DNA of 64,000 nucleotides from Spirochaetia bacterium. Its GTDB lineage: Bacteria > Spirochaetota > Spirochaetia > CADAEX01. The notes below the pieces were generated by a model. The model had not been told where the DNA came from, did no database searches, and worked only from the letters and a program-made list of their open reading frames with translations. Location of the stretch: assembly GCA_963662265.2 (NCBI GenBank), contig CAXXHA010000010.1, positions 256,001-320,000 of the forward strand, read 5' to 3'. The position numbers and the translations under genes were made by a program. Shown here one piece after another: positions 1-64,000 of the stretch; position 1 is the first letter of the stretch; the number at the start of each line of letters is the position of its first letter.

Positions 1-529
1 GCATATCTTTTTCTGAAACAGAATCTTCTTTCTTTTCTGTATCCTTTTTTACAGGAGAATATTTCCATCTGTATTTTTTTTCAGGATCCCAGAACTGGGA
101 GGAGAAAATATGAGTCTTCTCATCCTGGAGAACACGCCTCGCATAGGGGGAAATCCTTTCTCCCTCGCCTCCCGGCCACTTCAGATAATACTTATACAGT
201 GTCCCGTGTTTCATAACGGAACTTTCAAGTTCAAGTTCCCAGTCGCCTCTCCTATTTATCCTGGAAAACCTGTATTTTTCGATCGGCTTCCAGTCAGAGA
301 AATTTCCGATAAGAAAAACTTCTTCAGCATTGGGCGCCCATTCCCTTATGACAGTCTTTTTACCACTCTTATGGACACCGTAGAAAAGATGGGCAGAAGC
401 AAATCCGTGCAGATTTCCGTCCGGAGCAATCCTTTTCTCTGTGTCAAGAAAATTTCCAATCCGGTATTCGATAGAAGACCTGTATGGTTCAAGATACGGG
501 TCTGTAGCAATCAGTTCAAGACTGCCCAT
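1..529 (-). CDS. glgB: 1,4-alpha-glucan branching enzyme, N-terminal part (runs off the window edge)
   Basis: Not in the ORF track. Manual minus-strand translation from ATG 529 (RBS GAGGAG): MGSLELIATDPYLEPY...FASAHLFYGVH...REWAPNAEEVFLIGNFSDW...GERISPYARRVLQD...FWDPEKKYRWK, typical of the GH13_8 branching enzyme N-terminus. Confidence 0.85.
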   Translation of the reverse strand, partial: MGSLELIATDPYLEPYRSSIEYRIGNFLDTEKRIAPDGNLHGFASAHLFYGVHKSGKKTVIREWAPNAEEVFLIGNFSDWKPIEKYRFSRINRRGDWELELESSVMKHGTLYKYYLKWPGGEGERISPYARRVLQDEKTHIFSSQFWDPEKKYRWKYSPVKKDTEKKEDSVSEKDM

Positions 530-615
530 AATATCTCCTCTTACCTGTACAGTAATTACATAGATATGGTTTAAATTTTATCCTGTGTTTTTAATTATAG
601 TCTGTTAAAAAAATA

Positions 616-1260
616 TTACAAATTATTAGAAAAGTATTTTCTTATCTCTTTCATTGAGAAGCCTTTTGAGATGAGTTTTCTGATTATTTTTTCGTCTGTA
701 TTGTTTTTATTTCGCCTGAGTTTTTCGACCTGCCTGGTAACAGCATCTTCGGCTGTTTCTTCGGTAAAAATTTCATTAACAACAGATTCCGCAGTCTCCC
801 TGTCCACTCCGCGTGAAGAAAGCATCCCTTTCAGTATATAGGGACCTGCAGGATTTTTCCTGAGACGTGAACTGACCCATTGATGGGCATATTCCCTGTC
901 ATTTATTAGATTTTTATTCCTGAGATATAAACAGGCAGCTTCCGAAGCTTCCCTGGAGAAACCTCTTTTCAGGAGCTTCATTTTCAGCAGGTATTCTGTC
1001 TGGGGAGAAATTGAGAGCAGGCTGATGGATTTGTTTACCGCACTTCTTTTTTCATCAAGATTTTTTAATTCACTGTACTTGTCGAGAGATATTTCATCGC
1101 CCTCTGTAATTCCGGCCTCATTAAAATCCTCATTCAGTAATAAAAAAGGGGAACTGTATGAGAACTTAATCTCAACTGCAGAACCCCTTTCTGATATATT
1201 CTGAATAAAGAAATTATCGTTTTGAGAACTGGAACTTTCTTCTTGCACCTTTCTGGCCAA
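616..1260 (-). CDS. recX: Regulatory protein RecX
   Basis: LKMKLLKRGF, LINDREYAHQWV, GPYILKGMLSSRGVD and KIIRKLISKGF RecX repeats; start uncertain because it overlaps rpsI. Confidence 0.85.
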   Translation of the reverse strand: MARKVQEESSSSQNDNFFIQNISERGSAVEIKFSYSSPFLLLNEDFNEAGITEGDEISLDKYSELKNLDEKRSAVNKSISLLSISPQTEYLLKMKLLKRGFSREASEAACLYLRNKNLINDREYAHQWVSSRLRKNPAGPYILKGMLSSRGVDRETAESVVNEIFTEETAEDAVTRQVEKLRRNKNNTDEKIIRKLISKGFSMKEIRKYFSNNL

Positions 1261-1606
1261 ATTTCTTTCTTTCCACCATTCTCGGGTCTCTTGTAAGAAA
1301 GCCGTTTGCTCTTAATGTTGAAATATTAGTTTCATCATTGTGAGCAAGAGCTCTTGCAATCCCATGTCTGCAGGCACCAGCCTGTCCAGTAATACCGCCG
1401 CCGACTACATTTATAACAAGATCAAACTTTCCTTCACAGTCAAGTGCTGCAAGAGGCTGTTTGAGAACATAAACATGCTCGGGGTTTACAAAATATTCTT
1501 CTACAGTTTTTCCGTTTACTGTTATAGCTCCGTTACCGCTTCTGAGGTATACACGTGCTACAGCAGTTTTTCTTCGTCCTGTTCCTAAAGCAAGATTTTT
1601 TACCAC
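1214..1606 (-). CDS. rpsI: 30S ribosomal protein S9
   Basis: GTGRRKTAVARV, GGGITGQAGA, RDPRMVERKKFG..GARRKFQFSKR. Confidence 0.99.
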   Translation of the reverse strand: MVKNLALGTGRRKTAVARVYLRSGNGAITVNGKTVEEYFVNPEHVYVLKQPLAALDCEGKFDLVINVVGGGITGQAGACRHGIARALAHNDETNISTLRANGFLTRDPRMVERKKFGQKGARRKFQFSKR

Positions 1607-1622
1607 TTATACACTCCTAATC

Positions 1623-2051
1623 CTATAACTCATACTTTTCAGGGTTCTGAGCTGCATGCGGGTGATCCGCTCCGGCATAAATCTTAACATTTCTGTACAT
1701 TGTGTTGCCGAGAGCTCCCTTGGGAAGCATTCCTCTTACAGCTTTTTCCATTGGGAAAGTAGGTTTTCTTGCGATTACCTTTCTATAGCTTTCCACTTTT
1801 AACCCGCCCGGATAACCGGTGTGTTTGTAGTAAAGTTTCTTGTCTTCTTTACCGCCTGTTACTACTGCTTTTTCCGCATTTACAATAATAACATAATCTC
1901 CTAGCGCCTGATGAGGGACAAAGCATGCTTTGTGCTTGCCTCTTAAAAGGTTTACAGCTTTTACAGCTACCCTGCCGAGTTTCTCGCCCTCAGCATCTAT
2001 AATAAACCATTTTCTTTCAACATCTTTCGGCTTTACGAAAATTGTTTTCAT
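1623..2051 (-). CDS. rplM: 50S ribosomal protein L13
   Basis: WFIIDAEG..LGR, GDYVIIVNAEK, YYKHTGYPGGLK, AVRGMLPK, HPHAAQNP. Confidence 0.99.
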   Translation of the reverse strand: MKTIFVKPKDVERKWFIIDAEGEKLGRVAVKAVNLLRGKHKACFVPHQALGDYVIIVNAEKAVVTGGKEDKKLYYKHTGYPGGLKVESYRKVIARKPTFPMEKAVRGMLPKGALGNTMYRNVKIYAGADHPHAAQNPEKYEL

Positions 2052-2180
2052 AAAAATCAGCCCTTGTATTCAAATTTATTTTTTCAGGTTCGGTTATTGC
2101 ACAGCTAAGCTGAGTGTAACGGGTCGCAGAGCTCTGGAAAAATACCTGCACCTGATATATAGCACTTATACAGTACTAAA

Positions 2181-2208
2181 AGTTTATTAAAATATCCTCT
2201 TTAGTCAA
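2181..2208 (-). promoter_or_regulatory. sigma70-type promoter of rplM-rpsI-recX
   Basis: TTGACT (2208-2203), 16 bp spacer, TAAACT (2186-2181) on the minus strand. Confidence 0.55.
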
Positions 2209-2389
2209 GAGGCGGAGTATTGAATTTGCTTGATTAAAACGTTTCTTTACAGGTAAAATAACCTGATTTAAGGATATAGATAATTATTGATAATTAAAAT
2301 ATATAATCGATAACATTATTTAATTAAAACAATAAAGAAGTCCTTAAAGCCCATAATAATTTAATCTTTCTCTGCAAAGGAGATATTAC

Positions 2390-2833
2390 GTGGATATTGA
2401 TTTCAGAGCCATAAAAAGGCAGGATATTGAAGAACTTGTAAAAATATGTTCAGGAATCGGCGGATACAACATCAGATATGAGCACATGTCGGAACGGGTC
2501 AGAGATGTGATGAAATCCCATCAGGGAACTGTTATTGTTGCAGTTGATAATTCAAACTCAGTTATAGGATGGATTCAGCTGGAAATATGTTCTTCCATTC
2601 TCCAGGATAAATGCTGCAATATCACAGGTGTCTATGTAATTCCAAACTACAGGGGAAGAAAAATAGGTAAAATGCTTATTGAGAAAGGAAAGGAATGGAG
2701 CCAGGAGCAGGACTGCTCAAGCCTTACCATATTATCAGAACACAATAGAATTGATTCCCATAATTTTTACAAGCATCTCGGATTCAAACACCTGAAAACC
2801 GAAGAAAGTTTTCATATGGAAATAGAAGAATAA
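2390..2833 (+). CDS. GNAT family N-acetyltransferase
   Basis: Acetyl-CoA motif VYVIPNYRGRKIGKMLI, and FYKHLGF; RBS AAGGAG before GTG. Confidence 0.9.
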   Translation: MDIDFRAIKRQDIEELVKICSGIGGYNIRYEHMSERVRDVMKSHQGTVIVAVDNSNSVIGWIQLEICSSILQDKCCNITGVYVIPNYRGRKIGKMLIEKGKEWSQEQDCSSLTILSEHNRIDSHNFYKHLGFKHLKTEESFHMEIEE

Positions 2834-2861
2834 TTTTTATAAAAACTGACAATAAAATACG

Positions 2862-2897
2862 GCCCGGAATTGTATATCAGCAATCCGGGCTTTTTTT
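2862..2897 (+). terminator. Rho-independent terminator
   Basis: GCCCGGA-ATTG...CAAT-CCGGGC stem followed by T7, between convergent genes. Confidence 0.75.
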
Positions 2898-3192
2898 ATC
2901 TCCGGAGGTTTTTTACAGCCTTGATAATCAAGGCAATCAGAAGCATGAGAACAGGAAATATTTCAGAAACAACAGAAAGAATATCAATTTCCCTGTAGAT
3001 AAGAAGTCCAGGCAGAATAATACCGAAAAAGATCAGGGTTCTGTATACCACTGATACATAGAAAGCAATAACCGAAAGAATAATGAAAATCCAGCAGCTG
3101 TCTCTAGCCCTGGTCCATATAATAATTGCTGTAAATACAGCGGCAGCCCAGAATATATTATTCAGAAGCATTGACACCATATGTGTACTCAT
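2896..3192 (-). CDS. Small hypothetical membrane protein (about 3 TM helices)
   Basis: Three hydrophobic stretches; start overlaps the upstream stop codon (TAATG). Confidence 0.7.
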   Translation of the reverse strand: MSTHMVSMLLNNIFWAAAVFTAIIIWTRARDSCWIFIILSVIAFYVSVVYRTLIFFGIILPGLLIYREIDILSVVSEIFPVLMLLIALIIKAVKNLRR

Positions 3193-4001
3193 TATTTAAT
3201 CTCTCCCGATATTTTATTGACCGTAATCATGAAATTTTCCATCTCTCCTCTGGAAATCTCTCCGGGGAGAACAGAAGGAACACTGTAAACAGGGGAAAGA
3301 AGATATCCCCGTTCAAGAAAAGCTTTAAAAACCTTTTCATGATTTTTTTCATCATAACATGGAATCAGATATGCCCCTTTCCTTTCCCAGAGTTTTTTTA
3401 TTTCTTCTGCCTCAGCATCCCATATTTCATACAGATTGCTTTTCAAAGATTCAATCAGTTTATAAATTACATTAATAAAAGGGGCTAGAAGTACAGGAGA
3501 GACAGAATCACCTGAAGGGAATTCAGGCAGCTGTTTGAGGCTTAATACAAGAGCAGGTGAAAAACTTCCCGACATGGGAATAACAGGTATTACATATCTG
3601 TATTTTTCAAGAAGATCAGAAATAGAATAACCGGAAAAGGGATGCCAGAAAACAGTATCTGCTGAAGGATTTTCAGGTACAGGGAAAAAACAAGGTTCTT
3701 CCCTGCCGAGTCCCGCAAAAAGTGTTCTGTAGTCAGTAAAAACAGAAAAAAAGACAGAGTCCCCTGCAAAGGCCTTAACCGCGTTTTTCAAACGGATATC
3801 ATACCTGGTTCTGCAGGAAAAAAAGACACCCTTATCCACTGCCTGTTTCATGGAAAGGGAAGTGCCGGAAACACGGTGCCCCAGAACAGCTTTCCCGCTG
3901 TCCTGATAAAAATCTATAATTCTTTTTCCATTATTACAATATAATCTGTAACCGCGAGCACGGCTTATTTCAGGAAGCTGTTCCAGTAAACCTCTGTTCA
4001 T
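3192..4001 (-). CDS. PLP-dependent aminotransferase-like protein (divergent, shortened)
   Basis: N-terminal RARGYRLY..NGKRIIDFYQDSGKAVLGH resembles the class III aminotransferase N-terminus; C-terminal small domain FLERGYLLSP. Confidence 0.6.
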   Translation of the reverse strand: MNRGLLEQLPEISRARGYRLYCNNGKRIIDFYQDSGKAVLGHRVSGTSLSMKQAVDKGVFFSCRTRYDIRLKNAVKAFAGDSVFFSVFTDYRTLFAGLGREEPCFFPVPENPSADTVFWHPFSGYSISDLLEKYRYVIPVIPMSGSFSPALVLSLKQLPEFPSGDSVSPVLLAPFINVIYKLIESLKSNLYEIWDAEAEEIKKLWERKGAYLIPCYDEKNHEKVFKAFLERGYLLSPVYSVPSVLPGEISRGEMENFMITVNKISGEIK

Positions 4002-4080
4002 AATCCGATATTATCAGTTATATACAGTTTTTACCACAGAAATCAGAGTTTCAGGTAACTGTTTTATGACTGAATTGATT

Positions 4081-4440
4081 TCAGCAGGCTTTTATAGCCA
4101 GGTATTGGTAAACTTTATCAAGTTTTCTCTTTATCAGAACAAATACGACTTCCGGAAGTCCTGCATCTCTGACCTTGTCTTCAAAAAACTTATAGACATC
4201 TTTGACAAGGTCATCCAGGGAATCATATTTATCTATAAGATTGTCAATTTCATTTTCCATTTCCCTGATTCCGAGAAGTTCTGATTTAAATGTGGAGAGA
4301 TTTTCCAAGAAAACATAATCAGTAATTTTATGCTCATCATGTTTCTGCCGGAGCAATTCCTCACTGAATGAAATATCATTTTCCAGATCTTCAAGTTCAA
4401 TTTTCAGGATTTTCAGATATCTTTCAATTTTATGCTTCAT
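4081..4440 (-). CDS. Hypothetical helical/coiled-coil protein
   Basis: ATG 4440 preceded by GGAGG; acidic amphipathic helices; ORF track start is 4467. Confidence 0.7.
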   Translation of the reverse strand: MKHKIERYLKILKIELEDLENDISFSEELLRQKHDEHKITDYVFLENLSTFKSELLGIREMENEIDNLIDKYDSLDDLVKDVYKFFEDKVRDAGLPEVVFVLIKRKLDKVYQYLAIKAC

Positions 4441-4677
4441 TGCAACCTCCATAATGCTTTCGAGCACTTTCCTCCGGAAAGTCTCTGCCGCTAATGATAA
4501 AAACAGGTTTTTATCATTTCTCTATATATAAATATAGGGCGTTACTTACTATATATGCAAATTTTTTATTCCTGTTATTAAATTTCAAAAGCGGCATGCC
4601 TTCATGGCAGCTTTTCATATTTTTAGAGTATGGATTTGAAGATTATTTTCCTGAAGGTTTGGAAGATAAAAAAGCAA

Positions 4678-6789
4678 TTACCAGTCTGTATCGGCAAGTT
4701 TTTCAAGTCGGCAGTATTTTTCAAGAAAAACAGCATTCCGGCCTGTCTCAAAAACCACCTTTATACAGTTTTCACCGTTTTTTGGTTCAATGCTCATTAC
4801 AACGCCGCTTCCGTAATCATCATGATAAACCCTGTCTCCCCGGGAGTAGGATTCAGATATTGAGGAACTGGAAAATCCGGATGATTCATAAAGTTCTGAA
4901 GGGATTTCAGAGAGAAACCTTGACGGGGAGAAGAAATTTATCTTACCCCATATAAGGCGGCTTCTGCAGGAGGTTATATAAAGCTCTTTTCTCGCCCTTG
5001 TAATACTGACATAGAAGATCCGTCTCTCCTCTTCAATAAGATCTTCAGATTCCATGCTTCTGAACCCGGGGAAAAGCCCCTCTTCCATACCGGTTATTAT
5101 TACCCTGTCAAACTCAAGCCCCTTGGTGTTGTGCATTGTTATAAGGGTAACACCTTCATCTTCCTGATTTTCACCTGATGCAAGAGTTGTTCTGTCAAGT
5201 TCAATTTCTTCAAGAAGATTATTCAACCCATCCATGCTGTAGCTGTATTCGGAAGAGTGGTTAACAAGAGCTTCAATATTCTGGACTTTCTGTGTATCTG
5301 AATTCCTGTCAGTTTCCCTGTAATGGTCTGCAAAACCTGACCTTACAGCAACTTTCTTGATAAAGTCGGAAAGGTTTTCCTTTTCATCATCAAATCTCAT
5401 TTCCTCATTCAGATCAGAGATAATCTGAGAAAAGACCTCCATCCCTTTTGCAGCTTTTCCTTTAAGCGAAGGATAAAGAGCGCCTACAGCTTTGAACAGG
5501 TCGCCTCCTGTTTCAAGAGAAGCATTAATTATCTTTTCCTGGCTGCTCTTTCCTATCCCTCTTGAAGGCTTGTTTATTATCCTCTTGAAAGAGACAATAT
5601 CTTTTGTATTAAGAAGAAATGAAAGATATGCCAGAATATCCTTGATCTCCTCCCTGTCGTAGAATTTCAGAGCACCCACAATCCTGTAGGGAATTCCAAG
5701 CCTCGGGAAAAGAGATTCAAACGCAAGAGACTGGGCATTTGTCCTGTAAAGAACAGCAGTTCTGTTCAGATTGCTTTTATCCAGAAGAGTCGCACAGTAT
5801 GATGCCTCCTCATTCTGGGAATTAAAAACAGAAATTACTGTTTTTGCCCCTCCCTTCTTTCTGGTCCAGAGGGTCTTGCCAAGTCTTCCTGTATTGTTGC
5901 TGACAACAGCAGATGCTATATCAAGTATATTTTCTGTCGAGCGGTAGTTTTCTTCAAGCTTTATAATTTTCGTGTTTTTGAACGAATCTGGAAAGGTGAG
6001 TATGTTTTTCACCTCAGCACCCCTGAACCGGTATATTGACTGGTCATCATCACCAACAACAGTAAGGTTCTTCCCCTCTCCGCAGAGCTCTTTAAGCATT
6101 TCAAACTGGGCTACATTGGAATCCTGGTACTCATCGACAAGCACATACTTAAACCGCTGTCTCATTCTTTCCCTGATCTCGGGATGATTTTTAAACAGGA
6201 GATATGGTTTCAATATAAGGTCCCCGAAATCAACATTTCCTATTTTATCAAGCTCTGTCTGATACTTCTGGTACATATCAGGGAAATCAGGATCAAATGA
6301 TATGGCTGAAAGATCATCCCCCGGAAGCAGGGCATAATCCTTTGCCCTGCTTATCATGGAGGCATAGGGTTTCAGTTCTTTCTTTGTCCTTGTGCTGTAA
6401 AGCCCCTGAAGAAGTGTGAGTACATCCTCGTCATCGTAAATAGTAAAATTAGGTTCAAGACCTGCATAGTAACTGTTTCGCCTGAGAACCCATGCACCGA
6501 ATGAATGGAAAGTTCTTATCATCGGGGGATAGTCAGGTTCTGTGTCTGAATAACTGTGAAGCAGCGCAGAAACTCTTTCATTCATCTCCCTGGCAGCCTT
6601 GTTTGTAAATGTTACAGCAAGAATTGATGATGGGTGGACATTCTGTATATCCATCATATATGCGATTTTTGAAGTTATTACCCTGGTTTTTCCGGATCCT
6701 GCTCCGGCAAGTATAAGCAGGGGTGTATTCATGTGAACAGCAGCATCATACTGCATATCATTAAGTTCTTTAAGATATCCGGGAATCAT
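4678..6789 (-). CDS. pcrA: ATP-dependent DNA helicase PcrA/UvrD
   Basis: LAGAGSGKTRV, TFTNKAAREM, VDEYQD, GDDDQSIYRFRGA, LEENYRST, TMHNTKGLEF, EERRIFYVSITRA, C-terminal Tudor-like domain. Confidence 0.95.
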   Translation of the reverse strand: MIPGYLKELNDMQYDAAVHMNTPLLILAGAGSGKTRVITSKIAYMMDIQNVHPSSILAVTFTNKAAREMNERVSALLHSYSDTEPDYPPMIRTFHSFGAWVLRRNSYYAGLEPNFTIYDDEDVLTLLQGLYSTRTKKELKPYASMISRAKDYALLPGDDLSAISFDPDFPDMYQKYQTELDKIGNVDFGDLILKPYLLFKNHPEIRERMRQRFKYVLVDEYQDSNVAQFEMLKELCGEGKNLTVVGDDDQSIYRFRGAEVKNILTFPDSFKNTKIIKLEENYRSTENILDIASAVVSNNTGRLGKTLWTRKKGGAKTVISVFNSQNEEASYCATLLDKSNLNRTAVLYRTNAQSLAFESLFPRLGIPYRIVGALKFYDREEIKDILAYLSFLLNTKDIVSFKRIINKPSRGIGKSSQEKIINASLETGGDLFKAVGALYPSLKGKAAKGMEVFSQIISDLNEEMRFDDEKENLSDFIKKVAVRSGFADHYRETDRNSDTQKVQNIEALVNHSSEYSYSMDGLNNLLEEIELDRTTLASGENQEDEGVTLITMHNTKGLEFDRVIITGMEEGLFPGFRSMESEDLIEEERRIFYVSITRARKELYITSCRSRLIWGKINFFSPSRFLSEIPSELYESSGFSSSSISESYSRGDRVYHDDYGSGVVMSIEPKNGENCIKVVFETGRNAVFLEKYCRLEKLADTDW

Positions 6790-6797
6790 ATCCTGTA

Positions 6798-8138
6798 TCA
6801 GTCCTGCACAACTGCTTCGAGATCAACACTGTTTACTTTGACTATTCTGCATTCAACAACCTGTCCCGGAAGGAATACAGTCCCGCCTGAATGAAGCACG
6901 ACAAGGCCGTCAATATCAGGGGCATTCATATAACCTCTGCAGAGGAATAACTCCTCACCTTCCACAGCTTCCTCGACAATCACTTTTATATTTTTCCCAA
7001 CAAAGCGGGAGAGTCTTTTTTCAGAAATCGAATGCTGAAGTTTTTCCAGATCTTTTTTCTTTTTTTCAGCCCTTTTTACAGAAAGATACCGCCCTAATGG
7101 GTTGCTGAAATTGTATGCGGCAGTGCCCTCTTCCCTTGAATAAACAAAAAAACCTGCCCAGTCAATTTCAGCCTCTTTTATGAATTTTTCGAGAATATCA
7201 AGATCTTTTCCCGTCTCGCCCGGAAAACCTAGAAGAAAGGTAGACCTGATAACAGCATTATCAAGCTTCTCCCTTATTCCGGCTATAGTCTCCAGGTATG
7301 AAGCGCTGTTCCCGGTCCTTCCCATTTTCCTCAGGATTTTTTCAGAAGCATGCTGGAAAGGGATATCAAAATAGGGAACAATCCGGGGCTCCTTCCTGCA
7401 GATATCCGCAACCCGGATATCGAACCGGTCCGGGTGCATATAGAGGAGCCTTATCCAGAAATCACCTTCAATTTCTGATATTTCCTCAAGAAGGGGAATC
7501 AGCTCGCTTTTTCCGCTGTCTGAACCGAATGAGGCAAGATCCTGAGCAATAAGATTTATTTCAAAAAACCCTTCACTGAGAAGAGTCTTAATCTCATTCA
7601 GCACCTTGTCTTTTTTCCGGCTCTTGAGAGGCCCTTTTATCAGCGGAATGGCACAGTATGAACAGTTGTTGTTGCACCCTTCAGCAATTTTCACATAAGT
7701 GCTGCCTGCAAAAGAGAGAAATTCTGTCCTGTTGTCTGCTTCCGGAAGTTCCCTGTCCAGAGAGCTGTCAGCTTCCTCGGGAAAAAAAACCTTCCCCCCT
7801 TTTTCAAAAAAATCAACAGCATCTGTCACTGCTTCAGGATTCCTGTTCCCGAAAATACCGTCAAGCTCTGAGAAACTGTCTGCAAAAGTTTCTCCATACC
7901 TCTGGGCAAGGCATCCTGCCATTATTATCTTCTTATCAGGATAATTTTTTTTAAAGTCGAGAGTTGTGCTTATTGATTCTTCTTTGGCTGGTTTTATGAA
8001 ACCGCAGGTATTTACGATTATTATATCTGATTCTTCGACAGAGCAGTATTCCCACCCTTTTTTCTTCAGGGAGGTAATAATCTGCTCAGCATCAACCTGG
8101 TTTTTGGCACATCCAAGGTTTTCCAAATAAAATTTCAT
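6798..8138 (-). CDS. rimO: Ribosomal protein S12 methylthiotransferase RimO
   Basis: LGCAKNQVDAE, NTCGFI..AKEESI, GCLAQRY, EGCNNNCSYCAIP, APDIDG TRAM domain. Confidence 0.95.
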   Translation of the reverse strand: MKFYLENLGCAKNQVDAEQIITSLKKKGWEYCSVEESDIIIVNTCGFIKPAKEESISTTLDFKKNYPDKKIIMAGCLAQRYGETFADSFSELDGIFGNRNPEAVTDAVDFFEKGGKVFFPEEADSSLDRELPEADNRTEFLSFAGSTYVKIAEGCNNNCSYCAIPLIKGPLKSRKKDKVLNEIKTLLSEGFFEINLIAQDLASFGSDSGKSELIPLLEEISEIEGDFWIRLLYMHPDRFDIRVADICRKEPRIVPYFDIPFQHASEKILRKMGRTGNSASYLETIAGIREKLDNAVIRSTFLLGFPGETGKDLDILEKFIKEAEIDWAGFFVYSREEGTAAYNFSNPLGRYLSVKRAEKKKKDLEKLQHSISEKRLSRFVGKNIKVIVEEAVEGEELFLCRGYMNAPDIDGLVVLHSGGTVFLPGQVVECRIVKVNSVDLEAVVQD

Positions 8139-8139
8139 A

Positions 8140-9294
8140 TTAATACATCGGGACAGAAATTATTGAATTGCTTCCGTCTGAAGCACTGTCCCATTTTATA
8201 TATTTTGCAGCTACCTGGCCGCTGCTTCCTGCAGAATATTCCTGCCCGTTGATATTTATCAGGGCTGATCCCGCATTGGAAAGCCAGAGCCTTACTGATT
8301 CATTCACATCAAGCCGGAAGGTCTCCCCTTTATGGAAATATCTTTCATCCCTCTGGTTTTCATCCACAAGATACCTCATCAGGCAGTATCCCCTGAAAAC
8401 AATGCTCAGGGTAAAAGGCTCAGCCTTTTCTGCTGACAGTATTTTTTCAGTTTTCTGTTTTCTTGAATCGTGATTTGAGGAACCGTTGGGAGTACTCACT
8501 TCAGATGCAATTCTGGATACTTCGGAAAGCTCCTCAGAGCTGTTGATTTCTGAAGCTGCTATAGATGGAGCTTCTGTCGACCGGTCAAACTTGATGACAG
8601 CCCCTTTCCCCTTTTTATCTATATCTCTGATTATGATTCTTATATCAGTTTTATTATCGCCGGTCAGATCAAAAAGAGAATCATTGCCTGCAGCAAGCTC
8701 GGCTACCTTGTCTGGAAGACCAAGCTTTACAACACTTCCTATTGAAGAACAGACAACATTGTAAAATTTTCCGTCAAGCGCAATTTTTATAACATCGCCT
8801 TCTTCAAAACGTCTTTCAATGAAAGCGTCCGACATAGTATATTCACTTCCTGACACAGGAGTATTTTTTTCAGAAATTTTCACATCTTTTTCTTCTGAAC
8901 TGCCTGCCTCAACCATTTCCACGCTTTTTTCACCATCATTGCCAAGGAGAAGGAACCCTGCAGCTCCGGCTGCAACTGCCAGCACAGCAATCAGAACAAT
9001 AAGAACAGGCGCAGACAACCCTTTTTTCGCAGGTATAAGCTCTTCAGGTACAGGCTGCTCCTGTATTTTTGTGTTTTTATATATTGAAACAATTTCTTCA
9101 GGATCAATATCCAGGTATTCCGCATAAGATCTCAGGAAACCTATAAGATAGGCTTCGCCGGGCATTTCAGAAAAGTTTTCATTCTCAATTGCATCAATGT
9201 ATTTTTTTGAAATATTTGTATCCCTTGCAATCTGTTCAACAAATAATCCTTTTTCTTCTCTTCTTTTTTTAAATTTTTCACCAATTGATTCCAT
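8140..9294 (-). CDS. rodZ: RodZ-like HTH membrane protein (DUF4115)
   Basis: N-terminal HTH (GFLRSYAEYL), single TM helix, C-terminal LSNAGSALININGQ; lolA-rodZ-rimO synteny. Confidence 0.8.
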   Translation of the reverse strand: MESIGEKFKKRREEKGLFVEQIARDTNISKKYIDAIENENFSEMPGEAYLIGFLRSYAEYLDIDPEEIVSIYKNTKIQEQPVPEELIPAKKGLSAPVLIVLIAVLAVAAGAAGFLLLGNDGEKSVEMVEAGSSEEKDVKISEKNTPVSGSEYTMSDAFIERRFEEGDVIKIALDGKFYNVVCSSIGSVVKLGLPDKVAELAAGNDSLFDLTGDNKTDIRIIIRDIDKKGKGAVIKFDRSTEAPSIAASEINSSEELSEVSRIASEVSTPNGSSNHDSRKQKTEKILSAEKAEPFTLSIVFRGYCLMRYLVDENQRDERYFHKGETFRLDVNESVRLWLSNAGSALININGQEYSAGSSGQVAAKYIKWDSASDGSNSIISVPMY

Positions 9295-9400
9295 AGTCTT
9301 TCCTGTTGTAAATATTTTTCAATTTAGTCCTGTTATTCGCAGGCGGGCCTAATACCCTAAAGAGCAAAATCTATCCCGCTGAAATCAGCAGGGTTATAGA

Positions 9401-10117
9401 TTAATTCTCCGGTTCAAAAAGAAAATTTTCATAAACATTTGCAGATGCAGGGCCGTCAAATTCAAACCTTGCATCCGGAATATTCTGATTTACAATTATA
9501 TTTGTAAAATCAAACTGAATTTCATTATACTCTTCGTCGTAACCTATCATCCGCCTGATCAGGCCATTTTCCCCTATTGAGAGATCAATCTGCCTGAAAC
9601 TTTCATCGGTGGACCGCCAGATAAGTTTGAGCTTGACTACTTTCTCAGAAGACGGATCATCCTCTTCAAGGCTAACCGGTTCAGGACTTTTCAGATAAGC
9701 TATTGAGTAGTTTCTCTTGAGAAGCTTTAACCCTTCCCTGTTTACTACAGATGCGCCCCCGGCTACCGTACTGTCCTTTTCAATCTTCTGCTCCATAATT
9801 ACACGGTACTGCGGAATATATATAGACAGCTGCTCCCCGTCCAGTGCAAGGACCTGCTCTTTCGGCTCTGTAAAATTAATTCTTATCATGTCGGGACTCT
9901 TGTAAAAGAGTACTCCTGACATATTTGTTTTTTCCCGTTTAATCACGATATCTGCCTGGTAATCTTCAACTACCGCGTAATTTTCAGAAACAGTATCGAA
10001 ATATGCTGTAGCAGTCATAATATCCTGTGAGAATGATACGAAAGATACAGTCAGAAAAATTACTGCTGTTATTATGTATTTAATTAGATTTTTCACTCTG
10101 TTCATCAACTCTGTCAT
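9401..10117 (-). CDS. lolA: Outer-membrane lipoprotein carrier LolA
   Basis: Signal peptide; GVLFYKSPDMIRINFTEPKEQVLALDG; NQNIPDARFEF. Confidence 0.85.
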   Translation of the reverse strand: MTELMNRVKNLIKYIITAVIFLTVSFVSFSQDIMTATAYFDTVSENYAVVEDYQADIVIKREKTNMSGVLFYKSPDMIRINFTEPKEQVLALDGEQLSIYIPQYRVIMEQKIEKDSTVAGGASVVNREGLKLLKRNYSIAYLKSPEPVSLEEDDPSSEKVVKLKLIWRSTDESFRQIDLSIGENGLIRRMIGYDEEYNEIQFDFTNIIVNQNIPDARFEFDGPASANVYENFLFEPEN

Positions 10118-10301
10118 TACTGATTATTTTGCCGATAAGTATTTTCAGCATTTAATATTTCAGGAGCAATATCTGAATTATAACATTAATAATCTGAATT
10201 GAATAATTTCTTATTCAGACTAAAAATATTTGCAGCTATCATATTAATGATGAAATCGAACCGGTCTTTAAACAACATAGTTACTTAAACAATGCTGTTT
10301 G

Positions 10302-12746
10302 TCAAGATAATTGAGATTTTGTTATATTTTCCGCATATTTGAATACAAGATACCTCAGGTGGTCATCATTGAGCTTGAGATATTCCCTGCAGTCAGGACA
10401 TGTGAAACGCTGACCTTCAAGCCACTGCATTGCACATTCCACACAGAATATTTTACCGCAGGAGGGACATTTTCCGGCGGGGGAAGCAGGGTCAGGTTCC
10501 CCGACAATTCTGACCGGCTTGTTCATAACAGCGTTCTTAAGAATTTTCCACTCTCTTTCACAGTTTGAACAGGAAAGAACCACTTCCGCCTCTCTGCATA
10601 TTCTTGAATAAATCCGGTCATATCTTTCTCTGAGACTCTCCGGGATCTCTTTTTCACTGAGATATTCATTTATCTTTTTATATGCCTCAGTATAATCCTG
10701 TTTATCACAGAGTCCCTCAATATAGTTGAGAACAACCACAGGATTGAAATCAAGTTCAAGGCTTCTCAGATATGCAGCCTCTGCCCGGGAAAATTCCCCT
10801 TTCAGCTTTGCGGTATTTCCGATCATATTATAAACAATACTGTCAGGCGTCTTTTCTTCGAGAAGATACAGAAGCTCTTCACATCTGCTCAGCTTTTCAG
10901 ACTCATAGCAGACTTCTGCTAGCTTCTTAATTATTTCCATGTTTTCAGGATCATCTTTATAGGCGGATTCAAGATATTCTGAAGCTTCCTCATATCTGCC
11001 TGATGAAGAGAAGACTTCTCCTTTTCTGATTATTATTTCAGGTGTTTCTTCTACTGTTTCAAGAACAGACAGTGCCTTTTCATAATCTTCAGACCTGATA
11101 AGGGCTTCGGAGAAATTGAGAACAATATTTAAATCAGATTTTTTTCCAAATGCCTTTTCAAAACACCTTAAAGCTGATTCAAGATTATCCTGTTCGAGAT
11201 AAATCACTCCTGCAAGATTATTAATCCATTCATCGTCCGGATCCAGAGAAAGCGCTTTCTCAAGAGCTTCCGAAGGATCAAGAGAAGCTGCAAACTGATA
11301 TTCTGCAAGTCTGAAATAATAAAGCGCAAATCCGCTTTCCATGCTGCAGCTTGTTTTCAGATTTTCAATGCTTTCACTGATTTCGCCTTTTCTGTACATC
11401 AGAAGAGCATTCAGGTAATAGATCTCGCTCTCTGCCTGGCCCTTTTCAATGAGCTTCTCAAATACTTTTTCAGCCTCTTCAAAATTACTGCTGCTGAAAT
11501 AAAGCTTGCCCCGTATGCTTTCTACATCAGAATCCTCATACTGACGGCTGTCAAACCATGAGAGAAGATTTTCAACATCCTCCAGGCTGTCCTGTCTGTA
11601 AAAAAGAGACAGAGCTTTCTTATAAAACCCGGCAGCTTCCTCAACATCATCCTGTTCAGAACACTTACCCGCGTTATAAATATACAGAGGATTATCAGGA
11701 TCATATTCCGAAGCTTTCATGTAATACTCAAGCGCTTCGCTGTAACGCCCCAGGAAATATGAAGCATGTCCGTTGAGATCCTGAAAAACAGGATTTTTGA
11801 AACAGTATTTTTTATTTTTATCGAGGAATTCAAGAAGATCCAGATATCTTCCCTGCTGGTAGAGAAGATTTCCCTTTTCAAGAATAATCATTTCATCGCC
11901 CGGATCATCACAAAGCGCCCTGTCAAAGCATTTCAGCGCATCATCATACATTCCCAGGTTAAGAAGGATTTCTCCATACAATGTGAAAAAAGAGGCAGGG
12001 AGATCGCTGTCCCCGGTACTCCTGATTATGTTTTCCATCCAGACTGCGGCTGTCTCAAATTTACCCCTCTCAAAGAGCGACTTTGCAAGGCTGTATTTCT
12101 GGTCTGTACTGATATCATTTTCATCAGAGTATGCTGATTCAACATCGAAACTGACCGAATTGACAAGAAAACGACTGAGACTGACTTCAGAAAGCTCTGA
12201 ACTGTCATAATTCTGGCCGCAGAATGTAATATCCCCTTTCCCGATTACCTCATCATGCAGGGAACATACTTTTTCCCCGTTAACATGAAAATTGAAATAT
12301 CCGCCAAGTCCGACAATTTTAATAAAAACCTCTTTATCAACATCTGTGCTTAAAGCGGTCCATTCAACCAGGGGCATGGGTTTGCCGTTGAAAACACAGT
12401 CAATCCTGAAATACCCCCTGTTTGAGACCAGGAAGTAATAATAGTTGAATTCACTCCCTTTTCTGAATATTACACCAGCTGATGTATATGCTCCTTCTGT
12501 TTCAAAACTGAAATCTGCTTCTGCAATGAAATCTGTGCAGCTGAAAAAGCGGCTTTCACACCAGGCGAAAAGGTTCTTTTTCAGGAAGCGGAGAGTCAGG
12601 TTGTGTTTGTGGATTTCTGTAATATAGGAACTGTTTCTTTCAGGAATAAACCTGCTTTTTTTAATTCGGGCAAATTTTTCCTCAGCCTTTTCCTCTACAG
12701 CAATGCCGGGCTCATAGTTGTTATTTTTCTTGAAAAACCAGAACAT
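10302..12746 (-). CDS. TPR protein with N-terminal beta-sandwich and C-terminal zinc-finger cluster
   Basis: Many TPR units; CSNC, CPSC, CVEC and CPDC at the C-terminus. Confidence 0.85.
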   Translation of the reverse strand: MFWFFKKNNNYEPGIAVEEKAEEKFARIKKSRFIPERNSSYITEIHKHNLTLRFLKKNLFAWCESRFFSCTDFIAEADFSFETEGAYTSAGVIFRKGSEFNYYYFLVSNRGYFRIDCVFNGKPMPLVEWTALSTDVDKEVFIKIVGLGGYFNFHVNGEKVCSLHDEVIGKGDITFCGQNYDSSELSEVSLSRFLVNSVSFDVESAYSDENDISTDQKYSLAKSLFERGKFETAAVWMENIIRSTGDSDLPASFFTLYGEILLNLGMYDDALKCFDRALCDDPGDEMIILEKGNLLYQQGRYLDLLEFLDKNKKYCFKNPVFQDLNGHASYFLGRYSEALEYYMKASEYDPDNPLYIYNAGKCSEQDDVEEAAGFYKKALSLFYRQDSLEDVENLLSWFDSRQYEDSDVESIRGKLYFSSSNFEEAEKVFEKLIEKGQAESEIYYLNALLMYRKGEISESIENLKTSCSMESGFALYYFRLAEYQFAASLDPSEALEKALSLDPDDEWINNLAGVIYLEQDNLESALRCFEKAFGKKSDLNIVLNFSEALIRSEDYEKALSVLETVEETPEIIIRKGEVFSSSGRYEEASEYLESAYKDDPENMEIIKKLAEVCYESEKLSRCEELLYLLEEKTPDSIVYNMIGNTAKLKGEFSRAEAAYLRSLELDFNPVVVLNYIEGLCDKQDYTEAYKKINEYLSEKEIPESLRERYDRIYSRICREAEVVLSCSNCEREWKILKNAVMNKPVRIVGEPDPASPAGKCPSCGKIFCVECAMQWLEGQRFTCPDCREYLKLNDDHLRYLVFKYAENITKSQLS

Positions 12747-12794
12747 ATCAGTTAGTAATTATTTCTCCAGATCATAGGATTATCCAATAATAAG

Positions 12795-13532
12795 CTATTC
12801 AATCTCTTTAGACAATTGCTTTATTCTGTCACGGAGCTCTGCAGCTTTTTCAAAGTCCTCAGATTCAACAGCAGCCAGAAGCTCTCTTTTCATACAATCG
12901 ATTGAATCTGATTTACAGTAGCCCAGCTGTTTAAGAGCTGTTTCCAGGTAATTTATGGAACGGCTTTTTTCCATAAGAAAGATGGAAGAGTCAACTTCAG
13001 GCAGAGATTTCAGCGTAACAATCGCCGATTCCAGAATATCCCTGGCAAGTTCTTTTACATTTTTCTGAAGAGAAATCATTGCACGGGATATTGCATTCAT
13101 TTTAACGATGAAAGGGCGGTACTGAAGAATACTGATTCTGAACTTATTGTCTGAGCTGTAGGTTTCAGTCAGATCACAGATTTTCAGATTATGCTCCGTA
13201 TCTCTGACAACCCTCCCGAAATCGCTTATCTGGAAACAGAGAAGATAACGGTAATAAAACATCCTTGCTTCCTTATCAAGAAGCTCGAGATCTTTATCAG
13301 TAAGAATAAATTCTTTTTCCGAAACATCCAGCCTGTTCTGTATCTGATCCAGAACAGTATCAAACCCCATGTATTTGCTGCCGTCAGGCCTTCCTTCGAG
13401 GACAAATTCACTTATCCCCATCATTTCCCTGACCTGCATCACAGGATTTCCGCGGCTGTCATTTATTATCCTGATGTTTTTAGTGGAATCATATTTCCAA
13501 TCATCAAGAAGCTTCCTTATACTCTGTGACAA
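12795..13532 (-). CDS. UvrB/UvrC (UVR) motif-containing protein
   Basis: C-terminal ELLAAVESEDFEKAAELRDRI; EGRPDG, YYRYL and VVRDTEHNL motifs. Confidence 0.8.
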   Translation of the reverse strand: MSQSIRKLLDDWKYDSTKNIRIINDSRGNPVMQVREMMGISEFVLEGRPDGSKYMGFDTVLDQIQNRLDVSEKEFILTDKDLELLDKEARMFYYRYLLCFQISDFGRVVRDTEHNLKICDLTETYSSDNKFRISILQYRPFIVKMNAISRAMISLQKNVKELARDILESAIVTLKSLPEVDSSIFLMEKSRSINYLETALKQLGYCKSDSIDCMKRELLAAVESEDFEKAAELRDRIKQLSKEIE

Positions 13533-13712
13533 TTAAATTCACCCCATCTTTATCATCTCTTTCCGAAAACAATATCCTCTATATGAATTTATTGTTAATA
13601 AATCAAAAAGTAAAGTGATTTCTGTATATAGTTGTAAGTTCTTAACATTCTCTCAACTCATGCAGCCCGGCTGCTTATTGATGAATTGAGACCTTCTTTA
13701 TATAATAATTTT

Positions 13713-14408
13713 ATGGTTAAAGTAATATCATTAGGGGGCTCTATTGTTGCCCCGGAACAGGTTGATACAGCCTTTTTAAAAGAATTTCATTCACTGATAA
13801 AGAAATATCTTGAGGAAGATAAAAGCAGAAAACTCATCCTTGTAATTGGAGGAGGGGGACCTGCAAGAAGCTATCAGAAAGCATACAGGGAAATTGCCGA
13901 TACACCATCCAGCGACAGGCAGGATTGGATCGGCATTGCAGCAACAAGGCTTAACGGAGAACTTCTCAAGTCTGTATTCGGTGAATTCTGTAAGAATGCT
14001 GTTGTTGCAGATCCTACAGCTGTAAAGGAATTCAATGACAGAATTCTTGTGGCTGCCGGATGGAAACCCGGATTCTCAACAGATTTCGATGCAGTTCTTC
14101 TCGCGGAAAAATTCAATGCGAAAACTGTAATCAATCTCTCAAACATTTCAAAGGTTTATTCTGAAGATCCTAAAATCAATCCATCGGCAGTTCCAATGGA
14201 TAAGATGAACTGGGGAGAATTCAAAAAGCTTGTCGGTGAAGAATGGATACCAGGCAAAAATGTTCCGTTTGATCCTGTAGCAACAAAAAAAGCGGCTGAA
14301 CTCGGCATGCAGGTTATTGTTGCAGGCGGCAGGGACATACAGAACCTTGATCTGATCCTTCAGGACAGACACGATGAGATTGAAGGGACTCTTATAGGTC
14401 CGGAATAG
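13713..14408 (+). CDS. pyrH: Uridylate kinase (archaeal-type)
   Basis: VISLGGS, IGGGGPAR, IGIAATRLN, GWKPGFSTD, VYSEDPK, PFDPVA. Confidence 0.93.
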   Translation: MVKVISLGGSIVAPEQVDTAFLKEFHSLIKKYLEEDKSRKLILVIGGGGPARSYQKAYREIADTPSSDRQDWIGIAATRLNGELLKSVFGEFCKNAVVADPTAVKEFNDRILVAAGWKPGFSTDFDAVLLAEKFNAKTVINLSNISKVYSEDPKINPSAVPMDKMNWGEFKKLVGEEWIPGKNVPFDPVATKKAAELGMQVIVAGGRDIQNLDLILQDRHDEIEGTLIGPE

Positions 14409-14465
14409 GAAACTCAGGAGATAGAATCTAAGACTCTTAAACTGCAGTAAATCCACGGTATTCAG

Positions 14466-14499
14466 CAGCCTGTATAATTTATTTTATGCAGGCTGTTTT
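14466..14499 (+). terminator. Probable pyrH terminator
   Basis: CAGCCTGTATAA / TTATGCAGGCTG stem (one G-U pair) followed by TTTT. Confidence 0.6.
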
Positions 14500-14519
14500 G
14501 CATACAGGACGTATGCATG

Positions 14520-14640
14520 CCGGGCTGGCATGGACGCCCGTTAACGAGGCGAATGACAGGATGTCATTCCCGCAAGGGGACAGGTGTATACCGGGCTGGC
14601 ATGGACGCCCGCAAACGAGGTATATGACAGGAGATCATCC
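14520..14640 (+). repeat. Imperfect direct repeat, two copies with a 71-bp period, containing GGA-loop hairpins
   Basis: CCGGGCTGGCATGGACGCCCG..AACGAGG...ATGACAGGA...CAT at 14520 and 14591. Confidence 0.85.
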
Positions 14641-14910
14641 ACTTTCGCATGAACCGAAGGTATTGGAATGCCCCGGCAATACAGATGACACCGGGCAGAC
14701 AGGGCCGCCTTTTTATACTGCGTACAAAACCAGATAGATATTCAGGTTTAGGAACAGGACGCCTGCCCTGAGACATGAATGATATACGGCACTGATGATT
14801 TAACACGAAGACCTGAGGAACACACAAATTCATACATTTAACTGTTTTTCAGAAAAAAACAGCAGATAATCAGCGATATTCGATGGATATTATATTCTTC
14901 AGTTAAGCAT

Positions 14911-15879
14911 TTACCTGATAAATCCCTCTCTCCAGTGCCAGACAGTGTTTTTATCTGATCCCCCGGGAAAAGGCATTGCATTATTAAAATCAGGGATCCA
15001 GTCACTGCTGTCTTCAAGCTCCTGAATAAATCCGTTTTCAATACCATGGAAATCAAGAAGATCATATACCCTGTCGCTTTCTTCAGAGGAAACTGACCGT
15101 TCAGGATTTTCTCCGTTTTTTCCTGCGGCAGATGGGGAATACTGGAACATCAGGGAAAGGATTGCCCTGTCCATGAATTTCTCAGCATATATTTTAATGA
15201 ATTTTTCAGTCGATTCAATATAGCCGGGCATTACAAGATGCCTTATTATTACCCCTCCCCTGATCATTTCACCGGTTTCAAATATGGAAAAATCTGTCTT
15301 TTTAAGACTGCACATAAGGGAGACTGCTTTGAAGACAGCCTCGGGATAATCAGGCGCATTAAAAAAACGGGAGGAAAATGATGCATCAGCCGTTTTATAA
15401 TCCGGGAGAAACAGATCAACCTGGGAGGAAAGCCTCTCAACAGCCTCTTCAGTCTCATAACCAGAGCTGTTCCATAAAACAGGGATCACAAGCCCGTTCT
15501 TTTTAGCAGCTGAAAGAGCATCAACCACAGAGGGAATAAAATGTGTCCCTGTAACAAGGTTTATATTTTCCGCACCCCGCTCCTGAAGATTAAGGCATAT
15601 TTCAGCAAACTCATCTGTTGAAACTGTTCTGCCCATGCTTTCCCTGCTTATCTGGGAATTCTGACAGAAGGAACACTTCAGGGTACATCCGGTAAAGAAA
15701 ACAGTTCCTGATCCATTTTTTCCGGAGACAGGAGGTTCCTCGCCGCCGTGGAGAAGAGCGGCTGCTATATTTATTTCTGATGACTGACCGCAGTACCCCG
15801 TTTTACCGGCAGTTCTGTCTATACCGCATTTCCGGGGACATAATTTACATGACCTGTAATAAGCTGTTATATCTTTCAC
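14911..15879 (-). CDS. Radical SAM protein, PflX-like
   Basis: CKLCPRKC, GEEPPVSG..GSGTVFFTGCTLKCSFCQN, WNSSGYE, IIRHLVMPG; GTG start inferred from promoter position. Confidence 0.88.
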   Translation of the reverse strand: MKDITAYYRSCKLCPRKCGIDRTAGKTGYCGQSSEINIAAALLHGGEEPPVSGKNGSGTVFFTGCTLKCSFCQNSQISRESMGRTVSTDEFAEICLNLQERGAENINLVTGTHFIPSVVDALSAAKKNGLVIPVLWNSSGYETEEAVERLSSQVDLFLPDYKTADASFSSRFFNAPDYPEAVFKAVSLMCSLKKTDFSIFETGEMIRGGVIIRHLVMPGYIESTEKFIKIYAEKFMDRAILSLMFQYSPSAAGKNGENPERSVSSEESDRVYDLLDFHGIENGFIQELEDSSDWIPDFNNAMPFPGGSDKNTVWHWREGFIR

Positions 15880-16185
15880 ATGAAAATAATAGGGAAAATA
15901 CAGGGATTTATCAAGAAAAGGAAATGCAGCAATTTTTTTACTCGGAATCTGAATGCATTTCAGCAATATCAAAACATGCAGCATGTTTAAATATTTTACA
16001 TTTTGGCAGTTTGAAACAAAACGGCAAATCAAAGGATTCTATTCAGGCAGGAAATTCCTTTTCACACGTGATTATTAACAGATGCAAATCAACTAAAAAC
16101 ATGCAGGCAATTGACAAATCAGCAAGTATCGGGATATTTTAAATAAGCTTCTTAGCTGAACAGCAGATCAGAAGCTTTTATCTGT

Positions 16186-16269
16186 GCCGGCGTGGCGAAA
16201 TTGGTAGACGCAGCAGACTCAAAATCTGCCGGGGGCAACCCTGTATCGGTTCAAGTCCGATCGCCGGTA
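16186..16269 (+). tRNA. tRNA-Leu(CAA)
   Basis: GCCGGCG/CGCCGGT acceptor stem, GCAGA-CTCAAAA-TCTGC anticodon arm, variable arm, GGTTCAAGTCC; TTGACA at 16111. Confidence 0.97.
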
Positions 16270-16435
16270 ATATTTTAACCTATTTAAAAAATAAATACTT
16301 TTTACTGTAATAATTATCCAAACATTTATTATTCAATTTCACAAAAAACATGCAAGAGTTTCAATAAAAGACTATTGCGGCTCAGCATTATCAGAAAATA
16401 AAAATAATCATCTCTTTCACAGAAAGAGACATCCT

Positions 16436-16870
16436 TTACTTACTGATTCTGTCTGCTATCTTCTTTGCCATAACATCATCTTTCCCAACAACCTTGCAGC
16501 CTACTGGAAAGACAAGAAATTTTCCCATCCTTATATAAACTATTCCAACAGGTATTCCAATTATAGTAAAAAAGGCGAATATTCCTGATATCAGATAGAC
16601 AACAGCAGATACAATACCAACAGGGATCCAGATGATGTTGAGAATTATTCCTCCAACTCTTCTGACAGCTGAAACTTTATCCTTTATAAAGGTTTCCCGG
16701 ACTATTGCCTTGCCATAGGGAAAAGCAGAGAGCCTTGAGAAGTTGAAGCATGCCTTACCAAGGGGAATACCTATTATTGTAATTGAAAACAGGATTGATA
16801 ATACAAAAAAAACAAGGGCCTGCCACCATCCAAAAAATATAAACCAGATAATGTTGAATAATGAAACCAT
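16436..16870 (-). CDS. yccF: YccF-domain inner membrane protein
   Basis: Duplicated NIIW...TIIGIP.G...P(Y/V)G repeats. Confidence 0.85.
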   Translation of the reverse strand: MVSLFNIIWFIFFGWWQALVFFVLSILFSITIIGIPLGKACFNFSRLSAFPYGKAIVRETFIKDKVSAVRRVGGIILNIIWIPVGIVSAVVYLISGIFAFFTIIGIPVGIVYIRMGKFLVFPVGCKVVGKDDVMAKKIADRISK

Positions 16871-16899
16871 ATCTACTCCTTTTTAAATATATTCAGAAA

Positions 16900-17337
16900 T
16901 CAGTAATTATAATAAATATATTCCTGATCAATATTGTCCTCAATTTTTATTTTATTCAGCAGTGTTTCCGTAAAGCCGCCAAGGGGGTAGCCAGATATGT
17001 CATCAAGCGAAACCCATACATATTCCTGGGCTTCATCATTTAAAACAACTTCATTGGAGCTGGTTCTGCATGTATAATCCATGAAAATAAAATGCCTGTC
17101 AGAATAATATTCGTTACTGTAGAAGCATTCCTTTAATCCGACAGGTTTTATATCGTAAATAGACAGCCCAGTTTCTTCAAGAATCTCTCTCCTGAGAGCA
17201 TCTTCCATCTTTTCCAGGTGTTCAACATGACCGCCTGGGATTACATATTTATCATCCCATTTATGGGATTTGCAGAGCAATATTTTATTATCTGTATTGA
17301 AGATTACAGCACTTACTGTCAATTCCGGGTATTTCAT
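16900..17337 (-). CDS. NUDIX hydrolase
   Basis: Nudix box GGHVEHLEKMEDALRREILEETGL. Confidence 0.92.
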   Translation of the reverse strand: MKYPELTVSAVIFNTDNKILLCKSHKWDDKYVIPGGHVEHLEKMEDALRREILEETGLSIYDIKPVGLKECFYSNEYYSDRHFIFMDYTCRTSSNEVVLNDEAQEYVWVSLDDISGYPLGGFTETLLNKIKIEDNIDQEYIYYNY

Positions 17338-17541
17338 AATCAAATCATAACTTGTAACCTGATCCGAAGCAATATTACGAATGAGATCATTATTTTATTT
17401 CAAAGACTTTCTGTTCTTTCGTTTTTAAAAACCCAACTGATGCATAAAAACTATGTGTATTCACCCGGTTGCTGTTACACCGCACACGGGTTTTATTTTC
17501 TTGTCTACTCGTATATTTCAAGATAAAATCATATATTAGTA

Positions 17542-19023
17542 ATGAACAGAACCATTATCAGATACAGATTAATTGAAATGTCTATCCCGTCATTGTTATT
17601 ATATATTCTAATTCTTGCTTCATGCGCTCATGTAATTGTTCTGGATGTGGTCCCTCACGATGCGGATATAAAAATAAATAACAGAGAATATATCAGCAAA
17701 GAAGAATTCAAAACAAAAGAAAGAAACATATATGTATCTATAAACAAAGATGGATACATACCGGTAGAAACGGAACTTGCAAATATATCGGGGAAGAACA
17801 ATGTATATAATTTCAGACTGGAGAAAATCAAATATCCCCTGCACATAAAAATGCTTTCACAGAACACCGAAGCGCATCTCCTGCTGAACTGTAACGGGAA
17901 GAACATAAAAGGGAGTGAAATTAACCAGACAATAGAAAACGGGAATTACAGCTTATTCCTTATCAGCAATAATGAAAGACTTTCAATTCCAGTCACAGTG
18001 GATCAGAAAATCTCCATGCTGATAAGGGATCCAGAAATACGAAACAATATCAGGAATATTGAGCTTACGCCTGAAGGTCTTTACACGTGCGGAAGTCAGC
18101 CGAAACAGGTAAACATATCGCCGGACAGCAGTTGTGCCTATATTACTTTATTGAATGGTACAGGTTTTCAGATTTTTGATATAAAAAGGAAAAAAATAAT
18201 TAATACAATATCTCCGGGAACTGACGGGAAAAAGAAAGGTTTTGTAGAAGGATGTTTTATCCCTGATTTAAACACCTACCTTGTTTCCCAGATGACAACA
18301 GGGAAGGTATATGAATATGATGTAAGCAACTGCAGGAAACCGGAACTTCGAAGAGTACTGAATACGAGAGGAAAATGGAGCAAGGTTGTTGCCTACAACG
18401 ATGAACTGGGAATAATAGCTGTATCCAACTGGCTCAGTAATACAATTTCCCTGATAAGTTATGAAAGCGGAAAAATTTTAAAACAGATAGATGAAATATC
18501 TGTACCGCGGGGTATAATTTTTTCCGGCAAAGGTGATTTCTTCTATGCGGCATCATACAATGATGGAACTGTAACAAAATACAGGACAAAAGACTGGAAA
18601 AAGATTACAGAAATAAAAATTGAGGATTCCGCAATGCGGCACCTTGCCCTTACACAGGATGATTCAACGTTGTATGCAAGCGCCATGGGTATCGGAAAAA
18701 TATACAGGATTGATACAAAAAGTTTCAAGGTTACAAAATCATTTTCAGGATTCACCAATCCAAATACAATAAAACTGACACCTGATAATAAATACCTGGC
18801 TGTCTCGTCCCGGGGGAAAAACAATCCTGAGGGCTATCTCTTTAAAAGCAAAGAACCGGGATTTGTGACATTACTTGATCTGCATGGCAAAAACAAAAAA
18901 TGTGTAATTAAAGGGGGATTGCAGCCGACAGGCCTTGATATATCACCTGATGGCTCTTTCTTTATTTTCTCAAACTTTCAGGATGATACAATAGAAATAT
19001 ACAGGTTCAGAGAATATCCATAA
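17542..19023 (+). CDS. YVTN/YncE-type beta-propeller protein, probable lipoprotein with a PEGA-like N-terminal domain
   Basis: Lipobox-like ILASC; repeats GSQPKQVNISPD, PRGIIFS, PNTIKLTPD and GLQPTGLDISPDG. Confidence 0.8.
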   Translation: MNRTIIRYRLIEMSIPSLLLYILILASCAHVIVLDVVPHDADIKINNREYISKEEFKTKERNIYVSINKDGYIPVETELANISGKNNVYNFRLEKIKYPLHIKMLSQNTEAHLLLNCNGKNIKGSEINQTIENGNYSLFLISNNERLSIPVTVDQKISMLIRDPEIRNNIRNIELTPEGLYTCGSQPKQVNISPDSSCAYITLLNGTGFQIFDIKRKKIINTISPGTDGKKKGFVEGCFIPDLNTYLVSQMTTGKVYEYDVSNCRKPELRRVLNTRGKWSKVVAYNDELGIIAVSNWLSNTISLISYESGKILKQIDEISVPRGIIFSGKGDFFYAASYNDGTVTKYRTKDWKKITEIKIEDSAMRHLALTQDDSTLYASAMGIGKIYRIDTKSFKVTKSFSGFTNPNTIKLTPDNKYLAVSSRGKNNPEGYLFKSKEPGFVTLLDLHGKNKKCVIKGGLQPTGLDISPDGSFFIFSNFQDDTIEIYRFREYP

Positions 19024-19051
19024 TCTGTCTTAATATTTTAAGGATATAAGG

Positions 19052-19081
19052 AACAGCAGGTAATGTGCTTTACCTGCTGTT
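19052..19081. terminator. Hairpin terminator between convergent genes
   Basis: Perfect 12-bp stem AACAGCAGGTAA / TTACCTGCTGTT. Confidence 0.7.
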
Positions 19082-19089
19082 ATATATTG

Positions 19090-21042
19090 TTAATCAATTT
19101 TGAAAAAGTCTATAACTCTTATCAGTTCCTTTGCTTCATTGGTAAGCTCTCCCGATGTGCCGGAAAGTTCTTCAGAGGCTGCCGCATTCTGCTGAATAAC
19201 ATTATCAAGTTCAATGAGAGCCCTGTTAATCTGTTCAACTCCTGTTGTCTGCTCTCCGCTTGCAGAGCTTATTTCCTGTACAAGCTCTGAAGTCTTTTCT
19301 ATTTCAGGAACAAGTGCCATCAGAAGATCGCTGCTTTCCTTTGCTGTTCCCATTGTCTGGGTTGAAAGCTCTGTTATCTCACTTGCAGCTACCTGGCTTC
19401 TTTCAGCAAGCTTCCTGACTTCAGATGCAACAACAGCAAACCCCTTACCGTGCTCCCCGGCTCTTGCAGCTTCTATAGCGGCATTGAGGGCAAGCATGTT
19501 TGTCTGCCTGGCAATATCTTCAATAATTGAAATCTTCTCAACTATATCCTGCATTGCTTCAAGAGACTTTCCAAGCTGAGTTGCGTTACCAGCCGCATCA
19601 ACCGCAACTTTCTTGGCTATATCGCCTGTTGTCCTGGAATTGTCCGCATTCTGCTTAATCGAAGCATTCATCTCTTCCATTGAAGCTGATACCTCTTCAG
19701 AGGAGGATGCCTGCTCAGAGGCTCCTGTTGCTATCTGCTGAGAGGAACCGTTTATCTGTTCACTGCTTGTGGAAAGCCTTTCTCCCGCCTCTTTTATCCG
19801 GCTTACTATACTTCTGAGAGAATCAAGCATGGTATTGAGAGATCTTCCCAGTTCCCCGAACTCATCCTTCTTCCTGAGGAATTCCTCAGGCGGATCAAAG
19901 GTAAGGTCTCCGTTTGCAATGTGAGAAGCAAGAGATACTGCATCGCCGATAGGCTTTATTGTCCTGCTTATGAAAAAGAAAATCAGGACTGATACTACTG
20001 CCAGTATGATTAGGCTGACAATAATAAACTGTGCAAGCTGCTGTCTTACAGGGGCCATGATCCGGTCTTTGTTTACAACAAGAAATACCGGCCATCCAGT
20101 CTGCTCAATTACTTCAGGGAATATAATATAGTTTTTGCCGTCATCTCCATGATATTCAATTGTCTCCCTGCTACCCGCTTTAACACCTTCAAAAGCACTC
20201 TTCAGTTCATCAGGAAAGACATCGCTTTCAAGTATATTGCCTTTAAGAATAAGTTCCTTATCCGGGTGGGCAATTACTGTACCGTCTGTATCTACAAGGT
20301 ATGCAAAACTGTCATCATGAAGCTTCAATGAATCCACAAGCTGGAGGATTATGTCTATGGACAGGTCAATTGCGGTCACACCGAGAAGTATCCCGTTGTC
20401 CCTTACAGGAGTAATCGGGCTGACAACAACTGTCCCGGTAATCCCGTCAATATAGGGACTTGTAATTGATGTATAATCCTTTTCTATTGCTCCGGAATAC
20501 CATGGCCTGTTTCTGAGAAAATAATACCTGTCTCCGGCATAATCCTCAGGATCAGCAATAAAGTCCTGAGTCTTTTCAAAACCGACATATGTGAGCATGA
20601 TGGAATCGTCACTCTTCTTTATATTCCGGAATGTTTCAACCGCGTTATAATAAAGTCCCATTATTTCAGGATCCCTCTCCATATCAGGGGTGGCAACTTT
20701 AATTGTTGATGCAAGCTTCTTGATATGATCCGGAAGAGAATCATATTCAGTATCTATCGGGGATTCATAGAAATACTCTCTGTATTCCTTCTTTCTCATC
20801 AGATCAATTATCCATTGATTTTTAGACATGCTGTCCGGTATTGCCATCTTCCTGGCAAGAAACCCTTCAACATTATTTACAGTTGCCTCAAGTGTTGCAG
20901 ATGCCTCACTGAATGTGGATTCAAGGAGAGTTTTGCTGAAATTCGTGAAAGTGATATACCCGTTCACAACAAAAAGGAAAATTACAGTCAAAAGAACAAT
21001 AAATGTTATTTTAAGTTTCAGTGAATTTAAATTGATCTTCAT
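19090..21042 (-). CDS. Methyl-accepting chemotaxis protein (dCache-HAMP-MA)
   Basis: Two TM helices; Cache motifs RPWY and SPYIDGITG; [40 protein letters not shown]. Confidence 0.97.
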
Positions 21043-21261
21043 GTTAAACCTCTCATGTTATTTCTATTCTGATTCCAGCAAAAATAAATTGAACAAACAG
21101 CCTGAAGCATCAAATTCCGGTAAATAACTTAAAATAATTTTTTTCCTTTTTTAATTGATTATTTAAAAATGAAATCAGAATTAATATTATATAATAATGA
21201 TAACTCACGGTGGGAACAAAAACAAATACAATATTCAGATTTTTATATTAACGGTTTTTTT

Positions 21262-24066
21262 TCAGAAACCTTTCCGCTCCATTTTTCCCCAGCCGGAAAC
21301 ATTTCTCAGGCTGCTGATATATCCCTTGAGCCGGACAAGACCCAGCACCTGCCTGAAACCGAAATTCTCAAGGAAAGCATAGAAAACAAGGATTATCTTA
21401 TCAGAAATGCTGTAATACCTGGCCCTGTATTCCGCAATAAACAATGAACAGAGAGAAACAAAAATTCCAAGAAGAACAGAAGCTGAGAATATTACAGCAA
21501 TGGATGGAAGCTGAAGAGAATCTGAAAGAACAGCAATAAGGAAAACTGCAGCCCCCTGCACTTCAAACCAAGGTCCCATCATTTCAAAGAAGAAGAAGTA
21601 CGGGAATGCAATAACACCAGCAGCCCCGTATGAGCGGTTGAAAAACATCTTGAAATGATAGCTCATTATATCAATAAGACCGCGCTGCCACCTGTCACGC
21701 TGACGTACCAGCACTTTCCAGCTTTCAGGAACTTCTGTCCAGCAGTTTGCATTGTAAATATATTTAATATCATAATCCCTTTTCTGCTCATTCAGCATCC
21801 TGGTTATCCGGACAACAAGCTCCATATCCTCGCCCACTGTATCTTTTTCAAAAAACTCACTGCCGGTAAGATATCCATGGACATCTATTACCCTGTTTCT
21901 CTTAAAAACACCGAAAGCACCGGATATTATAAGCAGTGCAATTTCAGACCAGCCAACTCTTCCTGCCATGAAAGACCTTATATATTCTACAGTCTGAAAT
22001 TTGACAAGAGGGGATTTCCCAAGCCTTATCCTGCTTATGAATCCGTTTTCCACAGTGCAACCGTTTACCGGGAATATATTGCCGCCTGCCGCAACAACCT
22101 CTTTGTCAGAATCGAGGAAGCTGCCCATTATTCTTAACAGGGCATCCCGTTCAAGGAGTGAATCTGAATCTATACCGACAAAATATTCACCGGAGGCAGC
22201 ATTGATACCGCAGTTAAGGGAATCCGCTTTTCCCCCGTTGATTTTATCAACAAGCAGAAGTTCAGGATATTTTTTCCCCTTGTAAAGTGCCCTGATACCC
22301 CTGGTTTTCAGGGATTCCATCACAGCAATATCTGTTTTTTCAAGTTCAAAATAATCTATCACTTTTTTAAGCGTGTTGTCTTTCGAACCGTCATTGACAA
22401 CAATAAGCTCATATTCGGGATACCTGAGATTCAGAAGAGAGTTAATACTTTCTATAATTGTATTCTCCTCGTTGAAAGCAGGAGCTATTATTGAAAGGGA
22501 GGGAAGTATGTTTTCCCTGAAAAGAAAGGAAAGCTGTTTTAGTTCCTGGTACCGGGCCTGTTTTACAACCCCTTTGAATGAGAATAAGAGCACTATGAGA
22601 TATATACTGTTAAGAGATACTGAATACACAGCAAACAGCCAGCTGAAAAAAGCAGAATAATTCCGAAAATGGAATTCAAAAGGATAACGCCCCTCCCAGA
22701 AATGGTGAAAGATCATATACAGAATTGGAGTTGTTACAAATGTAAGAATCAGGGCTGTATAAAGGAATTTCAGGCGGCTCTCTTCTCTGCTCTTTTTCTT
22801 CCTCTCCTTGAAATTTCTCCGCTTGAGTCCGGCCTTTATAATGAGTCTTTCATCGAGATAAAACTCAAAATCCCGTTTCAGTTCAGGGTTGTCAACACTG
22901 TTGAGTACTGAAATTATCTCATCCTCAAGCTCCCGGTTGCTGTTCTTGTTCATAAAATTAATAAGACTGCTGACTTTTTTTCTGTAGACAAGTTTCTTGA
23001 CAATAATATCTATCCTGCTTTTATCAACAGCAAGAAGAGATTCAAGAACATACTCAAGCCGGTTTGATATTACATCAAGCAGCCCTTCTGAAATTTCCTC
23101 ACTGATATCATTGAAAAAATACTCTGTTATGACTTTAAAATACTGGGGAGATTTCTTGATAATATTGGAAAGCGCAACAACTGCGTTTTCCTGGACACAG
23201 CAGTCGGAAAGATATTTTATCAGAACTCCAACATTTTTCAGGTCCGGTTTTTCTGAAAGAGACTCGACAGCAAGCTTCCTGATTTCAAGATCGCTGTTAT
23301 CCAGGTAGTTGTTAATATCTATAGCGGAAATATATTTTCTTGTAGCAGTTTCAAAAGCCATTCGTGATACGTGAATATCATCGGAATTTATTTTTTCAAT
23401 AACATAATCTTCAAAAAGGAATGAAGGATAATACGACGCGTAACTCAAAAGAAGAAACTGGATTTCCTTTTCAGGCCTGTTTTTAAGGATTTCAAAATAA
23501 TCAAGAAACCCGTCTTCAAAACCTGAAATAACACTTCGTATTTTTTCCTGCATCTTTTCAGGGACATCTCTGAGACTGTCAATAATCGAGGGGATAACTG
23601 CAGAGTCTTTCTGTTCGACAAGAGAATTAATAATGTAAAGCTTGCGGGCACTGCTTTTTTCCCTGAGAAGGGACAGCATGAGGGCATTTACAGCTTTTGG
23701 AGATTTTACATATCCAAGGCATACAGCTGCATAAGTTTTCCTGTAGCCCCGGCCCCGCATCAGCATCTTGAGAAGCCTGTTGACTATCCCCCATTTTTCA
23801 AGCAATTCAGATATTTCAACTTCAACACCGGAAGGAAAATCAACTGACTGCTTAAGCTCCATATATTCCTTCAGAATAATTTTCCAGTTTTGTTTCCTTA
23901 ATATTAATCCGGTATCCCTGTTGTTTATTTTTCCGCTGAAATATTCCCTTATACTGCTTCTTTTCTTCATATTCAGTCTCTTTGAAACAAAGAGAATTAC
24001 AAGCATCAGGACAGCGGCCGCATCAAGAAATAAAACTGTAAAAAAAATCAGGTATAACTGGGACAA
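21262..24066 (-). CDS. Processive GT2 polysaccharide synthase fused to N-terminal HEAT repeats
   Basis: PAFNEE, NDGSKD, NGGKADSLN, DSD, GED and QRDRW (QxxRW) motifs with flanking TM helices; HEAT-like repeats (AAVCLG, LAVESLS, AVVALS). Confidence 0.92.
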   Translation of the reverse strand: MSQLYLIFFTVLFLDAAAVLMLVILFVSKRLNMKKRSSIREYFSGKINNRDTGLILRKQNWKIILKEYMELKQSVDFPSGVEVEISELLEKWGIVNRLLKMLMRGRGYRKTYAAVCLGYVKSPKAVNALMLSLLREKSSARKLYIINSLVEQKDSAVIPSIIDSLRDVPEKMQEKIRSVISGFEDGFLDYFEILKNRPEKEIQFLLLSYASYYPSFLFEDYVIEKINSDDIHVSRMAFETATRKYISAIDINNYLDNSDLEIRKLAVESLSEKPDLKNVGVLIKYLSDCCVQENAVVALSNIIKKSPQYFKVITEYFFNDISEEISEGLLDVISNRLEYVLESLLAVDKSRIDIIVKKLVYRKKVSSLINFMNKNSNRELEDEIISVLNSVDNPELKRDFEFYLDERLIIKAGLKRRNFKERKKKSREESRLKFLYTALILTFVTTPILYMIFHHFWEGRYPFEFHFRNYSAFFSWLFAVYSVSLNSIYLIVLLFSFKGVVKQARYQELKQLSFLFRENILPSLSIIAPAFNEENTIIESINSLLNLRYPEYELIVVNDGSKDNTLKKVIDYFELEKTDIAVMESLKTRGIRALYKGKKYPELLLVDKINGGKADSLNCGINAASGEYFVGIDSDSLLERDALLRIMGSFLDSDKEVVAAGGNIFPVNGCTVENGFISRIRLGKSPLVKFQTVEYIRSFMAGRVGWSEIALLIISGAFGVFKRNRVIDVHGYLTGSEFFEKDTVGEDMELVVRITRMLNEQKRDYDIKYIYNANCWTEVPESWKVLVRQRDRWQRGLIDIMSYHFKMFFNRSYGAAGVIAFPYFFFFEMMGPWFEVQGAAVFLIAVLSDSLQLPSIAVIFSASVLLGIFVSLCSLFIAEYRARYYSISDKIILVFYAFLENFGFRQVLGLVRLKGYISSLRNVSGWGKMERKGF

Positions 24067-24068
24067 AA

Positions 24069-26156
24069 CTAATCCGCCTCTTTCCTTGAAAGATTTTCCA
24101 GCAGTCCGGAGACTTCTGTTATGGAATAAGGCTTTCTGAAATAATAGAGGATATTAAGCTTAATTGCTTTTTCTATATATTCCTCATTTTTCTTGTGTGA
24201 TGTAAAAATAAAAGGAATATTATTCAAAGTGGAATCTGACAGCATACTCTCCTTGATTGCAAAACCGTTTATGCCGGGAACCATTGTTTCACAGATAATT
24301 GCAAGAGGCCTTGTCTTTTTTATGAAGCGAATAGCATCATTGCCGTTATTAAGAATCCTGCTGTTGAATCCCATTTCCCTGAGCCGCCCGGTAAGAAGTT
24401 CAACATATTTCACATCAGGATCAATAATAACCACAGGGTCAGTCAGCCTGGTAAATTCACCGCTTTCCTCTGATTTATCACAGAGTGTATTGCCTCCCCC
24501 TTTTTTTGCTGTGTGAATTCTGGAATAACCTGTATCAATAATCTTGTTTATTATCTCTTCGGGAGGCATTGTATCGTTGAAATATTCATGCATATAAATT
24601 ATTCCGATTGAAGATGTAATTTCTTCAAGGAATGAAGTTGATTCAGCAATCTCCCGCCTGATATGGTCGGCTGTTTCAAGAGCAAACTGGACTGTACAGT
24701 CGGGAATATAATAAGCGAAGGCTGCGCTCCCCAGCTTGAAAAGGTAATGGGTTACCCTGCTGTAATCTGCAGATATGAAATTCTTTATAAGGAATGAAAC
24801 ACCTCGCAGCGCTTCATCGCCCCCTTCCCTCCCGTGACGGGCATTAATATCCATGATGTTATCAACACCGATAAAAAAAACAGCACTGTTTGTTTCTGTT
24901 TCAAGAGCTCCGGTAATTTCCTTTACCATATAGTTCCTGAAAAACATCTCATTCCTGAGACCGGTAACAGGGCATTTGGTAAGAGAGTCTTCTGTTTCCT
25001 CCAGCTCTCTCCTCATCCTGTTTTTTGTACCGTGAAGACGGACAGCTTCTTTATCAAGTGCAACATCTTTCGATTTCAGGTTAATCAGTATCCTTTTAAA
25101 TGCTGCCGGATACCTGATTGAATACTGCCTCGAAAATTTCCTTACAAGGGTTTCAATCATACTCAGATATTCCATCCCCTTGCTGTCGAGAATTACCTGG
25201 AAAAGCTTTTCCCATAAAGACTCGCCGTCAATTTTCAAGCTTATATCTGAAAGGGATGAAGTTTCTGAACTTATATTTTTTTTACTGCCTGTGCTGATTA
25301 TGCGGCATTTAGAATTTATATGAATACCGCCGCTTTCAAGCATGGCATCAATCTCATCAAATCCGTACAGAGAGACAAGCCGCTCTATAACCTCTTCACA
25401 GAGAGTTATATAATCCTGCGAGCCGTCAAATTTCATCCGCTCAACATTTTTAAAGCTTCCGCATTCAATTCTGCTTATTTTATTATAAAAAAATGAAAAA
25501 TCATTTTTTATGATCCCGCCTCTTGCCGGCGCTATCATGTCAACTTTAAGCTGCTTGATTTTTTCGACTGCGGAATTTACAAGATCTGTATTTGAAAAAA
25601 AATGCTCATGATAACTCTTCATCATTCCGTAATTTTCTTTTTCCATGTACAGATTATTCTCAAAGGAAAAGCTGCTGAACATGGAGGAGGAAAAAAGGAT
25701 TTTCTGCTTTACCAGGTAAAGATGAATCTCTTCAGGGGAATAAAGGTTTGAAGCAGGAAGAAAAAGCAGTTTCTCCCTGTTGGCAGTATCATATTCCCAC
25801 CTGTTTTCATTAATCACAAAAAAGTCGCATTCTGGATAGCATTTTGATAATGTATTGTACCCTCTCCAGTGAAGTGCAACTTCTGCTTTTTTCACTTCGT
25901 TCAAAAAGAGAGGAAGAGAGGAACTCATGTCAGGGGATACTGTTGTAAGAACAATTAAAGATATTTTCTGTATATCAGTCAGGGATTCAATACTGTCTCT
26001 GACAGATTCAAAGCTGCTGTAGGGGCCGGGATTTATAAGAATGAACTCTTTTCCGCATTCAACAAGAAAAATATTGGGAACAAGACTTTCACTACTCCCG
26101 TTATTCACCCCGATCCTGTAGACTGAATCGGAAATTCTGAAAACAGCTTTATTCAA
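24069..26156 (-). CDS. MBL/ODP-fold + GGDEF-like + receiver domain protein (all three degenerate)
   Basis: ILINPG and KILFSSSMF (MBL/flavodiiron-like); PVTGLRN..INARHGREGGDEAL (GGDEF scaffold); C-terminal REC ending YFRKPYS; TTG start. Confidence 0.8.
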   Translation of the reverse strand: MNKAVFRISDSVYRIGVNNGSSESLVPNIFLVECGKEFILINPGPYSSFESVRDSIESLTDIQKISLIVLTTVSPDMSSSLPLFLNEVKKAEVALHWRGYNTLSKCYPECDFFVINENRWEYDTANREKLLFLPASNLYSPEEIHLYLVKQKILFSSSMFSSFSFENNLYMEKENYGMMKSYHEHFFSNTDLVNSAVEKIKQLKVDMIAPARGGIIKNDFSFFYNKISRIECGSFKNVERMKFDGSQDYITLCEEVIERLVSLYGFDEIDAMLESGGIHINSKCRIISTGSKKNISSETSSLSDISLKIDGESLWEKLFQVILDSKGMEYLSMIETLVRKFSRQYSIRYPAAFKRILINLKSKDVALDKEAVRLHGTKNRMRRELEETEDSLTKCPVTGLRNEMFFRNYMVKEITGALETETNSAVFFIGVDNIMDINARHGREGGDEALRGVSFLIKNFISADYSRVTHYLFKLGSAAFAYYIPDCTVQFALETADHIRREIAESTSFLEEITSSIGIIYMHEYFNDTMPPEEIINKIIDTGYSRIHTAKKGGGNTLCDKSEESGEFTRLTDPVVIIDPDVKYVELLTGRLREMGFNSRILNNGNDAIRFIKKTRPLAIICETMVPGINGFAIKESMLSDSTLNNIPFIFTSHKKNEEYIEKAIKLNILYYFRKPYSITEVSGLLENLSRKEAD

Positions 26157-26238
26157 AAGAATACTCCTGGTATTGGTAAGAACCTGCTGAAATCACTTTT
26201 TTTATGGAATATACCGAGGTCCGCTTAAATTATCGGTG

Positions 26239-28023
26239 TCAACGTGTCTCATTATTATAAATTCTGACTCTTCTGCCCTTTATTTCCGCTTTATAGCCGG
26301 GAATTACCCCGTTTACATCAGAAACAGCAATCTCTGAATTTTCAAATCCCGAGACAATAAATCCGGCAGAATGATCAAAATCATCATTATCAATTTTTAT
26401 TGTAATTTTTCCGGCTGCTTCAAGAATTCTGAATTCGAGATGAGATCTCTTACGCCAGAATTCCCCGAATTCTGTCAGGTTTCCCATCCACCCGTCCTGT
26501 TTATCTACATATTTCATCAGCCTTTCCTGGGCAACAAGCTTGTGGTTACTGTCCCTTGTATCGGAAGGATGCACTAAAAGAACAGTTACAGCAGAGTTGT
26601 CGCTGTTCAGTTTTACAACACGCTTCCAGACAGTCACAGCCTTATCAACCGTATCAGGTGTAAGATAACCAAGAGAATCATCAAGAGTGACAGGTATTTC
26701 AATGATATCTGTCTCGGGAGATCCCGGCTGTCTCTCCCTGAACGCATAGTAGGGAAAAGAGGTGAGTACATCGTTTGATGAAAAAGTAGAATCATAGAGA
26801 TACCCGTATTCCTCAAGAACCTTTATAAGTGAGCTGTGGTATTCAAGGTCTCCTGCCCTGAAGCTTATTGTATCCTGCCCCGAAATATCCCTGTCCAGGA
26901 GCTCCTTGCTAACCGCGACCTCTCCCCGCAGGGTTTTTCTCTTCAGAGGATCATATGTGGCAAAGGTGACATCTTTTTCACCCATTTCCGCCTTCGAAAG
27001 CTTTTTGTAGTGGGAGACAGTGTGTGACCCGATATCCCATCCCATCTTTTTCAGTTTCCTGATAGCATCAACATTTTCCCCAATATTGTAATAATCAATA
27101 TCAAGGTAATCGGTAAAATACTTTGTATTTTCAAAGAAAGTACTTGTTACTCCATATTTTTTTTCTAGCGCGGCATATTTAAGAGAATCGACAAACGAGG
27201 TCTGTGCATCGACATCATGGCTCAGAACCAGTACCGGATTTTTAAGATGAGGAGTTGTTCCGATTATCAGACTTTTTCTGCTGTAGTTCTGGTAGAGGGC
27301 CTTCATTATAAGCATTATCGCATCGGCGGAAGGTTCAAAGGAATTAACATATTTCCTCTGCGCCTCAAAATCATCCCCCACCTGGGGAAGCATTATTGCC
27401 TCAACAAAAGAAAGCCCCAGTAGATATGCAGTACCCCTTCCATAGATGTTTTTTATAAAAGCAGCTGATTTATCGCTGAATTCGCCAAGCACATCTGAAT
27501 AACCGTCAGCTTCATAGCCGTGGGACCATATCACCTCTTCATAAAATCTGTCCTCGCCGTTCCCGAGAGATATTGTCTTTTCCGCTTCATGGTCAATATA
27601 TTCAAACACAGGATCCCTGCCTTTGAAAGAAAGCCGGTACCTCTTTTTCGATGGTAAATAGTTTTTCACTCCGAACAGGGGATAAAGTCTCCTGGAAATC
27701 TGCCCTGCCGCAAAAAGAGTTCCCCCCCCTTCGACATAATCGTAGATAGTATTTATTATTTCTGATTTAATATTCTTTTCAATGAGCGGCCCTGAAACAT
27801 ATGCAACATCATAATCAAAAATATCCTCAATATCTTCAAGAATTCTGTATGGTATCCCCTGAATATCAAAAATCCTTCTCATTGCTGTAAATTCGGCAGA
27901 ATAACCCTTTAATGTACCGGGTTTGTAAAGTGCGGCTTTTACCGATTCTGTTACATCTTTTTCACAGTATGCTGCAGCAGATATGAACAGAAGGAAGAGA
28001 ACTGTAAAATTTCTTACTTTCAT
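26239..28023 (-). CDS. Secreted polysaccharide deacetylase (NodB/CE4-like) with N-terminal accessory domain
   Basis: Signal peptide; SHDVD, IGSHTVSH, FRAG, YDST, EIPVT and LVHP motifs. Confidence 0.85.
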   Translation of the reverse strand: MKVRNFTVLFLLFISAAAYCEKDVTESVKAALYKPGTLKGYSAEFTAMRRIFDIQGIPYRILEDIEDIFDYDVAYVSGPLIEKNIKSEIINTIYDYVEGGGTLFAAGQISRRLYPLFGVKNYLPSKKRYRLSFKGRDPVFEYIDHEAEKTISLGNGEDRFYEEVIWSHGYEADGYSDVLGEFSDKSAAFIKNIYGRGTAYLLGLSFVEAIMLPQVGDDFEAQRKYVNSFEPSADAIMLIMKALYQNYSRKSLIIGTTPHLKNPVLVLSHDVDAQTSFVDSLKYAALEKKYGVTSTFFENTKYFTDYLDIDYYNIGENVDAIRKLKKMGWDIGSHTVSHYKKLSKAEMGEKDVTFATYDPLKRKTLRGEVAVSKELLDRDISGQDTISFRAGDLEYHSSLIKVLEEYGYLYDSTFSSNDVLTSFPYYAFRERQPGSPETDIIEIPVTLDDSLGYLTPDTVDKAVTVWKRVVKLNSDNSAVTVLLVHPSDTRDSNHKLVAQERLMKYVDKQDGWMGNLTEFGEFWRKRSHLEFRILEAAGKITIKIDNDDFDHSAGFIVSGFENSEIAVSDVNGVIPGYKAEIKGRRVRIYNNETR

Positions 28024-28044
28024 AAAGTCTCTCCATATTAATTT

Positions 28045-29395
28045 TTATTCACTCCAGAATAATTTATCAGGATCGCTGTAAAGCTCACACGCTATGATAA
28101 ACCAGGCAGTTCCGGCAACAGAGGGATAATCACTGAAAAGATACGGGAGATTAACAGAAGAATAAACAAGTCCGCCGTCCACCGACATTTCTGTCATGTT
28201 CCTTATGATCTCGAGTCCTTTTTCAGGGCTTCCCCCCCTTATCCATGCGGCAGCTGCGCCAAGCGAACCTTCAGACCATACAACATTTATATCATCCCAT
28301 TCTGTGTTTTCAGAACCGTCAAACTGGTGCCTGTTTAGAGCCTTGTTCTCATAAACCGGTTCATTATAATAGGGGCCATACCCTTTATAACCGTTCCCTT
28401 CTGTCATGAAATTCCGGTCCATAGTCTCCAGAGCTGTCCTGGTTTTTCCTTTAGCCCCTATGCTTTCAAGAAACAGAGCGCCCCAGGAAGCGCCGTCCAG
28501 CGGAAGTGCGGTATCTCTTTTACCGTCTATTTTAATCCCCCGAATAAACTGGCCGGAGCTGTTATCCCAGAATGCTTTAAGAATTGATTTTTTCAGCAGC
28601 TCTCCCCTGTTGAGAAAAAAACCTGTCGCCTGTTACAAGGTAGAGGCTCTTCAGGAGAAAATAGATATCAATGTTATGTTCGACACTTACCCATCCGACA
28701 GGATCATAGTTGTAAACCTCTTCAATACTTTCTTTCTCGTTTGAATATTCTACCTTGTAAGTTCCCCTCCCTCCTGTGACAAGGCCGTAGCGGGAATCAT
28801 TTTTTTCACGCACCTGGTTTTCAAGGAGGTATTTAGCAATTCTTTCAGAAGCCTCTGTATACCGCCTGCCTGCTATGTCATCTTTATAGAAACGGCTCTC
28901 CTCTGTATTCCTGACAGAGACATAATGGGAAAGAGCATAACCTGCCCAGGCAAGGGCACCGCTTCTGATCATTGCCCCCTCATGATCGTTTTCATCAGGC
29001 CAGCTGTTATGTGTATTATACGAAAACCAGAGACTTCCGTTTTCCCGGACCAATCGTGAAAGGGAATTAAGTATTGATTCAGCTTCCCTGTATTTTCCCG
29101 CCATTGTAAAAGCGATTGCAGCAACAGCATTGTCATATGCAAAAGACCTTCTTGCCAGGTAGCGGTATGCGGGATCGTTTTCAGGTATTTTATAGCTGAG
29201 AATAAGTTTTCTCCTGTCGGGAGATGGATTTTCAACAACAGAATTTGGCACTATCTGTCTTTTAAGCCATCTCAGGGATTCTTCATATGCATTGTTGAGA
29301 TCTGTATTTTCCGGCTTGTTGAAGGGGGAATCAGCAGAAACAGGGACAACAGCTGCTGAAATAAGTAAAATAAAATACAATAATCTGTTTTTCAT
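28045..29395 (-). CDS. Secreted six-hairpin (alpha/alpha)6 glycosidase-like protein, frameshifted at the A7 tract 28615-28621
   Basis: Removing one base joins the two ORFs (..TGDRFF-LNRGELLKKSILKAFWD..LPLDGASWG..METMDRNF-like junction) into about 449 aa; YDNA, WVSVEHNID, VWSEGS and SVAGTAWF motifs. Confidence 0.65.
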
Positions 29396-29482
29396 AAAAT
29401 ACCTTACCGATAATTTGATAACTTAATTATTATATATTAAAAATAATAATAAACAGTTTTTTTTCAAGAAAATGAGGTTGCA

Positions 29483-30821
29483 ATGAAAAAATTCACTTTT
29501 TTATTATTCATATTATTATTCTCGATAATTTTTCCGCTCTTTTCACAGAATATTTATGAAAACAGGGATGTGGACAAGCTTGTGGAACGGGGAATAAAGT
29601 ATGAAAGAGATAATAATCTGTATGAAGCAATAAAGACATACAGACAGGTACTTCAGCTGGATGATAAAAATTTCCTTGCTCTTATCAGGCTTGCGAAGCT
29701 TCTGAGCTGGACAGAACAGACAGAGGAAGCTCTCTCAATACTGAACCGCCTGGAAAAGGAATATCCTGGCAACAGTGAAACGTATTTCAGGAAAGCCCAG
29801 GTTCTCAGCTGGCAGAAAAAACTATGATGAATCAATAAATTATTACAACAAATTCCTAGAAATGGAACCTGGAGATCTTGATGCAACAATGGGGCTGGGG
29901 AGGGTTTATTTCTGGTCAAAGAAATACAGGAAAGCGATAGACTACTTTAACCTTGCAATAGAAAACAACTACAGCGTAACAGAAGCCCGGCTGAATCTTG
30001 CAAAGATATATTTCAACATGAATGAATCGGTAAAAGCTGAAGAAATACTGCTTATTATCCTGGAGGAGGATCCTGATAATCCCGAGGCAAAAGAACTTTA
30101 CGCAACCCTTCCCCAGTTCATGAAATTCGAAGCTTCCCCATCTATTTTAAAAATGGATTTTTACGAAGGGGGAGATTTCGGCCTTAAACTGTCTCCTTTT
30201 CTCAATTACAGGCTGAACAAGATGTGGGACCTGCGTGTAAAATATGATTTTCTTTCTGCTGACAGCAAATCAGACAGTATATTCTCTGCTGGAGCCACAT
30301 TTAAAGGGGTTAAAAACCTTGCACTTGCTGCAGATATATCAGCGGCTGTCAATCCTGAACTGACTGAAGCCTTCAAGATTGCGGGGCAGGCCAACTACAG
30401 TATAAACAGAAATATCGGAGCAGGAATGGTTGTAGAGCATCTTGCATTCAAGGATATAAACAATCCTGTACAGAGCAATGAGAACCTCACAATTCTTAAA
30501 CCATCTTTCAGTTATTATTTTACAGATATAAGCTACACAACAATCCAGTATATTCAGTATCTTTACGGATCAGGATTCAGCACATCTGCTGTAAGCCTCA
30601 ATATTACACTGGAATACTATAATAAAAATGCCCTCAGCTTTGCGGTAACATATGGCGGAGACTATGAATCAATGGATGAAGACAGGGAGCTTTTTGAAGC
30701 GGGGGGTGGCATTTCCTATCTCTTCAACAACAATTTCCAGCTGGGATTAGGATTTACACATATTGAATCTGAATACAGCACAACAAATCAGGTTATTATA
30801 TCGCCTGTAATAAGGTGGTAG
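29483..30821 (+). CDS. TPR + outer-membrane beta-barrel protein (YaiO/PgaA-like exporter), frameshifted at the A6 tract 29816-29821
   Basis: Signal peptide; TPRs continue across the junction (VLSWQK-NYDESINYY); alternating beta-strands with a C-terminal Trp. Confidence 0.75.
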
Positions 30822-30840
30822 GTAAATATATTATTCTGTA

Positions 30841-30885
30841 AAAAAGCTGATAAACCACTTCTGGAACAGGTTATCAGCTTTTTTT
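30841..30885. terminator. Rho-independent terminator
   Basis: AAAAAGCTGATAA...TTATCAGCTTTTTTT. Confidence 0.8.
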
Positions 30886-31013
30886 ATATCCGGAAAACAA
30901 CAGCTCTTCATGATAATTTCTCATGTATAGGATGATATTAAATATACCATTATTTTCCGGCAGTGTTTTAATCCTCTTGACTAAAAAGGGGTGAATAATT
31001 ATAAACTCACCCT

Positions 31014-31376
31014 ATGAGCGGAAAAATCAGAGACTTTGCAGAAAAAATACTCGGTATCAGCCACGATATTCTTAAAAGAAGGACTGTTCACATAAAATTC
31101 ATTGTCACTCCCGGAAAAGTTGTTTTTGATCCCGAACTGTTTGTTAAATTCGAGGAAACTTACGGTGAGGGAAGCCTCTACCACAAGGATATTGCTGATG
31201 CAAATAATGTTCAGAGAGGAGCAGTCGCAGGCGGGGCCTATGTCTCTGTATCTCATGACAATGTTAAAATTACCGGATACAGCCAGGATTTCGGGTACAT
31301 AACCGGCTATGAGGATCTTGTAGAAAACTACTTCAGAAACTATTTCGACTGTCCTGTTGAATTTGAATCAGCATAG
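31014..31376 (+). CDS. Small protein resembling PHPT1/Janus-Ocnus phosphohistidine phosphatases
   Basis: IKFIV, YHKDI, GGAYV and ITGYSQDFG parallel PHPT1 FKYVL, YHADI, GGGRI and VYGYSMAYG. Confidence 0.6.
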   Translation: MSGKIRDFAEKILGISHDILKRRTVHIKFIVTPGKVVFDPELFVKFEETYGEGSLYHKDIADANNVQRGAVAGGAYVSVSHDNVKITGYSQDFGYITGYEDLVENYFRNYFDCPVEFESA

Positions 31377-31510
31377 CTGAATCATGAAAGGATTTCAGGC
31401 ATGGAATTTCTTCCCACTTCAGTAAAATAAATAGAATAAAACTCTTTTAATTTTTTAATAATTCAAACCCGGCAACTATACTGTTCCGGAACGGATTTAC
31501 TATCTCAATA

Positions 31511-32596
31511 CTATTCAAGAGCAACTGTTTCAGCAAAAATCTGCTCAAGATCTCCTGAGATCTCGGTAAAGACTTTATAGACATCCGGATCAAAATGTGA
31601 AGGATCTGTCCTTCCGTCCCCTTCGGTAATTATCCGGAAAGCAGTCTCATGATCAAAACTCTTTTTATAGGGCCTTTCACTCCTCAATGCATCATACTGA
31701 TCCGCAATCATTACAATTCGGCTTTCAATAGGGATAGAATCTCCTGAAAGACCATTCGGATACCCTCCGCCGCAGTATTTTTCATGATGAGAGAGGGCAA
31801 TTCTTCCCGCCATCTGTAGCTGGGGGGAAGTGGATTCCTTGAGTATTTTATATCCTATAGTTGTATGTTCCTTCATCAGCTGGAATTCAGCATCTGTAAG
31901 AGGACCGTTTTTCAGAAGAATGCTGTCAGGAATTCCGACCTTTCCTATATCATGCATCATGCCTGCAAGCTTGATAGTATCAATAAAATTCCTGTCCATC
32001 CCGAGTTTTTCAGCAATTCTGGCTGATATGTTGCCGATTCTTAAAATATGAGCGCCTGTATCTGAATCCCTGTACTCAGAGACAGAAACCAGCCTCATAA
32101 TTGTTTCAGTATTTGCAAGTTTAAGCTCTTCATATGCCTTGAAAAGCTCCCTGTCCTGTTCCTCGACACGCTGCTCAAGAGTTATTTTATAGTTTTCCTC
32201 TATCTTGAGCAGTTCTATAAAACGGAGAGCCTTATGAACAGATTTTTTCAGGATAACAAAATCTATAGGCTTGATAAGTATATCAAAAGCATCTTTCTTA
32301 ACTGCCTCAAAAGCAATTTCTATATCAGGAAAACCGGTGATAAGTATCACTGGTTTATTTATATCCTTTTCATGTATTTTGTTGAGAAGTTCAATCCCTC
32401 CCATTACCGGCATTTTTATATCAGTTATAACAAGATCAGCATCATTGCCGTCCAGGTATTCAAGTCCTTCAAGGCCATTAGATTTTTCTACAACATCATA
32501 ACCTACTGTCTCCAGGAGTCTTGCTATACTTCCCCGAATAAATTCATTGTCATCAATAATGAGAATTTTCTTCTTATCTGCATTCTGCTCCATCAA
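31511..32596 (-). CDS. Response regulator with HD-GYP phosphodiesterase domain
   Basis: REC (IIDD, TDIKMP, LIKP); RDSDTGAH, HDIGK, HHEKYCGGGYP, DQYDAL..RPYK. Confidence 0.95.
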   Translation of the reverse strand: MMEQNADKKKILIIDDNEFIRGSIARLLETVGYDVVEKSNGLEGLEYLDGNDADLVITDIKMPVMGGIELLNKIHEKDINKPVILITGFPDIEIAFEAVKKDAFDILIKPIDFVILKKSVHKALRFIELLKIEENYKITLEQRVEEQDRELFKAYEELKLANTETIMRLVSVSEYRDSDTGAHILRIGNISARIAEKLGMDRNFIDTIKLAGMMHDIGKVGIPDSILLKNGPLTDAEFQLMKEHTTIGYKILKESTSPQLQMAGRIALSHHEKYCGGGYPNGLSGDSIPIESRIVMIADQYDALRSERPYKKSFDHETAFRIITEGDGRTDPSHFDPDVYKVFTEISGDLEQIFAETVALE

Positions 32597-32821
32597 ATCC
32601 CCCGGTCCATATTAATAATATTATAGTTTATTTAATTTTGCATGTAAAAATTTATTTATACCATTTTTTTTAATCTTGATCCAACACAGGCAGATTCTGC
32701 CTGATCCCTTTCCGCATTTTGCAATTATTAAAATTCCGGCAGACAACAGGTTATGAATATGTTAAATCTGTGATATAAAAGTTCTGGGAATAATATGGAA
32801 ATTGCTGAAGGAGTATTATAA

Positions 32822-33295
32822 ATGGAAAATCTCAATCAGATACTTATAGATGGTGTTGAAGCAACAAATAACAATGATTTTGACAGGGCGGAAGAGATCT
32901 TCAGGGAAGCTCTGAAAAATTATCCGGACAATCACATAGTCCTGTATAATCTTGGAATAGTAATGCTGAAGACTGAAAAATTCTCTGATGCGGCTGAAAT
33001 ATTTGAAGAAGCTCTCAAATTTAAAAACACGGATCCTGATATCTGGACAGATGCCGGATTTGCATATCAGGAAATGGGCAATACAGAAAAGGCGCTGTCC
33101 TGTTATGAAAAAGCACTCGAAACAGCAGAAGACAAATCTGTAATTCTCAATAATATAGGAACTGTTTATTTTTCTCAGGAGAATTATAAAGAGGCAAAAA
33201 AATATTTCAGCCAGGCTCTAAGGGAAAACAGGGAATATACACAGGCAAGACAGAATCTCGCGCTTACAAACACTTTTCTTGATGTAATCTCCTGA
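32822..33295 (+). CDS. TPR protein
   Basis: About four TPR repeats; RBS AAGGAG. Confidence 0.9.
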   Translation: MENLNQILIDGVEATNNNDFDRAEEIFREALKNYPDNHIVLYNLGIVMLKTEKFSDAAEIFEEALKFKNTDPDIWTDAGFAYQEMGNTEKALSCYEKALETAEDKSVILNNIGTVYFSQENYKEAKKYFSQALRENREYTQARQNLALTNTFLDVIS

Positions 33296-33300
33296 TTTAT

Positions 33301-34224
33301 TTAAAGGAAAAATTCACTCCCCTCTACAGCAAGTGAAAACTCCATTTTCCGGTGGATATCTGCATATTTGTTTCTGTAGAAATCTATAAGAAAATCCAGC
33401 TCCTCATCTGTCCGTTCAGGGTCATGGTGTGTAAGAAGGAGTTTTTTTACTCCCGCACTGTAGCTCTTTTCTATTGCAAACTCAAAGCTAGAATGCCCCC
33501 AGCCAAGCTTGTCCTTTTCCATTTCATCCTTTGTGTACTGCGAATCATAAACAAGAATATCGGCGCCTGAGAAAAACTCTACAAGCTTCCTGTTCTCTTC
33601 GGCAGCTGCTGCTTCACCCTCTTCGGCTGCAGCACTGTCATAATCAGGATCATCAGGATCGGTTGGAAATACATTTCTGAAAGGCTCTGAATCTGTGGCA
33701 ATACAGAAACATTTACCGCCGCATTCTATTCTGTACCCGAGACAGAGTACAGGATGGTTGAGATATTTTGTAGTTATTTTAATTCCGTCCCTGAGGTAAA
33801 AAGATGTTTCTCTAAGGGGGTTATATTCCATTTCTGCAGAAAGTTCACTTTTTATAACAGGAAAATACCTGTACTGAAACTGGCTGCCTATGATTTCTTC
33901 GATACCGCCCTCTTCATATGTTACAGGTCCGTAAAACCTGAGCTTTGTCGAGGGAATATATATAGGCGTAAAAAAAGGAAACCCGAGAATATGGTCCCAG
34001 TGTGTATGTGTAATGAGAAAATCAAGATCAATATTTTTTCCCGGGAGATATTTTTTTACAAGATAGTTTCCGAGAAGTCTCAAACCTGACCCACCATCAA
34101 TAATTATTTCGCAGCCGCCGTCCTCAGGATCAATTTCAAGACATGTTGTATTTCCGCCATATTTCATTGTATCGGCGCCGGGACTCGGTATAGAGCCCCG
34201 CACTCCCCAGAGTTTTATTCGCAT
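33301..34224 (-). CDS. MBL-fold metallo-hydrolase (phosphodiesterase-like)
   Basis: WGVRGSIPSPG, THTHWDH, LNHP, DSQY, GWGHS, THHDP. Confidence 0.9.
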   Translation of the reverse strand: MRIKLWGVRGSIPSPGADTMKYGGNTTCLEIDPEDGGCEIIIDGGSGLRLLGNYLVKKYLPGKNIDLDFLITHTHWDHILGFPFFTPIYIPSTKLRFYGPVTYEEGGIEEIIGSQFQYRYFPVIKSELSAEMEYNPLRETSFYLRDGIKITTKYLNHPVLCLGYRIECGGKCFCIATDSEPFRNVFPTDPDDPDYDSAAAEEGEAAAAEENRKLVEFFSGADILVYDSQYTKDEMEKDKLGWGHSSFEFAIEKSYSAGVKKLLLTHHDPERTDEELDFLIDFYRNKYADIHRKMEFSLAVEGSEFFL

Positions 34225-34234
34225 AGACTATTCC

Positions 34235-35107
34235 TCAGTTTTTAATTTCAAGAAATATCCTGGCCTTGTCCATCTCCTCTTTTACATAGTCATTTATTTT
34301 TTCAGGATATGTTTCATCAACTCCGGCTTCCTTATAAACAGAGGCAATCGGAACATCCGGACATCTGTTTCCGGAATAATAACAGCCGAAAAGATTTGCA
34401 AAGTAATCTGCCAGAATTATAGTATAAGTCAGTTTTTTATATTTTTCATCCACAGAATTAATATCATGATGTGAAACAATAACATTTTTAACAGGATCTC
34501 CAAGATTCCAGGATTCAGCAATCATCAGCCCTGTTTCTGTGTGGTCCATTCCGAAAAACTCTTTTTCAGCTTCTGCTGTAGAGCCGTAAAAGCCACCTGC
34601 CCGTTTTTCAACCAGCTCTGTATATTCTCCGGGAAAACATGATATCAGCGGTATTTTTCCTATATCATGAAGAAGTCCGTTGATGAAGTATTCCTCCTGC
34701 TCGGCTCTGCTGATTCCTGTGTCTGATGCAATTTTTCTGGCAATAATCCCGGTGCAGAGGGAATGTTCCCAGAATTTATCGCTGTTCATTTTCACAAAAT
34801 TCTTTTCCCCGGACATAAGCCCCATGACTGCGGAGCTGAGCGCGAGGTTTTTTACAGTATTCATTCCAAGCATGATAATTGCACGGACAAGAGAAGTAAC
34901 TTTATCGGAAAGGCCGTAATAGGCAGAATTAATAAGTTTCATGACCTTGCCCATAAGCACAGGGTCAAGGCTTATAACTTTATAAAGATCTACAGGCGAT
35001 GTTTTTGGATTATCACAGATTTCCTGAACCTTGGAAACAGTAACAGGCAGACTCGGCATATTTTTGATGTAGCTGGAGACAACTTTCAGCCGATTACCCT
35101 TCATCAT
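34235..35107 (-). CDS. HDOD domain protein
   Basis: MPSLP, DPVLMGKVMKLINSAYYG, FWEHS, GLLHDIGK, DHTETG..IAESWNL. Confidence 0.92.
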   Translation of the reverse strand: MMKGNRLKVVSSYIKNMPSLPVTVSKVQEICDNPKTSPVDLYKVISLDPVLMGKVMKLINSAYYGLSDKVTSLVRAIIMLGMNTVKNLALSSAVMGLMSGEKNFVKMNSDKFWEHSLCTGIIARKIASDTGISRAEQEEYFINGLLHDIGKIPLISCFPGEYTELVEKRAGGFYGSTAEAEKEFFGMDHTETGLMIAESWNLGDPVKNVIVSHHDINSVDEKYKKLTYTIILADYFANLFGCYYSGNRCPDVPIASVYKEAGVDETYPEKINDYVKEEMDKARIFLEIKN

Positions 35108-37475
35108 TGTTTACCTCTTTAAGCTTTCCAAGAATATTATCAAGCCGTGTGCTGACAGCTTTTCCGGTATCTTTCTCCGGAAGAAAATCAGCAAGTGATT
35201 TTATATAGGAAAGAGTACCTGCTATTTCATTTTCGGTCAAATTTCCATCAACTTCACTGGAATTCCCTGAAACTTCACTCTTATCCTCTGTTTTTACAGA
35301 ATCTATCAGGCCCCTGTTCCCGTTCAGCTTCATCCTGAGCGAATCTATCCGAAGCCTTGTCATGCTGTGCCTGAATTTATCATGAAGAGGAGGTTTGAGA
35401 TCCTCAGCCATGTCTTCAAGATGCCCGAGCAGATTTGAAATCAGAGGGTTTTCATAACCTGATTCCTCCCTGTAATTTACAGGATTATCATCTATTTCAG
35501 GGACCTCTTCAGGCTCCGGCTTTTTTTCCTTTTTTTCTTCAGGCGTATCTTCTTTTATCTCCGGTTCAGACGTTATTTCCTCTTTTGTCTCAGGCTCAGC
35601 CGGGGGTGGAGGCATGTACTGCGGAGGGGGAGGCATGAATACAGGGACAGGTGTATACTGAGGAGGTGCGGAGGCTTCAACCTGTTTTGTAATTTCCTCA
35701 CGGATCTTCTCCTCTTTCTCCTGAAAATATCCCTCACTCTTATCAGGATCAAATTCCTCTTCTATTTCATCAAGCCGGACATGTATTTCCTCTTCATTGA
35801 TTTCTATTACAGGCTCAATTCCCCCGACATCAATTATGGGAACATATTCATCCTCCAGGGCAGATACTGAATCCAGAAGAAAGCTGTTTTCCTCCAGCAC
35901 TTCAGGCTCGCCTGTATCTTCCCTGACAAATTCCTTTATAAACACCCCTATTCTGCTGTCAATTTCATCCCTGTTCTGTTTTGCAAAAGAATCTGAGGCC
36001 TTGTCAAAAAGCTCAACACCCTTTCCAAGCATTTCAATATCAATATCTTCCTGGGATCCGATAAGCCGGCTTGCATACTCCACCGACTTTTCCCTGTCAC
36101 CAATCTGATTATATACATCTACAAACGATGATATTGTCTCGGGATAATTCTGCATATCACCCTTTAGTGATTTTAAAACATTCAATGCATCTTCATATTT
36201 TCCCTGGGACTTCAGAACATCTGTATAGTTGATCAGCAGGGGATAATTTCCCGGGTCTTTTTTAAGCAGATCCCTGAGAAGTATTTCCGCATTGTCCCTG
36301 TCACCAGATGCAATCAATAACTGGGATTTTGCTGTTTTAAGAGCAGCATTGTCAGGAGCCTTGCTTTCCGCCCTGTTTAAAACCGCTTCAGCCTCTTCGA
36401 TTTTCCCTTTTTTGAGAAGAAGCATCCCTCTGGAGGAGACTGCAGTAATATTATCAGGTTCGTTTTCAATTATTCTTTCAATTATATTTTCAGCTTTTTC
36501 TGTCTCCCCCTTGTCCAGATAGACAGATGCCTTGTGCAGTTTTATATCATTGTTCTCGGGAGAAAGGAGTTCAACCCGGCTGAGCTCCTCGAGCGCGTTA
36601 TCAAACTCCCCGTTTTCCCGGTATATTTCTCCCAGGTTAATCGAAGCTTTTATATATCCCGGATTATCGGAAATTGCCTCGCGGAAAAACTTTTTTGCAT
36701 CCTCCCTGCTGCCGATATCCCTGTATGTCGTTCCAATGTTGTTTTTCACCATGGGGTTCCCGGGCTCAATGCTGAGAGCATCATGAAATGTTTTTATCGC
36801 TCGGTTATGCTGCCTGTTTTTTTTATATGCAATTCCCAGGTTGTTGAGGCTGTCTACCCAGACAGGCTGCGAAGAGAGTGCGTGTTTATACATCTGGATA
36901 GCATCATCAATCCTGTCCAAGCTGTCATATAGTATTCCAAGGTTATACAAAAGTGATGGGTTGTTTTCATCAACCTTAAGCCCTTCCCGGAAAACCTGCT
37001 CAGCTTTTTCAGTTTCGCCGGCATTCTGGTACAGTGTGCCGAGATTATTGTAACACTGGACAAAGCTGCTGTTCAGCTGAATTGCGGATAGAAAATATTT
37101 TTCAGCATTTGTAAAATCATTTTTCTGTTTATAGATATTCCCGATATTATAGTTGATTTCCGGACTGTCCGGATAAAGAGAGAGTGCCTTTTCAAGGTAA
37201 TATAATGCCTTGTCAGGATTATTTTTCTGCCTGTAAATTACAGCGATATTGGAATAACTGTCAGGGTTGTCCGGGTTTACAGAGAATGCCTCGTTATAGT
37301 ATTTTTCTGCATTTTCAAGATCACCCTGGAGGAAATAAATATTACCGAGAGTAATATGGAGTTTGTCATTGTCCTGATCATCTTCAAGTGCTTCAAAGAC
37401 TGTTTCTTCAGCTTTTTTATAATCCTTAATCTGAATCAGAGATGATATTTTGTCATAAAGTTCTTTGCTCAACAT
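35094..37475 (-). CDS. Large TPR protein with acidic/proline-rich C-terminal region
   Basis: More than ten TPRs (YNNLG, LYNLG); PPQYTPVPVFMPPPPQYMPPPP linker. Confidence 0.9.
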   Translation of the reverse strand: MLSKELYDKISSLIQIKDYKKAEETVFEALEDDQDNDKLHITLGNIYFLQGDLENAEKYYNEAFSVNPDNPDSYSNIAVIYRQKNNPDKALYYLEKALSLYPDSPEINYNIGNIYKQKNDFTNAEKYFLSAIQLNSSFVQCYNNLGTLYQNAGETEKAEQVFREGLKVDENNPSLLYNLGILYDSLDRIDDAIQMYKHALSSQPVWVDSLNNLGIAYKKNRQHNRAIKTFHDALSIEPGNPMVKNNIGTTYRDIGSREDAKKFFREAISDNPGYIKASINLGEIYRENGEFDNALEELSRVELLSPENNDIKLHKASVYLDKGETEKAENIIERIIENEPDNITAVSSRGMLLLKKGKIEEAEAVLNRAESKAPDNAALKTAKSQLLIASGDRDNAEILLRDLLKKDPGNYPLLINYTDVLKSQGKYEDALNVLKSLKGDMQNYPETISSFVDVYNQIGDREKSVEYASRLIGSQEDIDIEMLGKGVELFDKASDSFAKQNRDEIDSRIGVFIKEFVREDTGEPEVLEENSFLLDSVSALEDEYVPIIDVGGIEPVIEINEEEIHVRLDEIEEEFDPDKSEGYFQEKEEKIREEITKQVEASAPPQYTPVPVFMPPPPQYMPPPPAEPETKEEITSEPEIKEDTPEEKKEKKPEPEEVPEIDDNPVNYREESGYENPLISNLLGHLEDMAEDLKPPLHDKFRHSMTRLRIDSLRMKLNGNRGLIDSVKTEDKSEVSGNSSEVDGNLTENEIAGTLSYIKSLADFLPEKDTGKAVSTRLDNILGKLKEVNNDEG

Positions 37476-37480
37476 ATTAT

Positions 37481-38989
37481 TTACCTGCTGCCAGCTGCCG
37501 GTCTTGCACTGATTTCAGCAGAATAATTACCACCTTTTTTTATAATTTTACCGATTGCCGATGCTGTCCTGTAATAGGAACTTACAGCCATATAATATAC
37601 TTTACCATTTTCAAGATTATCTATAACTATATTATTATTCAATCCGGCATCTATCGGGGATGAGGGGAATTTACTTCCGGATCCGAAGTAATGACCCGGT
37701 TTTTCCCCGATATAAACAAGATAGCCGGCAATTCCTGAATCAGGAACAGATGACCAGCGGAGCAGTATTTTCCCGTCAGATACTTCTGCCTTGACAACAG
37801 CGGGCGGAGGCGGGGGGCTTTTCTCGTCATACCGCAGTGTAATAGTATTTACAGAAGGGGAAATGTTTTTTTCACCGTCTGAATAAAGAACCCCCTTGAG
37901 CCAGAGAAACCTTCCTCCTGAAATCCGGACCTTGCCCTTTTCCAGAATATTCCATCCGTCACAATCCTGATCCCCCCCGGCGGAAGAATCAGCTGAAGCC
38001 AGGTTATCCGGAATAAAAGGAGTATCTGAAAGGCAGTAATAATATTTAATATCTGTACCGGGAGGGACAGTATCACTTATTCCCACATTGAAAAGCTCAG
38101 ACCTGCTGTGTTTGAGATCTATCATCTCTGTTATAAAATATCCAGAATAATCACCTATACGGCTGAGGCTGGCTTCTTCCACCCACTCACCCTGTATCCG
38201 GAATTCATCGATAGAGCCGGTGAATTTCTCCCCCAGCTCAATCCTGCTGCTTGTTCCGGCATAAAACGGATAAGTGCGGCCGGATTCTCTTCCCTCACGG
38301 TTTACATGCGCGACAGCTTCCGGTATTCCGTTGTAGAGATATTCAAGCAGCGCTGTATCGGAATTATAGCGGAGCATGTGATGAGACCATTTTCCCGGGA
38401 TAATTCTTCTGCTCCCCTTGAGAGTTATACTGAAAGGCTCCATGTCGGAAGAAAGAAAAAGGTTTTTTATATTCCAGGAGATTATTCTGTCTTCCAGAAA
38501 GCATTTGAAATGCTGAGGAAGTATTTTACGCCCGGTATCTGTATAGTTTTCATAGAGGAAATAAGTTTCACCATCTGCAGTATTTCTGCTGTTAAGCCAG
38601 AATTCCACAGTAAAATTTCCCGAATATATCCTGTCGGGAAAAAAACTTCTTTTTCCGGAATCAAGTGATGCAGGGCCGTTTCCTTCATTGAAAATTCCGC
38701 CCCCACTGCCGAGTTTCCTGATTTTTTTAGATATATTCAAATTTGATATTTTACAGCGGCCGGTGGAATCATACATATCATCTTCATTGAAGTGAAGAAG
38801 TATTATTGTTTTGCGGTCTGCAGTTCTTTCATTATCCCTCAGAGAGATGGAAATGGAATTATTCTCTGTTTTCTGTACAATATTCCGGCTTTCAGCAAGG
38901 GGCCAGAATTTATCACCAACTTCATATACCCTGTCCGTTGAATAAACACTGAACAGAGGGATTATTAATAAAAATACTATCTTTTTCAC
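37481..38989 (-). CDS. Secreted LamG/concanavalin-like + fibronectin type III protein
   Basis: Signal peptide; FTVEFWL, WSHH and FTGSIDEFRI (LamG); LRWS..GYLVY..LENGKVYYMAVSSY (FN3). Confidence 0.8.
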   Translation of the reverse strand: MKKIVFLLIIPLFSVYSTDRVYEVGDKFWPLAESRNIVQKTENNSISISLRDNERTADRKTIILLHFNEDDMYDSTGRCKISNLNISKKIRKLGSGGGIFNEGNGPASLDSGKRSFFPDRIYSGNFTVEFWLNSRNTADGETYFLYENYTDTGRKILPQHFKCFLEDRIISWNIKNLFLSSDMEPFSITLKGSRRIIPGKWSHHMLRYNSDTALLEYLYNGIPEAVAHVNREGRESGRTYPFYAGTSSRIELGEKFTGSIDEFRIQGEWVEEASLSRIGDYSGYFITEMIDLKHSRSELFNVGISDTVPPGTDIKYYYCLSDTPFIPDNLASADSSAGGDQDCDGWNILEKGKVRISGGRFLWLKGVLYSDGEKNISPSVNTITLRYDEKSPPPPPAVVKAEVSDGKILLRWSSVPDSGIAGYLVYIGEKPGHYFGSGSKFPSSPIDAGLNNNIVIDNLENGKVYYMAVSSYYRTASAIGKIIKKGGNYSAEISARPAAGSR

Positions 38990-39050
38990 TGGTCAAAATC
39001 TCTTTGTAATTATTATTATATAGTTAACCTTATTGGAATTATCGGCAAAA

Positions 39051-40877
39051 ATGAAAGATACAAAAGAAATTAGACAATATCTTACTCAGCTTGTAAAGGA
39101 CCTGCCAGACAGTCCCGGTGTTTATCTAATGAAAGACGCCGACAATAATATTATATACATAGGAAAAGCAAAAAACCTTAAAAACAGAGTTAAATCCTAT
39201 TTCTCAGGGACAAAAGAGCTTAAAACAACTTACCTTGTCAAAAGAATTGCAGATATTGAAATAATTACAACATCAACAGAATATGAAGCCCTTATACTTG
39301 AAAACAATCTCATAAAAAAGTGGAAGCCGAGATATAACATTGATCTAAAAGACGGGAAATCATTTCCTGTAATAAAAATCACAAAAGAGAAATTTCCATG
39401 CATATACAGGACCAGGAGAATTTTAAACGACGGGTCATCCTATTACGGCCCGTTTCCCGGGATAAGAAGCATTGACCTTTACCTGGAACTTGTTAACAGG
39501 AGATATAGGATAAGGAAATGCAGGGGAAAACTAAAAAAAAGGGATGCCCCATGCCTCTACTATCATATCGGACAGTGCTCTTCCCCCTGTACAGGAGCTG
39601 CAGACCCTGAAGAATACCGCAGGGAAATCCATGAAGTTGAAAAAATCCTTACAGGCGAGACAGGACATCTTATCGGGGAATTCAAATCCAGGATGGAGGA
39701 ATACTCTGCCGCCCTGGAATTTGAAAAGGCTGCCGAATACAGGGATCTTATAAATTCGATCAACAGTATCAATGAGCAGCAGCTTGTAGAGGATTTTGAC
39801 AGTGAAAAAAGAGATTATATTACATATACAGGGGAAGACAGCTACAGCGCCTTTACTGTGCTGCAGATGAGAAACGGAAAGCTTTCAGGAAAATCCGCCT
39901 ACCTGTCGGAGAATCCTGAAAGCAGCGATGTTGCCATGACATCCTTCATCATCCAGTATTACAGCAGGTATTTTGATGAGAATTTTCATTCAAAAGAGGG
40001 GCTGCCTGAAAGAATCACTGTAAACATAATGCCTGAATCAGAAATGGTGGAAAAATATTTTTCAGAAAAAAGCATAAAACTGATACCGCAGCTTCCGGAA
40101 GACAGGAGAGATTCATCGCTCATCAGGATGGGAGAGGAAAACGGAAAACTTGAACTTCTCAGAAAGAAAAAAGCGGCCGAATACAAGGTTCCGCTTAAGG
40201 AACTGATGAAAGAACTGTCACTTCCTGCCCTCCCGAGAAGAATAGAAGGTTTTGATATAGCCCAGCTGGGAGGAAAACACACTGTTGCATCAATGGTAAG
40301 TTTCCTGAACGGTAAACCTGATAAAACAGAATACCGGTATTTCCATATCAAATCTCTTCCTGAAAACAGCATCGATGATTACGGGTCTATCAGGGAGGCA
40401 GTTGCCAGGAGATATACCAGAGTATTGAATGAAAATCTCAGAAAGCCTGACCTGATACTTATAGACGGGGGAAAGGGGCAGGTAGCTGCCGCTAAAGGGA
40501 TACTCGAGGCAATAGGACTAGGGAACATACCTCTCGCAGGGCTTGCGAAGCAGCACGAATGGATATATCTGCCGGGGCAAAAAGATCCTGTAATACTGGA
40601 AGAAACATCACCTGCCAGAAACCTTCTCCAGTATGTGAGGGATGAGGCGCACCGTTTCGCAACATCCTTCAACAAGAATCTGAGAAAGAAAGATGTGAAA
40701 TTTTCAGTACTTGAAAGCATTCCCGGGATAGGGGCTGCCAGGAGTGTAAAAATAATGAATGAGTTCAAGAGCCTTGAAAACATCAGAAACGCAGGCCCCT
40801 ATGAGATTAAGGACAGGACAGGAATACCGCTTACAGCAGCAGAGAAAATAATAAATTATCTAAACGGAAAGAAGTAG
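39051..40877 (+). CDS. uvrC: Excinuclease ABC subunit C
   Basis: GIY-YIG PGVYLMKD..IYIGKAKNL, UVR motif, RIEGFDI, IDGGKGQ, RDEAHRFA, HhH. Confidence 0.98.
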   Translation: MKDTKEIRQYLTQLVKDLPDSPGVYLMKDADNNIIYIGKAKNLKNRVKSYFSGTKELKTTYLVKRIADIEIITTSTEYEALILENNLIKKWKPRYNIDLKDGKSFPVIKITKEKFPCIYRTRRILNDGSSYYGPFPGIRSIDLYLELVNRRYRIRKCRGKLKKRDAPCLYYHIGQCSSPCTGAADPEEYRREIHEVEKILTGETGHLIGEFKSRMEEYSAALEFEKAAEYRDLINSINSINEQQLVEDFDSEKRDYITYTGEDSYSAFTVLQMRNGKLSGKSAYLSENPESSDVAMTSFIIQYYSRYFDENFHSKEGLPERITVNIMPESEMVEKYFSEKSIKLIPQLPEDRRDSSLIRMGEENGKLELLRKKKAAEYKVPLKELMKELSLPALPRRIEGFDIAQLGGKHTVASMVSFLNGKPDKTEYRYFHIKSLPENSIDDYGSIREAVARRYTRVLNENLRKPDLILIDGGKGQVAAAKGILEAIGLGNIPLAGLAKQHEWIYLPGQKDPVILEETSPARNLLQYVRDEAHRFATSFNKNLRKKDVKFSVLESIPGIGAARSVKIMNEFKSLENIRNAGPYEIKDRTGIPLTAAEKIINYLNGKK

Positions 40878-40884
40878 AGAAGCA

Positions 40885-40922
40885 GTCTGTAAGTAGCCCC
40901 TGTGCCGGGGCACTTAGCAGAC
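40885..40922. terminator. Hairpin between convergent uvrC and holA
   Basis: GTCTG-TAAGT-GCCCC...GGGGC-ACTTA-CAGAC imperfect stem. Confidence 0.55.
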
Positions 40923-41037
40923 ATAATAAGAATATTTACTTAACAGCAGTAGTTCAGCAGTCGGTTAAAAAGTCATACTGGTTTACGTCTGCAACAAAGC
41001 AGAGACCAGATATCTGTCTCATTAGAAATAAAAAGCA

Positions 41038-42036
41038 TTATGCCGAATATTCAACAAGAGAAACAGCCTCTCTCCCCTTTTTTTCAATGAAAGAGTAAAC
41101 AAAAACAGGAAACATTATCTGCTGTATATCCTGCCTGACATTCCTGAAGAAACAGTCATACTCGGCAGTCATTGATATCAGGCTCTCAATATCTGAAAGG
41201 GAATAGTTTTTAAGCCCCTCCTGAAATGTTTTCTGCATTTTCTTGCTTCTTATCCTGAGGGCAAGGCAGGCTTCCTGAAAAGGTTTTCTGCTCTCTGTCA
41301 TTATTTTAAGCTCATGAAGGTTTCTCAGCTGCCACAGAAGACCTGCTAGAAGCTGCACAGGGTTGCTTTCTCCCGAGAGAAAAATATTTTTTGCTGTTTC
41401 AAGTGATTTCTGAAGATCGCATACAGCAAGCCTCTCAAAGAGGGAAAACATGTTTTCCTCTTTTCTGTCATAGAAAAAAGATTCAATCCTTTCTTCCGTG
41501 ATTCTGTCTCCCGGATTGAAAAACCGGATTAGCTTGCTGCATTCTTCCGCCAGTACATCTGTGCTGCTTTCAAGCATATCGCTTAGATACTCGACAGCAG
41601 ATTTTTCTATTTCAATGTTTTCCCTTCTGAAATAATTAATTATCCAGCTCTTTTTCTTGTTTTCAAACATCTCCCAGAATATCTTTTTATTCGAAGGGGG
41701 AATAAGCTTTTCAATTTTGCTGTCTGCCCTTATTCCGTCATCAGAGAGAACAAGATATGAATCATCTGCAGGATTCTTCAGATAATCAGCAATCATGCCG
41801 AGATCTTTCTTCCTGATTTCTGTAAAATTATTAATTATTACAAGCTTTGAAGAGGAAAAGAGGGAAATATTCTGCAGAGTCGAAATTATTTCACCTGTTT
41901 CCGTATCGTACGGATAGAAAGAATATTCCTCTGGGGGAGACGAGTACTTTTTTTCCAGGTTGTTTTTAAGGTTCTTAATGAAATTCTTCTTTTCGCCAAG
42001 TTCAGGACCAAGAAGCAGGTAATTCGAGTCAGTCAT
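41038..42036 (-). CDS. holA: DNA polymerase III subunit delta
   Basis: YLLLGPELGEK, SLFSSSKLVII, YLKNP..LVL, clamp-loader helical C-terminus. Confidence 0.9.
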   Translation of the reverse strand: MTDSNYLLLGPELGEKKNFIKNLKNNLEKKYSSPPEEYSFYPYDTETGEIISTLQNISLFSSSKLVIINNFTEIRKKDLGMIADYLKNPADDSYLVLSDDGIRADSKIEKLIPPSNKKIFWEMFENKKKSWIINYFRRENIEIEKSAVEYLSDMLESSTDVLAEECSKLIRFFNPGDRITEERIESFFYDRKEENMFSLFERLAVCDLQKSLETAKNIFLSGESNPVQLLAGLLWQLRNLHELKIMTESRKPFQEACLALRIRSKKMQKTFQEGLKNYSLSDIESLISMTAEYDCFFRNVRQDIQQIMFPVFVYSFIEKKGREAVSLVEYSA

Positions 42037-42634
42037 AGTTCCTCATTACATAAATCAGTTTACCCAGAATTCTGATATTCTGTGTATATATGGGCGGGTA
42101 AACAGGATTTTCAGCTTTAAGCTTAACCCTGTTTTTTTCCCTGTAAAATCTTTTCAGTGTAACTGCTTCATCATCCAGCATTGCCACAACAATATTGCCG
42201 TTTTCAGCAGTATTCTGATGCCTGAACAGGGCAATATCATCCTCAAGTATACCGGCATCCTTCATGCTGTCCCCTTTTACCTTAAGTGCAAAATGTTTAC
42301 CGTTTTTAAGAACACTGAAAGGGACAGGAATTGTGCCGTCAAAATTCTCTTCCGCCATTAAAGGCTTTCCTGCAGCAACATTACCGAGAAGGGGAATTTC
42401 CGCAATTTCATTACAGGACTGCTCATCTTCAACGACCTCTATTGCCCTTGATCTTCTGAGGTTGCACCGGATTGATTCCTTTTTTTCAAGCGCTTTGAGA
42501 TGATCGTATGCTCCCTTAACAGAAATACTGAAATTCTCTGCAATTTCCCTGATAGTAGGGGGATATGAACACCTGTTTTTATAATTTTTTATAAAATCGA
42601 GAACTTCCCGCTGTCTTGTTGTAAGACTCTTCAT
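42029..42634 (-). CDS. lexA: SOS repressor LexA
   Basis: LTTRQREVL, YPPTIREIA, cleavage site VAAG, catalytic GDSM and TLKRF. Confidence 0.97.
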   Translation of the reverse strand: MKSLTTRQREVLDFIKNYKNRCSYPPTIREIAENFSISVKGAYDHLKALEKKESIRCNLRRSRAIEVVEDEQSCNEIAEIPLLGNVAAGKPLMAEENFDGTIPVPFSVLKNGKHFALKVKGDSMKDAGILEDDIALFRHQNTAENGNIVVAMLDDEAVTLKRFYREKNRVKLKAENPVYPPIYTQNIRILGKLIYVMRNYD

Positions 42635-44007
42635 TTCAGATTTATTCCAAGTTTTTTTATTTTATTATGAAGGTTACCGGGATACATCCCGATATCCTGT
42701 GCAGTTCTTGTTATATTATAACTGTTTTCTTCAAGTTTTTTAATCAAAAATTTCTTTTCAAACAGCTCTTTTGCCTCGGAAAAAGATACATTGGAGAAAT
42801 CTTCCCCAAATTCGCTTTTTTTCTTTTCTTCCGGAATGTTTTCACTGAGGTCTTCAAGATAATATGCAGCAGTTCCTCCGGAAATAATTTTTTCCTCTGT
42901 CATGACAGAAATTCTCTGGATAAAATTCTTCAGTTCCCTTATATTACCACTCCAGACATGGCTGCCTATTATATCAAAAGCTTCTTCGGAAAATTTTCTC
43001 TCTTCAGAGCTGTTCTGGATATCATATTTTTTAAAGAAATAAAGAACAAGCTCCCTGATATCTTTTTTTCTGTCCCTGAGAGGGGGCAGATAGAGAGGTA
43101 TGACATTGAGACGGAAAAAAAGGTCTTCCCTGAAACGGCCGTCCCTTACCTCCTGGAGTATATCCTTGTTTGTCGCTGCTATTATTCTGACATCAACAGC
43201 TACGGTTTTCTCGCTTCCCACCCGTTCAAAACGCATTTCCTGTACTGCACGGAGCACTTTAGCCTGGGCAGACAGCGACATGTCAGCTATTTCGTCAAGA
43301 AACAGTGTGCCACGGTCAGCCAGTTCAAATTTCCCCTTGCGGCTGGCTACCGCTCCTGTGAAAGCCCCCTTCTCATGCCCGAAAAGCTCGCTTTCAAGGA
43401 GGGAATCAGGAATTGATGCACAGTTTACTTCAATAAACGGCTTATCCCTTCTTGAACTGCGCTTGTGTATCTCTTTTGCCGCCAGTTCCTTTCCTGTGCC
43501 GTTTTCACCGAGAATCATTACGCTTGCGTCTGAATCAGCAACCTGAGAGATAACCTTCCTGACCTTATCCATTTCTTCCCCTGATCCGATCATCCTGTCC
43601 TCCTGGAGGACAGCATCTTTCAGTTCACGGTTTTCCTTCTTAAGCCCTTCTATTGTCAGCGCATTTCTTACAAGGGTAGTTACTTTTTCAAGAGAAAGGG
43701 GTTTTTCTAGAAAATCAAACGCCCCTTTCTTAACAGCTTTCACAGCCATATCAATATTTCCGTGACCGGAAATAATTATCACTTCAAGATCTTTCCTTGC
43801 CTTTTTTATCTCCTCGAGAACTTCAAGCCCCCCCATTCCGGGAAGCCAGACATCAAGAATAACAAGATCAAAATCCCCGCCTACCGCCTTCTCAAGCCCG
43901 GAAGGACCGTCAGATGCTGTATCAACCTCATACCCCTCATCTTCGAGTATTCCGGAAAGAACAGCACATATATTTTCTTCATCATCAATAACCAGTATTC
44001 TGTACAT
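42631..44007 (-). CDS. ntrX: Sigma54-dependent response regulator, NtrX-like
   Basis: REC (LDVWLP, ISGHG), GENGTGKE, GAFTGA, FLDEIAD, WSGNIREL, Fis-type HTH. Confidence 0.85.
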   Translation of the reverse strand: MYRILVIDDEENICAVLSGILEDEGYEVDTASDGPSGLEKAVGGDFDLVILDVWLPGMGGLEVLEEIKKARKDLEVIIISGHGNIDMAVKAVKKGAFDFLEKPLSLEKVTTLVRNALTIEGLKKENRELKDAVLQEDRMIGSGEEMDKVRKVISQVADSDASVMILGENGTGKELAAKEIHKRSSRRDKPFIEVNCASIPDSLLESELFGHEKGAFTGAVASRKGKFELADRGTLFLDEIADMSLSAQAKVLRAVQEMRFERVGSEKTVAVDVRIIAATNKDILQEVRDGRFREDLFFRLNVIPLYLPPLRDRKKDIRELVLYFFKKYDIQNSSEERKFSEEAFDIIGSHVWSGNIRELKNFIQRISVMTEEKIISGGTAAYYLEDLSENIPEEKKKSEFGEDFSNVSFSEAKELFEKKFLIKKLEENSYNITRTAQDIGMYPGNLHNKIKKLGINLK

Positions 44008-45769
44008 AATTTTCCTCTACAGGCAGGTCTATATAAAAAGTTGTTCCCACACCTTGTTCCGATTCAAACCATATTGAACCGTTATGGTCAAAAATAATTC
44101 TTTCTACAATTGCAAGTCCGAGACCGGTACCGCTGTTTCTGGTTGTGAAGTATGGGGAAAAAACCTGCTCCTTGATCTCATCCCGTATACCGTAACCATT
44201 ATCTGAAATCTGTATTCTGTAATACAGTATGTTCTCTTTGTTAATAACATCTGTTCTTACCTGAATATAACCAGACCTGTCAACAGCTTCCACAGAATTA
44301 CTCAGCAGGTTAATAAGTACCTGCTTTATCTTTTCCCTGTCCATATATATCTTCTCTGAATCCTTGACTCCCGACAGATCGAAATTCACATTTTTATGAC
44401 TCACAGAAAACATCTCTGTAGCTTCCCTTATAATATCACCAGGGGCGGAAAGCTCAAAAACCAGGGAAGGCATCCTTGCGAAGTTGCTGAATTCTGTCAG
44501 AAGCTTATTCAACCTGTCAACTTCACTGATAATAACATTTACAGAAGAATCAAGAATCTTTTCAAAATTGGGGTCATCCATCTCATATCTCTTCTTCAGC
44601 CGTTCAGATGAAAGTTTTATCGGAGTGAGGGGATTTTTTATCTCATGAGCCATCCTTCTCGCGATTTCCTTCCATGCATTGATCTTGTCAGACTGCATGT
44701 TTTTCTTTCTGGCAGTTTCAAGTTCCTTGATCATCGCGTTAAATGAATTTACAAGAACTGAAATACTGTCTCCCGGGCGGGTCAGTATCCGGAAGGAAAA
44801 ATCACCCTCCGCAACCCTCCTGGTTGCATCTTCGAGATGGATTATAGGCTGAAGCGTCTCTTCAGACAGTTTAAAGCTTATTATCAGGGACAGCAGAAAA
44901 ATAGGGAGAGAGAAAAATACGAGGACTGCAATAATTATCACAATGAAGAAAGACTGATAATTTTCAAGCTGTGTAAAAATATCAAATGTAAGGGAAAGCT
45001 TCTCCGCTTTTTTCCCGAAATTATCAGGAAGATATGATCCAAGTATGACTATATAGCTGTCTTCCCCCTTATAAATATCCTTCTGTATCCTGACAAGACT
45101 CTTTTCCCCGGAAGTTACCCTTGTCAGAAGCCCCTTTTCCCCCCTGAGAACTTCTTCATCCGGAATTTCCGATCCTTCTTCCCCGGAAAAAAAGACTGTC
45201 TTTCCGTTTTCAAGAATCTGAAAACTGTGAATAAACGGGAACCCTCTTTTTATTTCATTCCACATTTTCGGAGGATTATACGGGAGATAGCGGGAGGAAT
45301 AATTGAAATAAGAGGAAGAGGGAACAGCTTCAAGATTTTCCACCCTTTCATTGTAAAGAGCAAGTGCAACATCAATTCCCCCCTTGACCGCTCCCGAATG
45401 GTTCTGGTCAAGCCAGGAATTAACAGCTGTATTTAAAAAACTCATTGTAATTATTGCCTGCGGAAGTGCGGAAATAACAGAAACAAAGGAAAAGAAAAGT
45501 ATCAGTTTTATCTTAAAGTAAACACCGGCTTTTCTTTCCCTCTTCTCCTTGATAATCCTGACAATGTTGACTATTATGTTTCCAAGAAGAAAAACCGGAA
45601 GAAGCACTGCAAACGGAACAAGTATGATTCGGGATGGAATATTATCGGTTGAAAGATCTGAAAATATCTGCCCGGCAAATATCAGTATCAGAGTTATTAT
45701 GAATACATATACCAGAAGAACACTTAAAAGACCTGCCCGCGATGTGATTAATGGATGGGGACCTTTCAC
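43985..45769 (-). CDS. ntrY: Sensor histidine kinase, NtrY-like
   Basis: TM helices, HAMP, AWKEIARRMAHEIKNPLTPI, DNGYG, GTGLGL. Confidence 0.85.
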   Translation of the reverse strand: MKGPHPLITSRAGLLSVLLVYVFIITLILIFAGQIFSDLSTDNIPSRIILVPFAVLLPVFLLGNIIVNIVRIIKEKRERKAGVYFKIKLILFFSFVSVISALPQAIITMSFLNTAVNSWLDQNHSGAVKGGIDVALALYNERVENLEAVPSSSYFNYSSRYLPYNPPKMWNEIKRGFPFIHSFQILENGKTVFFSGEEGSEIPDEEVLRGEKGLLTRVTSGEKSLVRIQKDIYKGEDSYIVILGSYLPDNFGKKAEKLSLTFDIFTQLENYQSFFIVIIIAVLVFFSLPIFLLSLIISFKLSEETLQPIIHLEDATRRVAEGDFSFRILTRPGDSISVLVNSFNAMIKELETARKKNMQSDKINAWKEIARRMAHEIKNPLTPIKLSSERLKKRYEMDDPNFEKILDSSVNVIISEVDRLNKLLTEFSNFARMPSLVFELSAPGDIIREATEMFSVSHKNVNFDLSGVKDSEKIYMDREKIKQVLINLLSNSVEAVDRSGYIQVRTDVINKENILYYRIQISDNGYGIRDEIKEQVFSPYFTTRNSGTGLGLAIVERIIFDHNGSIWFESEQGVGTTFYIDLPVEENYVQNTGY

Positions 45770-46359
45770 TATTCAATCCTGAACTTATCAGCTTTAATCC
45801 AGTCTGTACTCTCCACAATTCCAGGTATGATAAATGAAAAAAGGTTAAACGGTGGTACCAGTTTTATAACTTTGAGATTAATTTTTCCGAGAATATAATA
45901 ATCGCCCGGTTTTTCATCCGAAAGATCAATTTCCAGATTATTCAGAATATAAAAATTATCAAGAAATTCCTTTTCAGTGTTGTAAACTATTTTTCCGCTT
46001 TTTTCATTGACAATATGAAACTGGCCGTTTATCAAATCTTTTTTACCTATATATGAACAGGTGAGATCCCTGACCAGGCTATCCCCGAACAGGCTGAACA
46101 CCCTGCGGTCCTTCCTGTAAATCTTTATCCTGTATTCGATTTCAGCCCTGTGACCAATCTCCATTGAACGGAGGATATTTCGCCCCCTGACATCATCGGC
46201 GGAAACCGAGCAGACAAGATGGTTTGTGCTGTCGAGGGTACTGTCCAGCTGAAAAGCATAAAGAGGAAATCCGATAATAAACAGAAATAAAAAAAGTCTA
46301 TTCTTCTTCAAATTTATTTTCAAAAAGCTGAAAAACCGCATCAGCAGCAGCTTCTTCAT
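45769..46359 (-). CDS. DUF4390-like exported protein
   Basis: Located directly upstream of ntrY; signal-like hydrophobic stretch; true start probably a later TTG (46323 or 46311). Confidence 0.6.
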   Translation of the reverse strand: MKKLLLMRFFSFLKINLKKNRLFLFLFIIGFPLYAFQLDSTLDSTNHLVCSVSADDVRGRNILRSMEIGHRAEIEYRIKIYRKDRRVFSLFGDSLVRDLTCSYIGKKDLINGQFHIVNEKSGKIVYNTEKEFLDNFYILNNLEIDLSDEKPGDYYILGKINLKVIKLVPPFNLFSFIIPGIVESTDWIKADKFRIE

Positions 46360-46564
46360 CCTCCCCTTCCGCTATTATTGTAAGCGCAGTTTTATAACCT
46401 GCCGCAAGTGTAATTATACCCATAATTGATTTCGCATTTATTTCATCATTGTCTTTTCTGAATTTCAGATCACAGCTGAACTGATTAGCTGTCTTTACAA
46501 TTGCTGCCGCAGGTCTGGCATGAATGCCTGCCCTGTTTTTTACTACAACCTCTTTTTCTATCAT
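46298..46564 (-). CDS. ptsH: Phosphocarrier protein HPr
   Basis: GIHARPA (His15), NAKSIMG (Ser46), AEGEDE. Confidence 0.96.
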   Translation of the reverse strand: MIEKEVVVKNRAGIHARPAAAIVKTANQFSCDLKFRKDNDEINAKSIMGIITLAAGYKTALTIIAEGEDEEAAADAVFQLFENKFEEE

Positions 46565-46586
46565 CCACTAAACTCCGGTTATTAAA

Positions 46587-47555
46587 TCAGTAAAGTTCGG
46601 AAGAAGCTACCGAATCTGTCTCAAGCCATTTTACTACATTCTGATTGAATTCCCTGGCCGAATAATAACCCATTTTCTTGAGCCGCTCATTTGCTGCAGC
46701 TGTTTCAATAATTATCGGAATATTCCGTCCAGGTTTTATCGGAATCAGAAGGCTTGGAATATGAACTCCAAGAATTTCTTCGGTTTTTTCCTCTGTACCT
46801 ATCCTGTCATAATCTTTACTTGAATCCCACTCTTCAAGATTGACAATCAGCTGTACCTGTTTGGTATCTCTGATTGCCGCCACACCGTACAGATGTGTGA
46901 TATTTATAATGCCGAGACCTCTTATTTCCATATGGTGAGCAAGAAAAGCATTGCCCCCCTTGCCTTCAAGGTGGTTTCCTGCCACACTCTTAATTTCAAC
47001 AAGATCATCTGCTATAAGTCTGTGTCCCCGTTCTATCAGTTCAAGCGCGGATTCGCTCTTACCTACACCGCTTTTACCCTTGATAAGAACCCCTATACCG
47101 TATACTTCAACAAACACACCGTGGACAACCTGCTGAGGAGCAAATATTCTTTCAATAACCCTTATAAGCCGCTGTGAAAGCTCGGGCGATGAAAGTTCTG
47201 TCTGAAGAACAGGACATTTAGCCTTTTCAGCAATTTCTATGAATTTCTTTTCAGGAACTGCTCCATACGGAAAAATGCAGCATGGGAAATTAAATGAAAA
47301 AAACTTCTCAAGGACTTCTGTCTTGTCCTCTTCAATGAGTTTTTTTATAAATGCATATTCCCCCCGGCCGAAAACCTGTATTCTCTGGTAGGCAAAATTA
47401 TCAAAATAGCCTGCCAGGGCAAGTCCGGGACGGTCAAGATATGCGACAGTTATCTCCCTGCCGAGTCCCGCTCTTCCTGCAATACACTTCAGGAAAAGAG
47501 CGTCATTTTCCTTCAAATCAAGATCAAGCAGATCCAGAATAGTAAATTTCTTCAT
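46587..47555 (-). CDS. hprK: HPr(Ser) kinase/phosphorylase
   Basis: RPGLALAG, HGVFV, GKSGVGKSE, GHRLIADD, MEIRGLGIIN, PGRN. Confidence 0.97.
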   Translation of the reverse strand: MKKFTILDLLDLDLKENDALFLKCIAGRAGLGREITVAYLDRPGLALAGYFDNFAYQRIQVFGRGEYAFIKKLIEEDKTEVLEKFFSFNFPCCIFPYGAVPEKKFIEIAEKAKCPVLQTELSSPELSQRLIRVIERIFAPQQVVHGVFVEVYGIGVLIKGKSGVGKSESALELIERGHRLIADDLVEIKSVAGNHLEGKGGNAFLAHHMEIRGLGIINITHLYGVAAIRDTKQVQLIVNLEEWDSSKDYDRIGTEEKTEEILGVHIPSLLIPIKPGRNIPIIIETAAANERLKKMGYYSAREFNQNVVKWLETDSVASSELY

Positions 47556-47591
47556 ATACCCTATATTATATCAAGTGTGAAAATAATGGAA

Positions 47592-47614
47592 GAGACCGGC
47601 ACACTGCCGGTCTC
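47592..47614 (-). terminator. GC hairpin between hpf and hprK
   Basis: GAGACCGGC-ACACT-GCCGGTCTC with a T-rich tail on the minus strand. Confidence 0.55.
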
Positions 47615-47796
47615 CGTGATATCTCTTTTTTAACATCTAAAACAAGTCTTAATTTTCCACAGAAAAACTGTCTGCCTTTTAAACAACTTTTCAGGATGTA
47701 CTGATAAAATCAGTTTTCACAGTATGTTTACTGCGGAATTTATTATACCTGATAATAAAAACATGAAAAAAGAATACAAGACACTTAAAAAATCAA

Positions 47797-48087
47797 TCAA
47801 TGCTCCTGTATCTTTTCCTTTTCCTTTGCAATTTTATGTTTAAGTTTATCAACAATACTGTCTATCGCATCGTAAAGATCATGATTGGATACTTTAATGT
47901 GATGACTCAACCCCCACCGGAAATTAACATCAGAATTAATGACATACCCTGTCTTTTCCCGTTCTATCTTGAAAAGAAGATCAACTATCATGTCTTTTGC
48001 AAATTCAAGTTTCTTTACTTTCTTTTCAATCTGTTCAACTGTCCTGTCACTAACATCGTAATGAATACCTTTAACCTGTAAATTCAT
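47797..48087 (-). CDS. hpf: Ribosome hibernation promoting factor (short HPF/RaiA)
   Basis: MNLQVKG, DLYDAIDSIVDKL; directly downstream of rpoN. Confidence 0.9.
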   Translation of the reverse strand: MNLQVKGIHYDVSDRTVEQIEKKVKKLEFAKDMIVDLLFKIEREKTGYVINSDVNFRWGLSHHIKVSNHDLYDAIDSIVDKLKHKIAKEKEKIQEH

Positions 48088-48108
48088 TAAATCCTCCTGA
48101 AATTTATT

Positions 48109-49488
48109 TTACCTATCATAAGAAGAGGCAATGTCAAGTTCTTTTCTATACTTTGCGACGGTCCTCCTTGCTATTTTTATTCCGTTCTTTTCTTTCAGGT
48201 AATCAGCCAGTTTCTGATCTGAAAGATGACGGTCCTTTCCTTCTGTTTCAATAATCTCCTTAAGCATGAATTTCACACTCTCCCTGGAAACAGAACTGTC
48301 TTTTGAATCAGTTCTTGCAAGGGCTGTTGAAAAAAAGTATTTTAGGGGGAAAATTCCCCAGTCTGTCTGTATATATTTGCTGTTTGATATCCTCGAAATA
48401 GTTGTCTCGTGAACCCCCACCTCCTCTGCAATATCTTTCAGAGTAAGCGGTTTAAGGAAACGGGGCCCTTTGAGAAAAAAATTTTTCTGAAAAAACGCAA
48501 TTGCTGTTGCTGTCTTCAGCAGAGTCTGGTTTCTGAGGCCTATGGTCTGAATAAACCATCTTGCATCTTTTATGCTTGAATTCACAAATTTCTTTGCAGA
48601 TTTATCGCCGGACAGATCTTCACTTGAAAGATCACCGAAAGAGGGACTGATTCCCAGGACAGGAATTTCCTCTTCGTTAAGCCGTATTACAAGTTCCCCG
48701 TCAGACACCTTTATAAGGAGGTCGGGAATAACATACCTTGTCTGCTCTGAAGCAAACTGCCGTCCAGGAAAAGGATTGAGTGTTTTGATGAATTCAAAAG
48801 CTTCTATGATCTTGTTTTCCCTGATCTTCAAGTCTTTTGAAATTTCTTTGTAACGCCCCTTTTCAAGATGCTCAAGATAATTTTCAAGTATTTCAACTGT
48901 AAATTCAGGCCGGTCATCAGAAAGCTGAGCCTGTACAACCAGTGATTCCGTGTAGCCTGCAGTGCAGGTCCCCTGTGGATCAAACCTGTTGATAAGCTCA
49001 ATTGCCTCGGTAAGGACATTTTCAGGAATATCAACACCCAGAGTTTCCGGCTTTTCAATGAAAAACCCGTTTTCATCCAGATTCTGAATAAGCAGTTCTC
49101 CGGCTTTATAGATCTCCTCCCTTACAGGCTGAATACTCAGCTGGGAAAGAAGATGTTCCTGAAGCGATTCCTCGCGGGAGAGAACACCTTCGATAAACAT
49201 TCTCTTGCTGTCGCTTTCGATGGAAGAACCGGAGCCCGTGGCAAATCCGGGATCTGATGAATTTTCAAAATAGTCATATTCATCCTTTCTTCCAGAGTCT
49301 ACTTCATCTATTGAGATTTCATTTTTCTGATCTTTGATTTCAAGAGCGGGGTTCCGGTCCACTTCTTCCTGTATACGGAATTTAAGATCCTGAACCGGCA
49401 GAGCCATCAGCTGAATCGACTGAAACATCTGAGGACTCAATTTCATTTTCTGTTCCTGTATTAAAACAGGTTTCTGATACTGCAACAC
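48109..49488 (-). CDS. rpoN: RNA polymerase sigma-54 factor
   Basis: Q-rich region I, NPALE, PLTLKDIA..VHETTISR, RpoN box ARRTVAKYR. Confidence 0.98.
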   Translation of the reverse strand: MLQYQKPVLIQEQKMKLSPQMFQSIQLMALPVQDLKFRIQEEVDRNPALEIKDQKNEISIDEVDSGRKDEYDYFENSSDPGFATGSGSSIESDSKRMFIEGVLSREESLQEHLLSQLSIQPVREEIYKAGELLIQNLDENGFFIEKPETLGVDIPENVLTEAIELINRFDPQGTCTAGYTESLVVQAQLSDDRPEFTVEILENYLEHLEKGRYKEISKDLKIRENKIIEAFEFIKTLNPFPGRQFASEQTRYVIPDLLIKVSDGELVIRLNEEEIPVLGISPSFGDLSSEDLSGDKSAKKFVNSSIKDARWFIQTIGLRNQTLLKTATAIAFFQKNFFLKGPRFLKPLTLKDIAEEVGVHETTISRISNSKYIQTDWGIFPLKYFFSTALARTDSKDSSVSRESVKFMLKEIIETEGKDRHLSDQKLADYLKEKNGIKIARRTVAKYRKELDIASSYDR

Positions 49489-49651
49489 ATTCTCCAGGAC
49501 TTGTATATATTAAATTTAAGTTTAGCCGGCAGGAATGTCAACAAATAAATGAAAATTAAAAACAGGTTGGCACAAATATTTAATTACTCTGGCTAATTTT
49601 TAAATATACTCGTTCATAATAAATAACAGGATAATTATACCATATTCTGCG

Positions 49652-50392
49652 TTACATGGAGAAGTTATGTCCGAGATAAATCTGCTTTGCAGTTTCATTT
49701 GAAAGTATTTCATCTCTTCCCCCGGAAACAACAATTTCCCCCTGGTTTATGATAAATGAGCGGTCTGTTATCTCAAGAGTATCGCGTACATTGTGGTCTG
49801 TAATCAGAACACCAATCCCCTTATCAGAGAGTTTTTTAACTATTTTCTTTATTTCAAATACAGCAATAGGATCAATTCCTGCAAACGGTTCATCGAGAAG
49901 AAGAAAACGGGGCCTTATTGCAAGGGATCTTGCAATTTCTGTTCTCCTTCTTTCCCCCCCCGACAATGTATATGCTTTCTGTTTTCGCAGGTCTGCTATT
50001 CCCAGTTCCTCAAGAAGCCCGTCAAGCTGCTGTTTCTTTTCTCCATCAGTAAGGTCGTTTCTGGTCTCAAGTATTGAATAGATGTTGTCCTCTACAGACA
50101 GTTTTCTGAATATTGAAGCTTCCTGGGGAAGGTATGAAATACCGAGCCTTGCCCGTTTATACATCGGAAACCCTGTGACATCTTCACCGTCAAGAAAAAT
50201 TTTCCCGCCTGTCACCTTAATGAAACCCACTATCATGTAGAAAGCAGTTGTCTTGCCTGCCCCGTTGGGCCCCAACAGGCCGACAACCTCGCCATCCTCC
50301 ATCGAAAAACTGACATCGCGGACAGCTGTTTTCTTCCCGAATTTCTTATTAAGCCCTTCAACCAGCAGACCATTATTACTAGGCATTATCAA
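49652..50392 (-). CDS. lptB: LPS export ABC transporter ATPase LptB
   Basis: GPNGAGKTT, YLPQEASIFRKL, LSGGERRR, LDEPFAGIDP, ITDHNVRDTL. Confidence 0.96.
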   Translation of the reverse strand: MIMPSNNGLLVEGLNKKFGKKTAVRDVSFSMEDGEVVGLLGPNGAGKTTAFYMIVGFIKVTGGKIFLDGEDVTGFPMYKRARLGISYLPQEASIFRKLSVEDNIYSILETRNDLTDGEKKQQLDGLLEELGIADLRKQKAYTLSGGERRRTEIARSLAIRPRFLLLDEPFAGIDPIAVFEIKKIVKKLSDKGIGVLITDHNVRDTLEITDRSFIINQGEIVVSGGRDEILSNETAKQIYLGHNFSM

Positions 50393-50419
50393 ACTCCTGA
50401 TAAACTTTACTTTTCAACA

Positions 50420-51199
50420 TTATTCAGAATCCGGATTCGCTTCAGGACTGCCGGCAGCCGGATTTACAGAAGTATTTTCAGAAACAGGATCCTGTTCCTG
50501 GATTTCAGTTTCTGCAGGGGCTGATTCATCTCCTTCAGACTTTTCAGTACCAGAAGAATCCTTTTCATCAGTCTGTTCTTCATCATTTTCCGTATAAATA
50601 GTTCCGCTCACAGAACCTTCAAGAAATATTTCATCGGTATCCAGGTTTATAGTAATTTTAAGAGCCTTGTATTCATCACCTTTCCAGAAAACAAGAGGAA
50701 GCCCTGACAGTTCGAGAATATCATCATCTCTTATATATCTTGCAAATTCTGAACGGCTGACCATGTCATCTTTGAAAATACGGACCCCCACCTGGATAAT
50801 CACAGTCTCGGTATCGCCTGAATACTCCATATAACTTCCCTTGACTATAACCTCATTTTTAAGGTCCTCAAGAACAATTCCCCCCTCAAACCGGGTTATA
50901 TCATCTTTCCGGTTGAAAAGCATTGAATCTGCTGCAATACGGAGCCCTTTTTCATTATCCTCCATCTCAACCCGGCCGCTGCACTGTGCATATTTATATT
51001 CATCGCCGTAAAGTTCGATTTTTCCCGATTTTATCACTGTGGAATCAGAAATAATCTGCGCATTGCCGGACAGGACAGTATATTCTCTTCCCCTTGCCAT
51101 GACAGTTGAAAAACTGTCACTTGAAAATTCAAATGTTTCACAGAAAACAGGAGATGATACGAGGATTAAAATAAATATAATTTTAGTCAGATGATACAT
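50420..51199 (-). CDS. lptA: LptA/OstA-like periplasmic transport protein
   Basis: Signal peptide after ATG 51199, beta-jellyroll repeats (VLSGNAQI, LSGLP); between lptC and lptB. Confidence 0.8.
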   Translation of the reverse strand: MYHLTKIIFILILVSSPVFCETFEFSSDSFSTVMARGREYTVLSGNAQIISDSTVIKSGKIELYGDEYKYAQCSGRVEMEDNEKGLRIAADSMLFNRKDDITRFEGGIVLEDLKNEVIVKGSYMEYSGDTETVIIQVGVRIFKDDMVSRSEFARYIRDDDILELSGLPLVFWKGDEYKALKITINLDTDEIFLEGSVSGTIYTENDEEQTDEKDSSGTEKSEGDESAPAETEIQEQDPVSENTSVNPAAGSPEANPDSE

Positions 51200-51731
51200 A
51201 TTTACCTTTTGTTTTACCTTTGAATGCAAAACTTCTTTCTGCAGATGAAGTATAAAATCCGCTTCCTTCAATAACAGACCCGTCATCCCTGCCTATTGTA
51301 ACATGGGAATTCTCCCCTCCGGCAAGGGATTTCTGTTTATTGTCCCAGTACAGATAATCACCTTCGATGAAAAAACCCTGTTCTGCAGCATTTAGAATGA
51401 CTTTTTCCCGGAATTCGATGTTTTCCGTATCATTGAAATATTCAGCTTCAACACAGGCTCCCTCGGTAGCTATTTCCCCGGAGCGGTTATACTCGATAAA
51501 ATAAAGATCTGTAAATACTGTTGATTTTCTTTTATTGAAAGTTTCTGCTTTATCTGCTTCAAGAATATAGGAGGGTTCCCCCCCCTTTATAACAACTTCC
51601 CTGAAATTGATAACAACTGAATTGGGAGTTTCATCAGAAAGCTCTTCATCAAAAAAACTTTCCTCATAATCATGAGAACATGATATGAGGAATAAAAATA
51701 TGAGTAGAAGAAGAATACTATTTTTTACCAT
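51183..51731 (-). CDS. lptC: LptC-like lipoprotein
   Basis: Lipobox LISC; LEADKAE, LYWD, IEGSGF; operon position. Confidence 0.8.
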   Translation of the reverse strand: MVKNSILLLLIFLFLISCSHDYEESFFDEELSDETPNSVVINFREVVIKGGEPSYILEADKAETFNKRKSTVFTDLYFIEYNRSGEIATEGACVEAEYFNDTENIEFREKVILNAAEQGFFIEGDYLYWDNKQKSLAGGENSHVTIGRDDGSVIEGSGFYTSSAERSFAFKGKTKGKYVSSD

Positions 51732-53337
51732 ACTCCCGGCTGGCTCTTATAAATTCAACAAACAGAGGATGGGGAGAAAAAGGTTTTGACTTGAATTCAG
51801 GATGATACTGAACACCTACACCCCATGAATGGCTGCCCCATTCAACAGATTCGACAAGAGTTCCTTCCGGATTAAACCCGCTGAGCATAAGACCGGCATC
51901 CTTGAAAACATCCCTGTATTTATTTGAAAATTCATACCTATGTCTGTGCCTTTCCATGATTATATCTTCGTCGTACGCTTTTCTTATTTTTGTATCAGGC
52001 TGAAGATATGTCTTGCTGTCGCCAAGCCTCATTGTTCCGCCGTAAGACTTTATATCAATCTGCTCTTCGAGAAGGCTGATAACAGGATATTCGGCTTCAG
52101 GTGAGAATTCAGTGCTGTTTGCATTCCTGTATTCAAGAACATTTCTTGCATACTCAATAACCATGATCTGCATACCCAGGCATATTCCGAAATAGGGGAT
52201 TCCATTTGTTCGTGCATACTCTGCGGCAATTACCATGCCGTCAATACCCCGCTGGCCGAATCCGCCGGGAACAAGAACACCTTTTATCCCGTCAAACATT
52301 TCAGCAATTGCTTCCTTGTCTGATGAGGCTTTTTCAAGATCTTCTGAATCAATCTTTACAATATCAACTTTAACCTTGTTCGCAATTCCGCCGTGAAAAA
52401 GAGCTTCCACAATTGACTTGTATGTATCGTTAAGATGAATATACTTTCCAACCAGGGCAATCTTTACTGTTTCTTCCGCATTCTTGAAAATATTTACAAC
52501 ATTTTCCCATGGAGTAAGATCTGCCTTGCCGGCATCAATACCAAGCTTCTGAATAGCAACAGCATCAAGATTCTGCTTGTGATACACAAGAGGTATTTCA
52601 TAAATAGTTGTATCCACATCACATGCGGAAATAACAGCATCATCATCCACATTTGTAAAAAGGGCAATCTTGCTCCTCATTGATTTATCCATTTCAAACG
52701 GAACACGGCAGAGAAGAATATCCGGCTGAATACCAAGCTCTCTCAGGGCTTTAACAGAATGCTGTGTCGGCTTTGTTTTAAGCTCCCCCCCTGCAACTTC
52801 AGGAATAAGGGTAAGATGCACATAAATTGCATTGCCCCTGCCCAGATCATGTCTGAACTGCCTGGCTGCTTCAAGAAAAGGAATTGACTCTATATCTCCG
52901 ACAGTTCCCCCGATTTCTATTATAGTAATATCTACATCAGGTTTACTTCCGATAGAAATAATTCTGTTTTTAATTTCATCAGTAATATGAGGGATAACCT
53001 GAACTGTTCTTCCGAGGTATCTACCTTCACGCTCTTTCTGAATTACCGACTGATAAACCTGGCCGGTTGTTATTGAATTTGCCTGACTCAGGGGAGATGA
53101 AGTAAATCGTTCATAATTACCCAGATCAAGGTCGGTCTCTGCACCGTCTTCAGTAACATAGACTTCACCATGCTGGTAAGGACTCATAGTCCCGGGATCC
53201 ACATTAATGTAGGGATCAATTTTAATCATTCTTACACTAAGTCCTCTTCTCTCAAGAAGACTTCCAAGAGATGCGGCTGCAATCCCTTTACCAAGGCTTG
53301 AACAAACACCGCCTGTAACAAATATATACTTATTCAT
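51718..53337 (-). CDS. pyrG: CTP synthase
   Basis: KYIFVTGGVCSSLGKG, DPYINVDPGTMSP, KTKPTQHSV, GICLGMQ, ERHRHRYE, QYHPEF. Confidence 0.99.
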   Translation of the reverse strand: MNKYIFVTGGVCSSLGKGIAAASLGSLLERRGLSVRMIKIDPYINVDPGTMSPYQHGEVYVTEDGAETDLDLGNYERFTSSPLSQANSITTGQVYQSVIQKEREGRYLGRTVQVIPHITDEIKNRIISIGSKPDVDITIIEIGGTVGDIESIPFLEAARQFRHDLGRGNAIYVHLTLIPEVAGGELKTKPTQHSVKALRELGIQPDILLCRVPFEMDKSMRSKIALFTNVDDDAVISACDVDTTIYEIPLVYHKQNLDAVAIQKLGIDAGKADLTPWENVVNIFKNAEETVKIALVGKYIHLNDTYKSIVEALFHGGIANKVKVDIVKIDSEDLEKASSDKEAIAEMFDGIKGVLVPGGFGQRGIDGMVIAAEYARTNGIPYFGICLGMQIMVIEYARNVLEYRNANSTEFSPEAEYPVISLLEEQIDIKSYGGTMRLGDSKTYLQPDTKIRKAYDEDIIMERHRHRYEFSNKYRDVFKDAGLMLSGFNPEGTLVESVEWGSHSWGVGVQYHPEFKSKPFSPHPLFVEFIRASREYGKK

Positions 53338-53701
53338 AAGTTGAATTATTTTATACCGGTAAAATATTGTCAATCAGCTGGAATGCAATTATATGACAGA
53401 ATCTCCAAAAACCATGTTTTTTAATTTTGCATAATGTTTAAAAAACTTAAACTTTAGACTCTTTTATTATATTATTTTAATGTATACTTTAAACAAGGTT
53501 TTTTTTCTTACAGATTCTCCCTTTCAGGGAAACCTTACCCCCCTCCGGGAGAGGTGTATTCAGAGCAAATACCAGGGAAATCTGTACCAAATTGCCAGTT
53601 AAAAAACCGGGAAAAGAGAGTTTTTAGATGCGCCTAAAATTAAAAAAGAAATTGACTTTTGAAATTAAAATAATAATACTTATGAGTAACGAAGGAAAAT
53701 A

Positions 53702-54520
53702 ATGTTTTTTAAACTCAGCGACTCAGATTTCAACAAAATTAAAGATCTCATATATGATAAAAGCGGAATTCACTTCTCAGAAAATAACAGATCAATTCTG
53801 GAAAGCAGGCTGTATGAAAGGCTTAAATCGACAAATATTGAGACAATAGCAGATTATTACAGTCTCATAATCAAACAGGAAGAGGAAATGAAGATCCTGC
53901 TTGATTCAGTGACAACAAACCTAACCAGGTTTTTCAGGAACAAGGCACACATGCAGGCTTTTGAATACTACATAATTCCTGAACTTGTAGAATATAAAAA
54001 GAAATCAGGCAGCAGTTCTGTCACATTCTGGAGCGCAGGCTGTTCGACGGGAGAGGAAGCCTATACAATAGCTATGCTGTTCAGCGAATTTCTCCCGCCG
54101 GGAATTGACTGGAAAATTACAGCATCTGATTTGAGCCTTAAATCATTGATGACAGCGAAAACAGGGTTCTATCCGGAAACAAGAATGACAGGCATTCCCG
54201 ATAAATATCTTTCAAAATACTTTGAAAAAACTTCTGACGGATATCAGGTTGTAGACAGCATTAAAAATAAAATAAAATTTGACTACCATAACCTGAAATT
54301 TGACAGCGGCCTTACCAACCTGGATATTATTTTCTGCAGAAATGTGCTTATATATTTTGACGAAGCAGCCCAGAAAAATGTCATAGACAGATTCTGGAAT
54401 TCCATGAACAGACATTCATACCTTGTTATCGGACACTCTGAATCACTTTTTGGAATGGAAACAGAATTCAAATTCAAGAAAACAGACTGGGCAACCTTTT
54501 ATACAAAGATATTAGACTGA
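53702..54520 (+). CDS. cheR: Chemotaxis methyltransferase CheR
   Basis: TTNLTRFFR, WSAGCSTGEEAY, IFCRNVLIYFD, IGHSESL; RBS GAAGGA. Confidence 0.97.
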   Translation: MFFKLSDSDFNKIKDLIYDKSGIHFSENNRSILESRLYERLKSTNIETIADYYSLIIKQEEEMKILLDSVTTNLTRFFRNKAHMQAFEYYIIPELVEYKKKSGSSSVTFWSAGCSTGEEAYTIAMLFSEFLPPGIDWKITASDLSLKSLMTAKTGFYPETRMTGIPDKYLSKYFEKTSDGYQVVDSIKNKIKFDYHNLKFDSGLTNLDIIFCRNVLIYFDEAAQKNVIDRFWNSMNRHSYLVIGHSESLFGMETEFKFKKTDWATFYTKILD

Positions 54521-54538
54521 TCAATTTAAGGAAGCGAT

Positions 54539-55657
54539 GTGGAAACTGACAAAATTAAAGTGCTAATTGTAGATGACTCAGCCCTGATGAGAGCATTAAT
54601 CAGTAAAATTGTGGAATCACAGGATGACATGACAGTTGTCGGCAAGGCGATGAATGGTTTATTTGCCCTTCATAAAATCCCTTCACTCAATCCTGATATT
54701 ATCATACTGGACCTTGAAATGCCGGAAATGAACGGAATTGATTTCCTGAAGGAAAAAACAAAACAGGGGATAAATATCCCGGTTATAATACTTTCATCAA
54801 TTGCCAAGAAAGGGGCAAAAATAACATTTGAAGCTCTCTCTGCAGGGGCATCTGATTTTATTACAAAACCGGACGGACAGAAAGCTGACATAAGCTATGT
54901 ATCTGACCAGCTGTGCTCAATGATAAGAGGGTATGTACTCAAGAACTCGGTTGCAAAGGTCCGGCCAGCTCTCAGGGCAGATACCCTGCAGCAGAAAACT
55001 GTTGAAAAAAGAGAGCCGGTTGAAACAAAGAAAACTGTAAAAGAATTTTCAATACCGAAAAAGAAAACTACCGGTAAAATAGAGCTTGTTGCAATAGGTA
55101 TTTCAACCGGCGGGCCAAACGCCCTGAGATACTTTTTTTCAGAGCTGGATAAGGGGTTTAATATTCCGATAGTAATTGTTCAGCACATGCCTGAAGGGTT
55201 TACCGGTGAATTTGCAAAAAGTCTTGATAAGCTGACACACATGAATGTCAAGGAAGCGGAAGAAGGCGACCTGATCAAGCAGGGAAGGGTGCTAATCGCT
55301 CCCGGGAACAGTCACATAAAAGTGAAGAAAAAACGACTGGGCGCAATTGTGACACTGGACAGCAGCGGGAATGTAAACGGACATACCCCTTCGGCAGGAG
55401 TTCTCTTCAACTCTGTTGCGGAGCAGTTTGGAGCTGATTCCATCGGCATTATCATGACAGGAATGGGCAAGGACGGTTCATTCGAGATCGGGGAAATAAA
55501 GAAAGCCGGGGGAATAACCCTTGCACAGGATATGGATTCTTCTGTTGTTTTCGGCATGCCGAAGGTGGCAATTGAAAACAACAATATTGATAAAGTCGTA
55601 TCGCTCGAAGATATGGCAAAGACTCTTAATGAAATAATCAGACAGAATAATAATTAA
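54539..55657 (+). CDS. cheB: Chemotaxis methylesterase CheB
   Basis: REC (VDDS, LDLEMP); ISTGGP, VQHMP, MTGMGKDG, VVFGMP. Confidence 0.97.
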   Translation: METDKIKVLIVDDSALMRALISKIVESQDDMTVVGKAMNGLFALHKIPSLNPDIIILDLEMPEMNGIDFLKEKTKQGINIPVIILSSIAKKGAKITFEALSAGASDFITKPDGQKADISYVSDQLCSMIRGYVLKNSVAKVRPALRADTLQQKTVEKREPVETKKTVKEFSIPKKKTTGKIELVAIGISTGGPNALRYFFSELDKGFNIPIVIVQHMPEGFTGEFAKSLDKLTHMNVKEAEEGDLIKQGRVLIAPGNSHIKVKKKRLGAIVTLDSSGNVNGHTPSAGVLFNSVAEQFGADSIGIIMTGMGKDGSFEIGEIKKAGGITLAQDMDSSVVFGMPKVAIENNNIDKVVSLEDMAKTLNEIIRQNNN

Positions 55658-55667
55658 GGATTTCACA

Positions 55668-56444
55668 ATGGGATGGTACGGTAAATTTATCGGTGGAGCC
55701 ATAGGCTTCACTTTTCTGGGAGGCCCGTTCGGAGCTATACTCGGCGCCGCAATTGGTCACAGTTTTGACAAGAGAGCTGAAGGGCAGGGAAGCTACAACA
55801 GCGGAGGAAGGACTTCTGCCGGTGCAGGCTTCACTGCAACAGATCAGGCGCAGATGACTTTTTTTGTGGCAACATTTTCCATGCTCGGAAAACTTGCAAA
55901 GGCGGACGGCCATGTATCACAGGAGGAGATAAACACAATTGACCGTTTCATGACTTCAACACTTAGACTCGGAAACCAGGAAAAAAGCTTTGCAATGAGA
56001 ATAGTAAATACGGCGGCAAATTCTTCAGAATCTTTCGAGAAATTCGCCCATCAGTTTTATTCAGCATTCAGGGGACAGCCACAGCTTATCAACACGATGA
56101 TGGATATACTGCTGCAGGTTTCTATCGCAGATAAAGTACTGAGCCCGGAAGAGGAAAAACTGATAAACCAGGCAGCTTCAATCTTCAATATAAGCAGCAC
56201 AACACTTGAAAACATGAAAGCCCGCTATTTCAGCAGCACAGACAAGTATTATTCAGTACTCGGCTGCAGAAGAAGCGATTCCACAGATACTATAAAAAGC
56301 ACATACAAGAGACTTGTAAAGGAATATCACCCCGACATCATTGCTTCAAAAGGTCTTCCCGAGGAATTTACAAAATTTTCAGCAGAGAAATTCAGGGAAA
56401 TAAATACAGCCTATGAAAAAATCAGGGAGGAAAGAAATTTCTGA
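55668..56444 (+). CDS. djlA: DjlA-like co-chaperone (TerB + C-terminal J domain)
   Basis: N-terminal Gly-rich TM, AKADGHVS..E, YHPD J-domain. Confidence 0.9.
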   Translation: MGWYGKFIGGAIGFTFLGGPFGAILGAAIGHSFDKRAEGQGSYNSGGRTSAGAGFTATDQAQMTFFVATFSMLGKLAKADGHVSQEEINTIDRFMTSTLRLGNQEKSFAMRIVNTAANSSESFEKFAHQFYSAFRGQPQLINTMMDILLQVSIADKVLSPEEEKLINQAASIFNISSTTLENMKARYFSSTDKYYSVLGCRRSDSTDTIKSTYKRLVKEYHPDIIASKGLPEEFTKFSAEKFREINTAYEKIREERNF

Positions 56445-57012
56445 CATCAAGCTTGCTGTTTTCCCGGGCAACCCGGGAAACAAATATGCAATGACCCGCC
56501 ACAACCTTGCATGGCTCCTCCTGGACAATTCTTCGCAATATAAAAATCCTGTATGGCAGAAAAAATTCAAGGGTGTTTACTCAAAGGAAATTTTCACTCA
56601 AGGCTGCATTGCGCTGAAACCTGAAACATTTATGAATAAAACAGGGGAATCTGTAAGGGCGGCAGCAGACTTCTTCAAACTGAAGGCTGAAAATATAATT
56701 GTCTGTCACGATGATATAGAACTTGAATTCGGGGAAGCTTCGTTTAAAAAAGGGGGGGGAGCAGCAGGCCATAACGGGCTGAGATCTGTAAAACAGCACC
56801 TCGGGACTGATTCCTTCTACCGCTTCAGGCTCGGAGTTTCAAGGCCTTCAAGAGGAGGCGTGGATTCGCATGTTCTCGGCCGGTTCACAAAAGATGAGGA
56901 GGCAGCTCTCCCTCTTTTTCTTGATAAAGCTTCAGAGCTTCTGGCTAAGTTTATTTCAGAGAACAGTGAAGCACTCCTGAAAAAAAATAAACAGAAGCTT
57001 ATTAATTTCTAG
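56413..57012 (+). CDS. pth: Peptidyl-tRNA hydrolase
   Basis: GNPGNKYAMTRHN, KPETFMN, HDDIEL, GHNGLRS. Confidence 0.96.
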   Translation: MKKSGRKEISDIKLAVFPGNPGNKYAMTRHNLAWLLLDNSSQYKNPVWQKKFKGVYSKEIFTQGCIALKPETFMNKTGESVRAAADFFKLKAENIIVCHDDIELEFGEASFKKGGGAAGHNGLRSVKQHLGTDSFYRFRLGVSRPSRGGVDSHVLGRFTKDEEAALPLFLDKASELLAKFISENSEALLKKNKQKLINF

Positions 57013-57180
57013 ACAGTTAATCCCTACTCAGACTTCAACGGCAATTTACCGCCCCTCCTCATGATGAATTCCGGGAATAATTTGTTTTTATTCACCAAAA
57101 GGGTCCCGTCTTCCGCAGCCTGCAGCAAGCTGCTGATATTTGCTTCAGTAAAAAAGCTTAAAAAGGCCCGGCCACAACTA

Positions 57181-58344
57181 TCACACCTTCCTCACAATGA
57201 AAATAACAGCAAGCAGCAGCGGAATTGCAGCTGCCCCAACCCAGAACAAGCCGGCCCCTGAGTAAACAGCAAAACCGATAAGAGGCCCGGCTGCCGTACC
57301 GCAGTCATTGAATGTTGTAAACCGGCTCATGAAAATCGCCTGCCTGTCTTTCGGAGCCCTGTCTCCAGCATAGGAATAGATAATAATCCCGTTGGCACAT
57401 GAAATAATAAAGTGCGCCAGAATAAGTGCCAGAAGCACATACCACAGCTCAACAGTTATAAAAAAGTAAATTACAACAATCTCGGAGAGTATAAAAAATA
57501 CAAGAGCCTTCTTCCGCCCTGTCCTGTCGCATATCCACCCTATCAGCGGAGCTATGAATGTAATAAAATGCCTTGACCCGACAAGTATCCCGGTAAGGGA
57601 GGCTGCCCCGAGAGTAACAGGGAGAGAGGGGACAATCCTGTCCACAACAATACGCCCTGTAAGATTTGTAAGCATCTGGTCCACAAGAACTATCATGAAA
57701 ACAGATAATCCGAGAAAAACAAGAGTCCTGACATCTTTCCGGTTATCAAGACTGCTTCCTGCATCGCCGGCCTTCCTTCCTGCTGAAAGATGCTCCTGCC
57801 CCTTCATGAAAAATGTTGATAAAAATACAATCAGGCCGAAAAGGACAAATGTCAGTTTTATTCCAATAATATCTGCAAGAATTCCGCCCAGCATAGCACC
57901 CCCGCCTGCTCCGAATCTGGTTATAGTCTGGTAGACGGCAAATATCCTGCTCCTGTTTTCTGATGTTGAGACCTTTAATGCGGAAAGATATCCCTCAATT
58001 CTCAGAAGAGAGAAACACGCTCCCCACAGGAGCCTCGAAACAAGGATTCCGTAAAATCCCCAGGGTATGATGTAGCTGAAGGTAATGAGACATGCCAGAA
58101 GAGCCCCGAAAATCAGGGGCCGCAGTGTGGGATCATTATTGACAACTCGGCCTGCAATTTCATTTGTTATAAGACGGATAATCCTGTTCGCCGAAAGAAG
58201 AATACCGATCTGCCATATCCTGATATTGAAAAATTCCGGGGAAGAGGGAAGTATTGTATATATCATCCCGTCACCCAGCAGAGATACAGAGACAATAAAG
58301 GATGTCAGCCAGAACCTGGTTTCATCTTTAGTTAATTTTTTCAT
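57181..58344 (-). CDS. MFS transporter
   Basis: About 12 TM helices; GWICDRTGRK motif-A-like sequence. Confidence 0.9.
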   Translation of the reverse strand: MKKLTKDETRFWLTSFIVSVSLLGDGMIYTILPSSPEFFNIRIWQIGILLSANRIIRLITNEIAGRVVNNDPTLRPLIFGALLACLITFSYIIPWGFYGILVSRLLWGACFSLLRIEGYLSALKVSTSENRSRIFAVYQTITRFGAGGGAMLGGILADIIGIKLTFVLFGLIVFLSTFFMKGQEHLSAGRKAGDAGSSLDNRKDVRTLVFLGLSVFMIVLVDQMLTNLTGRIVVDRIVPSLPVTLGAASLTGILVGSRHFITFIAPLIGWICDRTGRKKALVFFILSEIVVIYFFITVELWYVLLALILAHFIISCANGIIIYSYAGDRAPKDRQAIFMSRFTTFNDCGTAAGPLIGFAVYSGAGLFWVGAAAIPLLLAVIFIVRKV

Positions 58345-58392
58345 ATTATTTCCGGTTATTTTCCTGTAGCCTGAATGATATGCCTGCAGACT

Positions 58393-58980
58393 TTATACAG
58401 GCAGTCTGTGCTGAAGAGACCGTGTAAGTGTTAATTTATCTGTATATTCAATATCACCGCCGACAGGGAGACCTGAGGCAAGCTTTGTTATTTTAATATT
58501 TTTGCCTTCAAGCTTCTGCCGGATATAGAGAGCTGTTGTATCTCCCTCTACAGAGGGATTTGTGGCAATAATGATTTCATTCACATTGTTGTCATCAATT
58601 CTTCTTATGAGTTTTCCAATATTGAGTTTTTCCGGGCCGATCCCGTTTATCGGGGAGAGAAGCCCCATAAGGACATGATAAACCCCGTTAAACGCGCCTG
58701 TTGATTCTATTACGCTGATATCCTGCGGCATTTCCACAATACAGATAAGACTTCTGTTCCGCTGTTCATCAGAGCATACAGAACAGATATCATCTTCTGT
58801 ATAGTTGCCGCAGACAGAACAGTTTTTTATCCTTTCCCGCGCCTCTTTGATGGAAGAGGAAAGCGAATCAATATAACCGAGGTCTGCCTTCAGCAGATGA
58901 TATGCAATCCTTGTGGCACTTTTTCTGCCGATTCCCGGCAGCGAGGATAAATTTTTAATCAGAATATCAAGAACTGTCAT
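58393..58980 (-). CDS. recR: Recombination mediator RecR
   Basis: LPGIGRKSA, CSVC..CSVC, YHVL, ATNPSVEGDTTA, GLPVGGDIEY. Confidence 0.97.
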   Translation of the reverse strand: MTVLDILIKNLSSLPGIGRKSATRIAYHLLKADLGYIDSLSSSIKEARERIKNCSVCGNYTEDDICSVCSDEQRNRSLICIVEMPQDISVIESTGAFNGVYHVLMGLLSPINGIGPEKLNIGKLIRRIDDNNVNEIIIATNPSVEGDTTALYIRQKLEGKNIKITKLASGLPVGGDIEYTDKLTLTRSLQHRLPV

Positions 58981-58996
58981 TATTCTGCCCTTGAAA

Positions 58997-59326
58997 TCAC
59001 CCTGTAAAACCGGGAAATCCCGGAGGAATTCCAAGCCCGCCGGTCATCGAAGATATTTCGCTGTTAATTCTTTCCTTGACATTTGCAATAGCATCGTTGA
59101 ACGCGGCAAGGACAAGATCTTCTGTCAGTTTGCTGTTCTCAGGATCTATTGCTTCGGGAGATATTTTTATTGAGACAACCTGCATGTTTCCATTCATTTC
59201 TATACAGACCATATCGCCGCCGGCATAACCGGATGCTCTTATCTGTGAAAACTTAGCCTGCATTTCAGACATCTTACTCTGCAGCCCCTGTACATTTTTA
59301 AACAGTTCTTCCGGGTTAAAATTCAT
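58997..59326 (-). CDS. ybaB: Nucleoid-associated protein YbaB/EbfC
   Basis: GYAGGDMV, EDLVLAAFNDA; between dnaX and recR. Confidence 0.93.
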   Translation of the reverse strand: MNFNPEELFKNVQGLQSKMSEMQAKFSQIRASGYAGGDMVCIEMNGNMQVVSIKISPEAIDPENSKLTEDLVLAAFNDAIANVKERINSEISSMTGGLGIPPGFPGFTG

Positions 59327-60890
59327 AACTGTCATCCTTTACTATCTTTGTTTCAAGGACTTCACCCTTGAATATTTTTTTTACAAGTTCAACCTGTTCG
59401 CTGACTTCGCCGCTTTCAGAAGAATTATCCTCAGATTTCCCCTTTTCCTCAATTCTGACTTCTATTTTCAGGTTTTCTCCTGTTACCTTCTGAAGTTCTT
59501 CCGCGATTACAGTCTTTCCCCTGGTAAGGGTATCTGCTGAAAATTTATCATTGCAGAATATAATAAGTGTATCGCCCTTTTTTTCCCAGCTGCTGCTTTT
59601 TGATGCAGAGGAAGAGAGGGCAAAATCATGTTTTTTAATTTCAGAAGCTACCTGGTCCCTGTAGGCTGTATAATCCTCAGGTCCTGAGAGCTCTTCCTTC
59701 CCAGACTTGTTTTCGCTGTCAGGCTGAATACTCTTGAGGTCCAGAGTCTTCAGTTCATCTTTCAGACCCCTTATTTTTTTCAAGTATTGTCTTTTCACTG
59801 ATATAGCTGGACAGTGTTGCCAGCCTGCTGATAACAAGCTCAAGCTCAAATCTCTGGTTGAGAGAATACCTGATATCCCGGTAAAGCTTCAGAAGCAGGG
59901 AAAGAGCGTATTCTATCTGTTCAGATGAAAATGCTTTTACAGCTTTCTCGGAAAAGCGGTCTGCTGGAAACCCCAGAATTCCTTCCTTTCTTATACCTGC
60001 ATTTATCAGGAGAATATTTCTGAAATACTCGGTTAGCTCGATTACAAACTGCTCAACAGAAATTCCCCTGTCCAGAATGGAATTCACATAGTTCATTGAT
60101 TCTGAAACATCTGCATCGGCAAAAGTTTCAACTGTGCTGTTTATATCATCAAGACCTACAAGCCCGAGTTTCTCCTTGATTTTTTCAAGTGTGATTTCAT
60201 TGTCGGAAAAAGAAGCAACCTGGTCAAAAAGAGTATACGCATCCCGGAGAGATCCGGTTCCCTCCTTTGCTATCCAGAAAAGAGCATCGCTTTCCGCGCT
60301 TATATTGTTTTCCCCTGCAGACATCTTCAAGCAGCTGCTTGATAATCTCAAGAGAAATAAGCCTGAAGTTAAACTGCTGGCATCTTGATTTTATAGTTGC
60401 GGGAACCTTGTGAATTTCTGTAGTCGCAAAAATAAAAACAATATAGGGAGGAGGTTCTTCAATTGTCTTGAGAAGAGCATTGAAAGCGCTGTTTGACAGC
60501 ATATGAACTTCATCGATTATATATATTTTGTACCTGGAACTGTTGGGTGCAAAAAGAACTTCATCTTTTATCTCCCTCACATCATTTACAGATGTGTTTG
60601 ACGCTCCGTCGATTTCTATTACATCGAGCGAGTTTCCAGCGCTGATTTCCCTGCAGCTTGCACATTCCCCGCAGGGATTTTCCGCAGGCCATTTTTCACA
60701 ATTGATTGCTTTTGCAAGAATTCTCGCAGCAGATGTTTTTCCGACACCTCTGGGACCGGAAAAAAGATATGCATGCGCTATTCTGCTGTTTAAAACTGAT
60801 TTTTTCAGACTTGTAGCAACAAATTCCTGTCCTGCAAGCTGATCAAACGTAGTTGGTCTTTTTTTTGGATGCAGTTACTTCATATGCCAT
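59316..60890 (-). CDS. dnaX: DNA polymerase III subunit gamma/tau, with three apparent +1 frameshifts
   Basis: MAYEVTASKKRP start, GPRGVGKTS, IIDEVHMLS..AFNALLKTIEEPP, SRCQ, GSLRDA; extra bases at T8 60859-66, C4 60312-15 and T7 59774-80. Confidence 0.93.
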
Positions 60891-61152
60891 GATCTGTTAT
60901 TTACGGGCACCTCTAAATTAACATTTTATAAGATATTTTCCACGGAAAAATTCCGGGATAAATGAAACAATCAGAAAAACACGGAGTGCTTCTCTTCTTT
61001 ATTGAAATAATAACCTTAATTCCGCACTAAAGACAATCCCGTTTAAACAAACAATGGAAATCGGTAATAAAATAAAAAAGAATTTCTCTGTATCAGGAAA
61101 AATCCGTGCAGATTAACAGAAAAGTTTATAAAAAGAGCAAAAAAAAAACCTC

Positions 61153-61256
61153 CAGCTGTCAAGCTGGCTGTGTCACACTGCTCAGTCACTTACCGCTGCT
61201 ACCTTCCGGTCCTGACGGGGTTGGGTGAAAAGCAATTGCACAGGGCCTGACAACTG
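61153..61256 (-). ncRNA. ffs: Signal recognition particle RNA (small bacterial SRP/4.5S)
   Basis: Helix-8 motif TCAGGACCGGAAGGTAGCAGC within a long stem; upstream of dnaX. Confidence 0.93.
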
Positions 61257-61264
61257 AAGGAATA

Positions 61265-61349
61265 CGGAGAGAGGGGGATTCGAACCCCCGGTACCTTGCG
61301 GTACATACGCTTTCCAAGCGCACTCCTTCGGCCTCTCGGACATCTCTCC
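61265..61349 (-). tRNA. tRNA-Ser(GGA)
   Basis: TGCGC-TTGGAAA-GCGTA anticodon arm, long variable arm, GGTTCGAATCC. Confidence 0.97.
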
Positions 61350-61374
61350 TATTTCAGCCACTATCAATGTGTTC

Positions 61375-61513
61375 CGGAGAGAGAGGGATTTGCCTTACAA
61401 GTCCGGACGTCCTGTCCGACCTTTTCAGGCCGCTCGGCAAGCTGGCGCCCCGGCGTCCTGCCGGTCTTACCCTTTCGGGCGCTTGCAGGAGATCAAATCC
61501 CACTTCAACCTCC
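61375..61513 (-). ncRNA. Putative tRNA-linked structured RNA with two AGGAC-loop hairpins
   Basis: GGGATTTG/CAAATCCC closing stem, tRNA-Ser-like 3' end, CCGGC-AGGAC-GCCGG and CGGAC-AGGAC-GTCCG hairpins. Confidence 0.55.
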
Positions 61514-61562
61514 GTATTTAAGGCAAAAAGCATGATTGTTGCTTATCTGCCACAGATAAAAA

Positions 61563-61650
61563 CGAGAGAGAGAGGGATTTGAACCCTCGGAACTGTAAAC
61601 AGCTCAACGGATTTCGAATCCGCCCGATTCAGCCACTCTCGCATCTCTCC
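61563..61650 (-). tRNA. tRNA-Ser(CGA)
   Basis: GCGGA-TTCGAAA-TCCGT anticodon arm; the 3' acceptor strand seems to carry one extra base. Confidence 0.92.
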
Positions 61651-61660
61651 AAGCGAAAAG

Positions 61661-61734
61661 TGTGCCCAAGAGGATTCGAACCTCCGACCTTTAGATCCGC
61701 AATCTAATGCTCTATCCAGCTGAGCTATGGGCAC
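61661..61734 (-). tRNA. tRNA-Arg(GCG)
   Basis: TTAGA-TTGCGGA-TCTAA anticodon arm; GTGCCCA/TGGGCAC acceptor stem. Confidence 0.96.
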
Positions 61735-61852
61735 AAGTAAAAAAGTATTGCCCCGAAAAATACTGCACAGGTTAGAACCTGAATCAATACATACCTGATA
61801 TCTCAAAGCAGGACGTTGTGTTAATTATATGCAGCATTTGGATAAAAAAAAA

Positions 61853-61940
61853 CGGAGAGGGAGGGATTCGAACCCTCGGTACCCGCAATGGATACAACTC
61901 CTTAGCAGGGAGCCCGATTCAACCACTCTCGCACCTCTCC
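61853..61940 (-). tRNA. tRNA-Ser(GCT)
   Basis: GCTCC-CTGCTAA-GGAGT anticodon arm, long variable arm. Confidence 0.97.
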
Positions 61941-61960
61941 AGTGAATCCGAAAAATTATA

Positions 61961-62045
61961 CGGAGAAGGTGGGATTCGAACCCACGGACGCTTGCACGTC
62001 AACAGTTTTCAAGACTGCCTCCTTCGACCACTCGGACACCTCTCC
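61961..62045 (-). tRNA. tRNA-Ser(TGA)
   Basis: GCAGT-CTTGAAA-ACTGT anticodon arm, long variable arm. Confidence 0.97.
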
Positions 62046-62060
62046 ATCAATTGCCTTTGC

Positions 62061-62089
62061 AATATATATAATTATCATTTGTTTGTCAA
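62061..62089 (-). promoter_or_regulatory. sigma70 promoter of the tRNA/SRP operon
   Basis: TTGACA-17 bp-TATATT about 15 nt upstream of tRNA-Ser(TGA). Confidence 0.75.
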
Positions 62090-62277
62090 TAATGATAATT
62101 AATTTAAATCACCAGCCATATTTCTGATTCTGATATCCAGTCATGATTTATTGATTATATCAGCAGAAATCAGATTTTTGCAGGAATAACTGCAAGCTTC
62201 TTCTGATTCCATCAAACCCCGGGCTGAGATTCATAACACGGCAAAAATAATTACACATATGAAAATCAGAACAAGAA

Positions 62278-64000
62278 TCAGCATATAACAGTGTCTCTTC
62301 CATGCTCTTTGGCAATATAGAGTTTTCTGTCAACATCAATAATCATTTTATCTGCGTAATCATAGTCTGTGTTATCTGTTGAGACAATTCCAATACTTGC
62401 TGTAAGGAATTTAGAAACAGCGCTGCCTGAATGCACAATTTCAGCAGATACAAGCTTCTCCCTTATTTTTTCCGCAACAACAGATGCCCCTTCCAGATCT
62501 GTATCAAGAAGTAGCAGAATAAACTCCTCCCCGCCATATCTGAAAACAGTGTCTGTTTTCCTGGAAACTGCATCGCAGAGAATATCTGCGAATTTCTTCA
62601 GACACTTATCTCCCGCAACATGCCCGTAGGTATCGTTATAAGCCTTGAAAAAATCTATATCTGCCATTAAAAGGGAAACCGGCATACCCAGCCCTTTTAT
62701 GAAGGTGCCAGCCGTTCTCAATAGTTTCCCGGAAGTGATGCCTGTTGTAAACTCCTGTAAGGGGATCAATCCTTATAAGACGGTCAAGTTCGCAGTTTGC
62801 ATCAATAAGTTCATTTTTCAGGCGGTTCTCTTCCCTGAGCCTTTTTACACTTTCCTTTCCCCTCACAATCATTATTATTGAATAAAAAACAGTGATTAAA
62901 GCTGTCAAATAAAGAATATAGGCATAAAAGCTTCTGTAAAAAGGAGGCGATATTACAATATCCATATATGGTTCATCACTGCTTATTTTGCCGCTGCTGT
63001 TTGAACCTTTAACCCTGAAAGAATATCTGCCGGGAGGAATATTGGTATAATTTGCATAATTATTATTGCCTGATGAAACCCAATTCATTATCAAATCCCT
63101 CAAGTATATATTCATACCTGTTATTAAGCGGGGATGTATAATCGAGAGCAGCAAAATTAAAAGAAAATGAGTTGTCGCTCCAGGGAAGCTCAATTACACC
63201 GGGATTAAAGACAGTATGTCCCCTGTCGAAAACATATTCCTTCCTGAAAACTTTAAAGCTGCTTATAACAACACGCGGATCATAATTCCGAATAAAATAA
63301 GACTCTGTATCGATTTTATAGATAACTCCGGAAGCAGATATGTAGAAGTTGCCGTCTCCATCCTTCTCGATATCCCCTTTTAGCTCCTGATCATCCATGC
63401 CAAACTGATACGACAGGGTAAAGATCCTGTTCTCCCTCCTGTCTATAACTGAAAGCCCCTTGTTTGTCGTAACTACTATATTTCCCCGTCTGTCTTCCGA
63501 TATTCCGGTAATATTATTGCTCTGAAGACCATTTTCTTTTGTAAAATGATGAAAGTTTTCAGATTCATAATTATACCGGTTCAATCCTCCGCCTGAAGTT
63601 CCTAACCACATATCCCCGGCTGAATCTTTAAATATCTTGATTATCACATTATTGGAAATACCCTCACCCCTGTCATGATCATACAGAAAAGACCTTATTT
63701 TACCGGTTTCAATATCATATATATTCAGCCCGAAATTTGTTCCTATCCAGATATTGCCGAATTTATCATCATTTATATCAAAAACCATCTGGTCGGTAAT
63801 TCTGAAACCATCCTCTCCTTCAGGATAATAATGAACAGTGCTGCCCGATTTAACATCCCAGAGATAAACACCGTTAAGGTATGAACCAATCCAGAACCTT
63901 CCCTGTTTATCCTCAAAAATTGCATATATTATATCATTTTCCGGACTTCCGGCAGACTCATTGCCTGTCACATCAACAATCTCTTCTCCATCAAAAGAAT
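62278..64000 (-). CDS. Diguanylate cyclase with two-component-regulator beta-propeller and Y_Y_Y sensor (5' end outside the window; two +1 frameshifts)
   Basis: Propeller repeats (G.FWIGS, WIGT.GL, WLGTSGGGL), Y_Y_Y (YTNIPPGRYSFRVKG), TM helix, DPLTG, DIDFFKAYNDTYGH, RYGGEEF; junctions near 63082 and 62693. Confidence 0.88.

Follow-up and report, generated by a model that had tools for sequence, protein, structure and literature searches.

Within the 64,000-nucleotide stretch of Spirochaetia bacterium DNA that was analysed (hereafter the window), a plus-strand gene and a minus-strand gene converge on a spacer of 502 bp (14409-14910). The former is pyrH (13686-14408), an open reading frame (ORF) for a UMP kinase of the archaeal type (TIGR02076, 190.7 bits with a cut-off of 158; PF00696 also matches), and the latter is a radical SAM gene (14911-16032; PF04055, 49.4 bits; PF13353 also matches). 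These profile matches agree with the neighbours named in the first-pass annotation, which had described the spacer as a CsrB/RsmZ-like array of GGA-loop hairpins and had considered both a CsrA-titrating RNA and a CsrA-binding REP-like repeat. Compared with shuffled sequences, the spacer was well folded on the plus strand (z = -4.3) and less so on the minus strand (z = -2.6).

Behind pyrH, on the plus strand, lies a terminator-like hairpin (14466-14495) followed by TTTT, the whole feature covering 14466-14499. It is the inverted repeat I1, with 12-bp arms that are 92% complementary and a loop of 6 nt, and it was not called by our terminator rule because its run holds only 4 T. The first hairpin of the array (H1a) begins at the very next base, and the two hairpins together (14460-14520) fold at -29.2 kcal/mol (z = -6.6). 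Near the other end of the spacer, minimum-energy folds of the minus strand contain an A/T hairpin, CUGUUUUU-UUC-UGAAAAACAG (14842-14862), also uncalled by the terminator scan, which could possibly act as a weak terminator for the radical SAM gene. Simple consensus scans of 14300-15000 returned neither a sigma-70-like promoter nor a terminator.

The array itself occupies 14500-14640, and its GGA strand is the plus strand, co-oriented with pyrH. H1a (14500-14516), GCAUAC-AGGAC-GUAUGC with the tip ACAGGACGU, is evident both by direct reading and in the fold. It is followed by H2a (14519-14553), the second hairpin module of unit 1, which the alignments A1, A2 and A4 delimit as AUGCCGGG, an inner hairpin GGC-AUGGAC-GCC (14527-14538) and AACGAGGCGA. 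The inner stem of H2a has 3 bp only; folding of the unit 1 sequence alone to minimum energy favours an AUGCC/GGCAU pairing instead, which leaves the GGA of H2 just outside a loop. Unit 2 opens with H1b (14551-14569), GAAUGAC-AGGAU-GUCAUUC, again found by direct reading and in the fold. A small CCC-GCAA-GGG(G) hairpin comes next (14569-14579), an optional module that could also be read at four other loci (C15, C35, C9 and C13), and then H2b (14590-14624), composed of ACCGGG, the inner hairpin GGC-AUGGAC-GCC (14598-14609) and AACGAGGUAU, which the direct repeat families D1 and D2 identify as a duplicate of H2a. A degenerate third H1, H1c (14624-14638; AUGA-CAGGAGA-UCAT by direct reading and fold), ends the array, and the 5' part of H2 recurs in a third, decayed form (ACCGGGCAGACAGGGCCGCC, 80% identity within family D2) further along the plus strand at 14690-14709. 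The 140 nt of the array hold four to five GGA-loop hairpins that match the CsrA consensus, and the AGGAC loop of H1a, the AGGAU loop of H1b and the AUGGAC loops of H2 are all closed by C-G.

All the hairpins listed in the first-pass annotation (14500-14516, 14527-14538, 14551-14569, 14598-14609 and 14624-14638) are in place, as are its AGGA motifs at 14750, 14756 and 14816. The duplication that it gave as 71 bp is present as two segments of 61 nt (14507-14567 and 14578-14638) with 80% identity at a spacing of 71; Tandem Repeats Finder reported nothing for the array at a score of 30 or more. The folding of the parts was uneven. The array folds better on the GGA strand (z = -2.7) than on the minus strand (z = -1.8), unit 2 by itself folds no better than its shuffles (z = 0.08), and a candidate 3' hairpin at 14680-14725 is unstable (-7.1 kcal/mol, z = 0.38). 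When 13500-16000 was searched against Rfam with E up to 10, the array matched no family, Csr/Rsm included, and the only return was a chance lncRNA match. The three downstream AGGA motifs lie in no conserved hairpin and were rejected as parts of the element.

A dispersed repeat family related to Bacillaceae-1

Weak relatives of the unit turned up on further contigs of the genome in BLAST and nhmmer searches, and the same modules could be recognized in them on reading. The covariance model R1 combines 21 units, of which 12 belong to this genus (the window unit among them) and the remaining 9 to other taxa, and gave 15 matches in the genome at E < 1e-3, distributed over 9 loci. By eye, about 16 loci could be assigned, the extra ones including loci with the H1 loops CAAGGACG or CAUGGAUG. 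The first unit of the window (14497-14541, which includes H1a) scored 50 bits against R1 (E = 3e-9 for the genome), and a weak match of 16.7 bits was obtained at C10:270553-270612 (window 14553-14612). Throughout the family, the variable stem of H1 measures 5-7 bp and is capped by C-A(N)GGAY-G (ACAGGAYGU, CAAGGACG or CAUGGAUG), and H2 runs from AUGCCGRG through an inner hairpin, whose loop contains GGA, to a closing arm, with optional small hairpins also present. H1 stems are similar inside one locus and unlike across loci, and the arrays of this genus are direct, not inverted.

The observation of the first-pass annotation that stems differ while A(N)GGAY loops stay the same extends well beyond this spacer. 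Among 57 distinct units, the first variable pair of H1 was GC in 28, AU in 16, UA in 6, CG in 4, GU in 1 and another combination in 1, and the second was AU in 20, UA in 17, GC in 10, CG in 6, GU in 1 and another in 2. None of 500 shuffles reached the observed covariation score and slid controls collapsed, while the loops and their closing pairs were conserved. Helix 2 was only 58% paired in alignment A5 because MAFFT misplaces a gap in H2, and it therefore adds little. A genome-wide count of GGA-loop hairpins with stems of at least 5 bp, as proposed in the first-pass annotation, gave no enrichment (159 with AGGAY loops, 190 with the reverse-complement loop and 194 with AAGAY). The core at 14500-14640 is almost certainly a tandem array of two and a half units of a dispersed, strand-specific structured repeat.

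To place this family among other organisms, we scanned 185,579 species genomes with a sequence signature, which returned at least 114 stretches. The multi-copy matches listed came from Evansella, Lysinibacillus, Sporosarcina, Oceanobacillus, Lentibacillus, metagenome-assembled genomes of Spirochaetota and Leptospirales, a Colwelliaceae genome and Thalassolituus. It should be noted that the matches listed also include chance ones in coding DNA of high-GC taxa. The multi-copy stretches scored 40-64 bits against RF01690, the Rfam model of Bacillaceae-1 (gathering score 35), on the strand opposite to GGA. RF01690 itself misses the window, its best match in the genome being 30.7 bits at C41:18690-18750, below the gathering score. 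On the other hand, R1, which consists mainly of spirochaete units, matches both the window unit and RF01690 copies (the latter at 28-37 bits) and thus links the two. Judging from these sequence models, the window family is a divergent relative of Bacillaceae-1 on its reverse strand, a kinship that is absent from the first-pass annotation, as is the CsrA proposal of 2015 described below.

The two families share a two-hairpin unit of about 60-67 nt, loops with conserved closing pairs (AGGAY, or RUCCU when the opposite strand is read), the AUGCCG linker, an H2 built as an inner hairpin within an outer stem that is much reduced in the window, and multiple copies arranged in tandem arrays. RF01690 instances can be aligned with the window unit over H1, the AUGCCG linker and the inner hairpin (A1, R1), and in the window the outer H2 stem is down to GCC/GGC plus mismatches. 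The window family differs from Bacillaceae-1 in this outer stem, which reads GCC...CGAGGC and has 3 Watson-Crick pairs only, in its longer H1 (6-7 bp), in interleaved modules of the types CCCC-tetraloop-GGGG and CACCUG...CAGGUG, and in its host, a spirochaete and not a member of the Bacillaceae. A position behind terminators is likewise not stated in the passages on Bacillaceae-1 in PMC2864571 and PMC4333381. A second known motif, TwoAYGGAY (RF01731), has two hairpins with AYGGAY loops, and the H2 loops of the window family (AUGGAC or AUGGAU) resemble these, whereas its H1 loops are mostly 5-nt AGGAY. RF01731 gave no match in the window region with E up to 10 or at 15 family loci with E up to 1.

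Bacillaceae-1 was listed as probably an RNA, though not a cis-regulatory one (Weinberg et al., 2010; Table 1, PMC2864571), and according to a later figure legend its discoverers were reportedly unsure of the strand (PMC4333381). In the same later paper, the reverse complement of Bacillaceae-1 and TwoAYGGAY were each given two CsrA-motif matches, and CsrA-binding sRNAs outside Gammaproteobacteria were proposed, with validation then described as in progress (Gardner and Eldai, 2015; PMC4333381). The available portions of the literature from 2015 on yielded no later validation of either motif as a CsrA binder, and no title or opening part of an abstract tied CsrA to repetitive extragenic elements. 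Eight copies of Bacillaceae-1 are recorded for B. subtilis in BSGatlas (PMC8208703).

Placement, orientation and turnover of the copies

At 13 loci, H1 begins 0-1 nt past a hairpin and T-run (9 by automatic scan and 4 by eye). The terminator-plus-hairpin scan was loose, with 3773 terminator-like sites and GGA in 55 of 1023 downstream hairpin loops, and it was therefore used for listing family loci only. At many loci the run ahead of the array comprises 6-9 T, and most other arrays stand behind stronger terminators than the one in the window. A similar arrangement was found for the R1 loci of two congeners (G001 and G002), 8 of 11 of which lie behind a clear hairpin and T-run. Such close abutment may reflect the choice of a target site, or survival only where transcription is insulated.

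The copies are also strongly oriented. Using crude ORFs (stop to stop, at least 120 aa), we found the upstream ORF on the GGA strand at 15 of 17 loci, and at 12 of the 13 where its nearer end was no more than 150 nt away; in the congeners, near upstream ORFs were co-oriented at 7 of 8 loci. The downstream ORF was co-directional at 13 loci and convergent at 5 (of 18). Within the stem arms, G.U pairs on the GGA strand outnumbered A.C pairs by 12 to 3, counted over distinct arms in a small tally whose rows are mutually related, and in one G001 unit H1 is held together only by two G.U pairs. Both the excess of G.U and the co-orientation with upstream genes favour the GGA strand over the orientation used by Rfam. 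A unit-like hairpin pair also separates two tRNA genes and has the GGA orientation on the same strand as the tRNAs.

The first-pass annotation had named many randomly oriented copies next to a transposase as the mark of a plain REP or MITE. Orientation proved to be non-random, as described above, no association with RAYT or IS200 was found, and no transposase adjoins a copy: in the 1.5-kb flanks of the three Y1_Tnp genes of the genome, none of the four family motifs sought adjoined a gene. Y1-transposase genes were present in all 6 element-bearing genomes checked and none was flanked by copies, the nearest listed copy in two of them (G061 and G062) being 1.4 kb from a Y1 gene, a distance within chance.

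Comparison with the congeners revealed a turnover of loci. The gap between pyrH and the radical SAM gene is only 28 bp in G001 and 11 bp in G002, and the whole spacer of about 500 bp, terminator hairpin and array alike, is thus specific to this species. One locus (C17) is common to this genome and G001 and another (C15) to this genome and G002, both remodelled, and no two of the three species have the C25 spacer in the same state. Within the class, the R1 family is patchy, being present in 6 of 151 genomes with the window genome included. In more distant hosts, near-identical copies are numerous, with counts of at least 104 for an Evansella genome and at least 70 for Lysinibacillus. Inverted doublets occur among the latter and were seen nowhere else, and one tandem array there runs to 11 units. 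Such numbers of near-identical copies, together with the inverted doublets, point to spread at the DNA level.

CsrA, FliW and the flagellin leaders

The genome encodes CsrA (PF02599, 92.1 bits; C8:144951-145109), with fliW (PF02623, 130.7 bits) directly upstream. Both genes had been named for confirmation in the first-pass annotation, and they adjoin each other here as they do in T. denticola, for which a flgN-flgK-flgL-fliW-csrA cluster has been described. The SELEX consensus of CsrA is RUACARGGAUGU, with an AC/GU pair and GGA in the loop (according to the relevant part of PMC7652899), and H1 reads ACAGGAYGU with the same AC/GU pairing. Both flagellin genes of the genome, which encode a 286-aa FlaB-type protein, carry a hairpin of the form CAGGC-AAGGAU-GCCUG or GGC-AGGGAU-GCC a few bases 5' of the Shine-Dalgarno (SD) sequence, and in one G001 unit the inner H2 hairpin is identical to the flagellin-leader GGC-AGGGAU-GCC. 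The CsrA site 1 of hag in B. subtilis, of flaB in Borrelia and of flaB1/flaB2 in T. denticola (PMC9481697) is likewise a C-A(N)GGAU-G hairpin with a short GC stem. Unlike these leader sites, the repeats lie outside 5' leaders and have no SD sequence or start codon behind them.

Of 10 element-bearing genomes checked separately for csrA, 9 have the gene, the exception (G013) being 90% complete. Among 151 sampled Bacillales, RF01690 was detected in 79, comprising 76 of the 145 with csrA and 3 of the 6 without a csrA match; these three csrA-less carriers (G190, G211 and G284) have 2, 10 and 6 copies, respectively. No association between RF01690 and csrA was observed, in a sample whose power is low given that only 6 of its genomes are without a csrA match.

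With the known sponge RNAs of Gammaproteobacteria, CsrB and CsrC together with RsmX, RsmY and RsmZ, the array shares closely spaced GGA hairpin loops that fit the CsrA consensus. It differs from them in being a dispersed repeat rather than a single-copy regulated gene, in that neither promoter nor terminator was found in the scans above, and in that its host has FliW. In a review of the field, FliW is described as anti-correlated with BarA-UvrY, the two-component system that drives transcription of Csr sRNAs, and the control of CsrA in FliW-carrying organisms is ascribed to a protein rather than to decoy RNAs (in the part of PMC7652899 concerned).

Possible roles of the array

The reading that we tentatively favour, plausible but somewhat short of probable, is that the hairpins bind CsrA when they are carried in read-through tails and so form a passive, low-level sink for CsrA, not a regulated sponge gene. 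The element behaves as a REP-type repeat whose copies are gained and lost between species and amplified locally by tandem duplication, and which settles just behind the terminator T-run of an upstream gene, on the sense strand of that gene. According to the favoured model, RNA of the present array would be made only as the read-through tail of pyrH, and that tail would display four to five hairpins of the flagellin-leader type to which CsrA could bind. Of the two possibilities in the first-pass annotation, the CsrA-binding REP-like repeat fits much better than the titrating RNA: the dispersed repeat and the CsrA-consensus loops both hold, and binding is predicted. Several observations speak against a CsrA sink, namely the csrA-less carriers, the large numbers of near-identical copies in some genomes, the weak H2 stems of the window, the fold of unit 2 and the lack of enrichment of GGA hairpins. 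In addition, arrays placed behind terminators, many of them with 6-9 T, are expected to yield little RNA, which would be a poor design for a sponge.

The CsrA-binding idea for the reverse strand of Bacillaceae-1 is already known from the 2015 publication, and the present element is a mosaic, terminator-trailing spirochaete form. Our data add a spirochaete form of the motif family that Rfam misses. They also show that the copies follow the sense strand of the gene upstream of them, which helps to settle the question of strand, that they sit exactly behind terminator T-runs, and that their loops reproduce the flagellin-leader hairpin found in this genome. Should CsrA bind, the family would represent a distributed RNA sink for CsrA outside Gammaproteobacteria; if it does not, a widespread REP-like repeat would have loops under strong selection for some other reader.

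The foremost alternative, possible though on the doubtful side, is a plain REP- or MITE-like repeat with no role in CsrA binding, whose resemblance to CsrA sites is incidental. A mobility or recombination protein might recognize the repeat as single-stranded DNA, or the repeat might serve as a structural stabiliser of 3' ends or a back-up terminator, and its copies would persist behind terminators because they are targeted there or are least harmful there. The high numbers of near-identical copies in Evansella and Lysinibacillus agree with this, as do the wide occurrence of RF01690 in Bacillales, where many of the copy counts are lower bounds, its retention in half of the csrA-less genomes and its lack of association with csrA, the patchy distribution in the class, the empty pyrH spacer of both congeners, the turnover at C25, the presence of Y1-transposase genes in every element-bearing genome examined, and the exact junction of 0-1 nt with the T-run, which resembles target-site choice.

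The REP/BIME elements of enterobacteria and the REPIN-RAYT systems consist of short hairpin repeats that lie outside genes, at their 3' ends, built as mosaics of modules and variable in copy number per locus, and in REP families the stems are the conserved part. The window family is like them in the gain and loss of copies among close relatives. In contrast, its loops and closing pairs are conserved while the stems covary, the reverse of the REP pattern; its arrays are direct in this genus, and it sits after the terminator, not ahead of it. The lack of a Y1 gene adjoining any copy, the firm tie of orientation to the sense strand of the upstream gene, the predominance of G.U over A.C on the GGA strand and the identity of the loop sequence with that of the flagellin-leader hairpins also argue against a repeat without a role in CsrA binding.

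An extension of the CsrA sink to a cross-phylum superfamily is unlikely in our view. Bacillaceae-1, TwoAYGGAY and the spirochaete variant, all placed behind terminators, would here couple read-through to the availability of CsrA: a genome-wide weakening of termination would expose high-affinity CsrA sites in dozens of tails, and CsrA-repressed mRNAs such as that of flagellin would be released. Were this true, organisms of the FliW type, thought to be without RNA antagonists of CsrA, would have a distributed one.

It is very unlikely that the functional strand is the one in the Rfam orientation, with RUCCU loops that pair with SD-like AGGA of mRNAs or have some other role. Rfam models RF01690 in that orientation, the listing of Bacillaceae-1 as a likely non-cis-regulatory RNA (Weinberg et al., 2010) would suit it, and read-through from the radical SAM gene could reach the array on the minus strand. 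However, the reported uncertainty of the discoverers themselves about the strand (PMC4333381), the G.U bias, the coincidence of GGA with the sense strand of near upstream ORFs both here and in the congeners, the scarcity of convergent downstream genes, the poorer fold of the minus strand and the GGA orientation of the hairpin pair between the tRNA genes all speak for the GGA strand.

Least probable of all, and highly improbable, is the main reading of the first-pass annotation, a CsrB/RsmZ-like sponge. It would here be a dedicated sRNA gene, equipped with a regulated promoter and a terminator of its own, and an RNA antagonist beside FliW. The density of CsrA-consensus hairpins, the presence of csrA, a putative extended -10-like TGTATAAT in the loop of the upstream hairpin and a G001 array that ends with a strong terminator on the GGA strand are in its favour, but the scans of 14300-15000, the unstable 3' candidate hairpin, the Rfam result for Csr/Rsm families, the locus missing from both congeners, the status of the array as one of about 16 repeat loci, each behind the terminator of another gene, and the variation between two strains are against it. 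In this last comparison, the contigs of a second organism showed 8 substitutions, 6 of which fell in the 502-bp spacer and 2 in about 1000 coding bases. Over the four DNA contig sets of the two organisms there was no indel and no change in copy number. None of the substitutions affected a GGA loop, and two were located in the AACGAGGCGA stretch.

GGA hairpins within the tRNA cluster

The window contains a cluster of five tRNA genes followed by the SRP RNA (61154-61252). Two GGA hairpins that together resemble a unit of the repeat family are located between two tRNA genes of this cluster, at 61350-61563 on the minus strand; one reads CCGGC-AGGAC-GCCGG and the other GUCGG-ACAGGACGU-CCGGAC, the latter enclosed by UUGCCGAG...GGCAA. 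Since the tRNA genes occupy the same strand, this pair is probably co-transcribed with them in the GGA orientation.

Arrangement of units in other genomes

In the congener G001, the spacer (L162) orthologous to C25:20300-20400 of the window's own genome has a unit of the GGA-hairpin family directly 3' of a stop codon and ahead of a T-run, and the second hairpin (H2) of this unit may double as the terminator of that gene. In Lysinibacillus (G062), 11 Bacillaceae-1 units are arranged head to tail at C1:3800077-3800701 with a period of ∼62 nt. Many units in the rest of this genome form inverted doublets separated by 8-10 nt, an arrangement that resembles REPINs.

Other repeats and the upstream gene

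Several other repeats were found in the window's own genome. A short hairpin with a T-run occurs in four identical copies on the plus strand of C8 (27744, 28330, 45558 and 71218); each is followed by UAUGC-AGGGA-GUAUA, and the copies probably belong to a larger repeated element. At C15:7000-7600 (plus strand), a structured unit containing the hairpin GCAAAGC-AGGAC-GCUUUGC is present in three tandem copies spaced by ∼204 nt, and a terminator-like hairpin with a T-run closes both copies whose 3' end was read; this unit does not belong to the Bacillaceae-1-related family. Four tandem copies of a ∼90-nt unit (GGAAAUUCCCAAAGAGCAAUUUCC...GCCGGAAGGAG...) are located at C32:115650-116100 (minus strand), and direct repeats of ∼85 nt (ACAGGAAGAAUGAUAAAAACUUGUUUUUAUCAUAAGCGACAGAGACUUUCG...) at C16:28850-29050 (plus strand), downstream of a family locus.

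The gene upstream of the window's hairpin array, pyrH (13686-14408), encodes a UMP kinase of the archaeal type according to TIGR02076 (190.7 bits); against the bacterial-type model, whose cut-off is 243.9, the protein reaches only 44.9 bits.

Follow-up and report, generated by a model that had tools for sequence, protein, structure and literature searches.

The window, a 64,000-nucleotide stretch of a contig from a Spirochaetia bacterium, harbours four co-oriented minus-strand genes, separated by 2, 82 and 21 bases, and one divergent plus-strand gene (Table 1). The spacer between the two transcription units contains promoter-like consensus matches on both strands (29467-29440 on the minus and 29415-29444 on the plus strand), which are motif matches only and no sign of function. 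The first-pass annotation had described these five genes and placed them correctly, but had not reported that two of them are frameshifted in the record.

Table 1. Features of the five-gene locus (positions within the window)
Feature	Position	Strand	Size
HEAT-GT2 synthase	21262..24066	-	934 aa
ODP / degenerate GGDEF / pseudo-receiver protein	24069..26156	-	695 aa
Secreted CE4 deacetylase	26239..28023	-	594 aa
Secreted (alpha/alpha)6-toroid, hydrolase-like protein	28045..29395	-	449 aa after removing one base at 28615
Divergent spacer, four-gene operon / barrel gene	29396..29482	.	87 bases
Signal peptide + TPR + 14-strand beta-barrel protein	29483..30821	+	445 aa after removing one base at 29816

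The hydrolase-like gene is broken into two pieces in different frames (28577-29395 and 28045-28632) that overlap at an A7 run, and the TPR/barrel gene into two pieces (29483-29827 and 29745-30821) that overlap at an A6 run. Since both breaks coincide exactly with A-runs and flank the divergent promoter region, they could be taken as signs of a decaying locus, with true pseudogenes or phase-variable genes and a system silent or switchable in this strain. We regard this as very unlikely. The contigs of all four public sequencing runs (two samples from two studies, one of which samples may be the window's own source) have one base fewer at 28615 and at 29816, and the breaks thus look like homopolymer assembly errors. 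These contigs are themselves assemblies, which lose rare variants, and so leave some room for phase variation at the A-runs. In silico removal of the two bases opened both frames, with no further stop in the remainder of either gene, and the repaired products share 78% (hydrolase-like) and 82% (barrel) full-length identity with intact orthologues from a genome of the same genus; orthologues of both are intact in genomes G001 and G002. It is therefore most likely that both genes are intact in the organism, and the export system probably is as well.

The synthase starts with a hydrophobic segment (residues 1-31) and a HEAT-like domain (about 30-430), followed by two hydrophobic segments (434-453 and 475-501), a GT2 domain (about 520-800) and C-terminal hydrophobic segments (839-882, by hydropathy). 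Pfam returned Glycos_transf_2 (2e-22) and HEAT_2 (3e-5). We assigned proteins to the processive membrane GT2 class (PgaC, BcsA and chitin synthase type) if they possess the motifs D, DxD, (T/G)ED and QxxRW together with flanking membrane segments. Residues D559, D633xD635, E746-D747 and Q789-R-D-R-W793 are invariant among 10 synthase orthologues and, with hydrophobic segments on either side of the GT2 domain, they place the protein in this class, in line with the processive GT2 and HEAT fusion first annotated. E. coli PgaC aligns with 29% identity over 367 columns (E 9e-29), and PgaC_IcaA (TIGR03937) is the best NCBIfam match. That is, judged by its sequence the protein is a PgaC-like processive GT2. 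Its score of 116.5 bits lies far below the family cut-off of 422.3, however, so the family match does not fix which sugar is polymerised.

The neighbouring protein matches three signalling domains in Pfam, ODP (4e-30), GGDEF (5e-12) and REC (3e-11). The ODP domain (PF19583) reaches 105.5 bits (cut-off 27.2), and the N-terminal domain aligns with the ODP PDB chains 6qrq and 6qnm. Taken alone, these matches would imply an active signalling enzyme, but the motifs do not support it. The GGDEF motif position reads GSAAF in the window protein and GG[DE]EF is absent from all 48 full-length homologues, which rules out a working diguanylate cyclase as far as motifs can tell. The phospho-acceptor position of the receiver is E623, with Glu rather than Asp in 46 of the 48 homologues; the Asp acceptor of a phosphorylatable receiver is thus missing, though the Pfam Response_reg domain is present. 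At the ODP positions aligned to 6qrq, which we take to be iron ligands, 21 of the 48 homologues carry H,D,D,H,D,H,H and the window protein T,S,D,Y,S,H,R.

An I-site of the PelD and PssE receptor type was scored where RxxD precedes the GGDEF motif position by five residues. It occurs in register in a single one of the 48 homologues, and the window protein reads RVTH. The former GGDEF active-site region is better kept, with D432 in 46, N438 in 34 and D447 in 37 of the 48 homologues, presumably fitting nucleotide binding at this place rather than at an I-site. The Pfam scan of the cluster's proteins returned neither a PilZ nor a MshEN domain. All this makes it improbable that the system is gated by c-di-GMP like Pel or Pss, with the degenerate GGDEF domain as a receptor that switches the synthase on, even though the cluster has REC-HD-GYP genes close by, both in the window (31511-32596) and elsewhere in its genus, as does locus L026, and degenerate GGDEF proteins beside synthases act as c-di-GMP receptors in Listeria, where PssE was demonstrated to bind c-di-GMP (PMC4125290). 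The motifs thus do not bear out the c-di-GMP-type regulator of the first-pass annotation.

The CE4 protein consists of a signal peptide, an N-terminal Glyco_hydro_42M-like domain and a CE4 domain that matches Polysacc_deac_1 (PF01522) with 33.7 bits (4e-8, cut-off 23.1). For the CE4 class we asked for the domain match, a metal-binding Asp and two His, and a catalytic Asp and His. H269-D-V-D272, H334-x3-H338, R389 and H485 are invariant in 7 CE4 homologues and presumably correspond to the metal-binding and catalytic motifs, so that the protein falls among the CE4 polysaccharide deacetylases and is, as first annotated, predicted to be secreted. Other substrates of CE4 enzymes are O-acetyl esters and peptidoglycan. 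From the combination of a CE4 protein with a PgaC-like GT2 we infer that the product may be a partly de-N-acetylated glycan.

No family in Pfam or NCBIfam scans matches the hydrolase-like protein, and its homologues, at least 276, are all unnamed or 'hypothetical'. The AF2 model of the intact orthologue from the same genus (pLDDT 94.6) nevertheless adopts an (alpha/alpha)6 toroid fold, with VIA Z scores of 37.0 against 9ju0 and 35.8 against 7qsj (12-13% identity); over the fold matches, 320-354 residues were aligned with 10-15% identity. The fold is the one that had been called six-hairpin glycosidase-like. As it is common to epimerases and phosphorylases, a hydrolytic role is only putative.

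For the divergent gene, the AF2 model of an orthologue (pLDDT 89.5) comprises 11 helices, about 5.5 TPR repeats and a barrel of 14 strands, as expected from the annotation as a beta-barrel. The best whole-length structural match in Foldseek is E. coli BcsC (9b8a/9b8h), covering TPR and barrel; OmpG (2wvp) was also matched (TMt 0.68). Profile comparison with hhalign connects the protein to TPR+YaiO proteins encoded beside short-form synthases in other phyla (probability 99.8, E 1.3e-27, 361 columns, barrel included). Pfam YaiO (PF19413) is not among the families listed for 24 members of the barrel family.

A scan of one genome per species yielded at least 580 related loci. The 80 best include 53 of the long form, and in 51 of these the gene directly upstream of the synthase encodes a regulator homologue; in the other two, the synthase match begins less than 1 kb from a contig end. 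All 11 loci of relatives have a regulator homologue adjoining the synthase. Short-form synthases lack the HEAT domain and, at 18 loci, a separate HEAT_2 protein is encoded directly upstream instead. In place of the CE4, hydrolase-like and barrel genes, Bacillota and some spirochaete loci (24 in total) encode a membrane-anchored protein of about 1060 aa without a Pfam match, which is missing from this genome. The system is not confined to spirochaetes, with 32 of the 53 long-form loci labelled Bacillota/Mollicutes and 19 spirochaete. The enzyme-plus-sensor core recurs in many unrelated bacteria. Within the five-gene set, universal linkage holds for this regulator-synthase pair only, and the three other genes are accessories specific to certain lineages.

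These accessory genes vary by lineage, yet across genomes they go together with the synthase. In a set of 41 relatives, the hydrolase-like gene is present in 6 of the 11 genomes with the synthase and in none of the 30 without it, and the barrel gene in 5 of the 41, always adjoining the synthase; the independent lineages behind these counts are few, namely 4 genera with the hydrolase-like gene and 2 with the barrel gene. The co-occurrence in other genomes expected by the first-pass annotation is therefore real. Still, most loci with the regulator-synthase pair lack the accessory genes, and the linked hydrolase-like and CE4 genes can lie far from the synthase (640 kb in G009, 1.4 Mb in G028, another contig in G039). 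Together with the size of the hydrolase-like family, this could mean that two unrelated modules are chance neighbours: the pair would make a polymer, while the hydrolase-like and CE4 proteins, perhaps with the barrel, would have a different substrate, for instance peptidoglycan, a glycan taken up from outside or some other polymer of the surface. We consider such a coincidence unlikely in view of the nested phyletic pattern. Moreover, the hydrolase-like/CE4 pair adjoins the synthase in three different arrangements, in its own genus, at L037 and at L079, the last with the full set of five rearranged on a single strand, and other CE4 types recur beside the regulator-synthase pair (L026, L049, L058, L062 and L030).

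We then compared the locus with known systems. PgaABCD and IcaADBC, the systems for poly-beta-1,6-N-acetylglucosamine, share with it the logic of synthase, CE4 deacetylase, glycosidase and TPR-porin, and PgaC_IcaA is the closest curated relative of the window GT2. However, the window synthase, far under the family cut-off, bears a HEAT domain of 400 aa, a PgaD-like small partner was not found among the cluster's proteins in Pfam and NCBIfam scans, and the regulator is a large cytoplasmic pseudo-enzyme. The CE4 protein has no similarity to E. coli PgaB in BLASTP (E 0.47), and deacetylase and hydrolase-like protein are two distinct polypeptides that belong to other families; a PgaB-type CE4+GH153 lipoprotein and a PgaA porin, which would mark a Pga system, are thus lacking in the cluster. 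The PgaA barrel has 16 strands, unlike the 14 predicted here. Like PgaA, BcsC and PelB, the window protein has N-terminal TPR repeats followed by a C-terminal beta-barrel, but it is far shorter. Its resemblance to BcsC is at fold level only, with about 15-18 bits for the curated PgaA model (TIGR03939, cut-off 366.65) and 15.8 bits for that of BcsC (PRK11447, cut-off 858). With 34.2 bits for BcsA (TIGR03030) against 699 and no PilZ domain, the locus is not of the Bcs type either. The NfrB-type GT2 with c-di-GMP-binding C-terminal domain that defines NfrAB / YbcH is likewise absent (BLASTP against E. coli NfrB, E 0.14). Whereas the barrel protein is profile-related to YaiO barrels, YaiP of the E. 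coli yaiO-yaiX-yaiP-yaiS cluster is merely 27% identical to the synthase over 204 columns.

Compared by their descriptions, Listeria PssA-E/PssZ and B. subtilis YdaJKLMN also combine a GT2 synthase, a degenerate-GGDEF partner and a six-hairpin-type hydrolase. By the same descriptions they differ in that the window GGDEF lacks a conserved I-site and lies between ODP and pseudo-receiver domains rather than beside membrane helices, no BcsB-like subunit was seen, and Pfam has no family for the hydrolase-like protein. The ODP (oxygen-binding di-iron protein) of Treponema denticola chemotaxis resembles the window domain and the family members with the full His/Asp set, but here the aligned positions are replaced, and the ODP is fused to a dead GGDEF and a pseudo-receiver and paired with a synthase, not with chemoreceptors. 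As anticipated, the locus does not correspond one-to-one to Pga, Bcs, Nfr or yai by curated-model scores and BLASTP, and we found no description of this gene cluster in the literature, which agrees with the earlier statement that no characterised equivalent was known. It is plausible that the locus is an uncharacterised variant of synthase-dependent exopolysaccharide systems.

Synthase-dependent exopolysaccharides such as cellulose, PNAG, Pel and alginate shape biofilms, and every characterised system has its own post-translational switch. Of the parts list that had been drawn up for the locus, the processive GT2, the secreted CE4 and (alpha/alpha)6 proteins and the TPR-barrel protein stand, and the c-di-GMP-type regulator falls. 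The observed anatomy and co-occurrence lead us to favour, with some reserve, a synthase-dependent exopolysaccharide system formed by the five genes. Its proposed mechanism is as follows. The inner-membrane synthase would polymerise a sugar, probably an N-acetyl-hexosamine, from nucleotide-sugar and thread the chain through its own membrane channel. Its cytoplasmic HEAT domain might be where the protein encoded directly upstream docks, and that protein would act as an allosteric regulatory subunit rather than as a c-di-GMP-making enzyme. About half of the regulator family has the full putative di-iron set in its ODP and could sense O2 or iron; as these positions are lost in this organism, the subunit is probably a fixed scaffold here or answers another input. 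In the periplasm, the CE4 protein would partly deacetylate the polymer and the (alpha/alpha)6 protein would trim or release it, before the TPR-barrel protein carries it across the outer membrane.

A more far-reaching reading, which we offer tentatively and hold to be rather doubtful, is that regulator and HEAT domain form an unrecognised, c-di-GMP-independent gate of a PgaC-like synthase. In members with an intact ODP, O2 or iron at the di-iron centre would directly switch synthesis, and the module, ancient or highly mobile, would serve monoderms, including wall-less Acholeplasmataceae, as well as diderms, where it would have recruited a dedicated 14-strand TPR-YaiO-type porin. If so, the orphan YaiO barrel family would gain its first function, as a polysaccharide exporter. 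One more widespread exopolysaccharide system would then be represented by the related loci found here. Its switch, three catalytically dead signalling domains on a HEAT platform, would control a processive synthase in a new manner, with oxygen or iron as possible inputs, and the Pfam-less (alpha/alpha)6 family and the YaiO-type barrels would obtain testable roles.

As the first-pass annotation had described, positions 21262-30821 of the window hold four co-oriented genes, on the minus strand, and a fifth, divergent gene on the plus strand. The minus-strand genes are separated by 2, 82 and 21 bases, and the divergent spacer measures 87 bases. A scan for promoters and terminators gave 40 consensus matches; since this count is near the shuffled expectation of 26.4, the matches carry no weight. 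The most interesting part of the cluster is its core of regulator and HEAT-GT2 synthase, together with the breadth of that core, rather than the spirochaete host.

Features of the cluster, its flanks and related loci (positions in the window unless a fetched locus, L, is named)
Feature	Position	Strand	Length	Family matches
HEAT-GT2 protein (synthase)	21262-24066	-	934 aa	Glycos_transf_2 2e-22, HEAT_2 3e-5, Chitin_synth_2 5e-7
Regulator	24069-26156	-	695 aa	ODP 4e-30, GGDEF 5e-12, Response_reg 3e-11
Secreted deacetylase (CE4)	26239-28023	-	594 aa	Polysacc_deac_1 4e-8
Hydrolase-like protein	28045-29395	-		no Pfam or NCBIfam match
TPR protein, C-terminal half non-TPR	29483-30821	+		TPR repeats
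Flanking genes	19090-21042, 31511-32596, 33301-37475
Membrane-anchored protein	L026:11062-14286, L042:12790-15927, 22 further loci		~1060 aa
Partner-switching genes	L027:1-1638, L029:7661-9728, L030:9133-9465; also L073, L081
E. coli K-12 yai cluster	L112:380069-384616

Across ten synthase orthologues (32-79% identity), D559, D633xD635, E746-D747 and Q789-R-D-R-W793 are invariant, and hydrophobic segments of the protein span residues 1-31, 434-453, 475-501 and 839-882. Judged by its sequence, the layout is that of the processive membrane GT2 type, to which a further membrane anchor and a HEAT-like domain of ~400 residues are added. Because two membrane segments separate the HEAT-like from the GT2 domain, both should be located on the cytoplasmic side. 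PgaC_IcaA was the best curated family for the synthase (116.5 bits, cut-off of 422 not reached). Direct comparison with E. coli PgaC gave 29% identity over 367 columns (E 9e-29), and no similarity to NfrB was found. When the HEAT region alone was compared with 1.84 billion cluster representatives, 229 matches were obtained at E 1e-3, 83 at 1e-10 and 27 at 1e-30, mostly in proteins of about 940-970 aa.

The domain names of the regulator alone would suggest an O2-sensing diguanylate cyclase combined with a response regulator, but its motifs contradict this. In an alignment of 48 full-length homologues, GG[DE]EF was absent from all (consensus xGPxF; GSAAF in the window protein), the I-site RxxD was in register in a single homologue (RVTH in the window protein), and the receiver acceptor position was Glu in 46 (E623 in the window protein). 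The c-di-GMP-type regulator proposed in the first-pass annotation is thus not borne out. Read from these columns, the protein would be unable to make c-di-GMP and would not be phosphorylated on Asp. Other positions of the GGDEF domain are kept, namely D432 (46 of 48), N438 (34 of 48) and D447 (37 of 48), of which N438 and D447 presumably resemble guanine-binding residues. The ODP columns aligned to His and Asp of chain 6qrq, which we take to be iron ligands, read H,D,D,H,D,H,H in 21 of the 48 homologues and T/S,S/D,D,Y/S,S,H,R in the window protein and its family; the ODP metal site has probably been lost in this lineage. The regulator of the window's organism is predicted to be a triple pseudo-enzyme.

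The synthase was detected in 11 of 41 relatives, window genome included, and a regulator homologue adjoined it in all 11 loci fetched from them. We then applied a pattern scan with one genome per species, which returned at least 586 stretches, at least 580 of them confirmed, and kept the best 80. Among these 80, 53 loci were long-form, with the HEAT domain fused N-terminally to the synthase. In 51 of the 53, a regulator homologue on the same strand precedes the synthase by no more than 1.5 kb; the remaining two have a synthase match that begins less than 1 kb from a contig end. By record title, where labels of metagenome-assembled genomes (MAGs) may be imprecise, the 53 comprise 19 spirochaetes, 32 Bacillota or Mollicutes and two unlabelled loci, a split that is no census because the best 80 are those nearest the spirochaete query. 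The spirochaete labels are Treponema, Sphaerochaeta, Marispirochaeta, Rectinemataceae and a Leptospira-labelled MAG, and the others include Clostridium, Oscillospiraceae, Eubacteriaceae, Carnobacteriaceae, Bacilli and Acholeplasmataceae. Of 301 genomes sampled evenly from the phylum, 24 matched the synthase at 1e-60; nine of these (window genome included) were long-form and the rest short-form, lacking the fused HEAT domain and belonging largely to a single family (13 of 17). The system is patchy across the phylum. Some long-form pairs come from MAGs with the labels Acholeplasmataceae, Mollicutes or Tenericutes, which denote wall-less bacteria (L053, L063, L067, L072, L085, L109 and others); most regulators of these pairs do not carry the H,D,D,H,D,H,H set.

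Short-form GT2 proteins, found in Neomarinimicrobiota, Gemmatimonadota, Balneolaceae, Ignavibacteria and others, align only to synthase residues of about 474 to 934 (42-47% identity). Directly upstream, 18 loci encode a separate HEAT_2 protein; ten loci have a protein with TPR and a YaiO barrel (PF19413, 9e-47) beside the GT2, and still further upstream come GGDEF-REC-like and REC genes. From these neighbourhoods, a HEAT module and a TPR-barrel accompany the synthase clade across phyla, fused or separate. The fused HEAT region and one of the separate HEAT proteins gave a weak match in hhalign (probability 60, E 8.7e-5), and the Pfam HEAT_2 matches of the separate proteins are the stronger evidence for HEAT homology.

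Two further neighbours were recognized. In place of the accessory genes of the window, many Bacillota and some spirochaete loci encode a membrane-anchored protein of ~1060 aa, which has a single N-terminal membrane segment and matches no Pfam family; it adjoins the pair in 24 loci, including some from short-form phyla. One of these, L042, is from Eubacteriaceae bacterium ES2 (CP130740), a candidate cultured carrier of the pair. The L030 version forms one protein with the synthase, 1735 aa in all. The ~1060-aa protein was not found in the window's genome by tblastn, and appears to be a third component of the core in other lineages. Several spirochaete loci have, just upstream of the regulator, genes for partner switching that encode a STAS protein and a SpoIIE phosphatase carrying a HATPase_c_2 kinase domain; these hint at an extra regulatory layer, absent from the window.

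The accessory genes follow the pair less strictly. The co-occurrence of all five genes in other genomes, which the first-pass annotation set as a test, holds for both same-genus genomes, where they are syntenic, and for locus L079, which carries barrel, regulator, synthase, hydrolase-like gene and CE4 on one strand; a sister genus keeps synthase, regulator and divergent barrel and lacks CE4 and hydrolase-like gene at the locus. In L037, a CE4 gene (53% identity) and a hydrolase-like gene lie just downstream. In relatives G009, G028 and G039, these two still adjoin each other in the same order, away from the synthase (640 kb, 1.4 Mb or on another contig). The hydrolase-like gene was present in six of the 41 relatives (6 of 11 with the synthase, 0 of 30 without it) and the barrel in five, always beside the synthase, counts that rest on four and two genera, respectively, whose members are related and so do not count as independent. 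Around the pair, L026, L049, L058, L062 and L030 carry CE4 genes of other types, some with a GNAT or GH16-like gene.

Neither the hydrolase-like nor the TPR/barrel gene is open in the window. Each consists of two overlapping frames, broken near 28615 in a run of seven A (A7) or near 29816 in one of six (A6), and each is a single open frame in the two same-genus genomes (446 and 445 aa). We compared positions 27800-31000 with contigs assembled from four public runs, which cover two samples and two studies; one sample is near-identical to the window and may be its source. Contigs of all four runs had one base fewer at each of the two sites and no other indels. In-silico removal of both extra bases gave open frames of 449 aa and 445 aa, with 78% and 82% identity to the same-genus orthologues over the full length. 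Since the contigs are shorter at both sites and the repaired frames are open and orthologue-like, the breaks are probably homopolymer over-calls of the window's assembly and not real. Phase variation at the A-runs may also occur and could escape this comparison, since contigs drop rare variants. Two such over-calls fall within one 10-kb stretch; the genome record may hold further ones, which would create false pseudogenes elsewhere.

The hydrolase-like family has at least 276 members, all unnamed or 'hypothetical' and none with a Pfam family for this domain. Residues D85, E236, D240, D297 and E372 of the protein are invariant. An AF2 model of a same-genus orthologue (81-row alignment, pLDDT 94.6) confirmed a predicted (alpha/alpha)6 toroid, in agreement with the six-hairpin glycosidase-like fold proposed initially; hydrolase activity is putative. 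It matched dextran dextrinase 9ju0 (Foldseek E 5e-10; VIA Z 37.0, 354 aligned, rmsd 3.0) and methylmannose polysaccharide hydrolase 7qsj (Z 35.8), followed by epimerases, GH15, GH76 and GH94 (Z 28-33), all at 8-15% identity. In the CE4 protein, H269-D-V-D272, H334-x3-H338, R389 and H485 are invariant in seven homologues. Pfam Glyco_hydro_42M matches in four of these seven agree with a GATase1-like N-terminal domain, for which Atlas look-alikes (DUF2194, LBP_M; scores 0.86-0.90) are leads only. PDB sequences gave marginal matches only, and BLASTP found no relationship to PgaB.

The predicted TPR/barrel model (24 rows, pLDDT 89.5) comprises a signal helix, 11 TPR helices and 14 strands, consistent with the beta-barrel proposed for the product of the gene at 29483. 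E. coli BcsC (9b8a, 9b8h) was the only kind of structural match to cover both halves, and 14-strand OmpG matched the barrel (TMt 0.68). Profile-profile comparison with the TPR+YaiO proteins of short-form loci aligned 361 columns, barrel included (probability 99.8, E 1.3e-27); single-sequence hhalign with one such protein aligned the TPR part alone. For the 24 members, the listed families do not include the Pfam YaiO model itself.

What the sequences document is gene content, motifs, predicted folds, adjacency and co-occurrence. Taken as a working scheme beyond these, the HEAT-GT2 protein would polymerise and translocate a polymer, gated by the regulator, which may dock on the HEAT domain. CE4 and the toroid protein would act on the polymer in the periplasm, modifying and trimming it, and the TPR-barrel would export it. 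Our best guess for the product is an N-acetyl-hexosamine polymer, because the GT2 is PgaC-like and CE4 partners are recurrent. Pga, Pel, Bcs and Pss follow the same overall logic, but the cluster passed no curated family test for such a system, in line with the earlier statement that it does not match the canonical pga and bcs operons. No counterpart of the regulator was found, and a term search of a 2022 census of c-di-GMP sensory domains returned no mention of ODP. Searches of full-text literature yielded no description of the system; subscription journals are thinly covered there, so an earlier description is possible.

E. coli K-12 has an uncharacterised cluster of similar parts logic, consisting of yaiO (outer-membrane barrel), yaiX (an acyltransferase broken by IS2), yaiP (GT2) and yaiS (deacetylase). 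We rejected a one-to-one mapping onto it; YaiP is only a distant relative of the window's synthase (27% identity over 204 columns). Genes for a dCache-HAMP chemoreceptor and for a REC-HD-GYP protein border the cluster in the window; metallo-beta-lactamase-fold, HDOD and long TPR genes come next. Within the genus, the chemoreceptor and HD-GYP genes keep their flanking position, and the lactamase-fold/HDOD/TPR block is also kept in the sister genus (L023).

Follow-up and report, generated by a model that had tools for sequence, protein, structure and literature searches.

Four phosphohistidine (pHis) phosphatases, SixA, PHPT1, PGAM5, and LHPP, had proposed in vivo targets in 2020, and SixA is the only bacterial one among them, according to the available part of that account (PMC7948535). 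SixA and PHPT1 differ in both fold and chemistry. SixA proceeds through a phospho-His enzyme intermediate (PMC7948535), whereas PHPT1 hydrolyses its substrate directly, with His53 of the human enzyme (hPHPT1) as general base and no phospho-enzyme intermediate (PMC11277029, in the portion of the text accessible to us). As given in the accessible text of PMC4817053, the catalytic site of hPHPT1 comprises Lys21, His53, Ala54, Arg78, Ser94, and Ala96, sits between the α1-β4 and β5-α2 loops, and is accompanied in substrate binding by Glu51, Tyr52, Tyr93, and Met95. The partial text of PMC4389004 adds that chemically phosphorylated polylysine and histone H1 are further substrates of PHPT1, and CheA is reported, in a source likewise available in part, as an in vitro substrate of PHPT1-type enzymes. 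Our literature search, within the partial texts that it returned, found no characterised bacterial PHPT1-type enzyme.

In this study, we analysed a 64,000-nucleotide stretch of DNA from a Spirochaetia bacterium (the window), in which a first-pass annotation, made from the sequence alone, had described a 120-aa protein as a bacterial homologue of PHPT1. The gene is a single ORF with an ATG start (Table 1), and its translation contains, as that annotation had quoted them, IKFIV at residues 27-31, YHKDI at 56-60, GGAYV at 73-77, ITGYSQDFG at 86-94, and YFRNYFDCPVEF at 106-117. When 5.8 billion clusters were searched with a word index, 33 of the 34 candidates matched the protein at E <= 0.01, with lengths of 85-169 aa and identities of 55-84%. 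A 31-member profile search returned 48 clusters at E <= 3.7e-20 and then nothing until a match at E 8.6, so that the family is sharply bounded; HMMER over 1.84 billion representatives at 50% identity gave only four at E <= 0.001. Against the two nearest orthologues, pN was 0.09-0.15 and pS 0.67-0.81, with synonymous sites near saturation, and dN/dS, where dS was computable, was 0.029 and 0.096. The gene is thus under strong purifying selection, and this together with the cluster matches indicates that the ORF is more than a chance one. Among 7,997 candidates searched for fusions, no longer or fused form of the family scored, which is weak evidence. One metagenomic ORF of 121 aa (P0035, on a contig of 624 bases) joins 33 unrelated N-terminal residues to 87 C-terminal residues of the family, and is probably chimeric or mis-called rather than a true fusion.

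Table 1. Features discussed in the text, numbered from the first base of the window.
Feature	Position	Strand	Details or basis
Upstream gene, split into two frames	28048-29395	-	
Upstream gene, split into two frames	29537-30818	+	
Hairpin	30840..30886	.	AGCTGATAAAC...GTTATCAGCT, with A-run and T-run flanks; read from sequence
Sigma-70-like promoter	30978..31006	+	TTGACT, 17 nt, TATAAA, then 7 nt to ATG; read from sequence
CDS, 120-aa PHPT1-fold protein (fold predicted)	31014..31376, stop included	+	ORF call, translation, family conservation, purifying selection, AF2 model
Predicted active-site codon, Lys28	31095-31097	+	
Predicted active-site codon, His57	31182-31184	+	
Predicted active-site codon, Lys58	31185-31187	+	
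Predicted active-site codon, Ser90	31281-31283	+	
Convergent REC-HD-GYP gene	31511..32596	-	REC plus HD_5/HD protein with an HHE...GYP stretch
Small cytoplasmic TPR protein, 157 aa	32822..33295	+	Pfam TPR families; full-length orthologues at 36-65% identity
Block of four genes	32822-37475		Small TPR protein, MBL-fold protein, HDOD protein, 793-aa TPR protein
HPr (PTS phosphocarrier) gene	46316-46561	-	PF00381, 101.8 bits

The family is limited to a single order of uncultured spirochaetes. This GTDB order, that of the window, consists of one family with four genera and 20 genomes of 1.2-3.9 Mb, and the family profile matched once in every one of the 20. In an even sample of 401 Spirochaetota, three genomes matched, all within the GTDB family of the window, and none of the other 398 did. 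Scanning one genome per species across 185,579 species yielded 19 loci, all titled Spirochaet*, and a metagenome scan added 17 further loci. Among viruses, IMG/VR gave no family match, tblastn against 50,697 phage records gave a single one at E 7, and a fold search of BFVD gave none at E <= 0.001. The sole label attached to family members in any source is "hypothetical protein".

Sequence comparison does not by itself connect this family to PHPT1. The window protein matched nothing in Pfam or NCBIfam at E <= 10, the Ocnus family PF05005 and the SixA families TIGR00249 and PF00300 included, and PF05005 found no match over the whole genome of the window. The match to Pfam Ocnus that the first-pass annotation had named as a check was therefore absent for the protein itself, and the closest approach among 35 relatives scanned singly was a sub-threshold match in four of them (12.6-13.5 bits, E 0.08-0.15, against a gathering score of 23 bits). 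These weak matches are collinear with the profile, and two of them place the YH-motif Tyr on profile position 43. One of them aligns 42 residues to 50 profile positions, and the eight skipped positions fit the spacing between the catalytic His and Ser, which is eight residues shorter in the spirochaete family than in hPHPT1. PDB searches with the window protein, with a 32-member profile of the family, and with two relatives did not retrieve PHPT1 in any case, and their weak matches (C-terminal processing protease, HPPD, and cellulase; E 0.1-1) were set aside as chance. PHROGs gave nothing usable (phrog_37406 at E 0.03, function unassigned), and DUF7237 matched the N-terminal part of four of 32 members below threshold, at E 0.018 at best. 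Canonical PF05005 scored over its cut-off in none of the 401 sampled Spirochaetota; the sole Ocnus match there (G308, 19.3 bits) was rejected as spurious, lying antisense inside a 402-aa ORF.

Language-model features give an independent lead. In each of the three closest ESM Atlas clusters, 52-55% of members carry PF05005; these clusters have 193-196 of 256 features in common with the window protein, at a score of 0.86-0.87 that serves as a lead only, on the tool's own scale. These clusters represent bacterial and phage Ocnus-domain proteins of 125-139 aa (Nitrospirota is the commonest phylum; Uroviricota also occurs), which PF05005 recognises to that extent, whereas it does not recognise the spirochaete family; the profile search described above reveals no sequence link between the two.

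An AF2 model built from a 32-member alignment (mean pLDDT 94.8, pTM 0.88) has the PHPT1 fold, a mixed β-sheet flanked by two helices. As the first-pass annotation had suggested trying, the model was compared with solved structures by Foldseek, which ranked five PHPT1 chains at the top with probabilities of 0.85-1.00 and TM values of about 0.5; the best E-value was 1.7e-3, and nothing passed E <= 0.001. Human PHPT1 was the only solved structure to stand out, at least 4 Z units above all others in two independent models. In the structural alignment, residues 24-119 of the model lie against residues 17-122 of the PHPT1 chain, and the model elements are a first core strand (25-32), a helix (40-50), strands at 73-79 and 84-87, and a helix at 100-111. 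Preceding the aligned region, which starts at residue 24 of the model, is an extra N-terminal helix pair (residues 3-21) in which F8, A9, E10, L13, and L20 are conserved at 90% or more; hPHPT1 has no such segment.

Most of the residues expected from PHPT1 are conserved within the family. The equivalences given here derive from motifs and aligned ranges rather than from residue-level superposition; the hPHPT1 residue names and numbers were checked against papers, and the motif strings are as quoted in the first-pass annotation. Lys28, His57, Asp59, Ile60, Gly73, Gly74, Gly88, Ser90, and Gly94 are invariant in all 31 aligned members, and Tyr56 and Phe93 are each present in 30. Lys28 lies within an invariant I-K-F-I on the first core strand, and the offset of seven between model and chain (24 versus 17) pairs it with Lys21 of hPHPT1. 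His57 corresponds to His53, in the loop between the helix at 40-50 and the strand at 73-79, and Ser90 to Ser94, in the loop at 88-99 between the strand at 84-87 and the helix at 100-111; the aligned ranges also fit the latter pairing, and both loops correspond to those of PHPT1. The earlier claim that Lys, His, and Ser are conserved thus holds throughout the alignment, as does the loss of Arg. The position equivalent to Arg78, residue 76, is Phe in 17 members, Tyr in 13 (the residue that had been noted in the window protein), and Ser in one, and the strand after the Gly-Gly motif has no conserved Arg or Lys. Position 58, Ala54 in hPHPT1, is basic in every member (Lys in 30, Arg in one).

Compared with human PHPT1 (PDB 2HW4, 2NMM, and 2AI6; the 14-kDa Janus/Ocnus protein, PF05005), the spirochaete family is about 18-21% identical, falls below the Pfam threshold, mostly has an aromatic residue in place of Arg78, and is bacterial and limited to one order. 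Kinship with PHPT1 is supported by the modelled fold and by residue conservation, and by no sequence statistic. The part of the original proposal that concerned fold and the Lys, His, and Ser residues therefore stands, while a Pfam or PDB match by sequence or profile did not materialise. Since the family lacks both Pfam membership and one catalytic residue, Arg78, it is best classified outside PF05005, as a variant of the PHPT1 fold that is an orphan by sequence. We do not favour a recent acquisition from eukaryotes, given the identity of about 20% and the closed nature of the family.

It is very probable that the 120-aa protein is truly kin to the PHPT1 fold, and by analogy we lean, by a small measure, towards a divergent protein of this fold that works as a phosphoramidate/pHis hydrolase. 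The gene would then encode a soluble PHPT1/Janus-fold enzyme, a remote homologue of the eukaryotic phosphohistidine phosphatase 1, in which His57 would act as a general base and activate water for hydrolysis of the P-N bond of phosphohistidine, and possibly of phospholysine. As in PHPT1, the reaction would pass through no phospho-enzyme intermediate. The phosphoryl group would presumably be held by Lys28, the hydroxyl of Ser90, and backbone amides of the loops at 51-72 and 88-99, and the nearly invariant Lys58, adjacent to His57, may replace the missing Arg78. What we infer from these data is common descent with PHPT1 instead of convergence, catalytic activity, and the part played by Lys58. 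The fuller picture, a working PHPT1-type phosphohistidine/phospholysine phosphatase across the order that acts beside SixA on phosphorelay and PTS proteins and is perhaps targeted by a TPR protein, is put forward tentatively.

Outside the gut subclade, the neighbour of the 120-aa gene that is most widely retained is the small TPR protein. Its orthologue stands beside the family gene in 18 of the 39 loci; in 11 of these, the two are on the same strand, 25-45 bases apart. The 39 loci include the same contig twice in three cases (L012/L050, L018/L058, and L022/L054) and probably in two more (L003/L015 and L004/L023). A strong TPR orthologue is present in all 11 genomes of three genera of the order; of the nine genomes of the gut genus, five have it unlinked and four have generic TPR matches only. 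The small TPR protein is therefore a possible partner of the 120-aa protein, and a PHPT1-fold protein without phosphatase activity can be envisaged, namely a small regulator or adaptor, for example a TPR binder, whose pocket would bind, but not hydrolyse, a ligand or a phosphorylated partner. The retention of this neighbour, the loss of the catalytic Arg78, and the conserved helix pair outside the PHPT1-aligned region would all suit such a protein. Against it, the invariant residues are those of PHPT1 chemistry, with a His general base, Lys, and Ser, position 58 is always basic, and the TPR linkage is absent in the gut subclade, including the four genomes with generic matches only. We consider this explanation unlikely.

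A second group of loci has a different, metabolic context. In 16 of the 39, HydE follows the family gene by 7-21 bases and a divergent GH63/MGH1-like hydrolase gene lies upstream. This arrangement belongs to the gut/rumen subclade (L013:5989-7335, together with L003, L004, L014-L017, L019-L021, L023, L053, L055-L057, and L059), and HydE, an [FeFe]-hydrogenase maturase, scores 315.9 bits against a TIGR03956 cut-off of 254.6 in the L013:5989-7335 entry. Five loci have neither a TPR nor a HydE neighbour. In a tree of 33 rows, from which L018, L048, L050, L054, L056, and L058 were left out as duplicate or partial, the HydE context forms one clade (support 100/99) and the TPR context fills 13 of the 18 other rows; since the contexts group in this way, each linkage may be a single inherited event. 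Metabolic neighbours in half of the family would fit another scenario, in which a PHPT1-type hydrolase acts on a small molecule (a phosphoramidate, an acyl phosphate, or a similar metabolite) rather than on a phosphoprotein. This scenario would agree with the activity on polylysine and histone H1, cited above, by which PHPT1 is not strictly specific for pHis proteins, and with the presence of the gene in every genome of the order, including those of 1.2-1.8 Mb, which fits a housekeeping function. However, no conserved neighbour indicates a particular metabolite, and the HydE linkage may go back to a single event in one clade, the two HydE genes of the window's own genome both lying on other contigs. 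This scenario appears improbable to us.

That the likeness to PHPT1 reflects convergence or a shared simple α/β arrangement in an unrelated family of different function is very improbable, because PHPT1 alone stands out in two independent models, language-model features lead independently to PF05005 clusters, the order Lys ... YHxDI ... GG ... GxSxx[FY]G fits Tyr52-His53-Ala54 and Tyr93-Ser94-Met95-Ala96 of hPHPT1, and the shorter His-to-Ser spacing equals the number of profile positions skipped in the weak Pfam match.

Returning to the phosphohistidine hydrolase that we favour, the genome of the window has a genuine SixA gene as well (G000:C25:23006-23452; 87.6 bits, cut-off 74.5), so the 120-aa protein comes in addition to SixA and does not replace it. 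A SixA and a PHPT1-fold protein would then coexist in one genome, and, by analogy, both would share the job of removing the phosphate of pHis from phosphorelay and PTS proteins. Three HPr-type matches and six Hpt domains score over their cut-offs in this genome, so candidate substrates for a pHis phosphatase are plentiful there, with histidine kinases and CheA-type proteins besides HPr and Hpt domains. One of the three HPr-type matches, a gene in the window that could supply such a substrate, sits some 15 kb farther downstream, unlinked to the 120-aa gene.

Its predicted fold and conserved active-site residues make the 120-aa protein a good candidate phosphohistidine phosphatase, of a second bacterial kind. 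Since pHis is much more widely used by bacteria than by animals, a second, mechanistically different enzyme would be a new control point in two-component, chemotaxis, or PTS signalling. If the activity is real, it would give the PHPT1 mechanism its first bacterial enzyme with a physiological role, and direct-hydrolysis pHis phosphatases would not be a eukaryotic invention and would work without Arg78. A family that has kept Lys, His, and Ser and lost Arg also offers a natural test of Arg function in the PHPT1 site. The novelty is tempered by the bacterial and phage Ocnus-domain proteins already present, unnamed, in databases, and by the limitation of the family to one order of uncultured spirochaetes, with a predicted activity.

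The convergence with a REC-HD-GYP gene described by the first-pass annotation is indeed seen in the window; as a context it did not carry over, since the two genes adjoin in only four of 39 loci (WIN, the window itself, L005, L006, and L048), all closest relatives, and on opposite strands. For these reasons REC-HD-GYP was rejected as a functional partner. A polysaccharide deacetylase gene and a TPR/β-barrel gene lie upstream, and a role of the 120-aa protein with REC-HD-GYP, EPS, TPR, or HydE is not established. The four-gene block that begins with the small TPR protein is conserved beside the family gene in WIN, L005, L006, L009, and L010, and partly in L047 and L048; its MBL-fold protein resembles RNase Z and cyclic-nucleotide phosphodiesterases below the cut-offs. 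Together with nearby GGDEF-REC and REC-HD-GYP genes, this block looks like a signalling neighbourhood.

The 120-aa gene appears to have its own transcription signals. The predicted promoter was read by eye and is missing from the list of the consensus scan; its TTGACT...TGAA.AA.TATAAA is invariant in four aligned upstream regions (WIN, L005, L006, and L044). It ends 7 nt from the ATG, which suggests a leaderless mRNA, and no Shine-Dalgarno sequence occurs at normal spacing before the ATG (30978-31013); as read from the sequence, the mRNA is probably leaderless or near-leaderless. The hairpin between the upstream gene and the promoter is likely to act as a terminator in both directions, closing the upstream gene, and the 120-aa gene would thus be a transcription unit of its own. 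Its stem arms are also present in L005, and it is missing from the list of the terminator scan, whose loop limit was 8 nt. The two genes just upstream are each split into two frames in the window, whereas in L005 each forms one ORF (446 and 445 aa). The frame changes lie near homopolymers (A7 and T6 near 28589-28620, and A6 near 29793-29821), and the split genes could be assembly errors, phase variation, or pseudogenes.

Follow-up and report, generated by a model that had tools for sequence, protein, structure and literature searches.

What is a 139-base sequence that ends like a tRNA doing between two tRNA genes? In the 64,000-nucleotide stretch of spirochaete DNA analysed here, which we call the window, the minus strand from 61513 to 61375 is flanked by the genes for tRNA-Ser(CGA) and tRNA-Ser(GGA). 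Read from the sequence, this element begins with GGAG and finishes with CAAATCCCTCTCTCTCCG. An earlier note on the same DNA described a tRNA mimic carrying two AGGAC hairpins and suggested that it titrates CsrA; the position, the GGAG start and the hairpins that it listed are all to be seen on the minus strand. Does the element fold beyond chance, and does it occur elsewhere? How did it come to lie behind a tRNA gene? Is CsrA a credible partner, and which known RNAs does it resemble?

The host operon

On the minus strand the order is tRNA-Ser(TGA), tRNA-Ser(GCT), tRNA-Arg(GCG), tRNA-Ser(CGA), the element, tRNA-Ser(GGA) and the small SRP RNA, with dnaX following (Table 1). A single promoter-like site and a single terminator-like site bracket the operon, and a scan of the unit revealed no other terminator-like site between them; co-transcription is therefore predicted, in agreement with the earlier note, and the element would be part of one stable-RNA transcription unit on the tRNA strand. 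A consensus scan predicts no promoter of the element's own. Four sets of metatranscriptome contigs include none over 61372-61541, a result that has no bearing on expression either way. Two RNA contigs from relatives have tRNA-Ser(CGA) joined to tRNA-Ser(GGA) by 20 other letters, which is the empty form of the interval.

Table 1. Features of the stable-RNA operon and of the element, in window coordinates
Feature	Position	Strand	Remarks
Promoter-like site TTGACA-17-TATATT (11/12)	62061..62089	-	Upstream of first tRNA; consensus scan only
tRNA-Ser(TGA)	61960..62046	-	ARAGORN, Rfam
tRNA-Ser(GCT)	61852..61941	-	ARAGORN, Rfam
tRNA-Arg(GCG)	61660..61734	-	ARAGORN, Rfam
tRNA-Ser(CGA)	61564..61650	-	Host gene of the element
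Left direct repeat CAAATCCCTCTCTCTC	61566..61581	-	T-loop 3' half into acceptor 3' strand of tRNA-Ser(CGA)
AT-rich 50-nt spacer	61514..61563	-	Missing from the G001 empty site
Inverted copy of tRNA 3' end	61494..61513	-	5' strand of closing helix P1
Hairpin a, CCC-GAAA-GGG	61470..61479	-	Sequence variable, covarying across the family
Hairpin b, CCGGC-AGGAC-GCCGG	61450..61464	-	Covarying stem
Central conserved stretch GGCGCCAGC..GAGCGG	61428..61449	-	Family consensus cgccAG.ga..g..gcgG; pairing uncertain
Helix P3 (GCCT/AGGC)	61393..61430	-	With internal loops, hairpin d as cap
Hairpin d, CGGAC-AGGAC-GTCCG	61404..61418	-	Caps P3
Right direct repeat CAAATCCCTCTCTCTCCG	61375..61392	-	T-loop C56 to G73; 3' strand of P1 and tail
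tRNA-Ser(GGA)	61265..61349	-	ARAGORN, Rfam
Small SRP RNA	61154..61252	-	RF00169, 72.8 bits
Terminator-like hairpin and T run	61152..61167	-	End of SRP RNA

Sequence and fold of the element

ARAGORN calls no tRNA on the element, as the earlier note had expected, and RF00005 has no match there; neither a D arm nor an anticodon arm is present. By eye only, 19 of 22 positions in a stretch of the core are like the D/anticodon region of tRNA-Ser(TGA), which touches on the idea of a degenerate tRNA-Ser. Rfam 15 gives no match on the element even at E ≤ 10, bar a sub-threshold one to sX4 at 61504-61657 that lies mostly over tRNA-Ser(CGA) and touches the first 10 bases of the element. Similar matches to sX4 (RF02223, a proteobacterial sRNA), which score 27-34 bits where the gathering score is 70, occur at other loci (L136:2127-2284, L123:97-241 and others) and there cover a tRNA-Ser plus the start of an element.

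The minus strand folds with a minimum free energy of -61.2 kcal/mol (z = -2.77), equalled by 2 of 200 shuffles, and the plus strand folds no better than its shuffles (z = -0.87). Covariance models of the family described below score the window copy at 98-115 bits, and because of these scores and the covariation the element can be placed beyond chance.

RNAalifold and the models agree on a closing helix (P1), hairpin a, hairpin b, the central stretch and helix P3 capped by hairpin d. The closing helix, in which the inverted copy of the tRNA 3' end pairs with the direct one, imitates a T stem. In the window copy AGTGGGATTTG matches the beginning of the direct copy in a gapped local alignment of 11 nt with one bulged C, and an imperfect extension towards an acceptor-like stem comes from pairing of GGAG with CTCC. 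The earlier note had the element closed by two stems, GGGATTTG/CAAATCCC and TGCAAG/CTTGTA. Both are present in the window copy; the first is kept throughout the family, together with hairpins a, b and d and the GCCT/AGGC helix, and the second lies outside the family consensus. GGA occurs in a loop at two sites only in this copy, those of hairpins b and d.

A family of elements linked to stable-RNA genes

An initial pattern scan of genome contigs yielded abundant chance matches in high-GC genomes, with three records (seven matches) being real. A covariance model built from 8 copies (R1) and a second built from 53 hits (R2) were then used. R1 has matches at E ≤ 0.01 in 54 of the 151 sampled genomes of the window's class and none in the remaining 97; 44 of the 54 reach E ≤ 1e-7 (a count from the result table). 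There are up to 11 matches per genome, plus tandem arrays, among them five units with a period of 185 in G081. The window's own genome has six copies, those outside the window lying behind tRNA-Leu(GAG), as three tandem 204-bp units, tRNA-Arg(TCG) and tRNA-Arg(TCT). In a genome from another family of the same class (G034) the same operon carries three homologous elements, each directly 3' of a tRNA-Ser. Two further public records hold two copies each, and the record taxa include Spirochaetales and Spirochaetaceae.

Across the phylum, R2 has matches at E ≤ 1e-4 in 19 of 151 sampled genomes, including three families of other classes. None of five genomes from other phyla matched, a sample too small to infer absence there. 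Among 80 viral loci tested with R2, drawn from at least 120 viral pattern matches, there is no member; one marginal viral match (16 bits) falls inside a coding region and was rejected.

The earlier note had suggested seeking copies beside other tRNA genes, and that is where most of them are. After four rows repeating one record were dropped, 62 distinct hits remained. In 52 of them the gene immediately 5' on the same strand encodes a tRNA or tmRNA, and in 7 it is another copy that precedes. The other three comprise two at contig ends and one (L146:1632-1740, minus strand) that follows a 5'-truncated remnant like tRNA-Gly(CCC), consisting of the 3' two-thirds and without an ARAGORN call. The hosts comprise 16 tRNA species and, in three genomes, tmRNA.

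We conclude, at a probability of roughly 0.85, that the element is one copy of a structured RNA family of about 140 nt, linked to tRNA and tmRNA genes, with an architecture like that of tRNA-linked repeats (TLRs) and belonging to the Spirochaetota. The family is absent from Rfam 15, so such stretches are at present unannotated in spirochaete genomes, and the literature searched yielded no description of such repeats in spirochaetes.

Covariation, divergence and variants

The pairing proposed for the window copy is maintained in relatives, where the earlier note had looked to covariation as a check. In an alignment of 48 distinct rows the paired share of cells is 90.0%, compared with 66.2% in shuffles; none of 500 shuffles reaches the observed level, and slid partners pair in 27-44%. 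Changes on both sides are seen in 29 of 33 pairs; we caution that the alignment is model-fitted, which favours the pairing figure. The closing helix (helix 1) is 94% paired. The numerous A-G and G-A cells come from one form of hairpin a, which has tandem G-A pairs. There are 30 G-U pairs to 23 A-C mismatches, not an excess, so the pairing carries no signal as to strand or to RNA.

In its core the window copy has no more than 64% identity with any copy sampled, and 43-54% with the others in its own genome, yet the fold is kept. That copies so diverged retain their fold by double changes indicates an old family with its fold under selection. Nearest relatives of the window copy include copies linked to tRNA-Ser(CGA) in other families and one linked to tRNA-Met (63%).

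Reduced forms of about 93-111 nt also occur (L303:213-801 (G144), L297:1501-1593, L302 (G012, G007)). Hairpin b is missing from them and a short capped stem stands in place of hairpin d, but the helix of tRNA copies is still there, as are hairpin a and the central stretch. In G144, which has CsrA, at least five such units without hairpins b and d stand in tandem. Since the reduced copies keep it without b and d, the scaffold of tRNA-copy helix, hairpin a and central stretch must have its own reason to persist.

Two long variants behind tRNA-Ser(CGA) (L002:820-1001 and L122:1501-1690, the latter on the minus strand) carry an extra 5' domain with GAAGCTTCCGACCAGGTTGAAC, which resembles, by eye, GAAGCTTCGACCAAGGTTCGAC in the RtT repeat of E. 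coli. In the tRNA-Ser(CGA)/tRNA-Ser(GGA) interval of another spirochaete genome, a match to Flavo-1 RNA (RF01705, 62.9 bits with a gathering score of 42; L136:2355-2435) lies within or beside a degenerate copy of the element.

Insertion at tRNA 3' ends

In a genome of the same genus (G001) the operon is the same and only about 24 nt separate Ser(CGA) from Ser(GGA), a precise empty site. Compared with it the window carries a 189-bp insert with the direct repeat CAAATCCCTCTCTCTC on both edges. The 50-nt spacer is part of the inserted segment, because the empty site is without it. The final 18 nt of the element are the native 3' end of tRNA-Ser(CGA) in G001 (18/18) and 16 nt at the 3' end are identical to the window's own upstream tRNA, which bears out the match to the tRNA-Ser T-loop and acceptor end that the earlier note had pointed to. 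The left repeat now completes the tRNA-Ser(CGA) of the window, with an extra TC relative to the downstream copy and to the same-genus allele, and this end of the gene (61563-61581, minus strand) reads ...CCCTCTCTCTCTCG. The extra TC leads to G1-U72 and C73 in place of G1-C72 and G73. With 48.5 bits this is the lowest-scoring tRNA of the operon; the extra TC may be genuine, or the assembly may have slipped in a TC run.

The same arrangement is found family-wide. An exact direct repeat of the host's 3' end, from T-loop position 56, has a median length of 18 nt and is at least 14 nt in 48 of 58 cases. It often runs 6-13 nt beyond the tRNA into the trailer, with exact matches of up to 31 nt, and similarity further into the trailer is present in diverged form. 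The repeat extends into the trailer, and therefore it was DNA that was duplicated and not the mature tRNA. At the 5' start of the copies stands an inverted copy (median 9 nt, range 4-17, 55 copies), measured by gapped local alignment to allow for a 1-nt bulge; it reaches the acceptor strand in 20 of the 55.

A tRNA 3' end duplicated either side of a 189-bp insert, in a class of genes (tRNA and tmRNA) that are established as classic integrase targets, brings to mind an integrative element that entered the 3' end of tRNA-Ser(CGA) and left an attR scar or a cis-mobilisable remnant there. The earlier note had named such a scar as an outcome that would overturn its proposal. Among the 142 open frames flanking 32 loci there is no integrase, and no transposase or reverse transcriptase either. 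The interior is a conserved, covarying fold, and the repeats follow the host gene of each copy, over 16 tRNA species and tmRNA, a match that no fixed attP would provide. Moreover, the right repeat is not abutted by the T-stem 5' strand that a crossover in the T loop would leave. The scar reading is largely refuted and we regard it as very improbable.

The element might instead belong to a selfish or neutral DNA repeat, made up of the tRNA 3' part with trailer, an inverted copy and a core, whose transcript is functionless in trans. Such a repeat would spread and amplify where tRNA genes end, through duplication and recombination, and be lost when its direct repeats recombine with each other. 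The multiple copies, the tandem arrays in the window's own genome, G081 and G144, and the absence of a G-U excess sit well with this, as does duplication at the level of DNA. So does the turnover: presence or absence at each tRNA locus differs among three species of one genus, and the empty site in G001 is precise. Against it, the copies are old and diverged, yet double changes in 29 of the 33 pairs maintain the fold, which argues for selection, and the loop motifs keep their position. The flanking frames and the 80 viral loci offer no vehicle, and relatives behind tRNA-Ser(CGA) elsewhere fit long residence at a locus. On balance we consider a selfish or neutral repeat unlikely.

A role in binding CsrA?

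The earlier note proposed that the RNA is excised by tRNA-processing enzymes and couples CsrA titration to stable-RNA synthesis. In such a scheme the element would be transcribed together with the tRNAs, released upstream by 3' cleavage of tRNA-Ser(CGA) and downstream by an RNase P cut at tRNA-Ser(GGA), then trimmed to its tRNA-like end. Hairpins b and d would present GGA loops like those in the two flaB leaders of the same genome, one CsrA dimer would be bound per RNA, and free CsrA would be tied to the rate of stable-RNA synthesis.

The window's own genome encodes csrA (92 bits) adjacent to fliW (C8:144951-145505). About 8 kb away the two flaB leaders contain the hairpins CAGGC-AAGGAT-GCCTG and AAGGGC-AGGGAT-GCCTTT (C8; L294:1457-1472 and L294:2797-2814), some 15-20 nt ahead of a GGA-containing Shine-Dalgarno sequence in each case. 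Their loops, of the form A(A/G)GGAU, are closed by G-C pairs. Within that 1.6 kb no other local match of R2 scores better than these two, which align to hairpin b at 7.3 and 5.5 bits, not significant alone. Flagellin leaders are established targets of CsrA, and for T. denticola such sites are reported close to the Shine-Dalgarno sequence of both flaB1 and flaB2 (PMC9481697, available portion). FliW is the presumed CsrA antagonist in spirochaetes according to the accessible part of PMC8668096, and one predicted 'CsrA-like ncRNA' of possible relevance appears for L. biflexa in that of PMC4863578.

In the 47 distinct copies the loop of hairpin b is CAGGANG or CANGGANG in 41, and GGA is in the loop of hairpin b in 42 and of hairpin d in 30; loops that have grown to 8 nt retain it. 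CsrA is encoded in every one of the 44 genomes with strong hits, compared with 118 of 151 overall, no strong hit falls in the 33 genomes without CsrA, and full-length copies are confined to genomes with CsrA. Two genomes without CsrA do have copies, which are forms of about 93 nt lacking hairpins b and d. This co-occurrence is confounded by phylogeny because the genomes lacking CsrA belong to only about seven lineages.

Other observations count against CsrA. Loops of CACGA type, without GGA, recur in hairpin d (15 of 47) and hairpin b (4 of 47). GGA is not enriched, with 5.0 per core against 4.4 expected from mononucleotide shuffles; it stands at five positions in 65-81% of copies with a total not above composition. 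The window copy offers two loop sites only, and the reduced copies, including the tandem units of G144 with its CsrA, offer neither hairpin. The low predictor scores of the tRNA-linked repeats in E. coli and the presumed role of FliW as antagonist in spirochaetes point the same way. Genome-wide, GCA(N)GGAYGC occurs 92 times compared with 5 for a control, a difference that weighs neither for nor against because the control contains CpG and most of the sites are probably coding.

These recurrent CACGA loops would suit a different explanation, in which the family is a structured trailer of stable RNAs that acts in cis or else through some protein that is not CsrA. As a module of tRNA and tmRNA transcripts it might serve their processing, termination or stability. 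Or it might be a decoy, either for an enzyme that binds T arms or for a dimeric hairpin-binding protein that recognises CA(G/C)GAUG loops and so tolerates G or C. The location fits, since 59 of 62 copies follow a stable-RNA gene or another copy in the same orientation, and the closing helix mimics a T arm with the acceptor 3' strand left as a tail. The scaffold also persists without hairpins b and d, including in the two genomes that lack CsrA. At the tRNA-Leu locus of the window's own genome each unit is behind a terminator-like hairpin, as are copies at single-tRNA loci, a dual-terminator layout reminiscent of the rRNA-linked repeats of E. coli (PMC8144298, accessible text). Expression from single-tRNA loci of this kind would need read-through, which speaks against a function at the RNA level in general. 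A processing role is difficult to reconcile with the majority of tRNA genes and of genomes that do without a copy (97 of 151 in the class), so the element is not needed for that purpose, and no candidate protein was found. We think a trailer of this sort quite unlikely.

Returning to CsrA, titration by the element is plausible, with indirect support from the hairpins, the gene content and the co-occurrence. The specific proposal, that hairpins b and d bind one CsrA dimer per molecule and thereby link free CsrA to how fast stable RNAs are made, is the likeliest function and has about one chance in three of being right, and the whole chain of family, architecture and CsrA decoy we would put at somewhat under even odds. 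If the CsrA reading is true, an RNA layer is added to the spirochaete circuit of FliW, CsrA and flagellin. In the available portions of papers on that circuit (PMC8668096, PMC9481697) FliW is the sole antagonist named. It is a doubtful, wider conjecture that these are the first RNA antagonists of FliW-partnered CsrA, and that phylum-wide flagellin-leader decoys and the E. coli TLRs form one ancient class coupled to stable RNA. Were that so, decoys would ride in tRNA, tmRNA and SRP units, free CsrA and flagellin synthesis would track stable-RNA synthesis, and the scaffold of a regulator would be the T arm of its host gene copied in both orientations.

Comparison with known RNAs

With tRNA, the tRNA-like domain of tmRNA and YrlA the element shares T-stem-like pairing, partly acceptor-like in the window copy, and a discriminator G at the end. 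It differs in having no D arm, anticodon arm or T loop, and no cloverleaf results. The YrlA model reaches 18.6 bits, on the neighbouring tRNA only.

The likeness to CsrB and RsmZ lies in a predicted small RNA of several hairpins, with GGA in loops and linkers at a total not above composition, in a genome that encodes CsrA, and the form of the hairpins is that of the flagellin leaders, which are classic CsrA targets. Unlike those RNAs, the element matches no Csr or Rsm family in Rfam, is predicted to lack its own promoter and has two loop sites in the window copy, CsrA binding here being putative. The CsrA concerned is also of the FliW-partnered type, for which the available text of PMC8668096 establishes no RNA antagonist.

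The same hairpin module recurs within the window. The earlier note had grouped the element with another some 14.5 kb into the window on the strength of a shared loop motif. That grouping is not supported, since the only match is a local one to hairpin b at 10.3 bits, and the candidate was rejected as a member; a module is held in common, not a family. The region in question (14486-14720, plus strand) is intergenic, after an open reading frame ending at 14408. In it CCGGGCTGGCATGGACGCCCG..AACGAGG occurs twice, ahead of hairpins with loops AGGAC, AGGAT and AGGAG (CAGGAYG type), and the fold has a z of only -1.63. It could be a separate RNA that uses the module.

The closest parallel is with the TLRs of E. 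coli, for which the comparison set was TLR, RtT RNA (RF00391) and rrA/rrB/rrF, with the tyrT-tyrV locus of K-12. [quoted passage not shown] Three of them, the rRNA-linked ones, sit between dual terminators; in vitro these bind both Hfq and CsrA. The other 19, which are tRNA-linked, score below 0.01 in a predictor of CsrA binding (PMC8144298, same portion). What the earlier note said of these repeats is thus right on the copied tRNA 3' ends, and on CsrA binding in vitro it applies to the rRNA-linked three and not to the tRNA-linked 19.

Both kinds lie directly behind a stable-RNA gene in the same operon, and in both the 3' end is an exact copy, about 18 nt long, of the 3' end of the upstream gene. 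In RtT as here an inverted copy pairs with the tRNA 3' copy to form an outer helix with a single-stranded tail; the consensus of that helix in Rfam is GgGaaGGAU/AUCCuuCcC, and in this respect the likeness that the earlier note drew is well founded (compare PMC8144298, available text). A GC-rich core of several hairpins, tandem arrays, a short CGCCAGCGAG-like stretch and, at some loci, dual terminators (E. coli rRNA-linked repeats, same portion of PMC8144298; the spirochaete tRNA-Leu locus) are further points in common. The differences are that the E. coli repeats come from another phylum, that spirochaete hosts include tmRNA and, among the copies examined, no rRNA gene, and that the spirochaete copies have two hairpins with loops of CAGGAYG type.

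Homology to RtT was considered and is undetectable by the model of either family. RF00391 gives no match at E ≤ 10 on the window copy or on nine other spirochaete loci, none of which reaches its gathering score of 45 bits, and the E. coli control scores 133-137 bits. R1 and R2 score 3.9 and 6.7 bits on the E. coli repeats (E 0.1-0.6), yet these are their top hits on the right strand.

The hallmarks of a TLR are present here nonetheless: a place in a stable-RNA operon, a copy of the host's 3' end and an outer helix with an acceptor-strand tail. Judged by these features of sequence, the family is a phylum-wide spirochaete variant of the tRNA-linked-repeat kind, with homology to the E. coli repeats undetectable. 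There is no agreement yet on what the TLRs of E. coli, known since 1978, do (PMC8144298, available text). A second such family in a distant phylum, with dozens of diverged copies, strong covariation and the same odd architecture, offers comparative material on that puzzle.
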